From Nageia nagi (Eukaryota > Plantae > Pinophyta): a DNA stretch of 64,000 nucleotides. Below the pieces are notes generated by a model. It saw only the letters and a program-made list of their open reading frames with translations, ran no database searches and was not told the DNA's origin. Below are positions 1-64,000 of the stretch, in pieces (positions within the stretch are counted from its first letter, which is position 1; every line of letters starts with the position of its first letter). The translations under genes were made by a program, and so were the position numbers. The stretch is taken from assembly GCA_050084985.1 (NCBI GenBank), contig JBITNC010000001.1:18476001-18540000 (forward strand). Reading direction: 5' to 3'.

Positions 1-874
1 TGTTTGGGTAAAAAGAATTCTCCCATTTGCTACACAAGAAAGTGAAAAATAATAAGTATGTGGTTTAATAAACAATATTACATGTTACATTTACTAAGAC
101 ATGCTTGATTTGATTTACAAGTGCAAATATTTTACAACACATACATCCCATGTAGCCAAATACTTTTGTCATCACATAGAATTGAAGATGTAGAGTGATA
201 TTGTTGAGTCTTGTTTTCTTCTCTGTAATTAGATTTTCATCTAGATGCCCACACAAGAGGAGTCCAAGTACTACCAATCCTCAACCAGTTCGCTTTGGTT
301 AGTATTATACTCTCACAAGGAGAAGTACCTACTATTTTTCAAGGTTATAACGTTTATTGGGTCGACCAAATTATTAATCTTGATTAGGTTTCAAGTTGTC
401 CTTCTAGGTTATCAAGATAATCCTTGAATGGACGTGTGGACATGTGGTATCACTACACACATGTCTATCCACCTATTGGAGTTATGTCTAAACCAACAAA
501 GGATTTAGGGGCAATTGAGAAGTACAAACTTTTTCCCATTTGGATCATTAGACTTACATGTTGCAGTTCGTTTGTCCTCACCTTATGGCTCACCAAACAA
601 GTCATGTTGTGGAATGTATGTGCGAATGTGTTCATTTTAGAGGGTTGCTCATATTAGTGTTTGCATTTTTGTTTGCATAAGCAAATAAATCAAAATGTGA
701 AACATGAAGTAAAGAGTAAGTAAAACATCATCCATTTAAAATTTGAAACTTAAGTGTTCAATGGGTTTTGTTTACTAACCTTTAAAGGATATTTTTACAT
801 CAATCCTAATTTTGCATAAGTCCATTCTTGCATAAAGAAGTAAATTGCGTCATAACTTAAGTTTTGAAGTAATA

Positions 875-1057
875 AGCATGATTTAAAAAAATAAGTTCTA
901 AGCATGCACTATTAACTTAAAATATTTAAGTCTTAGGCATGTACCTTTAACTTAAAATATTTAAGTCTTAAGCATTTAACTTAAAAAAATTAAATAAAAA
1001 CATGCATCATTAACTTAAAAAAAAAATCAAGTCCTAAGCATGTACCATTAACTTAAA
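875..1057. repeat. Degenerate ~35-bp tandem repeat in the copia leader
   Basis: About 5 units of AGCATGYACYATTAACTTAAAA..TTAAGTCYTA. Confidence 0.65.
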
Positions 1058-3193
1058 TTGCATTTATCTATCACTTTGCAAAAAATACTTAGCATGCATA
1101 AAAAATCAATAAACATGCATTATTATTTTTGCGTAAGTTACCAAATAGATATGCAATATTTTATCTAACATGCTAAAAAACTTAAGTAAAGAAATATAAA
1201 TTTCCTTTTTTACTTAAATAATAGCATTAAAAAAAAGCATTATGATAAATATCATGCTAAGTTAATTTTTAGAAATGCCAAGTTTATACCAAAAAAATTC
1301 CCACTTAATACTTAAGAGATAAATAAATTAGCCTCCTCTTAGGAAATTTACGCACTAAAAAAAGATAGTCATTCCATATTTGTATAAGGATCCATGATTT
1401 TAAGTAAATAATCATAAAAAATTTCCTTCTTTTTATTCAAAATCATGATCTTTTAAAAAAATAGCATTAGTAAAAAAAATGCTTTATCTAAAGAAGTTTA
1501 AGTAGTTAAAGTAGGATCTCTCAATAATTTGTCTCCCTTTTTTTCTTTAAGGCTAGAAATTACTTTCAAAGTACTAAGGAAAAGATAACCTTAGTATACT
1601 AAAGTGGTTTTTTTTTTAAATTCTTCTTCTAACCCTTTAAACATTTAGTAGAGATCTTTTAGAAAGTACTAACACTATCAAATCAAGTGTTTATTTTAAG
1701 CCTTAAAAAAATGCCAAAAAATTAAAGGACAAGCAATTAAAAAATCTTTTTAAAGATTTGCTACATTTTTCTTAAAAAAAAGCATTTAAGAGGAATGATG
1801 ACAAAAAAAATAATCATAACCAAGCATTAAATTTGAACTTAGAGTTTACTTCGACTCTAAAAACTTTTACTCCCTTAACACTCCAATGAATAGAAGATTC
1901 ATTAATGAATGACAAATTCATGACAAGATGGTAAAAAGAATGATAAAAAAAAATAGAAAGGTCACCCACCACAAGGACACAAATTAATGGAAAGAAACAA
2001 ACGTATGAATAACCACAAAGAAGGAGAATGCCCTCATTGCTTATCTTTTAGAGAAAAAAAATCTCGCAAGTCAAAAATGCAAAAAGGAGAGAAGAGGAGA
2101 GGGCGGGCAAATGAAATTGCCTGGTGAGGGTTTGCAACCGCGTGAAGGAGGTGGCGAAGCAGTGTGAGGGGTGCTCCATGGTGTGAAGGATGCTCCACGA
2201 CATGAAGGAGGAGGTGAAGTAGCATGAGAGGGTTACGACGGAAAACGAGAACATAGCATGTGAAGGGGCTATGGTCGGACGAGAGGAGAACACAACACAA
2301 AAAACCAGAGGGGGCCAACAACACAAAAGAAAAAAAGAACGTGTTGGTTGGGGTTTTGGAGGTCGATCATAGAGGGAAAAAAAGAGTCGGGAGGCTAGCA
2401 AGACTTGCAGGAATTGTGGGGCTGGTATCAGGAGCTTGTTTGAAGGGTTGCATTGCTGAGTGGCTACCACCAGTGCCACAACAAGAGAGGAAAAGAGGGC
2501 CGATGATGGAGGAGAATGTCGGTGGAGCTAACGTATTCTCAAAGGAGAATGGGGTTGGGAGGAGTGGTCGATCGACCAGTTGATTATTTTTAAAAAAATT
2601 CTATTTTGAAATAAAATACTCCACTCTTTTTGAAACATTAACAAATATCTTATCTATTATCTATTATATATATATATTTTTAAGAAATATTTGGTCTTAA
2701 CAAGAAAACTTATATAAAAAAGGTGGTTTTCCTTTTTTTTTTTTTAATATAAACTCCCATTTTTTAATGAAATGCAAACCATATTTTTGGAAAACAAAAT
2801 GGTAATTTTTGTTAAAAAAGATGTAATTACCTCCTTTATATTTTACACTAAAAAATTTGTGTAAAAAAAAATTGAAGTATTTTTAAAAGAAATTTCAAAT
2901 TTAACTATAACATATTATTGCCTATATAGACAATTTATCAAAAAATTGTAATTACCAAAAATAGTTTTAGTAAAAAAAAAACAATAACATGTAAGTATAT
3001 TTTTTTAAATAAAATGGATTAACTCATAACAATAAAAAAAATTGTTAGAATCATAATGAGATAATCCAAAAAAAAAGGAAGAAATTTATACTTATCTTAA
3101 GTTTACCTTAACAAGATCTAAATATTGAAGGAAGAAGACCTCTAAGTTGAATGAAGAAGATCTTCAAAATTTTGAAGAGGAACCTTCAAACTA

Positions 3194-3205
3194 GCTCTGA
3201 TACCA
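3194..3205 (-). promoter_or_regulatory. Primer binding site (tRNA-iMet)
   Basis: gctctgatacca on + = TGGTATCAGAGC, 2 nt from the LTR end. Confidence 0.9.
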
Positions 3206-3707
3206 AATGAGAGAATTGAATTATAATAAGAACAACTCTAAACTTCCAAGATCACATGAAAGCTTACAATACACATCGAACAAACTCACAAAGCAATCTT
3301 TCAAAGATAACACAAGATGTAAGTGATTCCTCCAACTAGGAGTACATCTACTAATTAGATCTCATTTCATTCATAAACATGAATCTCTTACAATTTTTCT
3401 AATTTATCTTCTAAACACTATCCTATAGCATGGTGTTACTTCACAAATTGGTATGTGATCACAAAGAGGGAGCCTTCTATTCATAGGTCAAAATCTCTCT
3501 TTGGATCACTCTTTTATCCAATGTACAAAAGCATGACATGCATATCCTTTTACCTAAGGGGCACACACATGATATGGAGTGTAGGACAAGTTATATTATC
3601 ATATTCACTTATATATTTAAGGTATCAAATGATACCTTTAAGTATTAATGAACTTACATAGAAGATTATTACATAACTTTAACAATAATGCATTATACAT
3701 TCCAAGA

Positions 3708-6378
3708 GAGATTCCAATGTTTGCCAAGCTAATGTAGTATCTCCATGATAGCTGCAACTAGTGTAGCAACATCAACTTCATCGAAAGCATCCTCATACAT
3801 CAAAGAGTCTTCATCATAAGATGATATAACTTCAAAATGTGCACAAAGGATGGAAAAATCTGTGTGAGGAGATGGCAGTGCATCCCAGTCTACAGGTGGC
3901 AATATGTCGCCATAAATAGTGTCAATGGTGTATCTGATAATAGCACAGACATAACATGATCTAGGGTACAAAAAACCCGACCCAGATGTGTTAGGGCAAG
4001 GATCAGGAATTTCACCAAGAAGATATGACAAAAGTTCAACTAAGCGCAAATACCCCACAAGACTGTTTTGCCGTGCTGGATATTAATCAAAGCTAGTGCA
4101 AGGAGTGATGGGAAGTGTTGAAAGATTCCACTTAAGATCCAACATAGGTGACCTGCAAAGACACCAATGTAGATGCTGAACTATGAAAAAGTTACCAAAA
4201 GAAATCTCCTTGAAACAAAGTGTCTCACCAAAGAGAGTGAGAAGACATGATGGAAAAGAAGCATCATAATCACAATTATAGTCCACCTCAAAGGAACTTC
4301 ATATGCACAAGGGTGTACAAGGGTGTGATGTTCACCTATGCAAACACAATGGGTTGATAACAAAGTTAAAAAAATTGGACAAATAATCAAAGAGTGAGTA
4401 GTACTTTATAAATGTAGTCAGTAGGATCAAAAAATAATCTCCCCTGAGAAGAAGTCCCCCACAAAAAAATGCCTTTATAGAATAGGTTTACAATCATGTT
4501 TTCTCTGCTCCGCAATGCAAAAAAACAACATTCAAAATGGAGTTCGTATGCAAAAGTTATGCAACTAATTCGATTGAATTGAAGGATAAAAATTTAATTT
4601 TTGAACCCCTAAATTAAAATCAATTAATTCAATTAATATTTAAATTGCAGAACTTCAAACTGAGATTTCAGGCAGAGGGAGAAGCCCAAATGTGCTGCTA
4701 CTTATTTCGTTCAGGACGAAAAGAAGAACCCAGATCTGCTGACGGGATGATGATTGAATCTTAGTAGCTCCGGTTATAGCCAAAAAAACATCAGTGTGAA
4801 AAAATGTTAGAATGAAAAAAAGTGACAGAGTGGCAGACCACAGACCAGTCAGCAATGAAAGGGCACGCCACAACAGTAAATCACACCAAGGCACCCAGTC
4901 AGCAAAGGGGATGTGCAGTCAGCGTACACAGTCAGCACGTGGGCTCCATGCCATGTCAGTCTTGAAAATCATTAAGAGGGGGACTTGAAGAGTGCGTCAG
5001 GTTGAAAGGAGCCCGTGAGGGCTGAAAGGCCCACGGAAGGAGCTTCTGAGGGCTCGCTTGATCCACACCACACACCAAACCCGCGCAGCAGTCACACAAA
5101 GCAACAGTCGTCCGCCAAAAATAGGGTGATCGCCCTGAGGAGTTTGAAGCAGAGGGGTGTCCAAGAACTTTCAGCAGATCTCCTCCTGAGGAAAATGTTA
5201 CACGGAAGAGAAAGAACAAATTCGTTGCCACCAGGAACGTCTCAAACGCTCACGACCCACCAAGATGTCACGCACGCTGGCTGCAGATCTTCAAACACGC
5301 AACCCATACATGCTGTCCACGGAATTATTTATCAAAGATCCTCGCCAGAAATGTCAGTTTCTTGGACTGCAATGATCAACGGTGTCGTAGAGAGGATGTA
5401 GAAACACGCCAAGGAGACCAAACATCTCCTTGATGGAGCATACAATGAAACCTCCAAGCGCAGATTAAGTGTAGCTTGAAAAGTGCAGGAAGTGCACAGG
5501 CCAGAGAGACGGGTGCGCTGTTGCAGATTAATTCTCCTTTCCGTTGCAGCTGCAGAGGTGAGGCGTACAGCCAGGAAGATCACAAAACACCAAGCGTGGA
5601 GGCGGAACAACGCCTGTGGGAGGCAGCGATGCTACCGTCTAATTTGAAAGGGCAGAAAACGCAACACAAAGGCCACGATTTCCAACCATAAAGAACATTG
5701 GAGTGTTGGTGGAGATGGGAACTTGCGTAAGGGCCCATCAAGAGCCAATAGCTGGTGAATGTGTGATCGTGGGTGCCCTTCAGATATGTTCGCAAAATGT
5801 GGATGTAGAAAAGTCACGTTATTTGAAAGCAAATACAGATCCGATAGCAGCTCGTCCGTCAGAAGTCACGGATGATCATCAAGCTAGACTACGAATAGAG
5901 ATCTGCAGGAGAGTGCGGTGGAGAGACTGCAGACACAAGGCGGCCACTATATGGTACTAAACACCCACGAAATGCAAGCAGGAGTCCGCAAAGAGAACTG
6001 TGGCTGGGAAAATAGAGATTTGAAGCCTAGGCGAGAACAAAGGATGTCCAGCACTGTAAAAAATCAGTCACCGTATTTCCAACCTGCATCCACTAGATCA
6101 ACACGCCTACGTGTCCAAGCAGAACACATATAGATGCCACAATGCAGACACTGTTTCTGGACGACAATGATCACAGGATAATCACAGATGTTGCAGATCT
6201 AAACAACCTCCTCCAAAATGCCCAGTAGATGTGGATGATCCCCACAAAATACATGCAATGATTCGTAACAAGAATTTGTTAGAATCCTAAACAAGCTAGG
6301 AAAATGATAGAAATATAATCCTTAATATCTTAGTAAAACTTAAGTAAATATTATACCTAAGTATTATATACTCTAACA
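3708..6378. mobile_element. Remnant of another probable LTR retroelement ending in a short (102-bp) LTR-like unit at 6277-6378
   Basis: 6277-6378 has inverted termini TGTTAGA...TCTAACA. The internal region is GC/CpG-rich with repeated CAGTCAGC motifs (~4845-4960). No PBS, TSD or recognisable protein domain was seen. Confidence 0.45.
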
Positions 6379-6780
6379 AGCCCTGCAATACAATATTTCA
6401 TCACCAGTGTGGTTTTGCACAAATGCATTTCAATTTTATGATATGCTAGTCGTCAATGTTTTATGCTTTGCAAGATGTCTAATAAATTGTACATAAGGAT
6501 TATTTTCTCTGTTAGTATGTTTAGTCCAAGATTTTCTTGAATGTACTAGACAAGGAATCATGCCCACCTTCAATTGGACTTGTATGTTATCTTTTTCATA
6601 CAATTCTAAAAGAAGATTCATTATTTTCAGGGTTATGTGATTGAATATGAATTGTCATATAGATTCTTGATTGCTGTACCGTAAAACAAAACATTTTTAT
6701 GTAGAATCTGGGGCTTCTTAACATTTTTGCATTAGAAAGTTATGGCAAGCTAAATTTGATTGTCTATGACATCTAAACAG

Positions 6781-6962
6781 GGTCGGCAGAGTTTGGGTCA
6801 TAATGAAGCATGGATCAATATGAAAGCAATACAAGAGACATTTGCAAGGAATTTCAAGGCATATTCTCATCTTCGAGGAAAAAATTGGGTTGTACGCTCA
6901 GGTTTACAGTTTGGTGCAGATTTTGTTGCTTATCGTCATCATCCGTCTCTTGTTCACTCAGA
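6781..6962 (+). CDS. SEN2: tRNA-splicing endonuclease subunit Sen2, internal coding exon (upstream exons outside the window)
   Basis: CAG acceptor at 6778-6780 and GA|GTAAGG donor. Encodes FKAYSHLRGKNWVVRSGLQFGADFVAYRHHPSLVHSE, the EndA catalytic-domain motif with the catalytic Tyr and His 8 residues apart. Confidence 0.93.
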
Positions 6963-7750
6963 GTAAGGTTCTTTATGCTTGTTGCTTTGTCTCATCTTCC
7001 AAAGGCATCAAATTAGAGTGGTACTTGTTCTGTGTTAAACATTTTAAAAATTCACATGTTATTCACTTTGCAAAAGATGCAACATTTTTTTTATCTATTT
7101 TTTATAGGCTGCCTGCTTGTAAGTTTGACTGAGCACTTGTCATCCAGTGAGAGTTCATATGGATCAACCACTGAAATGTGATAAATTCCCTAGAACTTAA
7201 CTTTTGGACTTCCAAAAGATGCTTATAGTCTCGAATTCATGAGTTCTACGGTCAATCTGGCACTCCTGTTGTAAAACTACAGTGGTATGGTGGATTTTTT
7301 GTGTTTTTATACCAGTTCAATGTAATCATAGGATAATATATGACAATCTTTATGGGATTTTCATCATTTGATTTTTGATTGGATTTTCACAAGTTTGATG
7401 TTATTGAAAAAGCTGAGCGCCATCTCCATTGTTTCTAGAATCTTATAGATTTGGAGCATGAGGCTTGATTTGTAAAACAAATTTCTGCTGATTGCTCTAG
7501 TAAAGCCATGCTTTGTATGTGCTTATGTATCTTTTTTCGTTGGATGCTCCATTTCTTGTGGTAGTTCTTATTTCTCAAAACATATATGGATCTTTATATG
7601 GCTTTGGATGCAAGAGAATATATGATTGTAATTATTGATTTCAAAACTTACACGAGTCATTTGAAAAATGAGCTGTTTCATTGTTTGGAATTTATTATCA
7701 GTATTTTTGGATAATCATATTTGTCTAAAATGAATGTTTTCATTGAACAG

Positions 7751-7853
7751 ATATGCGGTTATTGTTTCTTCTGAAACTGATGACAAACGAGCTAGACTAA
7801 CAACATGGTCTGACTGGCAATCAATGCTTCGCCTGTGTGGCAGTGTTGCCAAG
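7751..7853 (+). CDS. SEN2: Sen2 penultimate coding exon
   Basis: GAACAG| acceptor and AAG|GTACC donor, phase-compatible with the previous exon (GA+A = Glu). Encodes YAVIVSSETDDKRARLTTWSDWQSMLRLCGSVAK with the catalytic Lys. Not in the ORF track. Confidence 0.92.
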
Positions 7854-7942
7854 GTACCTATTTTCTCATGCATTTTTGAAGTTGAACTTCAACCTTAGGG
7901 GAATAATTTGGTGGCTTGTTCATTCCTATGCTTATTACGCAG

Positions 7943-8098
7943 ACATTGTTGCTCTTAAGCATTGTGCCCAAAAGCAATGAGATTGAAGAAGCATCACCAG
8001 CATGCTTGGACAGTTACCATGTCGAAGAATTTGAAATCAAAAGATGGATTCCAGAGAAGCACAGAGAGGATGTCCAATTAGTGAAGGATAAGAATTAG
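7943..8098 (+). CDS. SEN2: Sen2 last coding exon
   Basis: TTACGCAG| acceptor. Encodes TLLLLSIVP...CLDSYHVEEFEIKRWIPEKHREDVQLVKDKN*, typical of the plant Sen2 C-terminus. Confidence 0.92.
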   Translation, partial: TLLLLSIVPKSNEIEEASPACLDSYHVEEFEIKRWIPEKHREDVQLVKDKN

Positions 8099-9419
8099 CA
8101 AATTTGAATTCAAGTTATAGTGAGGTATCTCTTATGATTACATTATCATATATTATTTCTCATGTTTCAATAGGGGAATGAAATCTGTCAAGGAGGAGAA
8201 ATTATTAAACTATAGCTTTGTGAAGAAACATTTCAGCAAGTGCATCTTATCAGATGTATGACTGCTGGATAAAGCTGAATCTGTATAAAATAATGGTGTT
8301 ATAATTATATCTTGTATCAAAATAATTAGTGCAACACTGAATGGCTTTTTTGGCTAGCACCTTGCTGTGAAGGTATCACAAGATCAGCTGTTTCTTTAAG
8401 GCTTGATGACTGCATCCTGGTCTAATTCAGAAACGTTTAAATTCCCCAGTTACACAATCAAAATTTCTGGTGGTCAAGTATTTGAACCACACAATCCATC
8501 GTGAACATGCGTGGTTTAGCAGAATCAGATGTACATTATTAGCACACATCTTGTAAAACTGCCTGTATTTTCATCTGCGATCAATTTAGTATTGCATGCT
8601 GCTGTGAATATCCTGAGAGAAGGGTTGAAGGCTCAGAAACCATGGAAGGTGGGATCCAGCCTAAAGAATTTGTCAGATTTTGGAATGACAATACATTATC
8701 AAAATCCAAAGACACGTTTTACATTCTCCTTCGTCACCTGTAGTACTGATCAGAAGGTCAATACAATCAAAATATGTTAACCCATGATATATTTTTCTAA
8801 CACATTTTCTATGGTGATCAGTGTTGTGATCACATACGATTGATGAGCACGATTGGGATGTCAAGATATTTATATGCAAATAAAGGCGCAGATATATTCT
8901 GAAACACTTAGTGAATGTTTATTTGCAAGCTATTGTCGGTATTCATGATTAAGGAGTGAGATTGCTGGACAGGTATCCAGGAACCATAAACAATGCGATT
9001 CAGCCTAAACAATTTGTCACAAATTTAGAATCTGAATACATCATCACAATCCACCTGTAGTGGACCAGAAGTTTTATACACCCACTCTATGTCAACCCAT
9101 GACATTTTTCAGACTTTCTGGTCTACAATATATTAGTAAATACCTGGGACCATCATAAGATCATAAACTTTTAAATATATATGAGAGATGTCCGTATCTC
9201 GCAGCATAAATAAGATTAAGGTACTCCAATATGAAACCGACAGAAAATAGTGCTTTTTTTGAAACTTAAAATCATCTAAACACCGCAAATTATAGTTCTT
9301 GAATGTTACATGGAATATATGCATGCCTCTCATTGAGTGAACAACATCAATATACGGAACTACGATTAGTTTTACTTAAATAATTACTGGATGGCCGTAT
9401 CAAAGTGTTACAAGCCTCA

Positions 9420-11120
9420 ATAGTGTGTACAATTTTTATTCAAGCCTCTATATTGTGAAAATACCAATTTTTTCACCCCACCTTAAACACACCAAGATCT
9501 TCCCAGATTAAGGATATAGCTATTGATCAACACACTACAGTAACAGATGAGGAACAAGTAAAAAAGGAAATAGTAGAGTTCTTAAAAAAAGATTGAGAAA
9601 TGAAGGTGAGACAAGTGTGAAGGATATGGAAGGGGTTTCAAGAAACATTTCAAAATTGGTAACCACATCTATGAATATATCTTTGAATAAACAATTGTGA
9701 GAAGAAGAAATCAAATATGTATTTTTTTCAATGAAAAGGATAAGGCCTCAGGATTAAATGGATTTCTTGGAGGATCCTTCTAGAATTGTTGGGATATTGT
9801 TGAAATAGAGGTTATGAAAAATATTTGGGAAGCTCAAAAGAATGAAAGAGTGGACAAAGATTGAAGAGCACCACCTTAGTTTTATTAAGAAAGAAATTCG
9901 ATGTTTAACTCATTGAACAATTTCAGATCAATTAGCCTGTGTAATGTAGTATACAAGATTCTAACAAAGGCATTAGGAATCAAATTAAGAAAGATTCTTC
10001 CTCTTATAATATATAACATCAGCACAACTTTGTCAATTTATGCCAAATCCTAAATAGAAGTGGAATAGCTCATGAAACACTCCACTTTCTTAAGAAAAAT
10101 AAACAAACCGGAATGTTACTAAAACTAGATATTAACAAACAATATGACAAAGTATTATGAAGTTTTTGGACAATTTTAGAGAAATTTGGATTCACTAGCT
10201 GTTGGAGAAGATTTGTAGGGAGTTGTATTTCATCAATATAATTTTCCATTGTAATCAATAGATTTGTGGGAGGATACTTCAGCAGTTCAAGGGGTTTAAG
10301 ACAAGGTGATCGTGATCCTGGCGAAGGCCCTAGGGAGATTAGTGGATGCAATCAAGAGAGAACTAAATAACATGCCTATAGATAATGAGTAAAATTTCTA
10401 ACCTTATATCCAATTTGTTGATACTATGATCTTAGGAATAACATCTTTAGTTGAAGCTAAAGCTTTAAAACTAGCCTTGAACAAATACAAGAAGCTTTAG
10501 CCCAATCTGTTAAATATGAGAAAACTTGCATTTATTCTATGAACACCCTAGTGAGAAGACAAAACAAGATCAAGAATCTCATGAGATGCAATAGTGAAAA
10601 TTTGTTGTTTTTATACCTAGGCTTGTCTTTGTTTGAAGGACAATTAGAGACATTCCATTGGGATATAGTAGTAGAAAAACTTCATAGGAAAATAGGTTCA
10701 TGGGGAAGTAATTTTCTTAGTTAGGCAAGGAAGGTTCAATTGATCTAGTACACACTTTAGAGTATGCCAATTTATATGTTATCAATGTTCAAAATCCTAG
10801 CCAATTTATATGTTATCAATGTTCAAAATCCTAGCCAAAGTTGCAAATAGAATTGAAACCATTTGCATGAATTTCTTATGGGAGGCATGAAGTAAAGAAA
10901 ATGATATCATCTAATGATTTGTGAGATAGTTTGTCTATCAAAATTTCATGGAGGTTTGAGGCTCAAGAATTTCATAATATTGAGCAAGGCTATGGTTGCA
11001 AAATTGATGTGGAGAATAGTCAATTCAATTGGAGAGCTACGGGCGGAGGTACTAAAAGTTAAATATCTTCAAAATAGAGACCCAACATCAATACTTACAG
11101 AGAAATATAATAAGTGATGG
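9420..11120 (+). mobile_element. Degenerate L1-type LINE ORF2 (reverse transcriptase) fragment
   Basis: Frameshifted motifs in order: FRSISLCNVVYKILTK (~9921), KLDINKQYDK (~10121), SSRGLRQGD (~10284), QFVD (~10411), YLGL (~10614), GGLRLK (~10950). Confidence 0.9.
10766..10838. repeat. Perfect 34-bp tandem duplication within the LINE
   Basis: GCCAATTTATATGTTATCAATGTTCAAAATCCTA x2 followed by GCCAA. Confidence 0.9.
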
Positions 11121-11129
11121 CTATGTAGT

Positions 11130-13029
11130 ATGGACTCATCTACATGAAGGTGTTAGCACTCTTAGGAACAAACATTTGTTGGACAGTGCATAAACATTAC
11201 TAGGGTGTGCTTCATATGCTTTGGATGCACCACATGCATTACGAGGTTGTCCAGAACTACCTTAAGTCTCCTGGTTCAGTTTCTGGGGTGCCATCTCTTC
11301 CCTAACATAAGATAAGTTAACTTTTGGTTTTTGTTTTATTGAGACTAACAAGTAAAGCTTACAATTTGGCTCTGATACCAACTATAAGGACCCAATCTCA
11401 ACACTTAAGGTAAATTCCTACTTAAACACCCAATTCATAACATTTGAGGGATGAGCACATTTTTTTTTTAAAAGTTTAAACTAATTAATTAAAAAACAAT
11501 TAAATGCTGAATGTGTTAGAAGTTACTTGTGAATCTTATGATATATTTATCACAATCTTGCTAGCATTGGTTCCAAGCCAAGTCATACATGAGTCTAGAA
11601 GTCTTCTTAACTATATACAATTTCTTGTTTATTAACGTAACTCATTAATAACAACCACGTCTTGCCTTTGTATATTCCTCTAAATATTGTTTCGCATAAC
11701 CCGCTAGCAACCTTTTCTTGAACATAGTGATTTCTTGATGGTATCATATACTTTACTCATATTTCTATCCATCGTCATATCATGACAATTTAATACTTCA
11801 AGGTCCATACGAATCCAAATGAGGATCTCAATTATCTTAACATAACTCACCTTTATAATCCTTATCCTCAAGATGAATAATCATGCCTTTATTTTATAGT
11901 GTTGGCTAAATTTACAACTTAAATTTAAACATCATAATCAAGAACCCAATATGATTTATAAGTAAATCATTCCCAACAAGAGATAGTAGTCTATCTCTTT
12001 TTTATCATATTCATTTTATTATCTTTTCTCAACCTCAAATATTTGCTCAAACTTTGATGCGTATAGGCAAGGGAGTTAGGTCCTAAGCATCATATTGCAA
12101 TTGCATAAAATAAAGTAATAACAACTTGATTTAAATACTAACATTGCATTTATAATTAAAAATTATACAACATCCATAAAGTAAAAGTACTCAAATAATA
12201 AATACCACTTTATTAAATAGAGAAAGTACTTTAAGGCATAAAACAATTATCCATAATTACTTAAATCATCTTCATTTCAATCTTCTAATGGTTGAGCAAT
12301 AACACCTATTACAAGTTTTAAGAAATCAATATAAATTCTTCACAAAAGCAAGAAGAAGATATCAATCAACTTAAATTGAACACGAAATCCCTTGAATGGA
12401 TTTGGATCATAACAACCTTTCTTTTTCCCTATCATGCAACTACATGTTTTTTGAAGGAAAAAGAACACAAAAGCAACACTTCTTTTTCTAGATTTTAAGC
12501 ATTGTTCCTAAAACTCATCTTTTCAAACTAATCTCAAGTAAAACAATAATTCTCTTAAAATAAATTTATCTATATTACTTTATAAGACTAATTTCAATTT
12601 TCTTGATCTAATAAACTCCTATTTTAAAAATATACAAGATCATTCAAAACATACCAAAATCCTTTTCCTAGTGTTTCCTATTTAATTCATCCATAAAAAC
12701 AACACTATGAATTTAAGATAATTTTCAATTATTTTAATTCTTTCTCAAAATAAAAATATCTCTTTTATTTTTCTCTAAAAATTAAAACACTTTAATAATA
12801 TATCTTATAATATATTATCATCAATAAAATTCTCATAAATATATATATATTTTGCTCTTATAATAAAATCTTTATTACTTTAAATAAAAAATATCCATTT
12901 CAATTCAATAGAATGACAACAATTTTATTAATTTCGAAATCAAAATAAAAACAAACTCTTTCATTTATTTATTTAGAAACATAAAACACTAATGAATTTT
13001 ATTAATCTAAAATATAATAGACATCAACA
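11130..13029 (-). mobile_element. Truncated LTR retrotransposon (probably Ty3/gypsy chromovirus-like): 5' LTR ~11383-13029, PBS-iMet 11369-11380, start of gag
   Basis: gctctgatacca at 11369-11380 is followed by the decayed LTR terminus T(A/G)TAAGGACCC. The minus strand reads MAPQKLNQE ~75 nt after the PBS. The right LTR boundary is uncertain (13029 or 13697). Confidence 0.6.
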
Positions 13030-14944
13030 ACACGCCCACATGGTACTTCACCCAGAAACTCAGTCCAAAACCTGACAGTAGGATGATATAGGGTGCCTAC
13101 AGGATGACGAACTACCCAATGACCCACTAACAGCACCGGCGAAGGCAGACAAAGAAGAGGGGCGTCAATTGCAGGTCTACAACCAAAGAGTCGATGGGAG
13201 ATCGCATAGGCTATAAGCCTATCTACGGAACGTATGGTGCTTACAAGGAAGGAGAAGGGATTCGTACAGGCTTGAAGCCTTACACCCATAATACTCCCCG
13301 ACGTGGCCAACCAAGGTTATTGGAGTCCCATGTTGGGTTGCCCAACTTTGGGGCTCCATAGCTTGGTCAAACCCTAGATGGGTTAAAAACAAAACATAAA
13401 CTTTTATTTTTGTTTCTTCAAAAATTGTAGAATACAACACGAGTTTCAAAGCAGAGTTATCCAATAATTAAATGAGGATATAGAAGAATAGTATGGTCTC
13501 TTATTAAAATTGTAAAACATAGTCTATTTTAATAAGATGGAGATAAGTTAAAAATCTTTTATAGAATTCTTGGAGAAGCTCTATGAATTTCAAGGTAGTC
13601 TGACATGACAACTACAAGATCTGAGACCACCATTTATTTTACTTGGTGTTTTATCAAACAATTATTATTATTTTAAAGTTAAAATTTAAATGTTACATCA
13701 TTTTGGTGATTTTGCTCACTTTTCTTTTGGATTAGATAATATCATTATTTAATCTTTCAATTAATGAACAAAAGGATGAAGATGGTCTTATCTTTGACAC
13801 TAAGGATTATCTTGAATATACTTTGAATTTAATGATCAAAGTTTGATTGATCAAAATTTACATGGATAAAGACGTCATTGTCTATATCTTAAGTTATTAT
13901 CTAATGTGAATTACTAAGTGAAAACAATATATCTATTATGAAATAGTATTTTCTTGATAACTTACATAGTTGATGACAACATGTTGTCATAGTATTATGG
14001 TAGGAGTGCATCCTTAATATTATTCAAAAGGTAAGATCAAGTGTTTATAGAGTATGAGTGCATGGTTATATTCAATTAAGATTGTGATCAATAATGCCAA
14101 GTGCAAGAAGCTAAATATATAACAAGTAAAGGGACTTGACAAGAGTGCTAATAAAGAAGCTTAACATGGGTTTAAGCTAAAATATGTACAAAGAGATATT
14201 TAGGTTTAAAATTCTTAGTCTTATGATATAAGATCTAAACTAGGATGGATAAGGTATCATAAGAACATCTACATCAATATAACATTAGGATGGAATACTA
14301 TGTGTATGTGCGCACTACTCGAGTCAGAGATAATATATATAGGCATCATAGGACAAATCGAGAATAACAATTCGTGGTTATATATAGATAAAGACTATTA
14401 CAAATTCAATTGGTATTGTATGATCAAATAATAATTAATACCTCAATTATGTTACCATATGTATTTTATTTTGTAAGACCATCTAATAACAAAAAAAGAA
14501 GTAAATTATTCCATTAAATATTTATGATGAATGACAAAAAAAATTATAATAAAATAGAAAACAAACTTAACAAAACAAAGTTAACCCTCTAACGATTTTG
14601 AAAAATCTTAAGAAAATAAAAAATATTTTTCTTGAAATATATTCATCATTATTTTCTATTTTAACACATTTTCAAAACATATAAATAACTTTATACTTGA
14701 TAAAACATCTTAAACCTTCATTAAAAAATAAAAAACTATTTTTTTAAGTTATATCATACCAATATAAATATTTGTATTTTATTTTTATACTATTTCTTTT
14801 ATTATAAAATGAAATATTTTAATATTCTTTGATCAAAATTTTCTCCAGCTAGCATACTTCTTTTTTCCCCTTGAGAAAGGACTGGGTCACCATGTTCTTC
14901 ACTTTTATGGTTATGTTCTTCTTTACTTTCCTTGGACGAAAAGA

Positions 14945-17900
14945 AGGTTTTGGATTTGGCTAATACATCATTTATATAATCTTCCATGATATCATGTATG
15001 TAATCATGGAAAATGTATGTCATTTCTCATTGGTAAGTAGCTCCCACATTCTTTAGGCCAAAAAGCACTACTTTATAAAAAAATGTTCCCCAAGGTGTTG
15101 TGAATGTTGTTTTATGTTGATATTTTGGTTATACTTTTATTTGGTTGTATCTTGAAAATCCATCCATAAAGATAACATTTCATGTCCAATAGTAGAGTCA
15201 ACCAAACTATCTATTTTTGATAGTGAAAAATCATCCTTAGGGAAAGCTTTATTTAAATCTCTAAAATATGTGGATATGTGAATCTTCCAATTGGACTTTT
15301 TAATCGGTACCATGTTGGAAATCCAATCAGAATAATCAATAGGATGGATGAACTTGGATTCTAAAAGTTTTTGTAACTCTTCTTTTACCATTAATTTTAT
15401 TATTAGATGCATCTTATGTAATTTCTATTTAACCAATTTAGCATCTTCTTTAATACCTAGGTTATGCACCACTAAGTTCAGATCTAGTTTCGACATATCA
15501 ACATATAATAATGCAAATATTTTTTATTTTTCTTTAAGTATAGATATGCATTATTATCTCTCATATTTAGTTAGTGATTTTTCTAGTTGAATAATCTTAG
15601 GATTGTTAGGATCATCACTTAAGTCAACCTCAATGGTTTCTTCAATTAACATGTGAGACCCTTCTTCCAACTACTTTGGTATCAAAATCCAATTTTTATC
15701 ATTTATGTTGTATTCTTCTTCTTCACCTAAATTTTGGTCTTCCAAGGTTGTATTTATGTTGAATTATAAAGTTTGTAATATAGTATCTATATATTTAAAA
15801 TCTTGTACTGTAGGTAGTTTAGAGATTAATGCAAAATTCGTAGTGTCTTCATCTAGCCAAAAGTATGATGAATAACTATTTGAGTTTATCAGGATTGATG
15901 ATTTAAACTCATCACTTCCAAACCAATTAAAAGATTTTTTTTTTTAACTTCATTAGATTTTTTGTGATTTATACCATGTTACTTGATACAACATAAAGAA
16001 ATAATCTTTCTAAAGATAATGTTTCATGTTCCACATTATCTTTAATTATTTTCCTTTTAGATTTTTCACATGACTTTTCATATCCTAGCTTTTTTGGTTC
16101 TAGATCAACTATTTTACAACCATATTCCTTTTGATTCTTACTTTTGTATCCCAATATTTTTTTATTAGTACGTAATTGGTAATAAACATCGATTGTATAT
16201 CTAGGTCCTTATTCATATCGACCTAAACCTCATCCTTTCCATTGAAATCTATCAAAATATCTTCGAATAAACAACCTCACATAAGGGGATAAATAATCTA
16301 ATGAATTACAGAAAACACCTTCATGTGGTTGAGGTAGAGGAAGTACAGTGGTTCTATAGGACCTGTATAAACAAATATTGTTTGATTAAGAACTTTTCCT
16401 AATGGCACCAATTTCCCCACTACATTGGGAGACTCTTTTAGTCTTCCAATTTCTTGAGTAGAATGAACACTGAAAATAACATCATCGGTTTCAAATTCCC
16501 TTATACCAAAATCTATCAATTTTATGGTTATCGGGTAAATATTTGATGACTTATCATTTCTTGTACAATCATCACTTTTTACTAATGTATCCATGGGAGA
16601 AGATATTTTTGATGAGGAAGATTTACTTAACTCATCAAACTTTTGCACTCTTTCCTCCCAAGTACATTTTTGTTGAGGCACGGGTTCTATTTTTGGCAAA
16701 GAATCATTACTAATCTTTCATTGAATTTTGGATGATTCTTGATTGATAGTATGTTCTTCATTTGAAGAGCTCAATGCAAAATTATTATTACCCACCCTAA
16801 CAATTGATTATTTTTCTAGTGGTATTGGTGTTGTAAAATAATGAGTAGATGGTAAAGCTACTTCTTTTGATAAATGTGCACTATTACAGTGTGAATATGA
16901 ATTTTCATCTCTATGCACATAATCCACTACACTCTTGTGAATGTACTTTAAACATTTATGATAGGTTGATGGAATGTATTTCATGTTTCTAATCCAAGGT
17001 CTTCCTAAAAGGATGTTATATTGAGTTATGTCTCCTTCAATTACTTATAATATTGTTTGCACTATTTTAGACCCTACAGTGATAGGTAATGAAATTTATC
17101 TCATTGTTGAACATAAAGTGTCATTGAATGCTTTTAATTATAATATTGGTGCACAAATATGTGAAAATGGAAGATTCAAATTCTTATACATAGTTGTTGA
17201 CATATTATTTATCATTGAACTTTCATCAATTAATATTATTTTAAAATCATTTTCGTCCACCTTAGTTATGATATACAAAGGAGGATCTTTACCATGAGTC
17301 TCATTTGATTATTTAACTTCATGATCATACAAAATAAAAGTAGTGTTTTGAATTATTTTAATTTTCCCTACAAAAGGCATAAAGCTTTTAGGATCATTTA
17401 TGTCCAACTTAATTATCTATAATAATTGTTTCATTACATATATATGATTCTTAGATTATTGTAGTAACTCGAATAGAGACATTTTCACTTACAAATTCTT
17501 TAATTGTTGATGTATGGCTCCTTTCACTAAAACCTTGAGAGGTTGGGGTCTAGGTATGTTGGGCTATATAACAACCTCATCTGGTTGATTGTTTGGATTA
17601 TTATTTTATCTTCATTGTACCCTCTAAGCTCTCATAGTAATGTTTACCATTCCTACAAATGTTGAGTTTTTATAACTCTAATTATGTGTTACTTGATTCT
17701 CAAGTGGATGCATTGAAATATTGTTAGCTTGATGTTGAGGAAGAGGATTTTGATAGATTTCAAAATTTTAGTTAGGGATAGCTAAAGGATTATCAACTTC
17801 CAATTTTCCTTGATCAATTAGATTTTGAATTTTATATGTTGTAAAGTTTCACACCTATTTGTATCATGACCCTTTTGGCGATGGAAATGAAAAAATTAAT

Positions 17901-20900
17901 TTTCATTATACCATATATTATTTTTAGCATTAGGATGTTCAAGTATTGTATCTGGTAATGTAATTACTTGATGATCATAGATTTTCTTCAGAATATCATA
18001 AAGAGACTTTGACAAAGGTGTGAACTTTCTTTTTGGTCTAAAATTATTTTCCTCTTTTTATGGAGGGTTTGGTTATGCTTATTTGATGATAGAGATTTTG
18101 TTAGCTGATGATGGTTTACTTATTTGTTCTATTTGATTTTATTTTTAACATAAGGTTCCTTTTTCTTACCTTTTATCTCACCATCTTGGATCTTGATCTT
18201 TACAATTATAACATCTTGAGAGATGGCTTCGTCGAAGGTCTTATGTTGTTGAATCAATAGGGTACTAGCAATCGACCTCAAAAGAACTTTAACTAAATAT
18301 TTTTACCAATTCTTCTTGAGGTAGAATGTAAGGCATTCTTATCAATATTACCCTCCATATCAAGATGAAATCAATAATTGATTCATCTTGGAATTGTTGT
18401 AATCATGTAAGATTAGTGATGGAAGTTTTATTTTTAATATTTATTCTTAAATGTTCCAAGAAATTTTTTTCCAATTGAGCATATGAATGAATGCTATATT
18501 CTATTAGGTTGTATAATCCATTGCTTGTCTAGCAAGTTTCATGGGAAAGATATGTAGCATTAATGCATCATCATTAGTAATAACATAACTTGAATACTTA
18601 AATCCTCTAAGATGTTCTTTAGGATCTTTCTTTCACTTGAATGGTTCAATTTTTAGAATTTCAAATTTGAAAGGAATCTCTTTTTTGGGAACACTTGGAT
18701 GAAAAGGTTCATTGCAAATTATTTCATATGATACCTTTTGTTTATTTTGCAAACGTAGCTCTTTTTCAATTTCCATCAACCCTTTATGAAGATCATTTGT
18801 TTCTTTTAGTTGATTTTGATATGTGAGGTATTCATCATTTCTATGATCCATGTTTCCTTCATACCTTTGGAATGATTCATGTACTTGTTCAGAAGGTGTC
18901 TGGCACCATAGTAAACTCCATCATATGATGGATAAGGTGGTGGGGGTTGAATGGAGGTAATTAGTTTTGCATTTGTTTTTGGTTTAATGGTGATCTAGGA
19001 GGATAATGTGATTGTATCTTATTTTTAAATGGAGGTAAATGATACCTTTGAAGCTCATCTTTTCATTTTCTAAGTGAAGCTTCTTTTCTCTTAGCTAGGT
19101 AAGGGTCTTGATATTTAGACACTCCATGAACTTGTGGTGATAGAGATCATGCCCTAGGTTGTTATTTTTTATCTTTCCCCATCATTTGATTAGGTCCAAA
19201 TTGGATTTGGATATTTTTCTTATTGGTAGTCTATTTTGATGTACATTGAGCATGGATTGTGCTTGCAACCATGGTTGTTGAACAAATCTGATGGGTTTAG
19301 TTTGTTGTTATACACCTAGATTATACAAAACCATTTTATGTTATGGTTGGCGTTGTATATTATTTTGGACTGGATTTTCTTTTGTATGTGCATAGGGAGG
19401 TATTCCTTGTAATCTATACTTTATAAGATCATGATTGTATCTTACTTCACATCCTTGTTTAGGTGTTCTATGGATTGATAAAGGATTTGGTGTATTTGAA
19501 TTTAAAATATAACAAGGGTTATTATAAACTCTAGAACAATATCTTGATTCTAGCATAAGGGTAGCTATGTGTATGGAGATTTAATCAACAAATTCTTTTA
19601 TTTTCCTAGATATGGTGGGAGGAGTATAATCATATATTCTTAGATATGATTGAACTAAACATCCATCCAGTAGATAACGTTTGGTATGATCATACTTCAT
19701 TCTAAAAGGACCTCTTTGAAGGATGGTAATAGTTGAATGATTTTTTTAAGGGGGTATATTTCTTAATACAATCTCTTCTACACCATCAGCTGGTTATGTG
19801 TCTTCTGCTAAATAATCTAGGTCTAAATGAAGACTATAGGCATGAGAAGAATGAGGGATTCATAGTTTTGTTAGAATTTTTATTACTATATCTAAGTCAT
19901 TATCAATAGAATTTAAATAAGCTGAATTTATTTCTCAAGGAGTTTCTCTTCTCGAAGTGTTCCTACTAGACCTATGACTCCTTCAATCTTTTAAATAGTT
20001 TTTGTTGTTTGGTTCTTACTCTTGATGAGCCATTTGAGACCAAGAGTTAACCATTTTTTAGTTTTTTGATAATGTTTTTATTTGTATTTTTTACCAAAAT
20101 ATAGGGAAAAGAAAGCAAAAATTGAACATAGCAATTCTATTTTTATCTTTTAGATTTATGTTTGTGAGAAAATAATTATATGCACAAACAACCTAAATGC
20201 ATACTCCCCTTTTCAATGTGATTATATTTTTCTCACTTGTTGGTATATTAAATTAATCTTTTTAATGAGTGGTATAAATTGTACATTTTATATTGTTAAT
20301 TTTTCTAAATTTTTTTGTCTAGTCAAGTGTTTAAGTAAGGTAGGTTGGTAATCCTATAAGCAATATAGGGATAAGCAATGACTTGGTACTTAAAGTGGTA
20401 CCTTGAGTACAATGGGGCTTGATTAATTCCATTGAGAACTATCTTGGTGATGAAATCCAGGTATAGCCATTTTTTTATAGTCGTTTGATAGAAAGTAATG
20501 ACTTCTAACCTATGAACTTGATATTCATCTCTAGGTTTTAGCTCTAAAACACATTATATTTTTTCAGTGGGAACATAAGAGAATAAGAATCAATGGTTGA
20601 TAATGACCTCCAACTCATTGATGTTCATTTTTAAAGGTCTCATGATTATATATTTAATCAAAATAAAATGCTTGTTGATATAATTTCTAACCCTCTCGAT
20701 CATACACATCCATTAATTAAGCTTTTTAAATGTGATTCAAACAATATTTTAATTAATGTGCAAGTTGATCTAGATACCCATAAGATTCATTACCTTTTAA
20801 TGAGATTTATTAACCAAAAGAAATATTAAAAGGTGGTTTAAGTTTTTAATGTGAATTAATTTCCTTTAATGCAAGTTTGTTTCCCCTCAATATGAGTCCC

Positions 20901-22519
20901 AATCCTTTGACCACCTTTTGAAATGATAAGGAAGACAAGTAAGAGTATTAATGTCTAGAAAATAACCACCAGATTCATTACCTTTTAGTATATCATAATT
21001 TACCTTAAAATCGATAAATTCATCTTATGTTCATTCTAGACTTAATGATGATTAATTACACCTTCTAAGTGTGGAAGTAACTTAGTGTAGATTCTTTTAC
21101 CAGATTAATGTAATAAAGTAAAAAAAGAAAAAAAATTATTTACCCTTTTTCAATTGCATCCATTTTGGTCACCTCAGATTGTTTTTCTACACAAAGGGAG
21201 AGCATATGTGGACAAGATAAAAAAAATATTAAGTGAATGAGTTTGTTTGTTTGTATTATCCCTTCCCAAATAGAGAAGAAATAAATATACTTTTGAGAGT
21301 TAAAAAAATAAAATACCAAAAATAATGCATATTATTACTGATATTCAATACCCTCCCTTACATGCATTCTAAGCATAGTAATCATAAACAAGGTGTTATT
21401 TTTTATCCTTAGTCTTAATTCCTAAGTTGCACTTGCAAAATTGATGAGAATAAAAAAATTAACCTTTTGTTCATAGTTGCTAGCATCTTTATAGAGTCAT
21501 TGGAATTTTGATATAGTCGTTGGCATCTGATATGCAATAATCAACATTTTTGCAACTTAAGCCTGGAATAATATAGAACACAAAAAAATGAAATCAACTT
21601 CACTACCACACGATGCAAACCATAAAAATATGAAAAACCCCATGCATCTTATCACTGATGTTGTTTGCATACAAGGGTCCTCCTTCTAGCACCAGAATAT
21701 CATACTCAAAAAGTAACCATGTTAGTAAACAAGACAAGACATGTTACAACCAACATTTTTCTTTATTGCTCTTAAGTAGACCTCAATGATACAAATGATG
21801 AATCTATTTTGATTCATTGCCTTGCAAAAGGGATTTTTACAAAAGAATGTTTAGGCATTTGTATGCCTATTTTTAGTATCTGAAAGTCTCGAAGATTATC
21901 TTTTGAAACCTACAAAAGGATGTGGATCTCTCTATTCTCTTCAACTCCTTAAGACTTTCTTTGATCAGTTCAACTACTCTGCAACTATGGACCCTACACA
22001 CATGCGAATAGAAAAGACATCAAACATATATGTTCATATCATGAAATCAACATAAAATGAGCATAAATAAGCATCTAAAATGTATACTAATAATGTATCT
22101 AACTCAATAAAACCTGGATGTGTTTCAATAGAGTAGATTTGTATTCAAACTGGGTCCCTTTGCTTCATGATAGAAGGCTTTATTTATAGATTTTAAAAAT
22201 AGGTAAAGTTTCCAATTTTGAGATAAAAATTTGGATAAAAAAGCCTATCCAAATTTGTCATGGTTATGATATGAAGTAGGGATGTGTGGGATGGATGATG
22301 AATCATATGTTATCTTTTTCTTTCTTTCTAATATGGTTTAGAAGTTGCCATTTTTATTTTGCTTTTTCCAAATATAGAGTCTTTGAATTCTGGCCTGAGT
22401 CGTCAACAATTGAAGTTGGAAGTTGGCATTTGGCAAATTATAGTAAAATTTTAATTTTAATTTTAATTTTTTCATCCTTCTTTCATATATTAAAAGAAGG
22501 TCATTTTTGGGTGTCTACA
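14945..22519 (-). mobile_element. Degenerate Ty3/gypsy Ogre/Tat-type retrotransposon: 5' LTR 21698-22519, PBS-Leu, long leader, gag, protease, G-patch, RT truncated after the YxDD motif
   Basis: PBS TGGTGCTAGAAGGAGG at ~21679-21694; LTR ends GGGTGTCTACA at 22519. gag FEILKIEPFK..DPKEHL (~18610-18670). RT motifs WISNMVPIKK, FRDLNKAFPKDDF, MTYIFHDYIHDIMEDYINDVLAKS (15412-14945). Confidence 0.9.
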
Positions 22520-24860
22520 AGTGTGTTTTGATAAGTAATGATGCCATTAATATTGTATGCATGATACCAAGGCCAATAATATTTTTTAATGCAATATTAG
22601 TCTCCCTAATGAGGCATTGCATACCTAACACTTGGATCTTGTAAATTAGAATACCTAGGTAATATTATGACTCACATGCTTTGATATGGCACACTTATCA
22701 TTAAATGGATCCTAGATCTAGATGTTGTACAAAGAGAGCATATTGACCCACACATTGGGTATTTGGGTATCTCGAGGCCCCACATCTCAACCTTGGAGGC
22801 TTAATAGTAAGTGGTGATACTAAGGAACATGGAAGTATCCCCTTATCCAAAATTGGTATTCTTGGCCCTTGGATGTGATTAATCTCATCCTAAGTCTTTC
22901 TATCTTAAATATTGGTATCATGAGCACACAAATCATTCTTGTAAATCGTTGGATCAACTCAACTTGAGATTAGAAGATCAACCACCTAGCCTATAAAAGG
23001 AATATCACTAGAACACATGAGATATGCTAAATTAATTAAACCTCCTTCTATCAGATTGAGTGTGAGAACTCTATCTTTTCAACTTCTAAGCTTCATTCTT
23101 TATTTGAGGTCTTGAGGTGATTAAAGGCTAGCCTCTTTCTTACTCCATCCATTAAAGAGAAGAATTTGGTTGTTCCATTGGTAGAGAGGTAAGGAATCCT
23201 TGGGCTTATCCTTATCATTGTTGTGATTAGTGATGCCTTGAATCCATCTATAATAACCCTATTAGATATAATCCCGATGTAAGTTCCTTAGGTATCAAAA
23301 ATAGCATCATTACAATATTATTATCAAGGTATTATAATTAAGGCTCTCTCATCTTTTAATTCAATCACATTATTTTGATATCATTATCCTATTATATCAT
23401 ATTTTCTTGAATGTTAGATCTAGGAGTATGTTTTGGCATTATTAATTTGTATTTGGCTTCCTAATCACCTACATTAGGTAATTGATCATAATATAGTCTT
23501 AACACTAATAGCTAGATGTTGGATGTATTATATCATTTTGTGCTTAATTGGTGAGATATAGAGGTTAAATATAAATGTCCCTCTCCTAAGGCACATTTGA
23601 GCATGAGCCATTAGGCTCATCATAATGGTATCAAAGCCTTGATTATTCCATCTTGTTAGAATCAAGGGTTTCACATAGAATATTTTGAGATTGTCTAAAG
23701 AGCTAAGATCTTTCCCTTTTGTTGGGTAAGAATTGTAAGGAGGAATTCTAAAGAATATCTCTTCATCTTGCTAGAGAGAAGAGGTTAATTTAAAGGAGTT
23801 CTCTTCATCTTGTTGGCAAGTAGCTATTGAAATAGATCTTATCATCTTGCTAGAAGATCTAAGGAGAATCAAAGATAACATAGTAGTTATTTTTTGGAAT
23901 CATAGTGGTATTGAGGAGAGTGAGAGTTGAGGAGATTTGAGGCATTTTAATTCTTGGATCTAGCTCATTCAAACACTATAAAGCTAATATTGATTTTTTT
24001 ACATGAGAATTGCTAGATCTAAACATTGAGAGTTGATGTTGAGGTTCAAGGCATTGGATCTTATTTGGAGAATAATTTGTTGCATCATTGAATCCTTAAT
24101 ATTACAATTATGAGCATCAAATTTCAAACATGGATTTCCTAGAAAGCAACATTAGATTCAAGGGCATAAAATTTGTGAATTGAAGGACCTTGGAGGAAGA
24201 TGTTAGGAATCTAAACACTAGATCTCAATATTGGAGTAGTTCGTTGGACCTAATTTAGCTACATTTTCAAGTTTGAAGGCTTCAAGGAGGTTCATCTAAC
24301 TTGGTGAGAGGTATTTTTTGAAAATTTTCATCAAGTTTAAGGTTCATTTATGCATTGAAGACCTAGATCTGGCATTCATTTGGCCATTCTAAGGCCATTA
24401 TGGAAGTTTAAGGAAAATCTATGAATCATTTGGAGTTTTTGAAACCATTCAAGAAGGTTGTTGGGCATTTTTGAGACCATTCAGAGGTTCATTTGTATTC
24501 TAAAAGGATATATTCGGTATTTATAAAAATCATTATACATTCTTGAAGGGTTCATTTGACCACTAGGAGAGTCAAATTTCAAAATTTGACATATGTTTGC
24601 CTCGGTGAGAGCAAAATGGAGGTAGCTTGAAAGGATATGTTGAGCTTTTGGGAGGCTTAACTTGTTATGAATTTATGAAATTCAATCATTAGAGATTGGA
24701 ATTTTGAGATCTTGGCATGCTTTGCTAATATTTAGTGATATTTTGCATCAATTCTAGAGTTTTGGGTCATTTTTGTAAGAATGTTAAGCTTGAAGGAGGC
24801 ACAATGTGAATTAGAGTTAATTTTCAAGCCCTTGGACCACATTATCCATCATGGAATGAA
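22520..24860 (+). mobile_element. LTR (to 23622) plus PBS-iMet and non-coding internal fragment of another LTR retrotransposon
   Basis: CTATAAAAGG TATA-like motif at ~22991; ..CATCA LTR end at 23622, then TGGTATCAAAGC at 23626-23637. Outer boundaries are approximate. Confidence 0.6.
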
Positions 24861-27800
24861 TCAAATTTCAGGTTTGAGCAATTTTATTTTAAGTTTAAAA
24901 TTATTTATGGATTTAATTTAATTTAGCAAAAATAAGGAGGAAAATAAAAATTAAATTTGGAATTATTTTATTTTATTTTATTTAACAAGTAATTTAAATT
25001 TGGAGAGATAAGGTGTTATTTTTGGAGGTAGTATATTTTATTGTTCTCAAAATTTGAATTTTGGAGGGAAAATAAAATGCAAATATGAAAAGCAAAGTTC
25101 AAATTATTCTTGAAGCTCTATAAATCTAGACATTGGGATAGAAGGAGAGCACATTATTTTTTAGAGCCAAAAATTAAAAATTAGAGAGAAAGAGGGAGGC
25201 ATTTGCAATAGGATAGCTTAGAGACTTATGTGACACCTTCAAGGAGTTCGTTGGGAAGCTAGATGGTTTAGACGCATGCATTGAACACTTGAAGGATAAT
25301 TAAGCACCAAGGAGAACTTCATTTGGATTGGTAGGGCTATTTCTCATAACCAATTCATCCACCTCTAGAGAGCTTGATTCGAAACATTGAGAGCAATATC
25401 CTAGACACAAGTACCAATTGATTAAGGGAGGTGATACAAGCTAATTCATTTGATCATATTTGATCCTTGGTTACCATGGAAACTTAAGATCTGAGCATGA
25501 ATGAGGAATTTCTCCAAAAGATCCCTAGAAACTATAGATTTTATTATTATTGCAAGGAATTTTTGATGTCAAACCACCATTGTGAAAGCTAAGACAAGGG
25601 CTTTCATAAACACCCTAAAATTGCATTTTATCCTTTTGATGGTATTTTATATATATTTATGATACTTAAATTATTTTATCATATCATGTTATACTGATGT
25701 GTTATGCAACATTCCTTATAGGTTCAACAGATGATTTTTTGACACTTAGTATTTTTTAACATTATGTTCTAGTTGTTCGAATAATTTTCTAACCATCTAG
25801 ATGATTTTGCAAGCATCCAATCATACGGATGGTTCTGACTATTCTTTTTATAAATAAGTGGCTTGGGATAACTTTTCAAGGACTAACACTTCATTTTTCA
25901 TACAACTTTGAGCATTCTAAATTATTTGAACATGAATTTAAGCCTTATGACATCATTTGTGAAGGGTTACAATATCAATACTTGAGCTTATACTTTGGAG
26001 CCTTGGGATGTCATCTTCCTACTTGGTAGATTGAGGTATTCCTAATGGTTTCTTGATTATTTACTATTGATGATTGTGTTTCATGAGTTTTGTAAGTTAT
26101 AGATCATCTTTTTGATCCATTGGTAAAGCTTTTATCCTTTAAAACTTATTATTATTTAAATTGAATTAGCATTTAGGCATAGTTATGCTAAACCACACAC
26201 CTAAGGTATCAACCTAGGGTTTTACCTTTAAGGTCTAAACCTTAGGGTTTGTTCTTTGTTTATGGCTAGTTAGTATAGATTATTCTAGATCTATCATTCT
26301 CTAGGTTCTTGTTCATCATTATTTTCATTATTTATTCATCTTAGTAAAGGATTTGTACATCTTTGAATCTTTATCACGTCTTATTATACCTAACACAAAT
26401 ATTTTTCAATTGTTCATTTAGCCTTATCATTAGTCTATGTTTGATCACATCAGTTGCATCATAGGCATAACACTATTTTCTATCATCTTGTTGATTAAGG
26501 ATTAGGGAGCTTACAATCTTGTAAAGTTCGGGTTGCAGCCTAATTGAGTGATCACAAGGTCTTAAGGACTTGTGATTTGAATCTCCTTTTAACATTTATC
26601 TTCATATCAAGTTTTAGATATCATTTGGACATCTTGGACACAAAGCACATTCTCTCATCCTTTATCTTTTCAAATTGGCTTATCACAACATAGGAAAACT
26701 AGTGTAGAAATGCATATTTATCCTTGAATTGCTCACAAGGTATGTTAAGTGGTTTAGTTGTAGTAATAATAGGCATTTACAAATGGCAATAATGGTGGCA
26801 TCATGTTGGTCCTATATTTGCAAAGCTAAGAGGATTTTTCAAGCTTCTTTCCATTCTTTTTATGAATTATTAATTTAGATATTCCCCATTGTTTGGAGCA
26901 TTTGTGTGGTTGATTCTATTTGAAACTTATAGGAAGGTCTTATAAATATGAAAACCTTAAAGACTCAACCTAACTACAAATCAAATCATGCTTCATATTA
27001 TCGATTATGATTGCAAATCATCCTCATTTGAAAAATTATGTAGGTTTTCCATATGACTCTGTAGTCATGTTGTACCTAAACAATTTTGCTTGCATTTAAG
27101 TTTTAAGTAAGTTTTAGTTATTTTTGCTTAATTTCACACTTGTATTTAGGTGAAAATAGTCCATTGTAAGGTTTATCTATAATATATGGGCACCCTTGTC
27201 ACAAGACTTATCATATCCTTGTCATAGGATTTTACTTCGGTAATTATTTCTTAGTCATTCAAAATTTTCTTTGCAAAATTTTTGTCATCTATACAAATTC
27301 TAATCTTTTGGATTGTTAGAACTATTTTCATAGTTGTCCTTGTAGTGGATGATTCTATGATAGAGAGGTGTAACCCTCATTTGCACTTCACGATTTGGAG
27401 TGGGAAGGAACGATTTCGAATGGGTAAGAATTTGAGTCAATTTTAGTACTTGGTCTATACGATTTGGTTACTATCTTCATAATAGGATTGTCCTTATGTT
27501 AGTGAATTTTGCATTGCATTTGTAGGGATTGGTTGCACATAAATAAAATATAATTTGGGTTTAAAATACAATATTGAAAAAGGGAATTACTTATTGTTGG
27601 AACTTGTTTCATAAGTGTTATGTTCATAAAAAAGTTGCAACTTTGCATTGTTTTGATTTTGAAAAAATAAGAAAAAGTTTTCAATTATCATCCTTGGGTG
27701 GGAGTGCTTGCTTTTTATTTGAAAAATGAAAAAATGTTGAGGGATATAGTTGCATTTTCATTTAATCATAGGGTTGCATTTCATATTTTTTTATTTGCAC

Positions 27801-30800
27801 AAAAGTCCTTCACATACTTAGGGAGTTTATAAAGCATGTGGATTTAATTCCCACAACCTAACTCATACTCAGATTTCATCACTGAAATGGAAGCTTCTTC
27901 CTATTCAGGATAGATTCCTATAGAGGGTACCTGAGAAACCTGTAAAATATTTCACACCCTTAGAGATTGAGCCTTAACCTTTAAAATGCTTGACTAAAAT
28001 CATCTTTAAGGAAACTACATAACGTTGCATCAAAATTTACAAAGTGCATTAAAATAAATCCTAATTAAAAAGATAAAGAGTCAATTTAACAAAGAAGAAA
28101 TTAGATAAATAATTGAAGATTTTTATCCCTCACTATTATTATCTTATCATTTAGAATTTATCTTTTGAAAAGAGTACATCATTTAGATTGAGTGATTTAC
28201 ATACATGCATTACAAAGATATTTTAACAAAACTCTATCTTGGTGTTAATTATTTTATTGCTGCATATTATTTTATTCTTCTATTTATAAGCTTATTTATT
28301 TAAAGTTCTTAATGAGTAATTTATCATATCGTATCTTTACTATGCATACATCATGGATGATAATCCTTGGTCCATTCACATGGTTGAGACCAAGGGTAAA
28401 ATTAGGGCTAGAGAGCACAAAAAAGAGGAATAAAATAATAAGGTAAATCATCCAACTCCTCTTCCTCATTTGCATGTCCCTCATATTCAATCATGTACAC
28501 CTAATCATTCATCGCATCTTGAACCCATCCATTCATCGCCTCATCTCTCTTTTGGTCAATAATTAGAGAGATTTCATTTTCTTGACTCCACTCCTCAATA
28601 GCAAGGGAGAGATCATGTGTCATGTTGTAGAGCTAACACATCACATATAGGAGTTCATCCTAGTTTTGAGTATCCTACATCACATTGTTAGGTTGATCCC
28701 TCACATGTTGATTCTTATCATGTTCCATAGTGTGGATTTAAGCATCTTGTACCATGTCCAAGACTTAGTTTTTCTCATGCTTCTCCCCATCCCATAGACT
28801 TAGTTTTTCTCATGCTTCTCCCCATCCCATAGAGCCACTATTATCTCAATAAGAGTTATTCATGAGTGATCCCATAGTCTAGTCATTATATCAGGAGTTT
28901 TAAGAGACCCAGTTTGATCCATCATGTGCACCTAATCGAATACCTACACCACCTCATATTCTTATAGTATAGGTTACCCATGCTAGGAATTCTTAGTATA
29001 AGGAAGAAGATGGCCATATAGATGATGTTTCTATGTCATCTATTACTAGGTCATATTTATCACATCTCTTTGTACATTATATTATAGAATAGGATCACAA
29101 GGTAACTTATCATGAGGAACCACTATTACGTCCTAGGTCACTTGCTCATGTCAATGCTTTACATGATATACCCCCCTCCTCACCCTAAACCAGTCATGTT
29201 TAGGTCATCACAGGGTCCTCCAGGTCCTCCTCTAGGTGGTCCTCCTATACCTACATTTTTTCCTCTTATTAGTCCTAATATATGTGTTATTACATTCTAT
29301 AGACCACCACCATATCTTCCAAATGATTGGGTTGGATACTATTATGATGATCCTTCTTTTACACACTAACCTAAAGCATAATGTCAATTTCTTTTGTTGC
29401 ATGGCCATGAGTCTTCACTTCATCTTATCCTATGTCATGTTCATCCTACTATACCTCATGTTCCTGAGTCTCATATGCAATATGAGGTCTCATCTAGAGT
29501 TCACATAGGACATGGATCTCACTCATACCCGATCAATCCACTACTAAAACCACATTATTCTCTTCTCATGTGGTGGTACCTCCTAGACAAGTATATGTAT
29601 AATAGCTTGAAGATCCTCCTCATGCATATGCTTGTCCTAGATCCCTTGTACCACATTATGATCATGGGTACAATGAATCTTATCTTCATTACCAAGTCTC
29701 TTTGCTTGGACACTCTAGATTTTTGAGTCACCATGAGTTGCAGGATCCATATACTAAAGGGTTTTGGTTCAAAATCGCATAAGCTTTGCACCTATAGTGA
29801 TGTTTAACACATGAAAACATTGCCATTCATATGGGTAGGATCAAGATCCATATTATGACATGTATGACTAGTATGATTATTATCCTATCAGTCAGGTTCC
29901 TAAATAACATACCATTATTAGCATTCAACCTCCTAGCATCGATGATGAAATCTTAAAGAGGTTGAAGTATATGGAACTTATATTCAGTGACCATGGGAAA
30001 ACTAAATTATCTTACACATCAATTTGTAATGAGCCTATCCATCCAAGTGTAGCTATAATAGCCTCCATTATACGTTTCAAATTCCAAAGGGGAAAGAGGA
30101 TCCTAAAGAGCACCTAAGATAGTTCAAATACTCATGCTACATCATCAGTAGTGATGATGTGTTAATGCTTAGGATCTTTCCCATGATGCTTGTGGGAAAA
30201 GACCTAGAATATTATAGAAATCTTACACAACACAAAATATAGTATTTTGAACATTTGGCTAACAAATTTCTAGATCATTTTGCTATCAAAGTCTAAAAGA
30301 GGGCATCTATCACAAAGTTGGGCAAGTTATCATAGTTTTATGATGAATCTATTTCAAATTATGTTTGTATATGGAGAGAAGTTATTATAGACATGCATTA
30401 TACACTTCCTTAGGATAAGTTAGTAAAAATATTCTCTAGTGGTTACAATAAAACTATTTCTTGTATACTTAAAATTCAGTAGCATCATACCTTTAAGGAT
30501 GCTTTATCACAATCTAAGTTGATAGAGGAAGCCAAGGTTCAATATGTTGAAATAAAGCTAAGGAAGAAAGAGAACAATAATAAAAAATATTGTAATAATG
30601 ACAATAATCCAAGTACTTCTTATCAAAAACATTAGAGTAATCAAGTCTCTCAGGATGTTAATCACACTCAACTAGTTGTAAAATTAGCTCCACCACATCC
30701 AGGGCCAATCCATCTATGCAACAATCAAACACAAGAGAGACCTAGGAAAAATAATGTTCAACATAATTAGCAAGATAATTAGACTTAGGTAACCTCAACA

Positions 30801-33800
30801 GTAAGGGGCATGCAAATCATGGACACCTTTGGTCAAACTTGTAGAGGATGTTTTGAAAAAGTTACTTGATGCATAATTGGTAAATCTCCCTAAAATCAAA
30901 CAAGAATATCCTAATTAGGAGAAACCAATATGGTATAAGGATAATGAATATTGCATTCATCATAGATAAAAAGTTCATGAAACTAATAAATGTAATCAAT
31001 TACGAAATGTTATCCAAAGATTAATTGATAATGGGAAAGTCTCCATGGGAAATCTAATGGCCCAACCTAGTAGAAACTTGGGGGTCTTCCAAGATCCACT
31101 TCCAAGACATAACAATAATATCAATCACATCTTATCAAATACCTTGCAAGAATTTATTCATGACTAATCCAAGGTAATCTAATGCATTTATGGAGTCCAT
31201 TAACATAGCATTAGATTTTTTATTTATGGGAGGTATTGATATTACACTAGATTATGAGTTCATGGGAGTTATAGATGCACCAATAACTTATTAGATTATG
31301 GAATTTCATGATACCAATATGGTCAATTTCACCACTATAATAGGTATAGTACATGATAGAGTCCCCCTCCCCTTCCTAGGCAAGAATTCAACAACTTCTA
31401 CCTCAATATATAGTTCATATATAGACACAACCCCCACAACCAATAGTGACAATTCAGACATAGTTATTTAAAAAACATCTTCAAACAAAGCTCTCTTTAT
31501 AAGATTTATTTCAGAAATAAAAAGAACATAGGGATGCCTTGAATAACATCTTAAAAGTAATAGAGCTAGATGATGATAATCTGAATTCTTTTGGAGACTT
31601 CATTGGGGTAGTACAAAGTGCCACAAGACATGGAATTACTCTTTATCATTATGAGATACAACATCCTCCACCAGATAAGCCTAGGTATCCTGCATTATAT
31701 ATAGTAGCTTACGTGGATTCTCATCCTTCAAAAAAAGTGCTAGTCAAAATGGTATAATTAATGTCATATCTTCAATGGAACTTGAAAAGCTTAAGGTTCC
31801 TATTCAGTTTCTAAATGCACCCACTCTTATTATAAGGGAATCTAATAATACCTTTCCAACTACAATGGGTACAATAATACTTCCAATCAAGGTCAAAGTT
31901 AAAGAGATTATGGTGACATGTCATGTGGTAGAGAGGTAATGCAATATAATTTTCTCTTAGGCCAACAATGGATTGAGTATATGGAGTTAGTTCCTTCTAA
32001 ATTGCATAAATGTTTAAAGTATATACATAATGAAATGGTACATTGCATAGTAGGTGATTCAAACCCCTTCAATCACTACAACTCTATTTTCTTCCTGAGT
32101 CTCCTTAGATGACATGTGGACATCTTTTTCCAATCATCATTCTTGTCAACAATGATCCTAATCCATAATATTCAAGTTCATAAGAACCCCCATGCTCGAC
32201 TCTTCCTCCTATTCAACCAATCATTTCTTTACAACCATGTTCATCTCCATCTAATGTGGTTCCCTTTATATGTCATGATGGTATGTATCTTGAGGATCCT
32301 ATGAACACTTCTTCCAAATCTTAGACCTCTTCTACTTCCATTTGTAGAAACAATTATCCATCATATCATAATATGCCACCACCAAGTAGTTTCCACTCTC
32401 CTTCTTATTTAGCATTTTATCCACTTCAGGAAGATGAACTCTCTTCCTCTTAGGTTGACCTTGATCCTCTCCACCAACATCATGTCAGTCACATTATTTC
32501 ACCACCTTCAAATTCCCTTTAGTATGAATGTCTTGGTAAGGGGGGTATCATAGTAATGATGTTGTTGTAGATATTCCTATTGCATGAGACTTAGGGATAC
32601 CTCAAGAATCCCCACTGGTCCTAAGATATGTCATCCCACTAGGCCAGCATCTGAACCAATCATTTTTTTTCTAAATAGGTACTGATTTACCTAAGAATAT
32701 TCCCCTTGAGCATCATCTTAAAGAAAATTTTTATGCAAAAATTGAATATCTATCGTATCCTAAACTAGTGCATAGAATCTTTACCATATGTAAATGGCAA
32801 GGATATGGCTTAGGAAAATTTGAGCAAGGTCAAGTTCATGCTTTCTCTATTTCTTTTCAGCCTAACCATGATAAATGAGGTATAGGGTTTAGTGGCCCTA
32901 AACTTAAGCCTCTAGAAATACAACTCAAGCATATTAATATTCTAGAGCAAGAGGTGCACCATAATGATGTGCATGATCTCAATTTGTATTTTGGATCATC
33001 TAATCCTCATGCCTCAGAGTGTTCCATCCCTAACAATTTCTTCCATGATCTTTCTTGTGAGTTTATCTTTTATGTTTCTATGGTTGCTTTTGATAATTTG
33101 TCTCCTTTTATCACTCTTATGGATTGCAATTTATAATTTTTTTTTTCTTTTGATTTCATAGATTTCTCATCTCCTTTGTCATCACCTTTTTTTTTCTTTG
33201 ATAGTGCATCTTTTCCTCATGATTTCCTTGATGAAGCTTCATCATCAAAATTGGCTTCTTTAATTTATAGTATGGATAATGATGATTATGAATACCTTCC
33301 CATATTTAATAAGTTAGAGAAGGGATTGCACATGCACTTAGGCAAGTTAGTGATGACCCTAAGGATCCTAAAATAGTGTATTTGGGAGATGTGTTAGATG
33401 AGTTAGAAAGAACAAAGGTGACCTAAATTATTAAGAGTTATTCCAATATATTTATGTTCAACTATCAGGATATGCTAGGAAAGGATCCTAATATTTATTT
33501 CCACAACATTATAGGTATCTTTATGCTAAGCCATTCAAGAAGAAGCCTTGTAAGATCAACCCTTCCTAGTCATTATAAATTAAGGATGAGCTTAAGAAGT
33601 TGTTAGATTCTAAGTTTATATAGATTACCATCAATGGATCTCTAACATGAATAATGTCAGTAAACTAGAAGGTATTATCATAATTTACATTGATTTTAGA
33701 AACCTTAATGTGGCATGTCCCAAGGATGATTTCTTGTTGCCCAACATAGACACATTGGTCAACAATATAGTAGGATATGAAATTTTCACCCTTATGGATG

Positions 33801-33995
33801 GTGTTTTTGGCTACAACCATATTTGGGTGGCCCCTCAATATCAACACAAAAAACTATTCATTACACCATTGGGGCATATTCTATTACAAAGTGATTCCCT
33901 TCAGGCTTAAGAATGTTGGTGCCACCTATCAATGTACTATAGATGACTTATTGGCCAATTCTAGAACAAGGAATCAACATTGGGAGGTTCTGGAG
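24860..33995 (+). mobile_element. Degenerate Ty3/gypsy Ogre/Tat-type retrotransposon (probable LTR/leader, His/Pro-rich region, gag, protease, G-patch, RT) cut by the copia at 33996
   Basis: gag GKEDPKEHLR (~30090); Cys/His knuckle-like motif (~30950); YNFLLGQQWI..PSKLHKCLKY (~31945-32030); RT IDFRNLNVACPKDDFLLPNIDTLV, LMDG..GYNHI, GATYQ, IDDLLANS (33647-33995). The 5' boundary is uncertain. Confidence 0.85.
28761..28833. repeat. Perfect 35-bp tandem duplication
   Basis: AGACTTAGTTTTTCTCATGCTTCTCCCCATCCCAT x2 followed by AGA. Confidence 0.9.
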
Positions 33996-36900
33996 TGAAG
34001 GATTTGAGCCTTAAATAACACAATCCTAAACTACTAATATATATTGTAAGTTCACTCAAACATCAATTTACTCAAAGCTTAACAATCTCACAAATTGACT
34101 CAAGATATAAAATAGTTCCTCAAACTAAGAGTACATCCACTATCAAAGATTTTTTTTTATTCACAAAGATAACTCTCTTACAATAATTCTTTCTACATCT
34201 TTTAATCACTATCTTAGAGCATAACTTTGCTTCACAATTGTTGTGTGATCACAAAGAGGAGGGCTTCTATTTATAGGCCAAAATATCCCTTTAGATCACC
34301 CTTTTAACCATAGTACAAAGGCATGACATGCTTCACCCTTTTACCCAAGGGGCATGCTCATGAGATGGAGTGTAGGATAAGTTACATTATCATATTTACT
34401 TCAATAGTTAAGGTATCCAGGGATACCATTACGTATTAGTGAATTGATAAAAAAAAACATTACAAAACCTTACAATAATTCATTATATATTCCAACACTC
34501 CCTCTTAATGAAATGTTAGGATAAAGTGAAGAAGAGAGAAGAAAGAGAGAGTAAGAGAGTTCTCCTCCATACAAATACAATCAAAGATGAGAACTTTTTA
34601 CATCTTTATGAAGTAAGCAAGATCTTAGTTTGAGAATCACTACTTTACCATTCTAACAAATGGTTTACAATACAATCATTAACCATACCTGGTTTTAATG
34701 TACATAAAGTAGTCATCCAAGTGGAAGTTGACATGATTAGCCTCCATGAACTTGCATACCTGAAGTAAGTAATTTGCAATCTTAAAAGAAACTTACAAGC
34801 TACAAGTAGCTCAAATAACAAAATTAGTTATATGCAACACATTCATATCAACAAGGATAGATGAATCAAACAATGCCATCCTAAATTGATCAATGGTGCA
34901 TTATAAGTCATCACGAAGATTCTAAACCAATACTCAGTCACCTATTGTATACAAAATATGTGTTGATTATCATTACAAAATGCACATACAAGGTCCTCAC
35001 ACATGGATAATTGAATATTTTAAAAAGACACATACATGATCCTCACAGATAGATAACTAAATAGTGCTAGGATGATCAATCATTTGCTTAAAAAAATATA
35101 CAAATTCTTCACATGAAGCGAACTTACCATGGTGTACAACAAAATCAACACTATACAACATAAAATCCTCTTAAGGGTGAAGTTATCATCATAAATATGA
35201 ATTCAACATAATAATTCATACTTCACTCCCTCTTGAGGGCAACTTCACCAACTTGATAGCATCCCTAAGCTTACTAAATTGAGCTTCAAGAAGGGGTTTG
35301 GTAAATAAATCAATGAAGTTCAAGGTTGATGGACAATACTCTAGGTGTATAATGCCATTAAGAATCTTTTCTCTAATGAAATAGGATTGGATTTATAAAT
35401 GTTTTATTCTCTGATAGAACATAAGATTCTTAGCCAAAGAAATAGTTGATTAATTTTTTTAAAAAATCATATATGGCCTAGCTTTCTCATACCCAATTTC
35501 TTTTAGAAGATGCCTAATATAATATTGTTAGAATTTGTAATGAAATATTGTGAATATCTAAACTCCTTGTAAATTCAATTAATCACTTAAAGGATATGTA
35601 GATACCTTAAGGGATTAATTGAATTCTTTATTATGTGTTGACTTTGACCTTACCATGGGATTAATTGGTAGGTTAAAGTTAGGTCATACATTTATTGTAA
35701 CCCTAACCTTACCCTTGGGTTAAAGGGAGGTTAGGGAGGTGCTCTCATGCTATAAATAGAGGGCCTCTCCTCTTGTAAAACAACCAAGTTTTTTGGAGTA
35801 AGATTACTCTACTAGTTTGTGTAGGAGAGAAAGAGAATTGTAGTAAGAGGTGCATAGATTGAGAATTGAGAACTAGTTGTGGATGTACTCCCAAGGAGGG
35901 AGGAACCACATTATATTTGTGTTATCTTGTGTGAATGGTGTTATGTTGAATGATTGAGTTTCCTAGTCTTGGACCTTGAGAATTAGAGTAGGTCTAATTC
36001 CTTCAAATATAGCTTCTTAGGTTGCAATAGACATGGCTCAGTATTTGGATTCTATGGTGGAAAGAAAAATAGTAGGCTGCTTCTTGGAAGCCTAAGAAGT
36101 AGAACTTGGATCAATGTTGAATACATACGTAGAGTTTGATTTCCTATCATCTCTGTCTCCCTTATAGTTAGAATCTAAGAACTCTGAGAGAAAAAATGAG
36201 GGCAACTTGAAATATTTGAGAGCAAGATCCTTCATCCCTAAAACATATCTCAAGATTTGCTTAAGAGCATTAAGATGTGCAACATATGATTTCTACATGA
36301 ATCGATCATTAGATTCATTACAAAGGCAATATCTAGCTTGGAAATAGTCAAATCAAGAAGACTTCAAATTAATTACCTATAACTTGTAGCATCTACCAAC
36401 TATGAGTTGAAGCTAAGAGAAATAATGATTCCAAGAGAGATTAGAATCATAGCATGTCTACACTTTTCCATTCCAAACTTTTGCAAGATGTCTAATATAT
36501 ACTTGAATTGATTGAGATACATATAATTCTTGTATTGGTATACTTGCTTTCCAAGATAGTAGTGCAAGAGATCAAGATCAATCATTTTAAATGTTACCTT
36601 AAGCTTGGATATACACTCTTGAATGATTTCATCATTATTCCTAGTTATTAGAATATCATTCACATAAATGAGAATCAATACCATGTCTTTTCTTTAATTT
36701 AGTACATAAAGATCAGAGTCAAAGAAGCACTTGGATAATATAATATTTGCAAAGCATCCTAAAATCTTCTTATACCAGGATCTAGGTGCTTGCTTAAGTC
36801 CATACAATGACTTCTTTAGATTGCACACAAATAAATCTTTTCCTTCCATAATAAATCCTTCTAGTTGATTCATGTAGATTTTCACATCTAACTCACCATT

Positions 36901-39900
36901 GAGAAATGCACTCTTTATGTCAAGTTAAAAAAATTTCATCTTTGAGTTGTTGAAAGAGAAAGGATAATTTTGATAGTAGGCATCTTTGCCATGGGAGCAA
37001 AGGTTTCCTCATAATCAACACCATATTTTTGAGTAAAACCTTTGGCCACTAGCCTTGTCTTGTATTTCTCAATATCTTCAATTAAATTAAACTTGACCTT
37101 GTAGATCCATTTATTGCTAATCACATTCTTCTCATTGAGATAAGAAACCAAATCCCAAGTTTTATTTTTTATAAACATCTCATACTCCACTTTCATGGCT
37201 TTCATCCAGAACCCATGCTTTGAAGCTTCTTTGAACGATGAGGTCTCATTCTTGTTATCAATTTTGGAAGTAAGGATTTGTTCAAGGTTATACTCCTTGT
37301 TATCCTTTGCATTGAAGAATTTCATTCCTAAGGTGACTTATCTACAGCAATATCTAACCAGCTTGGTGCAACTGATGAGTCATCTAGATCATCAACATCC
37401 TCATTAGAACTAACTTCTTTAAGAATTTAATTGGACTTTACATCCCTTGATATGAACATAGCTCTATAAGATAAAGTGTAGATCTTATAGCGTCTATGTT
37501 GATGATCATAACTAACAAAGATGCATTTGTCAACTTATTTATCTAACTTTTTTCTTTTCTTAGAAATAATATAGGAGAATGCTTCACAACCAAACACCTT
37601 AAGATGAGAAATATTAGGTCTTATTCTTTTCCAAGCCTTAAAAAGAGTTTTCTCTTGAATGATTTTTGTGGGACACTTATTCAAGATGTAAATTACAATG
37701 CTCATAGCTTCACCCTATAAAAACTACGAAGATTACCCAACATACATATAGCCATATCCATAATTATCATGTTTTTCCTTTTGATAATATCATTTTGCTG
37801 AGGAGTGTAAGGAATCATAAATTGCCTTTTGATTTCATACTTGGCGCAATAGACATTGAACTCATTGTTGTTATATTCTCCCCTATTATGTAATCTCAAG
37901 GTCTTGATTTTAAGGTTAGTCTAATTTTCAACTAAGGCCTTGAAATTTTTAAAACTCTCAAAGGTTTGATCCTTATGCTCATGTAGATAGCCAAAATTCA
38001 TCCTACTAAAGTCATCAATGAAGGTTAATACATAAGATGCTCCCCCAAGTGACTTAGTCTGAAATATACCTATCAAATTTGAATGAACAAATTAAAGAGG
38101 ATGAGATGCCCTTGTTGCCTTATCTTTTTCAAACCTTTGTCTATTCATCTTTCCTAGGATGCACTTCTCACACAAACTGATTGAAGGTGAAATTGAACTA
38201 AACCTTCCATAAGTTGTTGGTCTTTCATGACTTGAATACTCTTATGGTTAAAGTTCCCTAAATATTGGTGCCAAAGATTACCTCTAGAACACACATTTGT
38301 AGTAAGACACATCTTTGTTAAAAATTGATCCATAATGTAAAGATCCTCTTTCACTGATCCTTTAACCAACATGGCAAGTCCCTTCTTAATACACCAAGAG
38401 TGTGATTCGAACTCAAATGAGTATACTTTTTATGCAACTTGAATCAAGAAGATAAGGTTCATCTTGAACTTAGGAACATAAAGCACATTTTTCAAGAACC
38501 TTCCTATGAATCAACACACTTCCAATTCTTTGAACTTTAAGAATTAAATTATCACCAATCACAACTGCAACTTTTCTATACTTATAAAAATTTTCAACCT
38601 TATCATTTTCAAAGCATAGGTGATTAGTGCATTTAAAGTCAACAATCCATTCATACAAGAAGAAGCAAGTCGTGGAATAGAGCCTAGCAACAAGTCCAAC
38701 TTTTATATTCTATGGTCAACAATCTAATTGCACCCACAAGCAATAAGTTGGATCCTAAAGTCAATAATTTTATTCAAGTAGATGGTAACATTTTCATCTT
38801 CCCTAGACAAGATTGAAGTAAATTTTACATAATAGTGAACCTTTTTGAAAATTTAGATCCAAGGTAAATTTTCTTGAGCTTATCTCATGCTTCATTTGCT
38901 AAGGTTGATGATGAAATCATAAGGAGCACTTCATCTAACATTGCATGAAAAATCATGAAGGTTGCTAATTCATTCTTTGTGTTGTATGCCTCAAGTGCTT
39001 TTTCATTTGTAGGAGCAACAAGGTTCTTATTAATTATCTGTCAAATTTTCTTTGCTTGCAATTTAACTCTCATCTGAGGTTCCCAAATACCAAAGTTGGA
39101 ACCATCGAGAATGTGCTTAGGTAAGAAGGTGTCTCACATTTGCTACATAAGAATGTGAAAAGTAAGCATGTGGTCTAAAATAACATTACATGTTTAGATT
39201 TAATCATCTATACATGTTTTAGATTTATTCAAGTAAATCAATCATACATGTTAAATTTAATAAAAGGACATGCTTAATTTGTTTAAACAAAGTTCACATG
39301 TGCAAATGTTTACAATATAAACACATAATACATCCCATGTATTTGACACTTTTATCATCACCAAGTACCATAAATGTAGAGGGATAATGTTGAGGATTAT
39401 TTTCTTATTTAAAATTAGACCTTCACCTAGATATCGTAAGGTGGAACCCAGGTACTATCAATCTTCTTCTAGTTTACCTTGGGCAGTAACATACTCTCAC
39501 AAGGAGGAGTACCTACTATTTTTCAAAGTTGTGATGTATGTTAGATCAACCAAATTATTAATCTTGATTAGGTTTTAAGTTATCCTCGTAGGTTTTCAAG
39601 ATAATTCTTAAATGAACATGTGAACATGTGGTATCACTACACACATATCTATCCACCTATTGGAGTTATATCCAAACTAATAAAGAATTTAGGAGCAATT
39701 AATAAGTACAAAATTTTTACCATTTGGATCATCATACTAAAGGCTCCAATCTGCCTTATCCTCACCTTGTGACTCCCCAAACAAGTCATGTTGCGAAATG
39801 TACCTATGGATGTATTCATTTTAGGGGTTTGCACATTCAATTTTTGCAATTTTGCATAAATAAAGCAAAGATATAAACATAAAGTAAAGTGCATTTAAAA

Positions 39901-42431
39901 ATGAAACATTATCTATAGAAAACTTGAGACCTAATATTCTAATGGGTTTTGTTTACTAACTCCTAAAGAATATCTTTATATAATCTATTATTTTGCACAA
40001 GTCCATTTATTAACTTTGCATAAGGAATAAACATGTATCATTTCCATAGTTTTCACAAGTCCATTCATAACTTTGCATAAGGAATTTATCCAAAAAAACG
40101 AATGCTTATAAAAGTATCAAAAATCCTAGGCATGCATCCATTCCTCATAACAAATTCTAATATTTTTAAGTAAAACATAAAAATTCCTCCCTTTTTTACT
40201 TAAAAAAAAACTTTAGGCAACATGATCCCTTCAATAAATACTTAGGTATAAAATTACTAGTTTACCTTAGAAAGTAATTCATATCACTTTAAAAATGTCA
40301 TTATAAGACATTAATGTTAAGAATTACCATTTTTCCTAAGCAATTGAAGGTACTTTAAAATTGCAAAAATTTCCTTTAGGAAAAAAATAATCCCATTTAA
40401 TATTTAAAAGGTTGCCATAAAAAAAAATCATCCTCTTCTTTGCAAAAAAAAAAAAACTTAAACCTTTCAACACTAAAAAGGAACTTTTAAGAAATGCAAT
40501 TTGACCAAGTAAACTACTTCTATGCATTTACAAAAAAAATACCCCCCGTAACAAAGCATCCATATTTCTATGCAATTTTCAAATTAAATGTTTATCCCCT
40601 TTTTAAAGATAAGGAATGATAGCAAAGTATTAAATGTTGACACGATTACCTATTTACTTGCAAGAAATTAATCCTTAGTTTTAACCTTTACTTCACTCCA
40701 AGTCAGATGCATTAAATGGAACATTGGTAAAAAATTAAGACTTTAAGTTTACTTGCAAGAAACCCAAAAAAAAGTGTGAAAAGGAAAAAAAATGCCTGAG
40801 TTTCTCCCTATTTTGTTTGGTTTCTACGTAGAGATAGAGAGGAGGGGCCGAGAGAGGCGCCTATGGAGGGAGGGCCTTACAAGGTGCTAATGGGAAATAA
40901 ACCACGGCTAGAGCTCATCCGCCCTGGTTGGCTCAGCTTTCTGCCTCTCCCATTTTGCCTCATCATTCCCTAGCCAGTCTGCGTAGATAGAAGGGGCAAA
41001 GAGATAAGGGAGGTGAGATCCGCAATGCCCAGGGGGCAAATCAGAAGAAGCATCTAGTGGCGCACCCAATCTTGCCATCATAAGGTTATGGATTGAGGAG
41101 GAGAGGAACAGCTGTGCTGGGGATATAGTGTGTAGGAAAAGAATTAGTTTCAAGGATGCACATGATAGACACAGTTTCTTAGGACCTACGAGAAGAGATA
41201 GTGGAGTTTGCAAGCGACGGAGAGTGGCGAGGGGTCTTCAAGAAGTAGATAGTACTCTCAAAGAATATGGAGTGATTCAAAGAAAAAGGAGTGGAATGTA
41301 CTCTGAACACCAGCGAGAGGTTGTGTTTGGCACAGCAAAGGAGACCAGGTAACAGAGTAGAGACTCGCACAGCCGATGAGAGTACCCATTCATACTATAG
41401 AAGCCCCAACCAACTTTTTTAAATTGGCCTAATTTTAAAGATTATTTGTTTTGAACTTTTTTTAAGTTTCTATATTTTCTCTCAGCAATGAAATTTTTGA
41501 AAAAAAATACTAAATTTCAAAAGAAAATAGGATATTATATGTAAATATGAAAAATTTCTTGTTAGCAAGCTTTTGAAAAAATAATTTCCTTTGTTTCAAA
41601 CAGCTTATGAAAACCTCTTTTAGAATAAATAAATATGGTAAGCAAAATATTTTTAAAAAATTGCATTAATAAAGAAGGTTAGTGTTAGACAATTACATCA
41701 TATTTCTAATTTTTTTAAGCATATTTTGTTAAAAGAAATGAACACATAACAAATAATATGTTAGTAGCATAGTGAAATAATAAAAATAACCAAGAAGGAA
41801 GGAATATATACCTTCTCTTGATTTTATTGCAACAAGACTCCAAAATTGAAGGAAGAAAACCTCCAAGTTGAAGGAAGAAGATCTCCAAAATGTTGAAGAG
41901 GAACCTTCAAACTAGCTCTGATACCAAATGAAAGATTTATGCCTTAAAGAACACAATCCTAAACTACCAAGATCTATTGAAAGCTCACTCAAACAACAAT
42001 ATACTAAAACATAAATCAATCTCACAAAGTGATTAAAGATATAAAGTGGTTCCTTCAACTGAGAGAACATCCACTAACAAGATCTTACTTCATTCACAAA
42101 GACAACTCTCTTACAATACTCCTAACTTCATCTCCTAATCACTATCTTAGAGCATAATTTTGTTTCACAAATTGGTGAGTGATCACAAAGAGGGGACCTT
42201 CTATTTATAGGCCAAAATACCCTTTTGGATCACCCTTTTAACCATTGTACAAAGGTATGATATGCTACTCCCATTTACCCAAGGGGCATGTTCATGAGAT
42301 GGAGTGTAAGAATAGTTACATTATCATATTCACTTAAATACTTAAGGTATCTACTGATACCATTAAGTATTAGTGAATTTACAAAGATGAACATTACAAA
42401 ACCTTACAATAGTGCATTATACATTCCAACA
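33996..42431 (-). mobile_element. Ty1/copia LTR retrotransposon with both LTRs (33996-34497, 41929-42431) and degenerate gag-PR-INT-RT-RH; same family as 1-3707
   Basis: TG..CA LTRs of ~500 bp; PBS-iMet 41915-41926; PPT CTCCCTCTTAA from 34498. gag LDGSNFGIW (~39100), PR WIVDFKCTNH (~38640), INT PYTPQQND (~37800), RT [45 protein letters not shown]. RNase H ends ~35240. Confidence 0.95.
35526..36005 (+). mobile_element. Solo LTR (480 bp) inserted in the copia RNase H region, opposite orientation
   Basis: TGTTAGAAT...CCTTCA termini, perfect 5-bp TSD AATAT (35521-35525, 36006-36010), TATAAATA at ~35751. Confidence 0.9.
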
Positions 42432-42620
42432 GTAAGTTCACTCTAACATCAATTTACTTAAAGCTTAACAATCTCACAAATTGACTCACCCTTTTAACCA
42501 TATTACCAAGGCATGACATGTTTCACCCTTTTATCCAAGGGGCATGCTCATGAGATGGAGTGTAGGATAAGTTATATTATCATATTCATTTAAATGCTTA
42601 AGGTATCTAGGGGTACCATT
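42432..42620 (-). mobile_element. Internally deleted partial LTR of the same copia family
   Basis: Aligns with ~34046-34102 and then ~34298-34430 of the left LTR. Confidence 0.85.
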
Positions 42621-44330
42621 TCAGTGAGAACTGAAGGGTTGTCATCCTAGGCCAAGTAGCCTTTTGTTTCGATATCAAAAATAGATCAAATGAAATTCAT
42701 TTTTTGAATCATTTGGTCCTGCTATTAGACCCCATTACTATCTATCAGGGCATCAAGTTAGTTCACCACATCGTCAATATGGTCACTTGTTATCATATGT
42801 CAAAGTTTTTCATTTTTCACTTTTGCAAAGGTGTCAAGTTTGTCAAAGTTTTGTTTGGCCCATTTCGATTGCATCCAGGAAGCATAATGACATGGTTATT
42901 GTATGATCTTATCTTCATTGACATAAATCGACTAGTAGGGGATGCACCCTACCTTGTTTTACGCACCTTTTTGTGGGATTTGTAAAGGGCCTATTGCCAA
43001 TTTGTTTAAAATACTTATTGACAATTATTATTCATCGTTATGTGATTCATTTTTCAATGTTCTTAATTATTGGTCATTATGCTTGTGATTCATTTTATTA
43101 TTTTCAATTATTCATTTGGTCCATTTTTATCTTTTTAGGATTGTGTATATTTTACTTTTTCTGATTTGTATATTGTCCTCATTCCATTTTTGCTATTTGC
43201 TATTGTCAATATTTTTTATCTTTCATGATTTGTCTTTTATTAGGCATTGTTATGTGTCATTGGTTAGGTTCTTATTGTTCCTTTGCTTATTTGGCCATTG
43301 TTGTCATTGTTCTTGTACCTTGTCATTTGTCTTCTTCTATCATCTTTTATTTGGTAAGTATTTATTGTTGCTTTATCATTTGTGTGATTGTAATCATTTT
43401 ATTATCTTTTATTAAGCTTGTGGATTTCATTTATGCGTGTGGTTATACATACAAGTTCATTTTATCCATCCATGTATCTCATTATGTGTATCCATCCATT
43501 GTTCCTTTTTAACCATGAACAAATGCATTCATACATAGGTGTGTGTGTGTGTGTACCATCCACATTGTGTTGTCTATACATCAGCATATACATACATCAT
43601 GTGTATAAAGAGTCATACATCCATAATATACATCATACGCATACACATAAGTCAATCATAGTAAGTCTAAAATTCCATGTCATATATCATAAAAAAAACA
43701 AGCATACAATGTCCATACATATCAGGCATCATCCATACATGTGTTCATCCATCATACATATAAGCAAAAATATATCAAAATATATAAAGTCCATAAATAT
43801 ATATCAATATTCCATGTGCATCCATACATGTCTGTCAAAATAATAATGCATTGCATGTCTATACATGTAAATGTCCATGTACATAAAAATAGGTCTCATA
43901 ATACATTGCACTCACTATGGCATCAAAAAATGCATAGCCTCATGTCTAGTCTTTGTCCCTAGATCCCTTACGGAGTTGGATCTTGTCATGGCCTCCTTCT
44001 ACTAGGGGGAGTGCTAGTCTTCCCCTACCCCTTTATCTGCATCCCTAATGGGCTAGCCTCTGATGCTACACATGTTTTTCCTGTTGAGGGTGGCGACCCA
44101 AAAAACCTGCCAACAACCTATGTGACTTGTGAGATCGTCCATTTCATAGATCCTACGCTGGTCCCTGCTCCTATCCTGGTCTCTACACCTGCTCACGGTC
44201 CCAACTCGGGTTATCTCATGAAATGCCCCTCACTTTATTGGGACCTCACCACACTCCTAGACATGCTTTAAGCTATGGAATATGTCCTCGACCACTCCAG
44301 ACCTATTAGGTTCAATCCCACCTTGACCAA
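42621..44330. mobile_element. Unclassified low-complexity repeat remnant, probably retrotransposon UTR/LTR
   Basis: T-rich then CAT/ACAT-rich composition, (GT)n at ~43538, purine run AGGGGGAG at ~44004; no protein motifs. Confidence 0.35.
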
Positions 44331-44334
44331 TTGT

Positions 44335-47300
44335 AATATGTTTTGGCTCATATTTTGAGCATGTATATAGGAAAATCATGAGAATCAATAGAAGGGGAAT
44401 CAACTACATATGCCAAAATATGCATGGAGATGGACTTAGTAAAACCTTTACAAGTTGAAATTGATCTCATAGTAAGAGGGCACATATAGAGGCAATAAAT
44501 AGACTATGAATAAGTTCCATTTAGATGCAAAGATTGTCATGAATATGGACATTTGGTCAAGGATTTTCCCAAATTAGCCAAAGGAGACACACAACATATG
44601 AATCCAAACCTAAGAGCCCAACCTCCACAAAAAGAAGGTGAACAAGGATTCTAAATATTTATAAGAAAAAGGATAAAATATAGTAACTAGGTAAGGGGGA
44701 GAATTCAACTAAAGGAGGAAACTCAAACCAACACCAAGAATGGAGGACTTCTTCCAACAAATATGAGATCCTAAGGTTAAACGATCCAATGAAAGAAGAA
44801 CAACTTCTGAGTTTAAAACAAGTAAAGAATTTAGAGAAGGATGAAGGAGAGATTCAATCCCCCAACCTACAGTAACAAAAAAATAAAAATACATAATAAG
44901 AATGAGGGATGTTGAGGTCAAACAATCCACATAGGTGCAAAACCTACTAACCCATGAGCAACATATAGGGTATAAAGAACTTATACAACCAAATACAAAT
45001 GGAGCACTCATAATTTACAATCAAGAGCAATATACAAAAAATGACATCATTAGGGAATTAATAGAGAAAAGTCAACCTTAGGAATTAATCAAATGGAGAA
45101 AAGGTAAAAAAAAAAGTCATGTTGTTGGAAGGAAGATAAATAAAGAGAAAATGCAACAACAATGAGAGATATTACGAGAATCAAGTTTAGTGAAATCCAA
45201 ATCCAATTTCTAAAACAAAAACTCACAATGATTATAAATACATGGAATTATTGAGGACAATTGATCATTAAGAGAATGATAGAAGATAACCACCCAGATG
45301 TGGTGTTACTATAGGAAATCAGAGCATCTCTTGCATCAATGTAAGTCATTTCAAAAAGGTGATGAATATAAAGAGATTATGAAGCCCAAGTTGCCCAAGG
45401 TTTTTCAAGGGGAATGACTACTTTGTGGAATAAAGATAGCTTTCAATAGGTTAGAGAAACAATCAGCTAGAGATATCTTAATGCTAAGGTTAAGAGATAA
45501 AGAATCAAATGTAGTTTGGTTGATAGTTGATACCTATGGTATGCAGGAGGTGTATGAACAAAAAACCTAATTGAAGGAGATCCATGATATAATGGAAGCA
45601 TACCCAATAGACCTATTATTGGTGGGAGGAGAATTCAATGCCAAGATGTTGATGAATGACAAAGAGGGAGGTCTAGGTCAAGTAAGTGAGAAGGATAAGC
45701 TCCTTATTGGCCAAGACAATAATTTGAATCTAATTGACATTTCACCCCCAAGATATAACACTACCTAGACCAATAAAAGGAAAGGAGATCAAACAATAAA
45801 ATCAATACTAGACATGATATTGATAGAGGAAAGAATTAAACTTCTTTGGGCTTATCATTCAAAGATCTTAAATCGATTATCATCAAACAAAACTACCCAC
45901 CCCACGAATCACCATTTTAGATTTGAGAACTTATGGTTTTTAAATAAGGACATACTAGAGATGGTATAATAATGGTGGAAACAAAGTAAACCAACATATG
46001 TAACTAAATAATTCCAACTATAATCTAGATTAACATATATTACATGCAAAAAAATTAGAGTAAAATCCAAAGTTCAAAATTTCAACAACAAAGAGTAGAA
46101 TTGATGAGGAGAATGCAAGGAATAGAAAATAGGATGTATTTGGAACCACTCTCATAAGACTTAATCTTTCAAGAAAAAGCCTTGATGAAAGAGGAAGAGA
46201 AGTTTGATAAGAAAGAAGAGACCTATTGGAGGTAAAGATTTAGAATAACTTGGCTATAAGAAAGTGATAAGAATGCAAAGTTCTTTCCCCAATATACCAC
46301 AACATGAAGCCATCACAACCAAATTGTTGTCCTTACTAATGCAAAAGGACTCAAAAGAAACTACTACTCCAAATATGCAAAAAGAAGCTAATGAATATTT
46401 TCTACTTTATTCATTGCAGACCCACACCTGTCTAAATAAGTTCACGAGGAAGTATAGTAAAGTATCCCCATATTAGTATCTCAAAAGAAAATTGAAGAGC
46501 TATTAAGATAGATGGACTACCAACAAAGTTCTAGAAAGCCTTTTGGGATACCATAGAGAAGGATGTTACTAGAGTAGTGGAATAGGCCAAATCTATCAGG
46601 AGATTTCCCAAGTCCCCCAATCATAAGTTTTTGGATTTGATTCCAAAAGGAGGAGAGATGGAAAACTTAACCAACTACAGACTGATTTACCTCTATAATA
46701 TGATCTGCAAGATTATCATCGAGGTGATGGCCAATAGACTAAAAACCATATTTCTATATATAATATCTCTAGAGCAAGGGGGTTTGGTGTAGAGTAGAGA
46801 AATTTTATATGGGATTCTGAGAGCACAAGAAACCATTCATCAAATGACCTGAAAAAAAAAGAATAAAGGAATATTCTTGAAGTTGGATTTATCTAAGGCA
46901 TACGATAGGATGAGTTTGAATTTAAAGATGAATGAATAAAATGGGTAATAAAATGCATTTCCACAAACTCCTTTTCAATGCTAATCAAGGGAACCCCCTC
47001 CCCATTGTTTATGGCTGGTAGAGGAATTAGATAAGGAGATATGCTTTCATCGTATGTATTTATTATTTTTGCAGAAGAACTAGGAATACTTATACAAAAG
47101 GAAAAAAGAAGAGAACATCATTGTAGGAATATAGCCATTACCTATCTTCAATTTGTAGATGATACATTTTTATGGGTGAAATAACAATGAAAGAAACAAC
47201 CAATATCAAAGGCATATTAAATTGTTACATTACATCTATCGGTCAAATACTTAATGAAGAAAAATCCAAAGTTATTTTCTTCAATGTACATAAAAGAATT

Positions 47301-47650
47301 ACGAATCAAATAACATACATTTTCATATTCCTAATGTCCTCCCTACCATTAGACTACTTGGGTATCCCCTTAATAGAGAAAAAATAAAGAAAGAAGGATT
47401 CAAAATCCATAATAGACAAATTTTAATCAAAACTTTCACATTGGACTCGTAGATGGTTAAGATTTGGGGGAAGAATCATACTCTTGAAGTTAGTTCTAAA
47501 AACCTTACCAATTTATAAATTCTCTATTTTAGCAACCCCTAAGAGCATTCTCAAATATGAAGATAAAATAATAAGAAGATTTTTACGGCCAAGATCACAT
47601 GGAGATTAAAAAAAAGTGCTTTGGTGCAATGGGATAAAATGTGCCAACCT
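44335..47650 (+). mobile_element. Degenerate L1-type LINE: ORF1 C-terminal part plus ORF2 (endonuclease and RT)
   Basis: ORF1 knuckle PFRCKDCHEYGHLVKD (~44517-44565). ORF2 start M..TWN (~45228), VGGEFN, PFRFENLW (~45913), KLDLSKAYDR (~46879), GRGIR*GD, LQFVDDT (~47146), YLGIPL. Confidence 0.9.
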
Positions 47651-47659
47651 TTATTGTTG

Positions 47660-48595
47660 CAATGAAACCAAATACCAAAACACGTAAGGCTGGTGTTGGT
47701 AAGGAAACATGAGGATTATTGAAATATGATGTTGACCATATGTCATTTCCAAGTTAGCAAAATAAATTTGTCCCTCGTGTTATAATTTTAAAATAAACAA
47801 TGTGTAACTGTAGGAATATTTTAATTTGTAACATCTATAGACTGTTATTATTCATGTAACAACTTTAGAATCTTTGTATTAGATTAGAATAGAGTAAAAA
47901 CATCGCATTGTAACATTTTTTAATGAATTAGTATAGTATGCAATAGAGTAAATCATTCCTCAAGTTGGTGTGTATGATTTTCATGTGTAGTCAAGATTTT
48001 CTATCAAAAAAATCTTGAGGCTTATAACTTTTCTTACAAAGCTCATTTTTTTGTCGGTATTGGCTCATTGGAAATATGTTTTCAATACCTTTCCATTGAT
48101 ATATAACATGCCATACTTCTTATGATAATCACCAACACACTAGCCATTTTTTGCTTAACTATCATTATGTCATTTCCAAAATTGTAAACAATAGGGTCTA
48201 GTATCACCACGATTCGTTTGAGTTCTATTGATCCATTTGCAGATTTCCACATACCATTATAAATCTCTTTTAAATACCTTTCCAATAGTATATGACACTT
48301 TGTACTTTCATTAAGAATCGCCATAGCGACATCCCATTCTTTTTTAGGTATTTCTGCTACGAAACTATTGTTTGGTCGCTAGAGATAATGTCTCATGTCA
48401 CCAAGAATCGCTAGATATTTATAGCTCCTTTTGCTAATCGACATACATCACTAAAAATATATTTGTAATACCTTTCTAATGGTATAAGACATCCCATAGT
48501 TTATTTTGAGCTCACCATCTTGTTCACCACATATTTGCCATAGTATAAACTACCAATTTGGCGATTTTGGTCTGTTTAGCGAGTTTGCTTCATTG
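47660..48595. mobile_element. Possible end fragment of a DNA transposon (hAT-like subterminal repeats)
   Basis: Clustered TCGCYA/TRGCGA motifs and repeated AATACCTTTCYAAT units, ending GCGAGTTTGCTTCATTG; no TSD found. Confidence 0.35.
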
Positions 48596-48619
48596 TTGGC
48601 AATTTTATTCATTTCTTCA

Positions 48620-50040
48620 TTTGGTATCAAATCCTTGTTTAGTTGGAGGGTTAGAGTCACCTATGTAGGTCTTTGTAACAATTTATCAAGTTATTTTCTT
48701 TATGTTGAACCCAAGCAAGCCTTCTTCACATGGAGTTTACTTTTTCAAGGCCTTCCTTTAGGTAGTAGACTCGTACATATGGGTGTGGTTAACCCGTTGT
48801 CCTTTTTGTAATACCGACAAGTTGTTTATGGGTCTTTTTAAGTTCTATGGAAAGACCCATAAGGCATGGACTCGGATGGAGTCCTTTTTTCAGCCTTATT
48901 TGAAGCAACCATTAACTTGGCTCCGTAACATTCTAGAACACCCTCCAAATTTCTTCGCATCTTTGGAAGAATTTTGGAATATCTTTAGGATTAGAATTAT
49001 GTTCCAATTGTGAAAAGAAAGAAATGCAATTATTTTTTTCTATAAAGCATCCTTTTGCAAATTTTTCTCTCACTAATAAGCTCGCTATCTTTCATGACAT
49101 TTGGTTTCAAATCAAGGACCAAGTCAATAAGGTTGCCTTGGAAGTCAACCACCTGCAAGAGCTCATCAACCATTATGGCAATGCTTTGTGCTCGATGAAT
49201 CATGTTCCTCCTAAACCGATCCGACAAGAACGTTCGTAGTCGAGACAACATCATCACCCTTCCCCTAAGGAACGAGACCAGAGCTCTATTCGCACATCTC
49301 ACCAATGGCATCATGATATTTGGGCTCTATATACTCTACTTGTGCGAAGTGCTCTTGGATGGGAATCTCGTCCTAGCTCCCCTTACCAAAGTTCTAGCTA
49401 GGGCGATCATCCAAGCTCATCTCATCATAATGATGGTTGGGGAGGGCGGACTGATGGTGATGACAACAAGTGGCGTGGCATTTTTGACGGTTGACTAGAT
49501 CCAAATAATTCAACAATTAATGGAGTGGCGATGGATGGATGGGTTATTCAATCATTTACAACTGAGCATGCGCCAGGTGGGCCAAATTGGCACAAGATTT
49601 GTGAAATGTTGGATAACACACACTGGCCATGGATTCCCTCCAATGTTTGAAAGCATAATGAAGATATGGTGGATCCTCCTGCAACCATTAATGAGGTGGT
49701 CATCTTTGTGCCAACTAGCACCCCGTTGACTAGTACTCCATCCACTTCTTGATGGCATTGAATGCATATGTTGATGTTTAACACCGATGGTGGTGTTTTA
49801 ATGTTGTTTACTTATCGGTTTGGTTAGTTATCTTGTAGCTTTGGTGTCCTGCCATGTGGTCAATAGAGATTTGTTTTGTTTGAAATCCTACTATGTGAAA
49901 GAGCAATGGGAATTGCTTTGTTTGAGACTTCAATTACTGTTTGTTACAATGTCATACGCTCGATGTGTGTGTTAACCATTCATCTCCCTTTGTATGATCT
50001 AATGTTTGTAATACAAACCTAATCATTCAATATATATATA
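48620..50040 (+). mobile_element. 5'-truncated LINE 3' end (zf-RVT-like region and tail)
   Basis: WSLLFQGLPLGSRL..RCPFC..WNIFRIRIMFQL; T-rich 3' UTR ending in a microsatellite. Confidence 0.6.
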
Positions 50041-50068
50041 TATATGTATGTATGTGTGTGTGTGTGTG
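50030..50068. repeat. Compound microsatellite (AT)n(GTAT)n(GT)n
   Basis: Seen directly. Confidence 0.9.
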
Positions 50069-50903
50069 GTGTATCTTAACAATATTTAAAATGTTATTCT
50101 GAATGGTATATAGTTTGTCATGTGGGATAAAAAAAATTTAGTTCATTCACATTATCTCTATAAAGTTGTAAACCACCTAAGAGAGTAAAACTTTATATTT
50201 ACCATCATGTTAGAGTTGAAAGAAGCTAGCATTGCTTAGCTATGTTGGTTGCTTACAAGCGACCAATTTTTAAAATGTGTGTAAAATTAAATGAAAACAT
50301 AAATAGACTTAAACCTTTTCCTTTCTTTTGATAATTCAATATTTGTTGCTATCTTGAAATTGTCATATATAACTTTATCATAATTGAAGTTCCTTGAATT
50401 CATCTTAAATTTGTTTCCGCTTGAAACTTGGTCTTTTTTGGGGGATACGCAAGAGACTCTTTTCATTCACTCTTTGTACAACTTTACATTATATCCGTGT
50501 GTACAATACAACATATGTCCTCAGTGCAATACATTATTATATTTTCGAAATCCTAATATTTCTACTGTATGAACCTAATAGACCCTCCTATGGTTTTGTA
50601 ACATACGAGACCTCATTATAAGAAGTGGCTATCATTTACAAAGGCTTAAAAGTGAAAAAGTAGGCAAAAGAGCATTGTTAAGCCACCATGGTTGATGTGT
50701 TTAACATCCCAAACATGCCACTGCTAGTTGAAGATGGCAATGGCTTTCACAACAATTCGGACTCTGGTATTTCCTTTAGTGAATTTAATGTATCAACTTG
50801 AAACCTATAATCTATAGTATATATGTTTTAGCTGCTGTGTAGGAACCTTAATCTGTTTTCCGCAGAAATTACGATCAGATCAAATTATTTGTGATAACAC
50901 AGG

Positions 50904-51253
50904 TCAAACTGGTTTGTCATGTAAACAAGACATCAATGCTGATACTACATGCAATGACCCAGTAACACATATAATGCCATGAGAGTCATTACTAGTAAGT
51001 TCCAACAATTTCCCAGCCTTCTTTACGGCAGCTTCTACAGACTCAGGTTCTGTAGCGACCAGTAACTCTGAACTCCCATGACTAAAATCTTTCGGCGCAT
51101 AGTTGATTTGCTTTTCATTCCAATCTGTAACAGACAAACTATGCTCTCCTGCAATTTGCATCCAAATTCTTGACAATGAAGAAGCAGGTGTTGTGCGGAT
51201 GTTGCTACCAGCCACACCAACCTCGGTGAAAACAGCTGCCATTGGCAGTGCAC
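50904..51253 (-). CDS. DHFS: Dihydrofolate synthetase (FolC family), last coding exon
   Basis: TTTGTAG| acceptor, phase 1. Encodes ALPMAAVFTEVGVAGSNIRT...IICVTGSLHVVSALMSCLHDKPV* with the FolC C-terminal xTGSL motif. Confidence 0.92.
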
Positions 51254-51850
51254 CTACAAAGCTCCACCACATAACCAGTGAGTAGTAATTAAAACGAATT
51301 TATCAGAACATTTTGGCCAGTCATAAAGATTAGGAACCACCAGAGTCTAAGAGTCAACTATTTGAATTCTGATTAGCTTCAATCCGTAATCAAAATAAGA
51401 CGATAAAAATGATTGTGAAGATGCAAAGGTTGTTGATTTTATTCACAATACCATTGCTATAAACTCATGGATTGTACAAATCTATGTTATGGAGTCTTCA
51501 TTTTATAACTATTTTGAAGAAAGTCACTTGAATTTTCCCCCAATTCAATCAATAGTAAAAATATGAACACTCCCAACTAAACCCATAAGAGCATACGTAG
51601 ATCAATTAAACTCCATGAATTTCGCATTTTATTCTGCTCCCTAATTAATACACTTTGGAACCCATTAGGCCATTACTATTTTCCAATCATGATTTTGGGT
51701 CATCGTACAAATATCAAATAATTACTTCTGTACAATTACTTCAGTAGCTGATTTCAATCAGCAGACCGTCAATCTATTTAGGCTTCATGTTTGGCTTGAA
51801 GGGGAATGGCGGAAGGTTAATCTACTCTCAAGATAAAATACTCAAAACAG

Positions 51851-52213
51851 GGGCTGGTAGCTCAGTGGTAGAGTACATATGCCAGTATCAGAAGATGCCA
51901 GTTTTGAATTGTTATGAACCGTTACACAAAAGGTCGACCTATTAGTGAATCCAACACCATGGATCTAACATATCACCACGCTCCGCATCCACGTCCCGCG
52001 GCTTCACTTGTGGCGGCTCTCATCTAGTCATTCTCTAGGTAGCCTTTCACAGTAGCCCTTCCGGGGACTTGAACTTGGGACGTATGGCCTGCTATGATAC
52101 CAAATTATGAACGTTAACACCAAAGGTCGACCATAGTGATCCACACACCCAGATCTTAACATGAATCCTAACGGGTCCATAGGTTCTAAGAATAGTTGTA
52201 AGTCCAAAAAAAA
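51851..52213 (+). mobile_element. tRNA-derived SINE-like element (or tRNA pseudogene) interrupted by a TRIM
   Basis: A-box TAGCTCAGTGG (51858-51868) and an intact D-arm. Removing the TRIM restores GTTTTGAATCC (B-box) and the acceptor 3' strand CGGGTCCA. A-run at ~52206-52213. The anticodon arm does not pair. Confidence 0.75.
51910..52161 (-). mobile_element. 252-bp terminal-repeat retrotransposon in miniature (TRIM)
   Basis: LTRs 51910-51970 and 52105-52161; outer termini TG..CA; TSD TGAAT (51905-51909, 52162-52166); PBS TGGTATCATAGC at 52102-52091. Confidence 0.88.
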
Positions 52214-52309
52214 TATTACAAATTGTAAACTTGAATTCAAACTAACAGATGAGCACCCATCACAATACAATACAATTCAAACACCTGCTAGAAAAAGGAA
52301 TTACACTAC

Positions 52310-52441
52310 CTGAAATGATTTGATCAGCAAAAGCTGAATGATCTTTGTCATTTGCCATAGCTATAACAAAGGCCAACGGTTGATCTGAATGTACCATCCT
52401 GATTGTGGCTGCTATAGCTTTGGCAGACGCTTCCGTGTGTG
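52310..52441 (-). CDS. DHFS: DHFS penultimate coding exon
   Basis: ATTAG| acceptor and CAG|GTAG donor. Encodes AHTEASAKAIAATIRMVHSDQPLAFVIAMANDKDHSAFADQIISG. Confidence 0.92.
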
Positions 52442-52520
52442 CTAATTCAAGTAACACAAAAATATTAGAAAATATCAGAGGTTTTATAGCACTTTGAAGG
52501 AAGATTACTTAGCAAAGTAC

Positions 52521-52652
52521 CTCCATCAAGAATTACGGTATTTCCTTCAATACCAAGCATCTGAACTTGCTCAGGTGTCAAATACTGAAATCTTCCACAT
52601 AAAGTTGTGCTCTCTAGCCCAGCACGTATTGACTCATCTGAAATTTTCCAAC
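52521..52652 (-). CDS. DHFS: DHFS internal coding exon (upstream exons not seen in the window)
   Basis: GTTAG| acceptor and GAG|GTAC donor. Encodes WKISDESIRAGLESTTLCGRFQYLT..VILDG; splicing rebuilds the FolC LDGAHT motif. Resembles plant DHFS (Arabidopsis GLA1/FOLC1 type) more than FPGS, from recall. Confidence 0.92.
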
Positions 52653-53361
52653 CTAACAACAAATGGAACAGGAATTTACTCATAAGAACAAAACTAGAAC
52701 CAGAAAATCCAGAATTACATATTCCATGTTACTGTTGAGATATCTGACAGCCTAATAAAAACGTGCACTAACTCCCATGTACTAAATAATACATTGCAGC
52801 ATATGACTGGACAAACAATTTCCAATGCACTTTTTGCTTTTACATTCAATGGATGAATTTAAACGGTCGCAATCTGGTAGATTATGGAATAATATTTGTC
52901 ATAATGTAGCAATCTGGCTAGATTATGGTAATAGGATTATAATATTTCCTTATGTGGTTTTACCTACTACCTTGCTTTGCCTATTATTGGAGTAACAGTC
53001 TACCCTGATTGTACATTTCCACTACTCTCACAAACCATTTTGCATTGTACATAAACATTGCGTAAGGTGGAAATACTCCAGATGTCGAGTTGTTATTAGC
53101 ACTGTCATTTTACTGAAAAATATACTCGTATATAGTATATAGGCATGTTGAACTTCAAATAATAGAAAATAAAATAAATTAGATGGTTTTGCTAAGGTTT
53201 TTTATACGGTTGTACATACTTAATTTGGATTTTGCTATTTAAAATGACTTCTATTTTAAGTGTTTATCTGATTTATGCAAAATGCAATTTTGGGCCCACA
53301 TGGGATCATTTTGGAAATTAACTTGAGCAATATCTTCAAATTTCATATTTTCCCAAGTACA

Positions 53362-56300
53362 TGTTGGCTTAGGTGTTCCCACCTAGGTGAATCCAAAATT
53401 AGACTTCTCCAATCTATATGAGGCAAAAGAGCAAAAGCTCTTATGAGAGACGCATGAACAAAATATCCTGAAACATCTTAGGAGTCTATCAGACAATATT
53501 TTTGGCATGCTCTAACACTATTATCTGCTACAAGATTCATCATATTCTTCAATGTTTTTATTCAAGTCATATTCAAAGGCATCACAACATAATATGCAAG
53601 GAGATCACTAGAAGCATTAAGAATATATTGCAAAACACATTCGTCGATGGTCATCACACCTCAAGAGATTGCTTGGCCTAGAACATGGGTATTTTGGACC
53701 CCACATCCCAAAACACAAATGTTTTGGAACCTAGGTGATCTAGTTCCTAACTGATATTGACCCCAAACCAATCCCAAGAACCAAGTCCAGCCCAACACAA
53801 GACAAATTCATCATCTGCTCACTCTAGAATGCTAGGATTCATCCTCCAAGATCACACGCTATCCATCAATTTGCCTCCAATTCCAAATTAATCCTCTCTA
53901 TATATATCCTCCAAGATCACAAGCTATTAACCTATTTCCATAGTAGACATAATAAAGTGTACATATTTTAATACATTAATCTCTTTTTGTATCTACAAAT
54001 TGGTGAACCCAACTCTTTGTTTTATTTTGTATCTTTTTTTGCTAAAACCCTAGGTTTTGGGTTTAAGCACCTTGTTTGTTTTTTGGAACCCTAATTTGTA
54101 AAAACCCTAGTTTTCTAAATTTAGGGTATTATATTTGTGTCAAACTCAAATTTCATTGGTGTTTTTTTCATCCTTGTTTGAACTTTGAACTATACCTTTA
54201 ATTCTTCTGCACATGAAGGCTCTGAAATTATTCCCAAATTTAGAAGTGCAAGAATGGTTAAGAAAGGAAAACCTACAATACAAATTCCAATCAACAATGA
54301 TGAGGACTATGACTTACAAGATGCTAGAATAAAGTATAAACACAAATGAGAATCTTTTCAACTCATACATGCATCTCTCAGAGAGTCTAGATACAAACTA
54401 TGACGGTGATACAAAAGGCGATGAAAATCAATCAAAAATTGCTTATCAAAATGCCAATAAAAAAAAAAATCATTGACCTGTATATGGCTTGTGGTGTCTT
54501 AGATCCACCTCCTTCACCCATCTCTGTGAAACTAAGTCAACCAATGGTTCTAAAAATATCTTCTTTCAAGATGCTTTTGAATTCAACTTCAAACCCAGCC
54601 AAAACATATAGATTTCCACAATGTTCCAATTCTAGGTTCCCCATTCCGAAACACATCTGTTGAGGACTAGTACACCAAATTGCAAGTGTCCTAGGGCACC
54701 TGTCCCAAAACGCAAACGTTCTAAAATGCCTATCAATGTTTTGCTCGCTTTGCCCAAAAATTACAATCTCCTTGCCGTCAACCTAAAAATCAACTTTGTG
54801 TCTTCCAAGTCATTCCTTATCCAATTTTGCCTCAGCGTCCAACCTTGCCACCACCATTTACCACATTAATCATAGGAATGCCTGTATCATAAAATATCTT
54901 AAAAAATATAACCCAAGGCCAATGTTTGAGACTTTAAGTGATGACAAAAACAAAAAATAGTGTAACATCAGAACCATTAAGTCCAAGGGTACAACATCAC
55001 AATCAAGCATCCCCTTCTCAAGAAACTAAAGATGATGATACACAAATTTTCAGTTTTGAGGGATTAACAATAGATGAAAGGAAATTTAAAGTAGAAATCA
55101 TAAATGAATTTCATCTAATGGAAGAAAGAACTTGAATTCCAAAATTTATCCCCGAAGGAGCAATGCATAGAATTGATAGAATTCAGAAAGATGCTCCAAC
55201 AACAATAGACAAACCAAAGAGGAGTTTTTGTCAAAATCAACTCACAAATTGAACAGCCTAATTGAATAGTTGATCACACGAAGAGATGTAGACGACCAAG
55301 AGATATATTGAAGTTATAAAAAACGTCATGGCAATCCAACAGATTTTGAAACATGTATGATCATACACAAATTATATTATGTTGTGCATTAGTTTCTTAC
55401 TTTAGTGTGTGTGAGACTAGCATGCATGTGTGTGCAATTGCTCACCATACTTGGTGTGTGGCGTAGTTGTGCATAGACTAGTTTTTATGTACTATTATGA
55501 TACTAATTCAAGATTCAATTAGAGTGCAAGATTTTGGTCGTTTTGTTTTATTCTGTTGCTATGTTTTTTCAGTGTAAATTGTGCAATTTTACTTTTCATT
55601 GCTGTTGTGTGACAATGAGCAAAGACAAATCTTTTTACAGCTAGCTGTGACTACTATTCAACATTTGTTGTCACTTTTGGTGACCAAAATTTAACATAAT
55701 CTAAGATGCAGACAACAGAACAAACAGAATTGTCTAAAGAAGTTCAGCAAACATTACAAGAATTGAAAACACTCAGAACTAAAGGCACTAGTCACATCAC
55801 ATGGTTTCATACAAAAGCATCAGAAAACGTTTATGTTCAAGAATCATACTATTAAACATTCTAAGAAAAGAATCTCTCAAATTTCATAATATACAATGGT
55901 ACAAAAGACACTAGACAACACATACTCCAATTCAAGAATGAAGCAATTAAATTCAACACTAATTAAAATCTCATGACAAGGGTATTTTTCAACAGCCTAA
56001 TTGGTGATGCTCTTCTATGGTATCAAGAGTTACCAAATGATAGTATCACAATTTCGAAGATTTTATAGACAAGGTTTTACAAGAATACAAATTTAACATC
56101 AAATGCAATACTACACTAGGGGATTTATACAAACTCAAACAGTTGCCAACTCGAAAATTCAAAGACTTCCTAAAGAAATGGAAAAAGAGAGCCAATGAAA
56201 TCATAGCAAAACAAGAAGATCTAAAAGAACCTATTACAAACACTTCTTACAGCATTCAAAGGACACATTTGCAGTCTTATAGATCCACCCTTGGAAAAAA

Positions 56301-56700
56301 TTATTCAAAAAGAACCAATTATCTCGGCTTATGGAGAATTGAAATATGAAAAAAGTAAGAAGAACAAAGAGAACACAACGGTTGACAAAGAAAAGGAAAA
56401 AGACAATACAATAGTTGTGGCAAATACAAAACAAGTTCAAAACAACCTTCACCAACCTCAAAGAAAGTACTCATGCTTTCAGGAAAGCCTAAGCTCAATT
56501 TTGGACAATTTGGTTAATTGGCATATTATTTAGTTACCTTCAAGAAGATAACATCATTTTCCCAACGATGTTGCAAAAGAGTACAAGTTTGTGGAATTTT
56601 GCAACTATCTTCAAAACATCAAACAGCACCAAAAAATATAGAAAATTGAGGGATATTGTTTAAGATTTAATTGATCAAAGGTTAATGTTAAAATCAAGTT
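53362..56700 (+). mobile_element. Truncated Ty3/gypsy element with a tRNA-Trp-type PBS: LTR to 53997, leader, degenerate gag
   Basis: LTR end ..TCTACA at 53997, then TGGTGAACCCAAC at 54001-54013; TATA-like motif ~53897 and AATAAA at 53951. gag FFNSLIGDALLWYQELPNDSI (~55985-56047). The LTR start is tentative. Confidence 0.7.
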
Positions 56701-56759
56701 TCTAAATATTTTAAGCTATATACTGACTTAAAATATTATTCCTCTAGTAAAATGTGCTT

Positions 56760-58040
56760 TTCGCCCCCTTTGCTACATACCTCCATTTTGCTTTTTGCCC
56801 TCTTGCTTCCATGACTCAAAAGCCAACATCTCACCCTCTCTGATTCAAGCTCATGTGGGAAAGCTACAATTGCCATCGAGATCTACAGTTAGCCCGTTAA
56901 TGGCGCGCTAACAATGGAACCACCTCTACGGTCTTGGTGAAGCCTTTTCATGAAAGAGGCTAATGAGAAGATGTCTCAAAATACCTCGCTCGATCATCAA
57001 TCAGGCAATTGAGCGAGGGCGCTACAATTTGGTAGGAAGACTTCATGGAGCACGTCCAAACTAAGTTACCGATTCAGGTACGTGTTCAGATTCAGGTTCG
57101 TTGTTTCAATTTGCAGATTTGGCAAAAAACAAATTTGGGTTTTGGGTACGGTTTGGGTACGTCCATACAAAAACCATGTAAAAATCAGAAATAAACATAA
57201 ATTTGCAGCCTAGAAACATGAAATTAAGATTAGAGTATCACATAGCATCATATAAACAACAAAACCACCATAAACATGAATGTCATTTAAAACATGCATG
57301 AGAAATTTCGCTCAAACTTCAAGTTCAATATTAAAATATTAATATCAAGTTCAAGTTTCAACGGTTCAAATGAAACTTCTAGGAGTCTAAGATTCTAAAT
57401 CAGTAATCTCATCATCATCATTGACATTAGATGATGTAGGAACATTAGAACCACAACCAATGCCACTGCCACATGCACTAACAACATGTTCATGTTCATC
57501 CAAGTCATCATGTTCAACTCCCTTTGATCACTCTTCAACTCTGAAGACAAGGGTTAGCCTTTTGGAAAAAACTTTGTTGTTTGCAAGGGAAATGAACAAG
57601 AATGAATGAGTTTAGAGGGTTTAAGGCCTTTAAGAGGTAACTTTTAGGGTTTCCCATATGTAATTGGTCAAATTCAAGGAGAAAAACAATAAAGAAATGA
57701 TAAAATTTATTAAAAAATCGGCCAGACGCCTTGGATACTTTGCGAGTACTTCCTGATATGCCCAAGTACTCCCACGTATGTTAGTGGCGTATCCGACTTC
57801 AAAAAAACATTTCCTAGACAAATCCGTTCGCGTATCGAACCCGTATCCATATCCAAAACGTACGGAACCCGTATCCACCCCTTCTGCAGGTGTATCCAGT
57901 AACTTAGCGTCCAAAACATTGATTTAATCCGAAGGTGGGAAAAACAGAAATGGACAATCAAGGGCAGCCTTGATGTTGTTGCAATACCTAGTGACTATAT
58001 CATGTTCGCTTTCAGCAATGAAGAAGACAAAGATTAATAC
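56760..58040 (+). mobile_element. L1-type LINE 5' fragment (ORF1 N-terminal DUF4283-like region) interrupted by a hAT element
   Basis: Reads LVGRLHGARP|NIDLIRRWEKQKWTIKGSLDVVAIPSDYIMFAFSNEED across the excised insert. Confidence 0.75.
57061..57907 (-). mobile_element. Non-autonomous hAT DNA transposon (847 bp)
   Basis: TIRs CTAAGTTAC..GTAACTTAG; perfect 8-bp TSD CGTCCAAA; reverse-complement relative of 60867-61959. Confidence 0.93.
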
Positions 58041-58305
58041 TTAACTTACCTTATAATGTATGAAGAGTGGCGGAATGGGGACGGTGCGCTAGTTACAGGG
58101 AAAGCGAAATAAAATTTCAAAAAAGTGAGGGCGGATCATAACTTCAGTACCTAGTGACTATATCATGTTCGCTTTCAGCAATGAAGAAGACAGAGATTAA
58201 TATTTAGCTTTATAATGTATGAAGAGTGGCGGAATGAGGACAATGCGCTAGTTACAAGGAAAGCGAAATAAAATTTCAAAAAAGTGAGGGCGAATCATAA
58301 CTTCA
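57985..58305. repeat. ~160-bp tandem duplication spanning the junction of two LINE fragments
   Basis: 57985-58146 and 58148-58305 are near-identical. Confidence 0.9.
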
Positions 58306-59700
58306 ATCCCCAAGGGGGGATGAATAAGGCAAAACAAAAACCGGACCTTAAACCCACATGGGAATGGGTTAACATCTTCACCTACAACCGAGCTAAACTA
58401 ATAGAGAAAATTGAAATCTCTTTGGAAGCTAAGATTGTTGAGAAGGAAGTGCGAATCATGATCCCCAAAACTATTGTCAATAATGAAGCCGAAAGATATA
58501 AGAAAATGTTTATCGGGCAATTTGTGGGCAATAGACCGGGGCTCGAAATAATCTAGATATGGATGACATAAAACAGGCTCACTAAAGGATCTGTCAAATT
58601 AGTGGTGCTTCCTAAGGAATTCCTATTTTTTAGTTTCTCCTACGAAGATGACCTGTCCAAAGTCCTGAAAGTGGGGCCATGGTTCTTGGGTAGAAAGGGA
58701 TTGATCCTGAAATGGTGGTACAAAGGTTTCAGACATGAAGTGGAAAATATCAATCCAATTCGTACCTGGGTAAGTCTTCCCAACCTTCCACATGAGTACT
58801 GGAACACCAATGTAATTGTTGGAATTGCAAAAGTAATTGAAGAGTTAATCTCCATAGAAAAGTGAACTAAGAATAGAAGTAGGCCGACATATGATAGATT
58901 CTGCGTAAACATTGACACCACAAAGGATTTGAGGAAGAAAATTTTCGTGGATGAGGAAGATGGAGGTACATGGGAACAAGAAATTGTCTACCAAAACCTC
59001 CCCTTCCAGTGCACAATCTGCAACCAGTATTATCATTATGCTAGAGAGTGTCCGGAAAGGAAAGTGGAGCCCCCTTCAGTAGGAAAGGTTAATGATAAAA
59101 AGAAGGATGAGGGAGGTTGGATGCAAGTTCAGAAGCAGGGAAAAAAAAGAAAGATCAATTCAACAATAAAAACAAGTATCAAACCTACAAGAAAGGTTAT
59201 ACAGGTCAAAAACAGACTGAGGTAAATAAAGAACAGCCAAGAAGAAACCCATTTACGCCATCAGATAACTTTGAGGGAACCGAATCAGCAGATGAATCAT
59301 AGGTAGAAGAGGACACATGGGAGGAGACGAAGATAACTAATATGGAGGAAGAGGAACCAATGGAAATGGACTTGGATGAGACATCCGCGAAGATGGTACA
59401 AAGAAGAAAAAGAAGCAGGAGTGGAATTATAGCAGATAAGAAAAAGGGAATACAGGGGGAAGGTGAATATATTCCAGTAAGACAACAGAACAATTTTAGG
59501 AAAAACCCCAAATGTAGGGCATCCGGTTATGAGGAAGCCCTCTAGCCAACAAATAAGAACCAAAAAGACAATGGAAGAAATAGCCAATGGGATGCAAGCC
59601 ACTCTAGAGCAGAGTGGACAGTCGTTGTCTTTATGAAGATTCTAAAAAGGAATTTACGAGGTCACAAGGACACTATCAAGCAGAGGTCTAGTCGAGATCT
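58045..59700 (+). mobile_element. Second L1-type LINE: ORF1 (DUF4283-like + CCHC) and the first codons of ORF2
   Basis: FIGQFVGNRP, GPWFLGRKGLILKWW, WVSLPNLPHEYW, YQNLPFQCTICNQYYHYARECP; ORF2 start MKILKRNLRG at ~59633. Confidence 0.88.
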
Positions 59701-62250
59701 CTTGGAAATGCAATTAAAATGCAGCCAAAACTCTCAAGAAAGGAATCCATACAAAATAAGGAAGGTGTACAGACTTGAGGATGGGCCCCACTATGATTGA
59801 AGTGGCAATCTATTGAGTCACATGGCTCGGGTAAAGGATATTTACTATGTCAGATGGTGGGACCAACATCTTCAAATAAGGAGTATGAATGAAAGGAGTC
59901 GGCAACTAGTAGAAGTGATAGGTGATGATGTACGCAACTCAAACGAATCCCACAAGTTCCATAAGCCTCAAGTCAGAGATAGGGGACAGTGCGGCACACG
60001 AATACTCGTAACAGATGGTGGTCTAAGTTCCGAGGTGGTGGAAATCCAGAAATTATATCATCATTATCCAATGTTGTTTTGAGGCATGCAAAGGCAGATT
60101 TGAGAATTGCAAATATGGCCAGAAAAGGAGGAAAACCCCTTCTAAGGAAAAGGGTTCCTAAGAAGAGGCCCAAACCCACCTTAAAGAGGGAAGAAGAGGA
60201 GAGTAGAACCAAATCAAGCTGTTGAGGTAAGGAGTAAGAAAATTCTTCAAGATGAAAAAGGTAGTACAAGAGATCCTAGACATCCCAAAAAACCCTAGCA
60301 ACCCTTGGAATTCTAATGGCAATGCACAATAAGGCAAAAAAAAGGAAATGGAGGATTCTGAGAATCTTGGTGATTTTGGACTAGGAGAAAAGGAAGGGGA
60401 AAAGGAAGATAGTTCAAAGGAAACCCACGTAAGCTCTAGAAAATTTAAACCTAAGGAATTGGAGAGCCAGGAGCTCTCCAATTTCTTCTAAAAGCCCGAC
60501 AGTTGAAAAAAATAACGATAGAAAAAACGAATCCGATGAAACATGGGAAATAAGTAAAGGAGACCCCTCAATTGTCCCAGAGGGAATGACCATGAAGAAG
60601 AATGAGGAAACTAACTCAGACCATATGGAAGAGGATATATGGAGCAAAGAAGAATCCTCCAAGATCCCAGAACCCACCAAGTCTAAGTTGCTGAAGATCA
60701 ATGATCAGGAGAAACGCATCAAACCGGGAGATCCTTCGCCAAGAAAGCAATCAGAAGCAGAAGTTCAATTGGGTAAGAACTCTCCACTCATTCTTGAGTA
60801 TGTTTTGTTGATTGAAAAAGATTAGTTAGCAGAAGAAAAGGGAAAAGTTTCTGCCAAAGTACAAACCTAAGTTACCGGATACTCCTGTAGAAGTGGTGGA
60901 TACAGGTTCAATATGTTTCGCATACGAATACGGGTTTGATACGTTTCGGATTCAGATATGGATACGGTTCAATATGCAAATGGATTCGTCCAGGAAACAC
61001 TTTTTTGAAGTCAGATACGCCACTGATGTACCTAGGAGTACCCAAGCGTATCAAGAAGTACCCACGGAGTATCCAAGGAGTTTAGTGGATTTTTTAATGA
61101 AGTTTATTATTTTTTTATTGTTTTTTCTCCTTGACTTTGACCGATTGCACATGGGCGACCCTAAAAGTTACCTCTTAAAGGCCTTAAGCCCTCTAAACTC
61201 ATTCATTCTTGTTCATTTCTCTTGCAAACAGCAAAGTTTTTTCCAAGAGGCTGAGCATTGACTTCAAAGTTGAAGAGTGATCAAAGCGAGTTGAAGAGTG
61301 ATCAAAGGGATCTTCTACAAGGATTGTATTGTCATTTCTACTCATCCACTCAGTCAAACACAATAGAATGAACTCAAAAAAGCGGAAGACTTAGTATATG
61401 TGTATTCCAACTTGCGCCTCCTTTCACACAAAGAAAATGACTATAAGCAAGCGGAGATGAAGTTGTGGGATATACAGCCAATACAAGCTCACTTGGATGC
61501 ATCCAATTCCCAAAATATATTACCCATTTGATGACTTGGATGAACATGAAGATGTTGTTAGTGCAAGTGGCAATGGCACTGGTAGTGGTTATAATGTTCC
61601 TACATCATCTAATGTCAATGATGATGATGAGATTATTGATTTAGAATCTTAGACTCTTAGAAGTTTCATTTGAACAGTTGAAACTTGAACTCAATATTAC
61701 TATTTTAATATTGAACTTGAAGTTTGCGCAATATTTGTCATCCATGTTTTAAATGACATTCATGTTTATGGTGGTTTTGTTATTTATATGATGTTATGTG
61801 AAACTCTAATCTTAATTTCATGCTTCTAGACTGCAAATTTATGTTTATTTTTTATTTTTACATGCTTTTGTATTGACATACCCAAAACATTTTTTTGCCA
61901 AATCCACGAATCGAACCAACGAACCCGAATCTGAGCCTGTACCCGAATCGATAACTTAGGTACAAACAGAAGGAAGGTCAGAAGCACCTAAAAAGCAACC
62001 AAAAGAAGGTGAAACAGAGGAGGACACTCCCCTTGTAATACAGTCACTGAGTGTCATTAAACCAGTGATCACAAGATCAGCAAGCACAACACCACATACC
62101 CTAAGACAGAAGAGGAGAAAGAGATCTAATTCCAAGATGAGGCTGTAGAAGAGAAGGATCGAAGCACCTCAGGCAGAGAAGACCGCAACAATAAAGAAGA
62201 TGGGAGGGCCATGCCCTCAAAGAATAAGTAATTCAGTTTTTAGTAGTATT
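59700..62250 (+). mobile_element. Degenerate TE-derived ORF remnant (possibly the tail of a plant-mobile-domain-like accessory ORF of a gypsy element)
   Basis: Purine-rich coding-like sequence, YYVRWWDQH followed by a long K/E-rich region; interrupted by a hAT with intact TSD. Confidence 0.35.
60867..61959 (+). mobile_element. Non-autonomous hAT DNA transposon (1093 bp) retaining the transposase C-terminus
   Basis: TIRs CTAAGTTAC..ATAACTTAG; perfect 8-bp TSD GTACAAAC; IHSVKHNRMNSK..AEDLVYVYSNLRLLS (hAT dimerisation region) at ~61344-61430. Confidence 0.93.
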
Positions 62251-64000
62251 CGACTTGGATAGGAATCTTAGTTGCATTTTGTATTAGGAGCGGCTGAGAA
62301 TAAATTAGTAGGTAGCAAGATCAAATATGTTTTGGTCGTAACTAGACTGCCTCCAAGTTATAGCTAGGCAGTAATAGGAAGGCTCTATATGAGCATTTTT
62401 GGATGAGCCTAAAAAGAAAATCATTGTGACAGGATTTGGGATCCTCATAAAACCCGCGTTGCTTTTTGATAATATATTTACCCTATTATAAAAAATGAAA
62501 AAAAAAGATCGAGATTGAGAACTGATGGAAGATAGTTGTGCATCTAGACAAATCGCCCAGTTTGTTTGGGGAGATTTGCTTAGATTGGGCGCACGGAAGA
62601 GGATTGGTATGGAAATGGGTGTTTGGTTTGAGCACGAATCTAGGTTCGAAGGTGGCTTTGCATTCGGAGGTGGTCTTGGTTTGTTACAAGATCTGCAGGG
62701 AGGTGAAGATCGATTCAGTTTCAAAGAATGATACCTATCTCTAGTCTACAGTTGGTTGGATGCTATGAGCATAGAAGGTAGTGTCAAAAATGGAGGCTTG
62801 GAAATCCTTCTCCAGAAGATGTACCCCTCTTTGGAGATTGAGATCTATCTTCGAGGAGGATAATCTGCTAAGAGCTTTTTTTTTGAATGTTTTATTTTGT
62901 CATGTTTTGCACCTCAAATATGTTGTACTTGTTGAGTATTGTTTAGAGCTTCAATGCAAAATTGTAAAAGGTAGATGGGACCCTTTCAAAACCCACTTAT
63001 TTGTCCTAATGTGCACCCCTCCCCTTGTGGTGATGTGTCTCCACGCTTGGCACTCTATTGTTAAATTGCAAAAGATTGGGGAGCCTTTCAAAACCCACTT
63101 TTCTACTCAAATTTGAAAAAAAAAAAAAACAATAGGTTTGTCTAATCACTATCAAGATTTTTTAACATTCCCCATGCATTCAAGATAGGCACAAACCTTC
63201 CCAACCATTTGAACCCTTACAAGACCCTTTTTTTTTGCAAGATTAGTTTTGCATTAAATTCCTTGGTTCACAAGCAATCAAAGGCAAAAAGAGGCACAAA
63301 GAAAAGTCAAAGTTGAATCTCCATGTAATTTATTACAAGCATTTGTGACAAATTGGAGAACATTTTACACCAAAATGACAAATTCTAAGCCGAACCGAAA
63401 CAAGAAAACAAATTCAAAACATGTGAAACAACCCCTGCAACTTTCACCACATCAAAATACCCCTAAAACATGACAGACCACAATCATCTTTCAAGCATAC
63501 AAGACCAACCTCGATCTTGTTTCTGCAAGATATTCATTCCCAAAAAGTGACAACAGGTATTGATTCCAATTTCTAACGTTTTTATGGCCTCGATTCTTCC
63601 AATTCTGGTATTTCATGCATGTTTCTTCTTTCATTTCAAATTTGGTTTTTGTTATTAATCTACAAGGAGAAGGTTGATCTTAATGCCTAAAATATCTAAG
63701 ACAAGCTTCAATCCCCCCAAAACCATTAAGTTTTTGGATACATTTTGAGAAGGCTTTGGTTGCAACTCAAAAGGGTTAGATTCTTCAATAACATTGCACA
63801 AGTATCTCATTTCATCTTTTATTTGCCTCATGCTAGATCTAGGACTGCTATGTTTATTTCTTACTTGTTATCTTAGATCTCTTGTGTACCCTAGTCATCA
63901 TATTGTACTTGAATTGCCATTTCTTTCTTTGTCAATTTCTATTTTCATTCCGTAGGCAAAAATGTTATTTATAACTGCAATTATCTTTTTATTTGGCAAC

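What the first reader, a model, noticed from the sequence alone, without database searches (positions are those of the whole stretch)
51905..52166. Ultra-small LTR retroelement: 252 bp with ~60-bp LTRs
Seen: two direct repeats (61 and 57 bp, several indels between them), TG..CA outer ends, an exact 5-bp TSD TGAAT, an iMet PBS (11/12 match), and only ~134 bp of non-coding interior. Established: TRIM LTRs are usually 100-250 bp, and the grass SMART elements are about 290 bp with about 85-bp LTRs (from recall). Inference: this may be an undescribed family at or below the known lower size limit for integrase-inserted retroelements. The PPT is weak, and the 5' LTR has lost its inner terminal dinucleotide.
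Basis: partly seen in the sequence, partly recalled or inferred. Interest (0 to 1): 0.8.

Follow-up and report, generated by a model that had tools for sequence, protein, structure and literature searches.

The report
Tiny conifer LTR retrotransposon (TRIM)
A real 252-base, gene-less jumping element of the LTR type sits in an intron of a conifer gene and is absent from the same spot in two related plants; it is very small but not the smallest known, and it carries motifs that would form a tRNA-type promoter split between its end repeat and its interior, an untested idea.

Summary
Real insertion, no size record. Window 51910-52161 is a 252-bp non-coding LTR element on the minus strand: TG..CA ends, exact 5-bp TSD, iMet PBS 11/12, weak PPT. 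It splits a tRNA-derived SINE in the last intron of a conifer dihydrofolate synthetase gene. Related plants show the empty site (one contig skips exactly 252+5 bp; a second agrees) and other copies with 63-64-bp LTRs, so the short LTR is a family trait, not local decay. Whole-element size in other copies is only indirectly supported (about 260 bp). A 233-bp TRIM with 52-bp LTRs is already published (CcaRetroS9), so it is not below the known limit. The two local LTRs differ by 9 indels but 1 substitution while CpGs are kept: likely a young insertion with noisy assembly, so 61/57 bp and the lost TG may be errors. Extra lead: an A-box-like motif plus T4 at the LTR's inner end and a B box behind the PBS, 50 nt apart, conserved in relatives and echoed in rice SMART 20-mers, could form a split Pol III promoter (about 30%, motifs only). 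Verdict: new TRIM family member; no gymnosperm TRIM survey found.

The parts
51905..51909 (.). Target-site duplication, left copy (TGAAT)
   Evidence: empty site in X2 skips 257 = 252+5 with 5 letters fitting both sides
51910..51970 (-). 3' LTR, 61 bp, TG..CA at both ends
51919..51931 (-). T4 run directly followed by an A-box-like motif (1 mismatch to TRGYNNARYGG in this copy), 20 nt from the LTR's inner end; candidate Pol III terminator and A box, function untested
   Evidence: 6 contigs (2 in each of X1, X2, X3) carry the extra base at 51926 that removes this mismatch
51971..51990 (-). Weak polypurine tract (14 of 20 purines)
   Evidence: similar interior start behind the LTR in 2 contigs of X1 and 2 of X2
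51971..52104 (-). Non-coding interior, 134 bp in this copy (132 if the lost TG is counted to the LTR), 54% GC, CpG-rich
52065..52074 (-). B-box-like motif (exact match to GTTCRANYC), 16 nt behind the PBS
   Evidence: 32 of 20000 shuffles of the interior give an exact match, 10 of 20000 within 40 nt of the PBS; lies in the block 52059-52105 conserved in X1-X3
52091..52102 (-). Primer-binding site for initiator tRNA-Met, 11/12, 2 nt behind the 5' LTR
52105..52161 (-). 5' LTR, 57 bp in this copy; inner terminal dinucleotide missing here but present in relatives (63-64 bp)
52162..52166 (.). Target-site duplication, right copy (TGAAT)
51850..52213 (+). Host element: tRNA-derived SINE-like insertion (A box 51858-51868, B box split by the TRIM, A8 tail 52206-52213), antisense to the gene; boundaries approximate
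   Evidence: (weak tRNA match 51851-51905, 14.7 bits, below gathering 29); continuous in the empty sites of X1 and X2
51254..52309 (-). Last intron (GT..AG) of a dihydrofolate synthetase / folylpolyglutamate synthase gene; exons at about 52519-52653, 52310-52457, 50907-51253

Best explanation
This is a 252-bp non-coding LTR element (a TRIM) that inserted with a 5-bp target duplication into a SINE in a conifer gene intron, and it is likely copied in trans by the reverse transcriptase and integrase of an autonomous, likely Ty1/copia-type, retrotransposon. Shown: structure, exact empty site in relatives, other copies at different flanks, LTR of 63-64 bp in those copies, host a conifer. Inferred: an RNA from 5' LTR to 3' LTR is primed by initiator tRNA-Met at the PBS, second strand at the weak PPT, integrase makes the 5-bp TSD; intact family size about 260 bp; this copy is young (CpG kept, absent in relatives) and its LTR differences are mostly assembly noise. 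For the source of the RNA I favour, at under even odds (about 0.3-0.35), RNA polymerase III using an A box in the LTR and a B box behind the PBS and stopping at the T4 of the 3' LTR, which would explain how a 63-bp LTR without TATA or polyA signal suffices.
For: Structure. Empty site: X2 contig of 436 nt joins 51904 to 52162, skip 257, ends TG..CA, 203 letters on the short side; an X1 contig joins 51909 to 52206 with 40 letters that match 52167-52206 at 35 of 40 by eye. Family: 23, 8 and 14 contigs of X1, X2, X3 lie on the element stretch at 80% or more (0 of X4), with at least 3 different outer flanks in X2; two X3 contigs hold whole LTRs of about 64 bp beside a PBS; two further X3 contigs hold a 3'-LTR piece and the PBS block in order. 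PBS-side contigs reach at most 31 nt past the local interior/LTR border, four or five of them +27 to +31, as expected if 31-mer contigs break on entering a shared LTR at the same distance (14 rows taken from a table that left 23 pieces unshown). Youth and noise: 9 indels (8 single-base, 6 in homopolymer runs) against 1 substitution, while 6 control repeat pairs in the window give 1-26 indels against 9-136 substitutions at the same scoring; CpG o/e 0.86 against 0.09 and 0.00 in two older LTR copies. Copia-type partner: iMet PBS and 5-bp TSD (established knowledge), and SMART's candidate partner is a copia with 76-90-bp LTRs. Host: DHFS relative 91% to window exons groups with Cryptomeria and Taxus, support 84/85, inside a gymnosperm clade at 100/100.
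Against: No full-length second copy and no second TSD could be read: no genome is held and the read tool gave no spacing for the two bridging X3 contigs. One X2 contig runs 188 nt past the aligned LTR piece without a second aligned piece, although the PBS block should lie within it if the interior were the same length and 80% alike. No autonomous partner was found; the window holds no second copy. With harsher gap costs the LTR pair reads as 7 substitutions and 5 indels, so 'noise' depends partly on scoring, and no reads of the source individual were available (best holder 0.20). The A box alone is weak in this copy (2409 of 20000 shuffles reach 1 mismatch), and the majority lines of X1, X2, X3 each show one mismatch too.
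Confidence: 0.8

Rival explanations
1. Same TRIM, but its RNA comes from RNA polymerase II (a minimal LTR promoter, or read-through from host genes whose introns it sits in), and the B-box-like block behind the PBS is a packaging, primer-activation or TFIIIC-binding signal inherited from the copia partner, not a promoter for the element.
For: SMART's interior, which carries the same B-box-like motif behind the PBS, is 96% identical to part of the 5.2-kb copia FRetro64, too long for Pol III; SMART LTRs hold a TATA motif and the authors raise read-through. The T4 would lie within the first ~20 nt of a Pol III transcript in the 5' LTR and could stop it at once. LTR ends and PBS flanks are conserved for other reasons. 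This copy lies sense to its host gene.
Against: No TATA-like or AATAAA motif in this element; A-to-B distance of 50 nt is tRNA-like; exact A box at such a distance arises in 77 of 30000 LTR shuffles, though the exact form is inferred, not seen in one copy; 0 of 3 other iMet PBS sites in the window are followed by a B box; Cassandra shows Pol III start and stop inside the LTR with an 18-nt overlap.
Confidence: 0.5
2. The element is a one-off internal deletion product of a longer TRIM or copia element that has very short LTRs; the family is not ~250 bp.
For: No full second copy was read; the middle of the interior (51971-52058) has no cover in any of the 4 runs; copia elements with 76-117-bp LTRs exist; one X2 contig lacks the expected PBS piece.
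Against: Exact TSD with both PBS and PPT intact; two X3 contigs bridge 3' LTR and PBS block; upstream reach of PBS-side contigs stops at +31 past the local border; loose ends resemble the local interior on both sides.
Confidence: 0.17
3. Chance repeat or assembly artefact, not a mobile element.
For: The LTR pair is indel-rich, as noisy sequence is.
Against: Precise empty site in relatives, PBS and TG..CA in place, best of 802 candidate structures, dispersed copies in three other runs.
Confidence: 0.02

Closest known systems
TRIMs of plants, especially CcaRetroS9 of pigeon pea (Gao et al. 2016, PMC4717578; passages, section 6 and a term search of the supplement seen)
   Same: Non-coding, under 1.5 kb, two LTRs, TSD, intron location; CcaRetroS9 is 233 bp with 52-bp LTRs.
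   Different: Host is a conifer; that survey's 48 genomes list no gymnosperm (0 hits for Pinus, Picea, Cycas, Ginkgo, gymnosperm). Sequence could not be compared with CcaRetroS9.
SMART / FRetro129 of grasses (Gao et al. 2012, PMC3281118; sections 6, 12, 15, passages and supplement file 2 seen; figures not seen)
   Same: Similar size (292 bp, interior 122 bp), 5-bp TSD, iMet-type PBS, genic insertions. The published 20-mers show, read by eye, a T4 and an A-box-like stretch near the LTR's inner end and a B-box-like motif about 12 nt behind the PBS.
   Different: LTR 85 bp against 63-64; reported as confined to grasses; sequence likeness is modest: two SMART 20-mers hit the equivalent places here but 214 and 26 of 6396 window tiles score as well. 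Homology not shown.
Helenus / TRIMp3 (Kojima 2024, PMC10886601; parts 1-4 of 6 and a supplement search seen)
   Same: TRIM with tRNA-type A and B box motifs, proposed Pol III transcription; plant member has 5-bp TSD.
   Different: Helenus holds a whole tRNA-like piece with both boxes inside each LTR and is 311-1263 bp; here the boxes are split across LTR and interior with the PBS between them and Rfam finds no tRNA.
Cassandra (PMC10886601, PMC12486564, bioRxiv 2023.07.14.548913; passages seen)
   Same: Model for a Pol III TRIM that starts in the 5' LTR and stops in the 3' LTR with a short (18-nt) overlap.
   Different: 5S rRNA-derived promoter wholly in the LTR, 565-860 bp, stated absent from gymnosperms; no 5S match here.

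Membership tests
TRIM (criteria of Gao 2016) | Under 1500 bp, no gaps | tested here: met
   252 bp, window holds no N
TRIM (criteria of Gao 2016) | No retrotransposon protein | tested here: met
   stops in all 6 frames
TRIM (criteria of Gao 2016) | Two LTRs with TG..CA ends, PBS, PPT, 4-6-bp TSD | tested here: met
   inner TG missing here but present in relatives; PPT weak; TSD confirmed by empty site
TRIM (criteria of Gao 2016) | [quoted passage not shown] | tested here: inconclusive
   other copies at different flanks in three relatives' runs, but no second full copy or TSD readable; no genome held
TRIM (criteria of Gao 2016) | Mobilised by an autonomous partner | not testable with these tools
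   none in the window
SMART | About 85-bp LTRs, about 280-290 bp, grass hosts | tested here: not met
   LTR 57-64 bp, conifer host
SMART | Sequence similarity to FRetro129 | tested here: inconclusive
   only 2 of 80 published 20-mers were scored; right places, modest scores; full sequence not available
Helenus / TRIMp3 | tRNA-derived sequence with A and B box inside the LTR | tested here: not met
   exact B box only in the interior; no tRNA match by Rfam or ARAGORN
Helenus / TRIMp3 | Pol III transcription | not testable with these tools
   no RNA run among the holders; motifs only
Cassandra | 5S rRNA-derived domain in the LTR | tested here: not met
   no 5S match up to E=10

The most novel reading that the evidence does not exclude
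The smallest seed-plant TRIMs (this conifer family, grass SMART, perhaps CcaRetroS9) are Pol III retroelements with a split tRNA-type promoter: A box at the LTR's inner end, B box behind the PBS, T4 in the LTR as terminator. The promoter forms only at the 5' LTR-interior junction, so 3' and solo LTRs are silent, and the LTR can shrink to about 60 bp. This would be an unrecognised design spanning conifers and grasses.
Probability: 0.3. Interest if true: 0.7.

Novelty: new member of a known kind. Interest (0 to 1): 0.38.

Why it matters
As it stands: a verified, probably undescribed, near-minimal TRIM family in conifers, a group missing from the main TRIM survey, and a clean presence/absence marker in a single-copy gene. 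If the split Pol III promoter holds, it answers the question left open for SMART (how an element with no visible termination signal makes its RNA), explains why LTRs can fall to about 60 bp, and adds a type of TRIMp3 that LTR-only screens such as the Helenus search would miss.

Tried and rejected
Own genome: not held. Second copy in the window: none by blastn or nhmmer. LTR motif scan: 1 hit in metagenome contigs (L001, phage-like coding DNA, no second repeat, judged chance), 0 in viral contigs. PBS+B-box scan: 0 in viral contigs, 3 in prokaryote genomes (L002-L004, none an LTR element). The middle of the interior had no cover in any run. Rfam and ARAGORN: no tRNA, 5S or other family at gathering level; snoRNA hits at E 0.74-9 judged chance. 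Folding of the whole element: z -2.5, 4 of 200 shuffles as good, not pursued. Bacterial promoter scan irrelevant. Targeting to Pol III loci: rejected for now; the other flanks seen are not tRNA- or SINE-like. MITE reading: only 5-bp terminal inverted ends plus direct repeats and a PBS, rejected. Earlier notes by sequence and by place: nothing. Literature searches for TRIMs in conifers or gymnosperms (three papers checked by passage) and for A/B boxes in SMART or behind a PBS found no such report; the library lacks most subscription papers, and Repbase and Dfam were not searchable.

Full report
Observation. Window 51910-52161 is 252 bp, begins TG, ends CA and is flanked by TGAAT on both sides. 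It reads on the minus strand: 5' LTR 52105-52161 (57 bp), 2-nt spacer, iMet-type PBS 52091-52102 with one mismatch, non-coding interior, weak PPT (14 of 20 purines), 3' LTR 51910-51970 (61 bp). Of 802 TG..CA structures with a 5-bp duplication in the window it scores 52 and the next 30; 2 of 2531 control pairs at the same spacing reach its repeat score. No second copy lies in the window.

Setting. The element lies in the last intron (51254-52309, GT..AG) of a dihydrofolate synthetase gene on the minus strand. The closest protein (91% to the window's exons) is 79% to Taxus, 74% to Cryptomeria and 49-55% to the angiosperms listed and groups with those two conifers (84/85, not strong) in a gymnosperm clade (100/100). 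The host is a conifer, likely a cupressophyte. The target is a SINE-like element: exact A box at 51858-51868, a B box cut by the insertion, A8 tail at 52206-52213.

It is a real insertion. No genome is held, so I laid public runs of related plants (best share 0.20; flanks differ by several percent). An X2 contig joins 51904 to 52162, skipping 257 = 252 + 5, ends TG..CA. An X1 contig joins 51909 to 52206 with 40 letters that match the skipped right flank at 35 of 40 by eye, i.e. also empty. X3 and X5 do not show the site's state.

It is a family with short LTRs. On the element stretch 23 (X1), 8 (X2), 14 (X3) and 0 (X4) contigs lie at 80% or more, from about 56, 47, 91 and 100% of each run. X2 shows at least three different outer flanks. 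Two X3 contigs hold a whole LTR next to a PBS; counted from the listed indels and loose ends these LTRs are about 64 bp, and contigs of X1 and X2 give 63-64 bp. The inner TG missing here is present in X3 record 24 and in the loose ends of X1 and X3. Element length in other copies was not read directly. Two X3 contigs bridge the 3' LTR and the PBS block, spacing not given. Of 14 rows of PBS-side contigs none reaches more than 31 nt past the local interior/LTR border and the longest end at +27 to +31 (23 pieces of the table were not shown), as expected if 31-mer contigs break on entering a shared LTR at the same distance. Against this, one X2 contig runs 188 nt beyond its LTR piece with no second aligned piece. 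I put a family size of about 250-270 bp at roughly 3 in 4. No second TSD was read, so Gao's two-copy criterion is not formally met.

Age and reliability. The two LTRs differ by 9 indels (8 single-base, 6 in homopolymer runs) and 1 substitution at two of three scorings (7 substitutions and 5 indels at the harshest). Six control repeat pairs in the window show the opposite balance, e.g. 70 substitutions to 4 indels. The element keeps its CpGs (o/e 0.86; older LTRs 0.09 and 0.00; 14 of 1275 window tiles hold as many), while relatives' copies show CpG-type decay. A young insertion with noisy consensus fits best (inference); then 61/57 bp, the lost TG and 252 bp are underestimates, and LTR dating of this copy is unsafe. 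Real micro-deletion is not excluded.

Size claim. Gao et al. 2016 (PMC4717578, passages; preprint 10.1101/010850, passages) give CcaRetroS9 as 233 bp with 52-bp LTRs and 10 complete copies. Complete SMART copies average 260.6 bp in O. brachyantha (PMC3281118 section 6); the smallest sugar-beet element is 291 bp (PMC13570524 section 25). The element is near the floor, not under it. That survey lists no gymnosperm, and four searches found no conifer TRIM description, but Repbase, Dfam and the TRIM sequences themselves were out of reach, so 'undescribed' is probable, not shown. Figures of these papers and preprint supplements could not be seen and may bear on motif claims.

Mechanism. Shown: anatomy, TSD, dispersal. 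From established knowledge: iMet priming, PPT priming, integrase insertion with a 5-bp TSD, all supplied in trans; a copia partner is likely by analogy with SMART's FRetro64 but none was found. The open step is transcription. The element has no TATA-like or AATAAA motif. It has an exact GTTCRANYC match 16 nt behind the PBS (32 of 20000 shuffles; 10 within 40 nt; chosen after seeing it), and a T4 followed by an A-box-like motif 20 nt from the LTR's inner end, 50 nt ahead of the B box when placed in the 5' LTR (tRNA genes about 45, recalled). In this copy the A box has one mismatch, which is weak (2409 of 20000); six contigs carry the base that removes it, but the majority lines of X1-X3 each show one other mismatch, two of CpG type. 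An exact A box at tRNA-like distance arises in 77 of 30000 shuffles. The only blocks conserved in relatives are 51910-51953 and 52059-52105, which hold these motifs but also the integrase end and PBS. None of 3 other iMet PBS sites in the window has a B box behind it. Rice SMART 20-mers (read by eye) show the same order: T4, A-box-like stretch, LTR end, PBS, B-box-like motif; scored against the window, two of them hit the equivalent places with modest rank (214 and 26 of 6396 tiles). The SMART paper's main text has no occurrence of 'tRNA' or 'B box'. A Pol III RNA from the 5' LTR to the 3' LTR T4 would have a short terminal overlap like Cassandra's 18 nt. Against: the same T4 sits at the start of the transcript; SMART's interior is shared with a 5.2-kb copia and SMART LTRs have a TATA motif; there are no RNA data. 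I give it about 0.3. I noted this idea; unchecked AI notes on two yeast elements propose the same layout and one on a protist element finds both boxes behind the PBS. They are leads, not support.

Membership. It works like a TRIM and meets the tested structural criteria, one being inconclusive. It is not filed as SMART (LTR size and host differ, homology unproven), Helenus (boxes not both in the LTR) or Cassandra (no 5S).

Verdict. New member of a known kind; interest 0.38. The size record fails; the verified conifer family and the testable split-promoter lead are what remain.

Noticed in passing
window 51850-52213: The host SINE's head and the stretch after its B box resemble, by eye, the tRNA-like part of the Selaginella Helenus-1_SMo LTR printed; if real, a free SINE related to the piece that Helenus is thought to have captured exists in conifers.
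   Followed up: partly
window 51905-51909: The TRIM landed inside the SINE's B box; single case, other flanks seen are not SINE-like.
   Followed up: partly
window 3194, 41915 and 33996-34497: Two iMet PBS sites with the same downstream leader and related ~500-bp LTRs (78-85% identical copies): one decayed LTR retrotransposon family; a reverse-transcriptase-like frame lies at 36939-37337.
   Followed up: no
window 11369: Third iMet PBS with a different LTR start.
   Followed up: no
window 57061-57874 and 60928-61959; 57982-58305: Large inverted repeat pair (83-87%) and a 165-bp tandem duplication at 92%.
   Followed up: no
L003 972-1011: In a bacterial MAG a PBS-like 12-mer runs straight into what looks like the 3' half of a tRNA gene, probably an integration-site remnant; unrelated to the finding.
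   Followed up: no

Follow-up and report, generated by a model that had tools for sequence, protein, structure and literature searches.

The segment analyzed here is part of a decayed plant TRIM, and the two box motifs in it probably form a split type-2 RNA polymerase III (Pol III) promoter that would be complete only at the 5' LTR of the element. The motifs are best read as a type-2 Pol III unit, and we consider it rather likely that such a unit would start in the 5' LTR and end at a run of four T's (T4) in the 3' LTR, with an R region of about 15 nt. Based on sequence comparisons, the family of this element and several other families of mini-elements, including the SMART elements of grasses, are likely copied by Pol III and not by Pol II. 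The original prediction had proposed a tRNA-type promoter split between the LTR and the primer-binding site (PBS) and complete only at the 5' LTR. The core of this proposal is supported by the data from the family and across families (see below), while the conserved A-box is a different word from the one it chose.

The TRIM, a non-autonomous LTR mini-retrotransposon, is a decayed copy of 252 bp on the minus strand (51910–52161), recognized by its LTR pair, TG..CA ends and target site duplication (TSD). The two LTRs, of 57 and 61 nt, enclose an interior of about 130 nt. The 5' LTR (52105–52161) lacks the terminal CA and its T-run is only T3, and the 3' LTR is located at 51910–51970. The PBS (52091–52102) corresponds to initiator tRNA-Met with one mismatch, and this Met motif is the PBS quoted in PMC7215508. 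A decayed polypurine tract (PPT) is assigned to 51971–51986 from its position before the 3' LTR. The TSD (ATTCA, 5 bp) has its upstream copy at 52162–52166 and its downstream copy at 51905–51909. All these features are on the minus strand. With a length under 1 kb, no coding capacity, a PBS, a decayed PPT and a 5-bp TSD, the 252-bp element has the hallmarks of a TRIM. A contig of run X8, from a relative, jumps from 51904 to 52162, so that exactly 257 nt, the TRIM plus one TSD, are absent, and a contig of X6 likewise has no TRIM. These empty sites establish the TRIM as a true insertion.

No further copy of the TRIM was found by comparing the window (the whole stretch of 64,000 nt that was analyzed) with itself. 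The copy at 51910–52161 is probably inactive. Nine of the 10 gaps listed between X4 contigs and the window are letters absent from the window, several of them in homopolymers. Part of the decay of this copy may therefore be assembly error, which makes the LTR divergence unfit for dating. Folding of the whole TRIM gives a z score of -2.5, and the matches of this region to Rfam snoRNAs are all far under threshold.

The host of the TRIM is an intron of folC (folylpolyglutamate/dihydrofolate synthase), which spans 1,056 nt on the minus strand (51254–52309) and has GT/AG ends. The exon at 52311–52439 is identical at 43 of 43 positions to protein P0001, which passes TIGR01499 folC. In RNA-like contigs, the 3' end of the intron is joined in two ways (52308–52310 / 51253–51262), one of them with extra letters before the exon, and a possible explanation is an alternative acceptor. 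Within the intron, the TRIM splits an older, tRNA-derived SINE-like element on the plus strand (51851–52213). This element has a weak Rfam tRNA match at 51851–51905 (14.7 bits, E 4), an A-box at 51858–51868 (by regular expression), a decayed B-box at 51901–51909 that is continued at 52167–52168, and an A-tail at 52206–52213. The insertion point of the TRIM lies inside this decayed B-box and the TSD is part of the box, a single case from which no claim of targeting is made.

The window contains four other Met-PBS sites, in larger LTR elements, at 3194–3205, 11369–11380, 23626–23637 and 41915–41926. None of the four has a B-box behind it or a T4/A-box layout before it. The segments 2992–3708 and 41716–42432 are copies of one family (78%). 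Other features in the window are a Copia RT fragment (PF07727) on the minus strand at 36936–37337, a weak piece of a zinc-knuckle ORF on the plus strand at 58866–59225, and a large inverted repeat pair (57061–57874 and 60928–61959, 83–87% identity).

Evidence on other copies of the family comes from contigs selected at 80% likeness (23 from X6, 8 from X8, 2 from X4 and 0 from X18); all 24 runs consist of contigs, not raw RNA reads. In the two DNA-like runs, contigs of other copies cover only 52059–52105 and 51910–51953. The uncovered region 52110–52160 and interior may reflect the many gaps of this copy and are not counted as absence. The RNA-like contigs with pieces of the family (X1, X2 and X4) may be host transcripts, and are uninformative on start, end and strand.

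The B-box AGTTCAAGTCC is located in the interior (52065–52075, minus strand), 15 nt past the PBS, with the letters and at the position originally reported. The window has a single GTTCRARTCC, against 0.41 expected from shuffles, and the word is not rare by itself. On the other hand, the chance that such a word starts 5–30 nt after a given PBS is only about 0.0002, so its placement here is unlikely to be accidental. Other copies of the family have A at 52068 (five X6 contigs, one X8 and one X4) and G at 52070 (two X6, two X8 and one X4), both read on the minus strand. The B-box of the family therefore reads GTTCRAATCC, which is canonical, and the copy in the window is further from the consensus than its relatives. 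The likeness to a tRNA T-arm that had been noted here does not extend to structure, as the segment 52055–52090 folds no T-stem (z = +1.27). ARAGORN finds 0 genes, so the region is neither a tRNA gene nor a cloverleaf, and searches for an initiator tRNA gene gave chance matches only. The consensus strings for A-box and B-box, like the A-to-B spacing of tRNA genes, are general knowledge.

The A-box presents a different situation. The word originally assigned, TGGTCGACCTTTGG, is indeed found in the 5' LTR at 52120–52133 (minus strand), but it does not qualify as an A-box. It has 5 nt between its A and GG and three mismatches to both the 11- and the 12-nt consensus, and it is not kept in the 3' LTR, where its counterpart starts with AGG and finishes with TGT. 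Loose A-box words are common, with 28 matches in the window. Most of TGGTCGACCTTTGG is the palindrome GGTCGACC together with the T-run, and its last GG opens a better candidate. This candidate starts at the last T of the T-run, 11 nt past the start of the earlier word (52111–52122, minus strand), and it is broken in this copy by three mismatches. Its counterpart in the 3' LTR (51919–51929, minus strand) differs from TRGYNNARYGG by one mismatch. An extra base is present at 51926 in contigs of other copies (two each from X6, X8, X4 and X1, and one from X2), which produces T4 followed by a full match to the 11-nt consensus. Contigs that run from the PBS into their own 5' LTR (nine X6 and three X8) have T4 and the A-box word in the majority, with CpG-type decay in the word. 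The joints and loose ends of contigs also show that, in other copies, CA ends the LTR before the spacer. The family as a whole thus has both promoter boxes expected of a TRIMp3, a canonical B-box in its copies and an A-box match after T4 in its LTRs; this same A-box is the one broken in the 5' LTR of the window copy.

The remaining LTR motifs, all on the minus strand, are arranged around this A-box. The 8-nt palindrome GGTCGACC (52125–52132, with a copy at 51939–51932) is in the predicted R region. The T4 run of the 3' LTR (51928–51931), the predicted Pol III terminator, is the only T4 on the sense strand of the TRIM, and T4 is found at the equivalent place in families F1–F6 described below. 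The predicted start (YA) is at 52134–52135, with its counterpart at 51944–51943 in the 3' LTR, and is placed from the motif, not from mapping. The word TTAAGA (52154–52159), weakly TATA-like and assigned by position, is at the start of the LTR; TATAAG, TATAAA or TTAAGTA at about -26 to -28 in F1–F4 belong to the same position class.

Several details of the original prediction change as a consequence. It saw no TATA in the LTR, which is partly wrong as the AT-rich TTAAGA opens the LTR, though the word is weak. Because its A-box differs from the conserved word, the start is now predicted at about 52134 and not at 8–12 nt before 52133. The A-to-B spacing moves to about 50 nt in the family; the earlier value of 58 nt, start to start, holds for the two words first named in this copy. 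The check that it proposed for internal terminators came out as it expected, with no T4+ on the sense strand between the LTR T-runs of the window copy. It overlooked the LTR T4 that would end the transcript, the palindrome, and the recurrence of the layout in other families.

This recurrence was found in a metagenome scan for which the query consisted only of the PBS, 5–30 nt and the B-box word, and which gave at least 118 loci. Among the matches listed, 62 loci were grouped by eye into seven TRIM families (F1 32, F2 15, F3 6, F4 2, F5 5, F6 1 and F7 1), 45 were judged by eye to be prokaryotic or chance matches and excluded, and 11 were used as controls (3 TRIM-like with a gap of 27, 4 Copia-like with a gap of 17, and 4 singletons). 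The matches listed include duplicates (L090/L096 and L020/L027/L032), and two F1 loci with short flanks were excluded from the counts. The LTRs of F1 end in TA, and several element boundaries are unsure. Complete copies with 5-bp TSDs among these matches are 280–283 bp long in F1, 291 in F3, 329 in F4 and 348–362 in F5. The tag from the supplement of PMC3281118, searched in the listed loci, matches 18 of them, all in F1, identifying F1 as SMART, and the small RNAs of that paper match F1 as well. The flanks of F5 and F7 are GC-richer and look algal. The combination of PBS and B-box was found 0 times in viral contigs.

The distance from the PBS to the B-box word is 10 to 22 nt across the families among the matches listed, and several of them have GGTC, similar to a variable loop, before the box. 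Neither the U3 of the TRIM in the window nor its sequence past the B-box has a detectable likeness to the other families (z at most 2.2). F1, F3 and F4 are related to each other (U3 z of 5–5.6), so the data represent about six independent lineages and not eight. Three control loci (L073, L095 and L112) form a TRIM-like family with a B-box-like word 27 nt past the PBS and no upstream T4/A-box layout. L068, L094 and L008 are TRIMs with an extended or tandem structure, and a second PBS follows after 2229 nt in L068 and after 313 nt in L094. The promoter would be complete wherever a PBS and B-box come after an internal LTR, which may bear on TRIMs in tandem arrays. In L099, the interior has three short direct repeats starting with GGACTAACCG, with a G-rich tract on one side of them and the 3' LTR on the other.

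Upstream of the PBS, where the query made no selection, six of the seven families have the order YA, 8-nt palindrome, T4 and A-box-like word (poor in one), and F7 is without this layout. TATA-like words are located about 26–28 nt before YA in five families, F1–F5. Among the matches listed, T4 followed by two purines is present 12–40 nt before the PBS in 25/30 loci of F1, 12/15 of F2, 2/6 of F3 (which has TATT variants), 2/2 of F4, 5/5 of F5, 1/1 of F6 and 0/1 of F7. The same feature is found in 1/4 Copia-like controls, 0/3 with gap 27 and 2/4 singletons, and before 16 of 238 chance PBS words in phage DNA, which are a chance background only and not real PBS controls. When LTRs are counted in F3, the T-run is a full T4 in 4/9 and TATT in the rest. 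A full A-box match follows T4 in the best F2 copies, the 3' LTR of F6 and the window family; the word has one deviation in F1, F3 and F4, and is poor in F5.

F1 (U5 of 32 plus gap of 12) and F3 (U5 of 22 plus gap of 22) have the same distance, 57 nt, between the last T and the B-box. It is 54 nt in F2, 55–56 in F4, about 50 in the window family, 45 in F6 and 42 in F5. These distances span the range of tRNA genes.

The palindrome before the T-run is perfect in 35/46 LTRs of F1, 3/19 of F2, 1/9 of F3, 9/10 of F5 and 2/2 in the window, and is complete with G-U pairs in 4/4 of F4 and 2/2 of F6. There are four different perfect palindromes in all (those of F1/F3, F2, F5 and the window, of the GGTCGACC type). 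YAWY is found 5 nt before the palindrome in 43/46 LTRs of F1, 14/19 of F2, 7/9 of F3, 4/4 of F4, 9/10 of F5, 2/2 of F6 and 1/2 in the window (the 3' LTR). Twelve further LTRs have no T-run. Among 444 sites in the window with T4-5 and two purines, 9 have a perfect palindrome, 24 have YAWY and 0 have both. The palindrome and YA features were noticed post hoc on the same data, and an offset of 1 nt was allowed for F5. Within families, column conservation of the A- and B-boxes is not clearly above that of the remaining U5, with rows without T4 or with shifted spacing excluded (9/30 in F1 and 5/15 in F2). It is not used as support here, because of these dropped rows and because inserted copies decay neutrally.

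A Pol III transcript would have to avoid T4 before its end. Over all families, 13 T4+ runs are seen between the two LTR T-runs, against about 42 by shuffling. Copies with an internal T4 are 2/24 in F1, 2/9 in F2, 2/5 in F3, 1/2 in F4, 3/3 in F5, 0/1 in F6 and 0/1 in the window, and copies with A4 are 19/24, 4/9, 5/5, 2/2, 3/3, 0/1 and 0/1, respectively; the copies behind these counts are not independent. The leaders behind other PBSs have T4 within the first 190 nt in 10/11 loci, and in 3/4 of the other PBS sites in the window. By lineage, an internal T-run is conserved in 1/5, against 8/9 for ordinary PBS leaders (Fisher P 0.02), a rough value as base composition is unmatched and family-level P values are partly post hoc. 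The sense strand is free of internal T4+ in the window copy, as for a TRIMp3, and T4 is scarce in F1–F4 and F6. F5 is a clear exception: a T4-5 is conserved there (3/3) immediately behind the B-box, and this run conflicts with simple Pol III read-through. The F5 loci (L011, L020, L027, L032 and L055) have a conserved inverted repeat of the type A5-GTT-GT5 directly after the B-box, about 71 nt past the LTR T4.

In the proposed mechanism, TFIIIC would bind the A-box in U5 and the B-box in the interior, across the LTR end and the PBS, and TFIIIB would occupy the TATA-like word with which the LTR opens. Transcription would begin at YA, about 15 nt before the A-box. The T4 of the 5' LTR, at about +13, would have to be read through, a step that the mechanism implies and leaves unexplained, and the same T4 in the 3' LTR would stop the transcript. 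As the terminator precedes the A-box inside the repeat, one LTR sequence could be the start at the 5' end and the stop at the 3' end. At the window locus, the predicted start is near 52134 and the predicted end is at 51931–51928. The RNA, of about 200 nt, would have the order R-U5-PBS-interior-PPT-U3-R, with an R of about 14–16 nt that includes the palindrome. By analogy with the PAL sequences of Ty1, the palindrome in R would serve strand transfer or dimer formation. The TATA and start would be regenerated in each cycle because U3 is copied from the 3' LTR, with the B-box present once. Gag-Pol would come from an autonomous partner, likely of the Ty1/copia type. The 3' LTR and solo LTRs, which have no B-box, would be silent or weak.

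Small RNAs of 24 nt tend to have A at the 5' end, and YA is a start for Pol IV as well. As both give the same result as a Pol III start at YA, small-RNA ends are weak support for the predicted start. The A predicted beforehand as +1 of SMART is the first letter in 4 of the 41 rows (three from rice and one from maize, counted by eye) of Table 4 in PMC3281118.

An alternative, which we consider unlikely, is that the LTR is a minimal Pol II promoter and that the B-box-like word acts in the RNA, by pairing with the T-arm of the primer tRNA, or as a TFIIIC chromatin boundary. A TATA-like word at about -27 and a YA start fit Pol II too, and PMC3281118 takes the TATA in the SMART LTR as a typical promoter box, with no termination signal found. 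Box 0 of Ty1, a few nt past the PBS, pairs with the T or D hairpin of the tRNA (PMC5454406). T-loop words are near-palindromic, so that sense and antisense look alike. The internal T5 of F5 points in the same direction. Moreover, part of the SMART interior is found at 96% in the autonomous Copia element FRetro64, and a Pol II element may therefore carry the B-box word too. This alternative leaves unexplained, however, the fixed T4 before the A-box match, the scarcity of internal T4, the equal A-to-B distance in F1 and F3, and the SMART LTRs without a polyadenylation signal (PMC3281118). Pairing in the RNA is also difficult to reconcile with the variable distance, 10 to 22 nt, between PBS and word.

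The motifs could instead be passive relics of a SINE/tRNA fragment or of a Copia leader, with TRIM RNA arising from host read-through, for example of introns, which seems quite improbable. The window copy and many SMARTs are intronic (for SMART, PMC3281118), the motifs are decayed in many copies, and the GGTC before the box in several families suggests descent from a tRNA or SINE. Yet the order and spacing of the motifs persist where the likeness of U3 and interior is gone, and the palindromes differ in sequence but stay palindromic, which argues for selection. Chance resemblance in a single decayed copy is the least probable explanation, to be given very little weight. The background frequency of the B word, the 28 loose A-box matches and the first A-box, which was indeed a chance match, would be in keeping with it. 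It is largely refuted already by the family copies, which are nearer to the consensus than the window copy, and by the seven other families with the word behind the PBS, six of them with the upstream layout among the matches listed.

Beyond the split Pol III promoter at this locus, we lean, with less confidence, toward an overlooked and widespread class of Pol III mini-retrotransposons, in which a tRNA-type promoter extends across the LTR/PBS junction, the 5' LTR alone would fire and solo LTRs would be silent. Such a class would include the grass SMARTs, other land-plant families and probably ones from green algae. Its members would have TATA, start, palindrome, terminator and A-box inside an LTR of 60–80 bp and the B-box past the PBS, and many 'canonical' TRIMs would in effect be SINE-like LTR elements. 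If true, the split promoter would explain how LTRs of 60–80 bp can work, why no transcription of flanking DNA from the 3' LTR is needed, and why an LTR screen for tRNA similarity missed such families. It would also point to TFIIIC sites at many TRIM copies within introns, and its base-level predictions (start, end and length of R) can be checked in existing rice and maize RNA data.

No description of a promoter split across LTR and PBS was found in the literature covered, which lies outside subscription journals and the Repbase notes; families of this kind may be present in the supplements to the papers on Helenus and sugar beet. The words 'tRNA' and 'polymerase' are absent from the main text of PMC3281118, which left the synthesis and termination of SMART RNA unexplained, and 'tRNA' and 'promoter' are absent from that of PMC4717578. 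In a review of December 2025 (PMC12786077), Cassandra is still the one plant LTR element named as an exception that uses Pol III.

Helenus, a tRNA-type TRIMp3 (Kojima 2024; PMC10886601), is like the window TRIM in being short and non-autonomous, with a PBS, a PPT, a 5-bp TSD and both A- and B-boxes, and its use of Pol III is itself inferred. In Helenus, however, both boxes are inside each LTR, whereas the B-box of the window TRIM is outside the LTR, past the PBS, and without a tRNA-like fold. The Helenus screen was run on Repbase LTR entries, and its only plant case is from Selaginella. The window TRIM is not a Helenus element, as the only B-box match in the window is at 52075–52065, behind the PBS, and there is no tRNA match in the LTRs.

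Cassandra, a 5S-type TRIM, resembles the proposed unit in its start in the 5' LTR, terminator in the 3' LTR, very short R and Met PBS; its RNA starts and ends inside the LTRs with an 18-bp repeat (PMC10886601), near the R of about 14–16 nt predicted here. On the other hand, the type-1 (5S) promoter of Cassandra is complete in both LTRs and the elements are 565–860 bp long. Membership in Cassandra or Ajax does not apply, with no 5S match up to E 10 in 51800–52300. SMART, or FRetro129 (Gao 2012; PMC3281118), is similar to the window TRIM in size class, short LTRs, TGTT ends and insertion into introns, and SMART (F1) has the same split layout as the window family. The window TRIM is not itself a SMART, as neither its U3 (z -0.7) nor the sequence past its B-box (z 2.2) resembles F1.

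The proposed unit has in common with tRNA genes and tRNA-derived SINEs a TATA-like word, a pyrimidine-A start, an A-box, the spacing to the B-box and a T4 end. Plant tRNA genes have TATA, a CAA start, A- and B-boxes and T4+ ends (PMC11700998), and the order TATA-like word, YA, A and B in the TRIM matches this. Unlike both, the TRIM moves by the LTR route (PBS, PPT, TG..CA and 5-bp TSD) and has the terminator before the A-box in the repeat, with the LTR end and PBS in place of the anticodon arm. Box 0, Box 1 and the PAL sequences of Ty1 (PMC5454406) are comparable as T-arm-related motifs past the PBS and palindromes near the RNA 5' end, the latter proposed for dimer formation. Ty1 is autonomous and its boxes show complementarity to the primer tRNA, whereas the TRIM word matches the sense B-box consensus. 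From these comparisons, the window element is a TRIM that is neither Helenus nor Cassandra, and its mode of action is likely that of a TRIMp3 in which the architecture is split and new.
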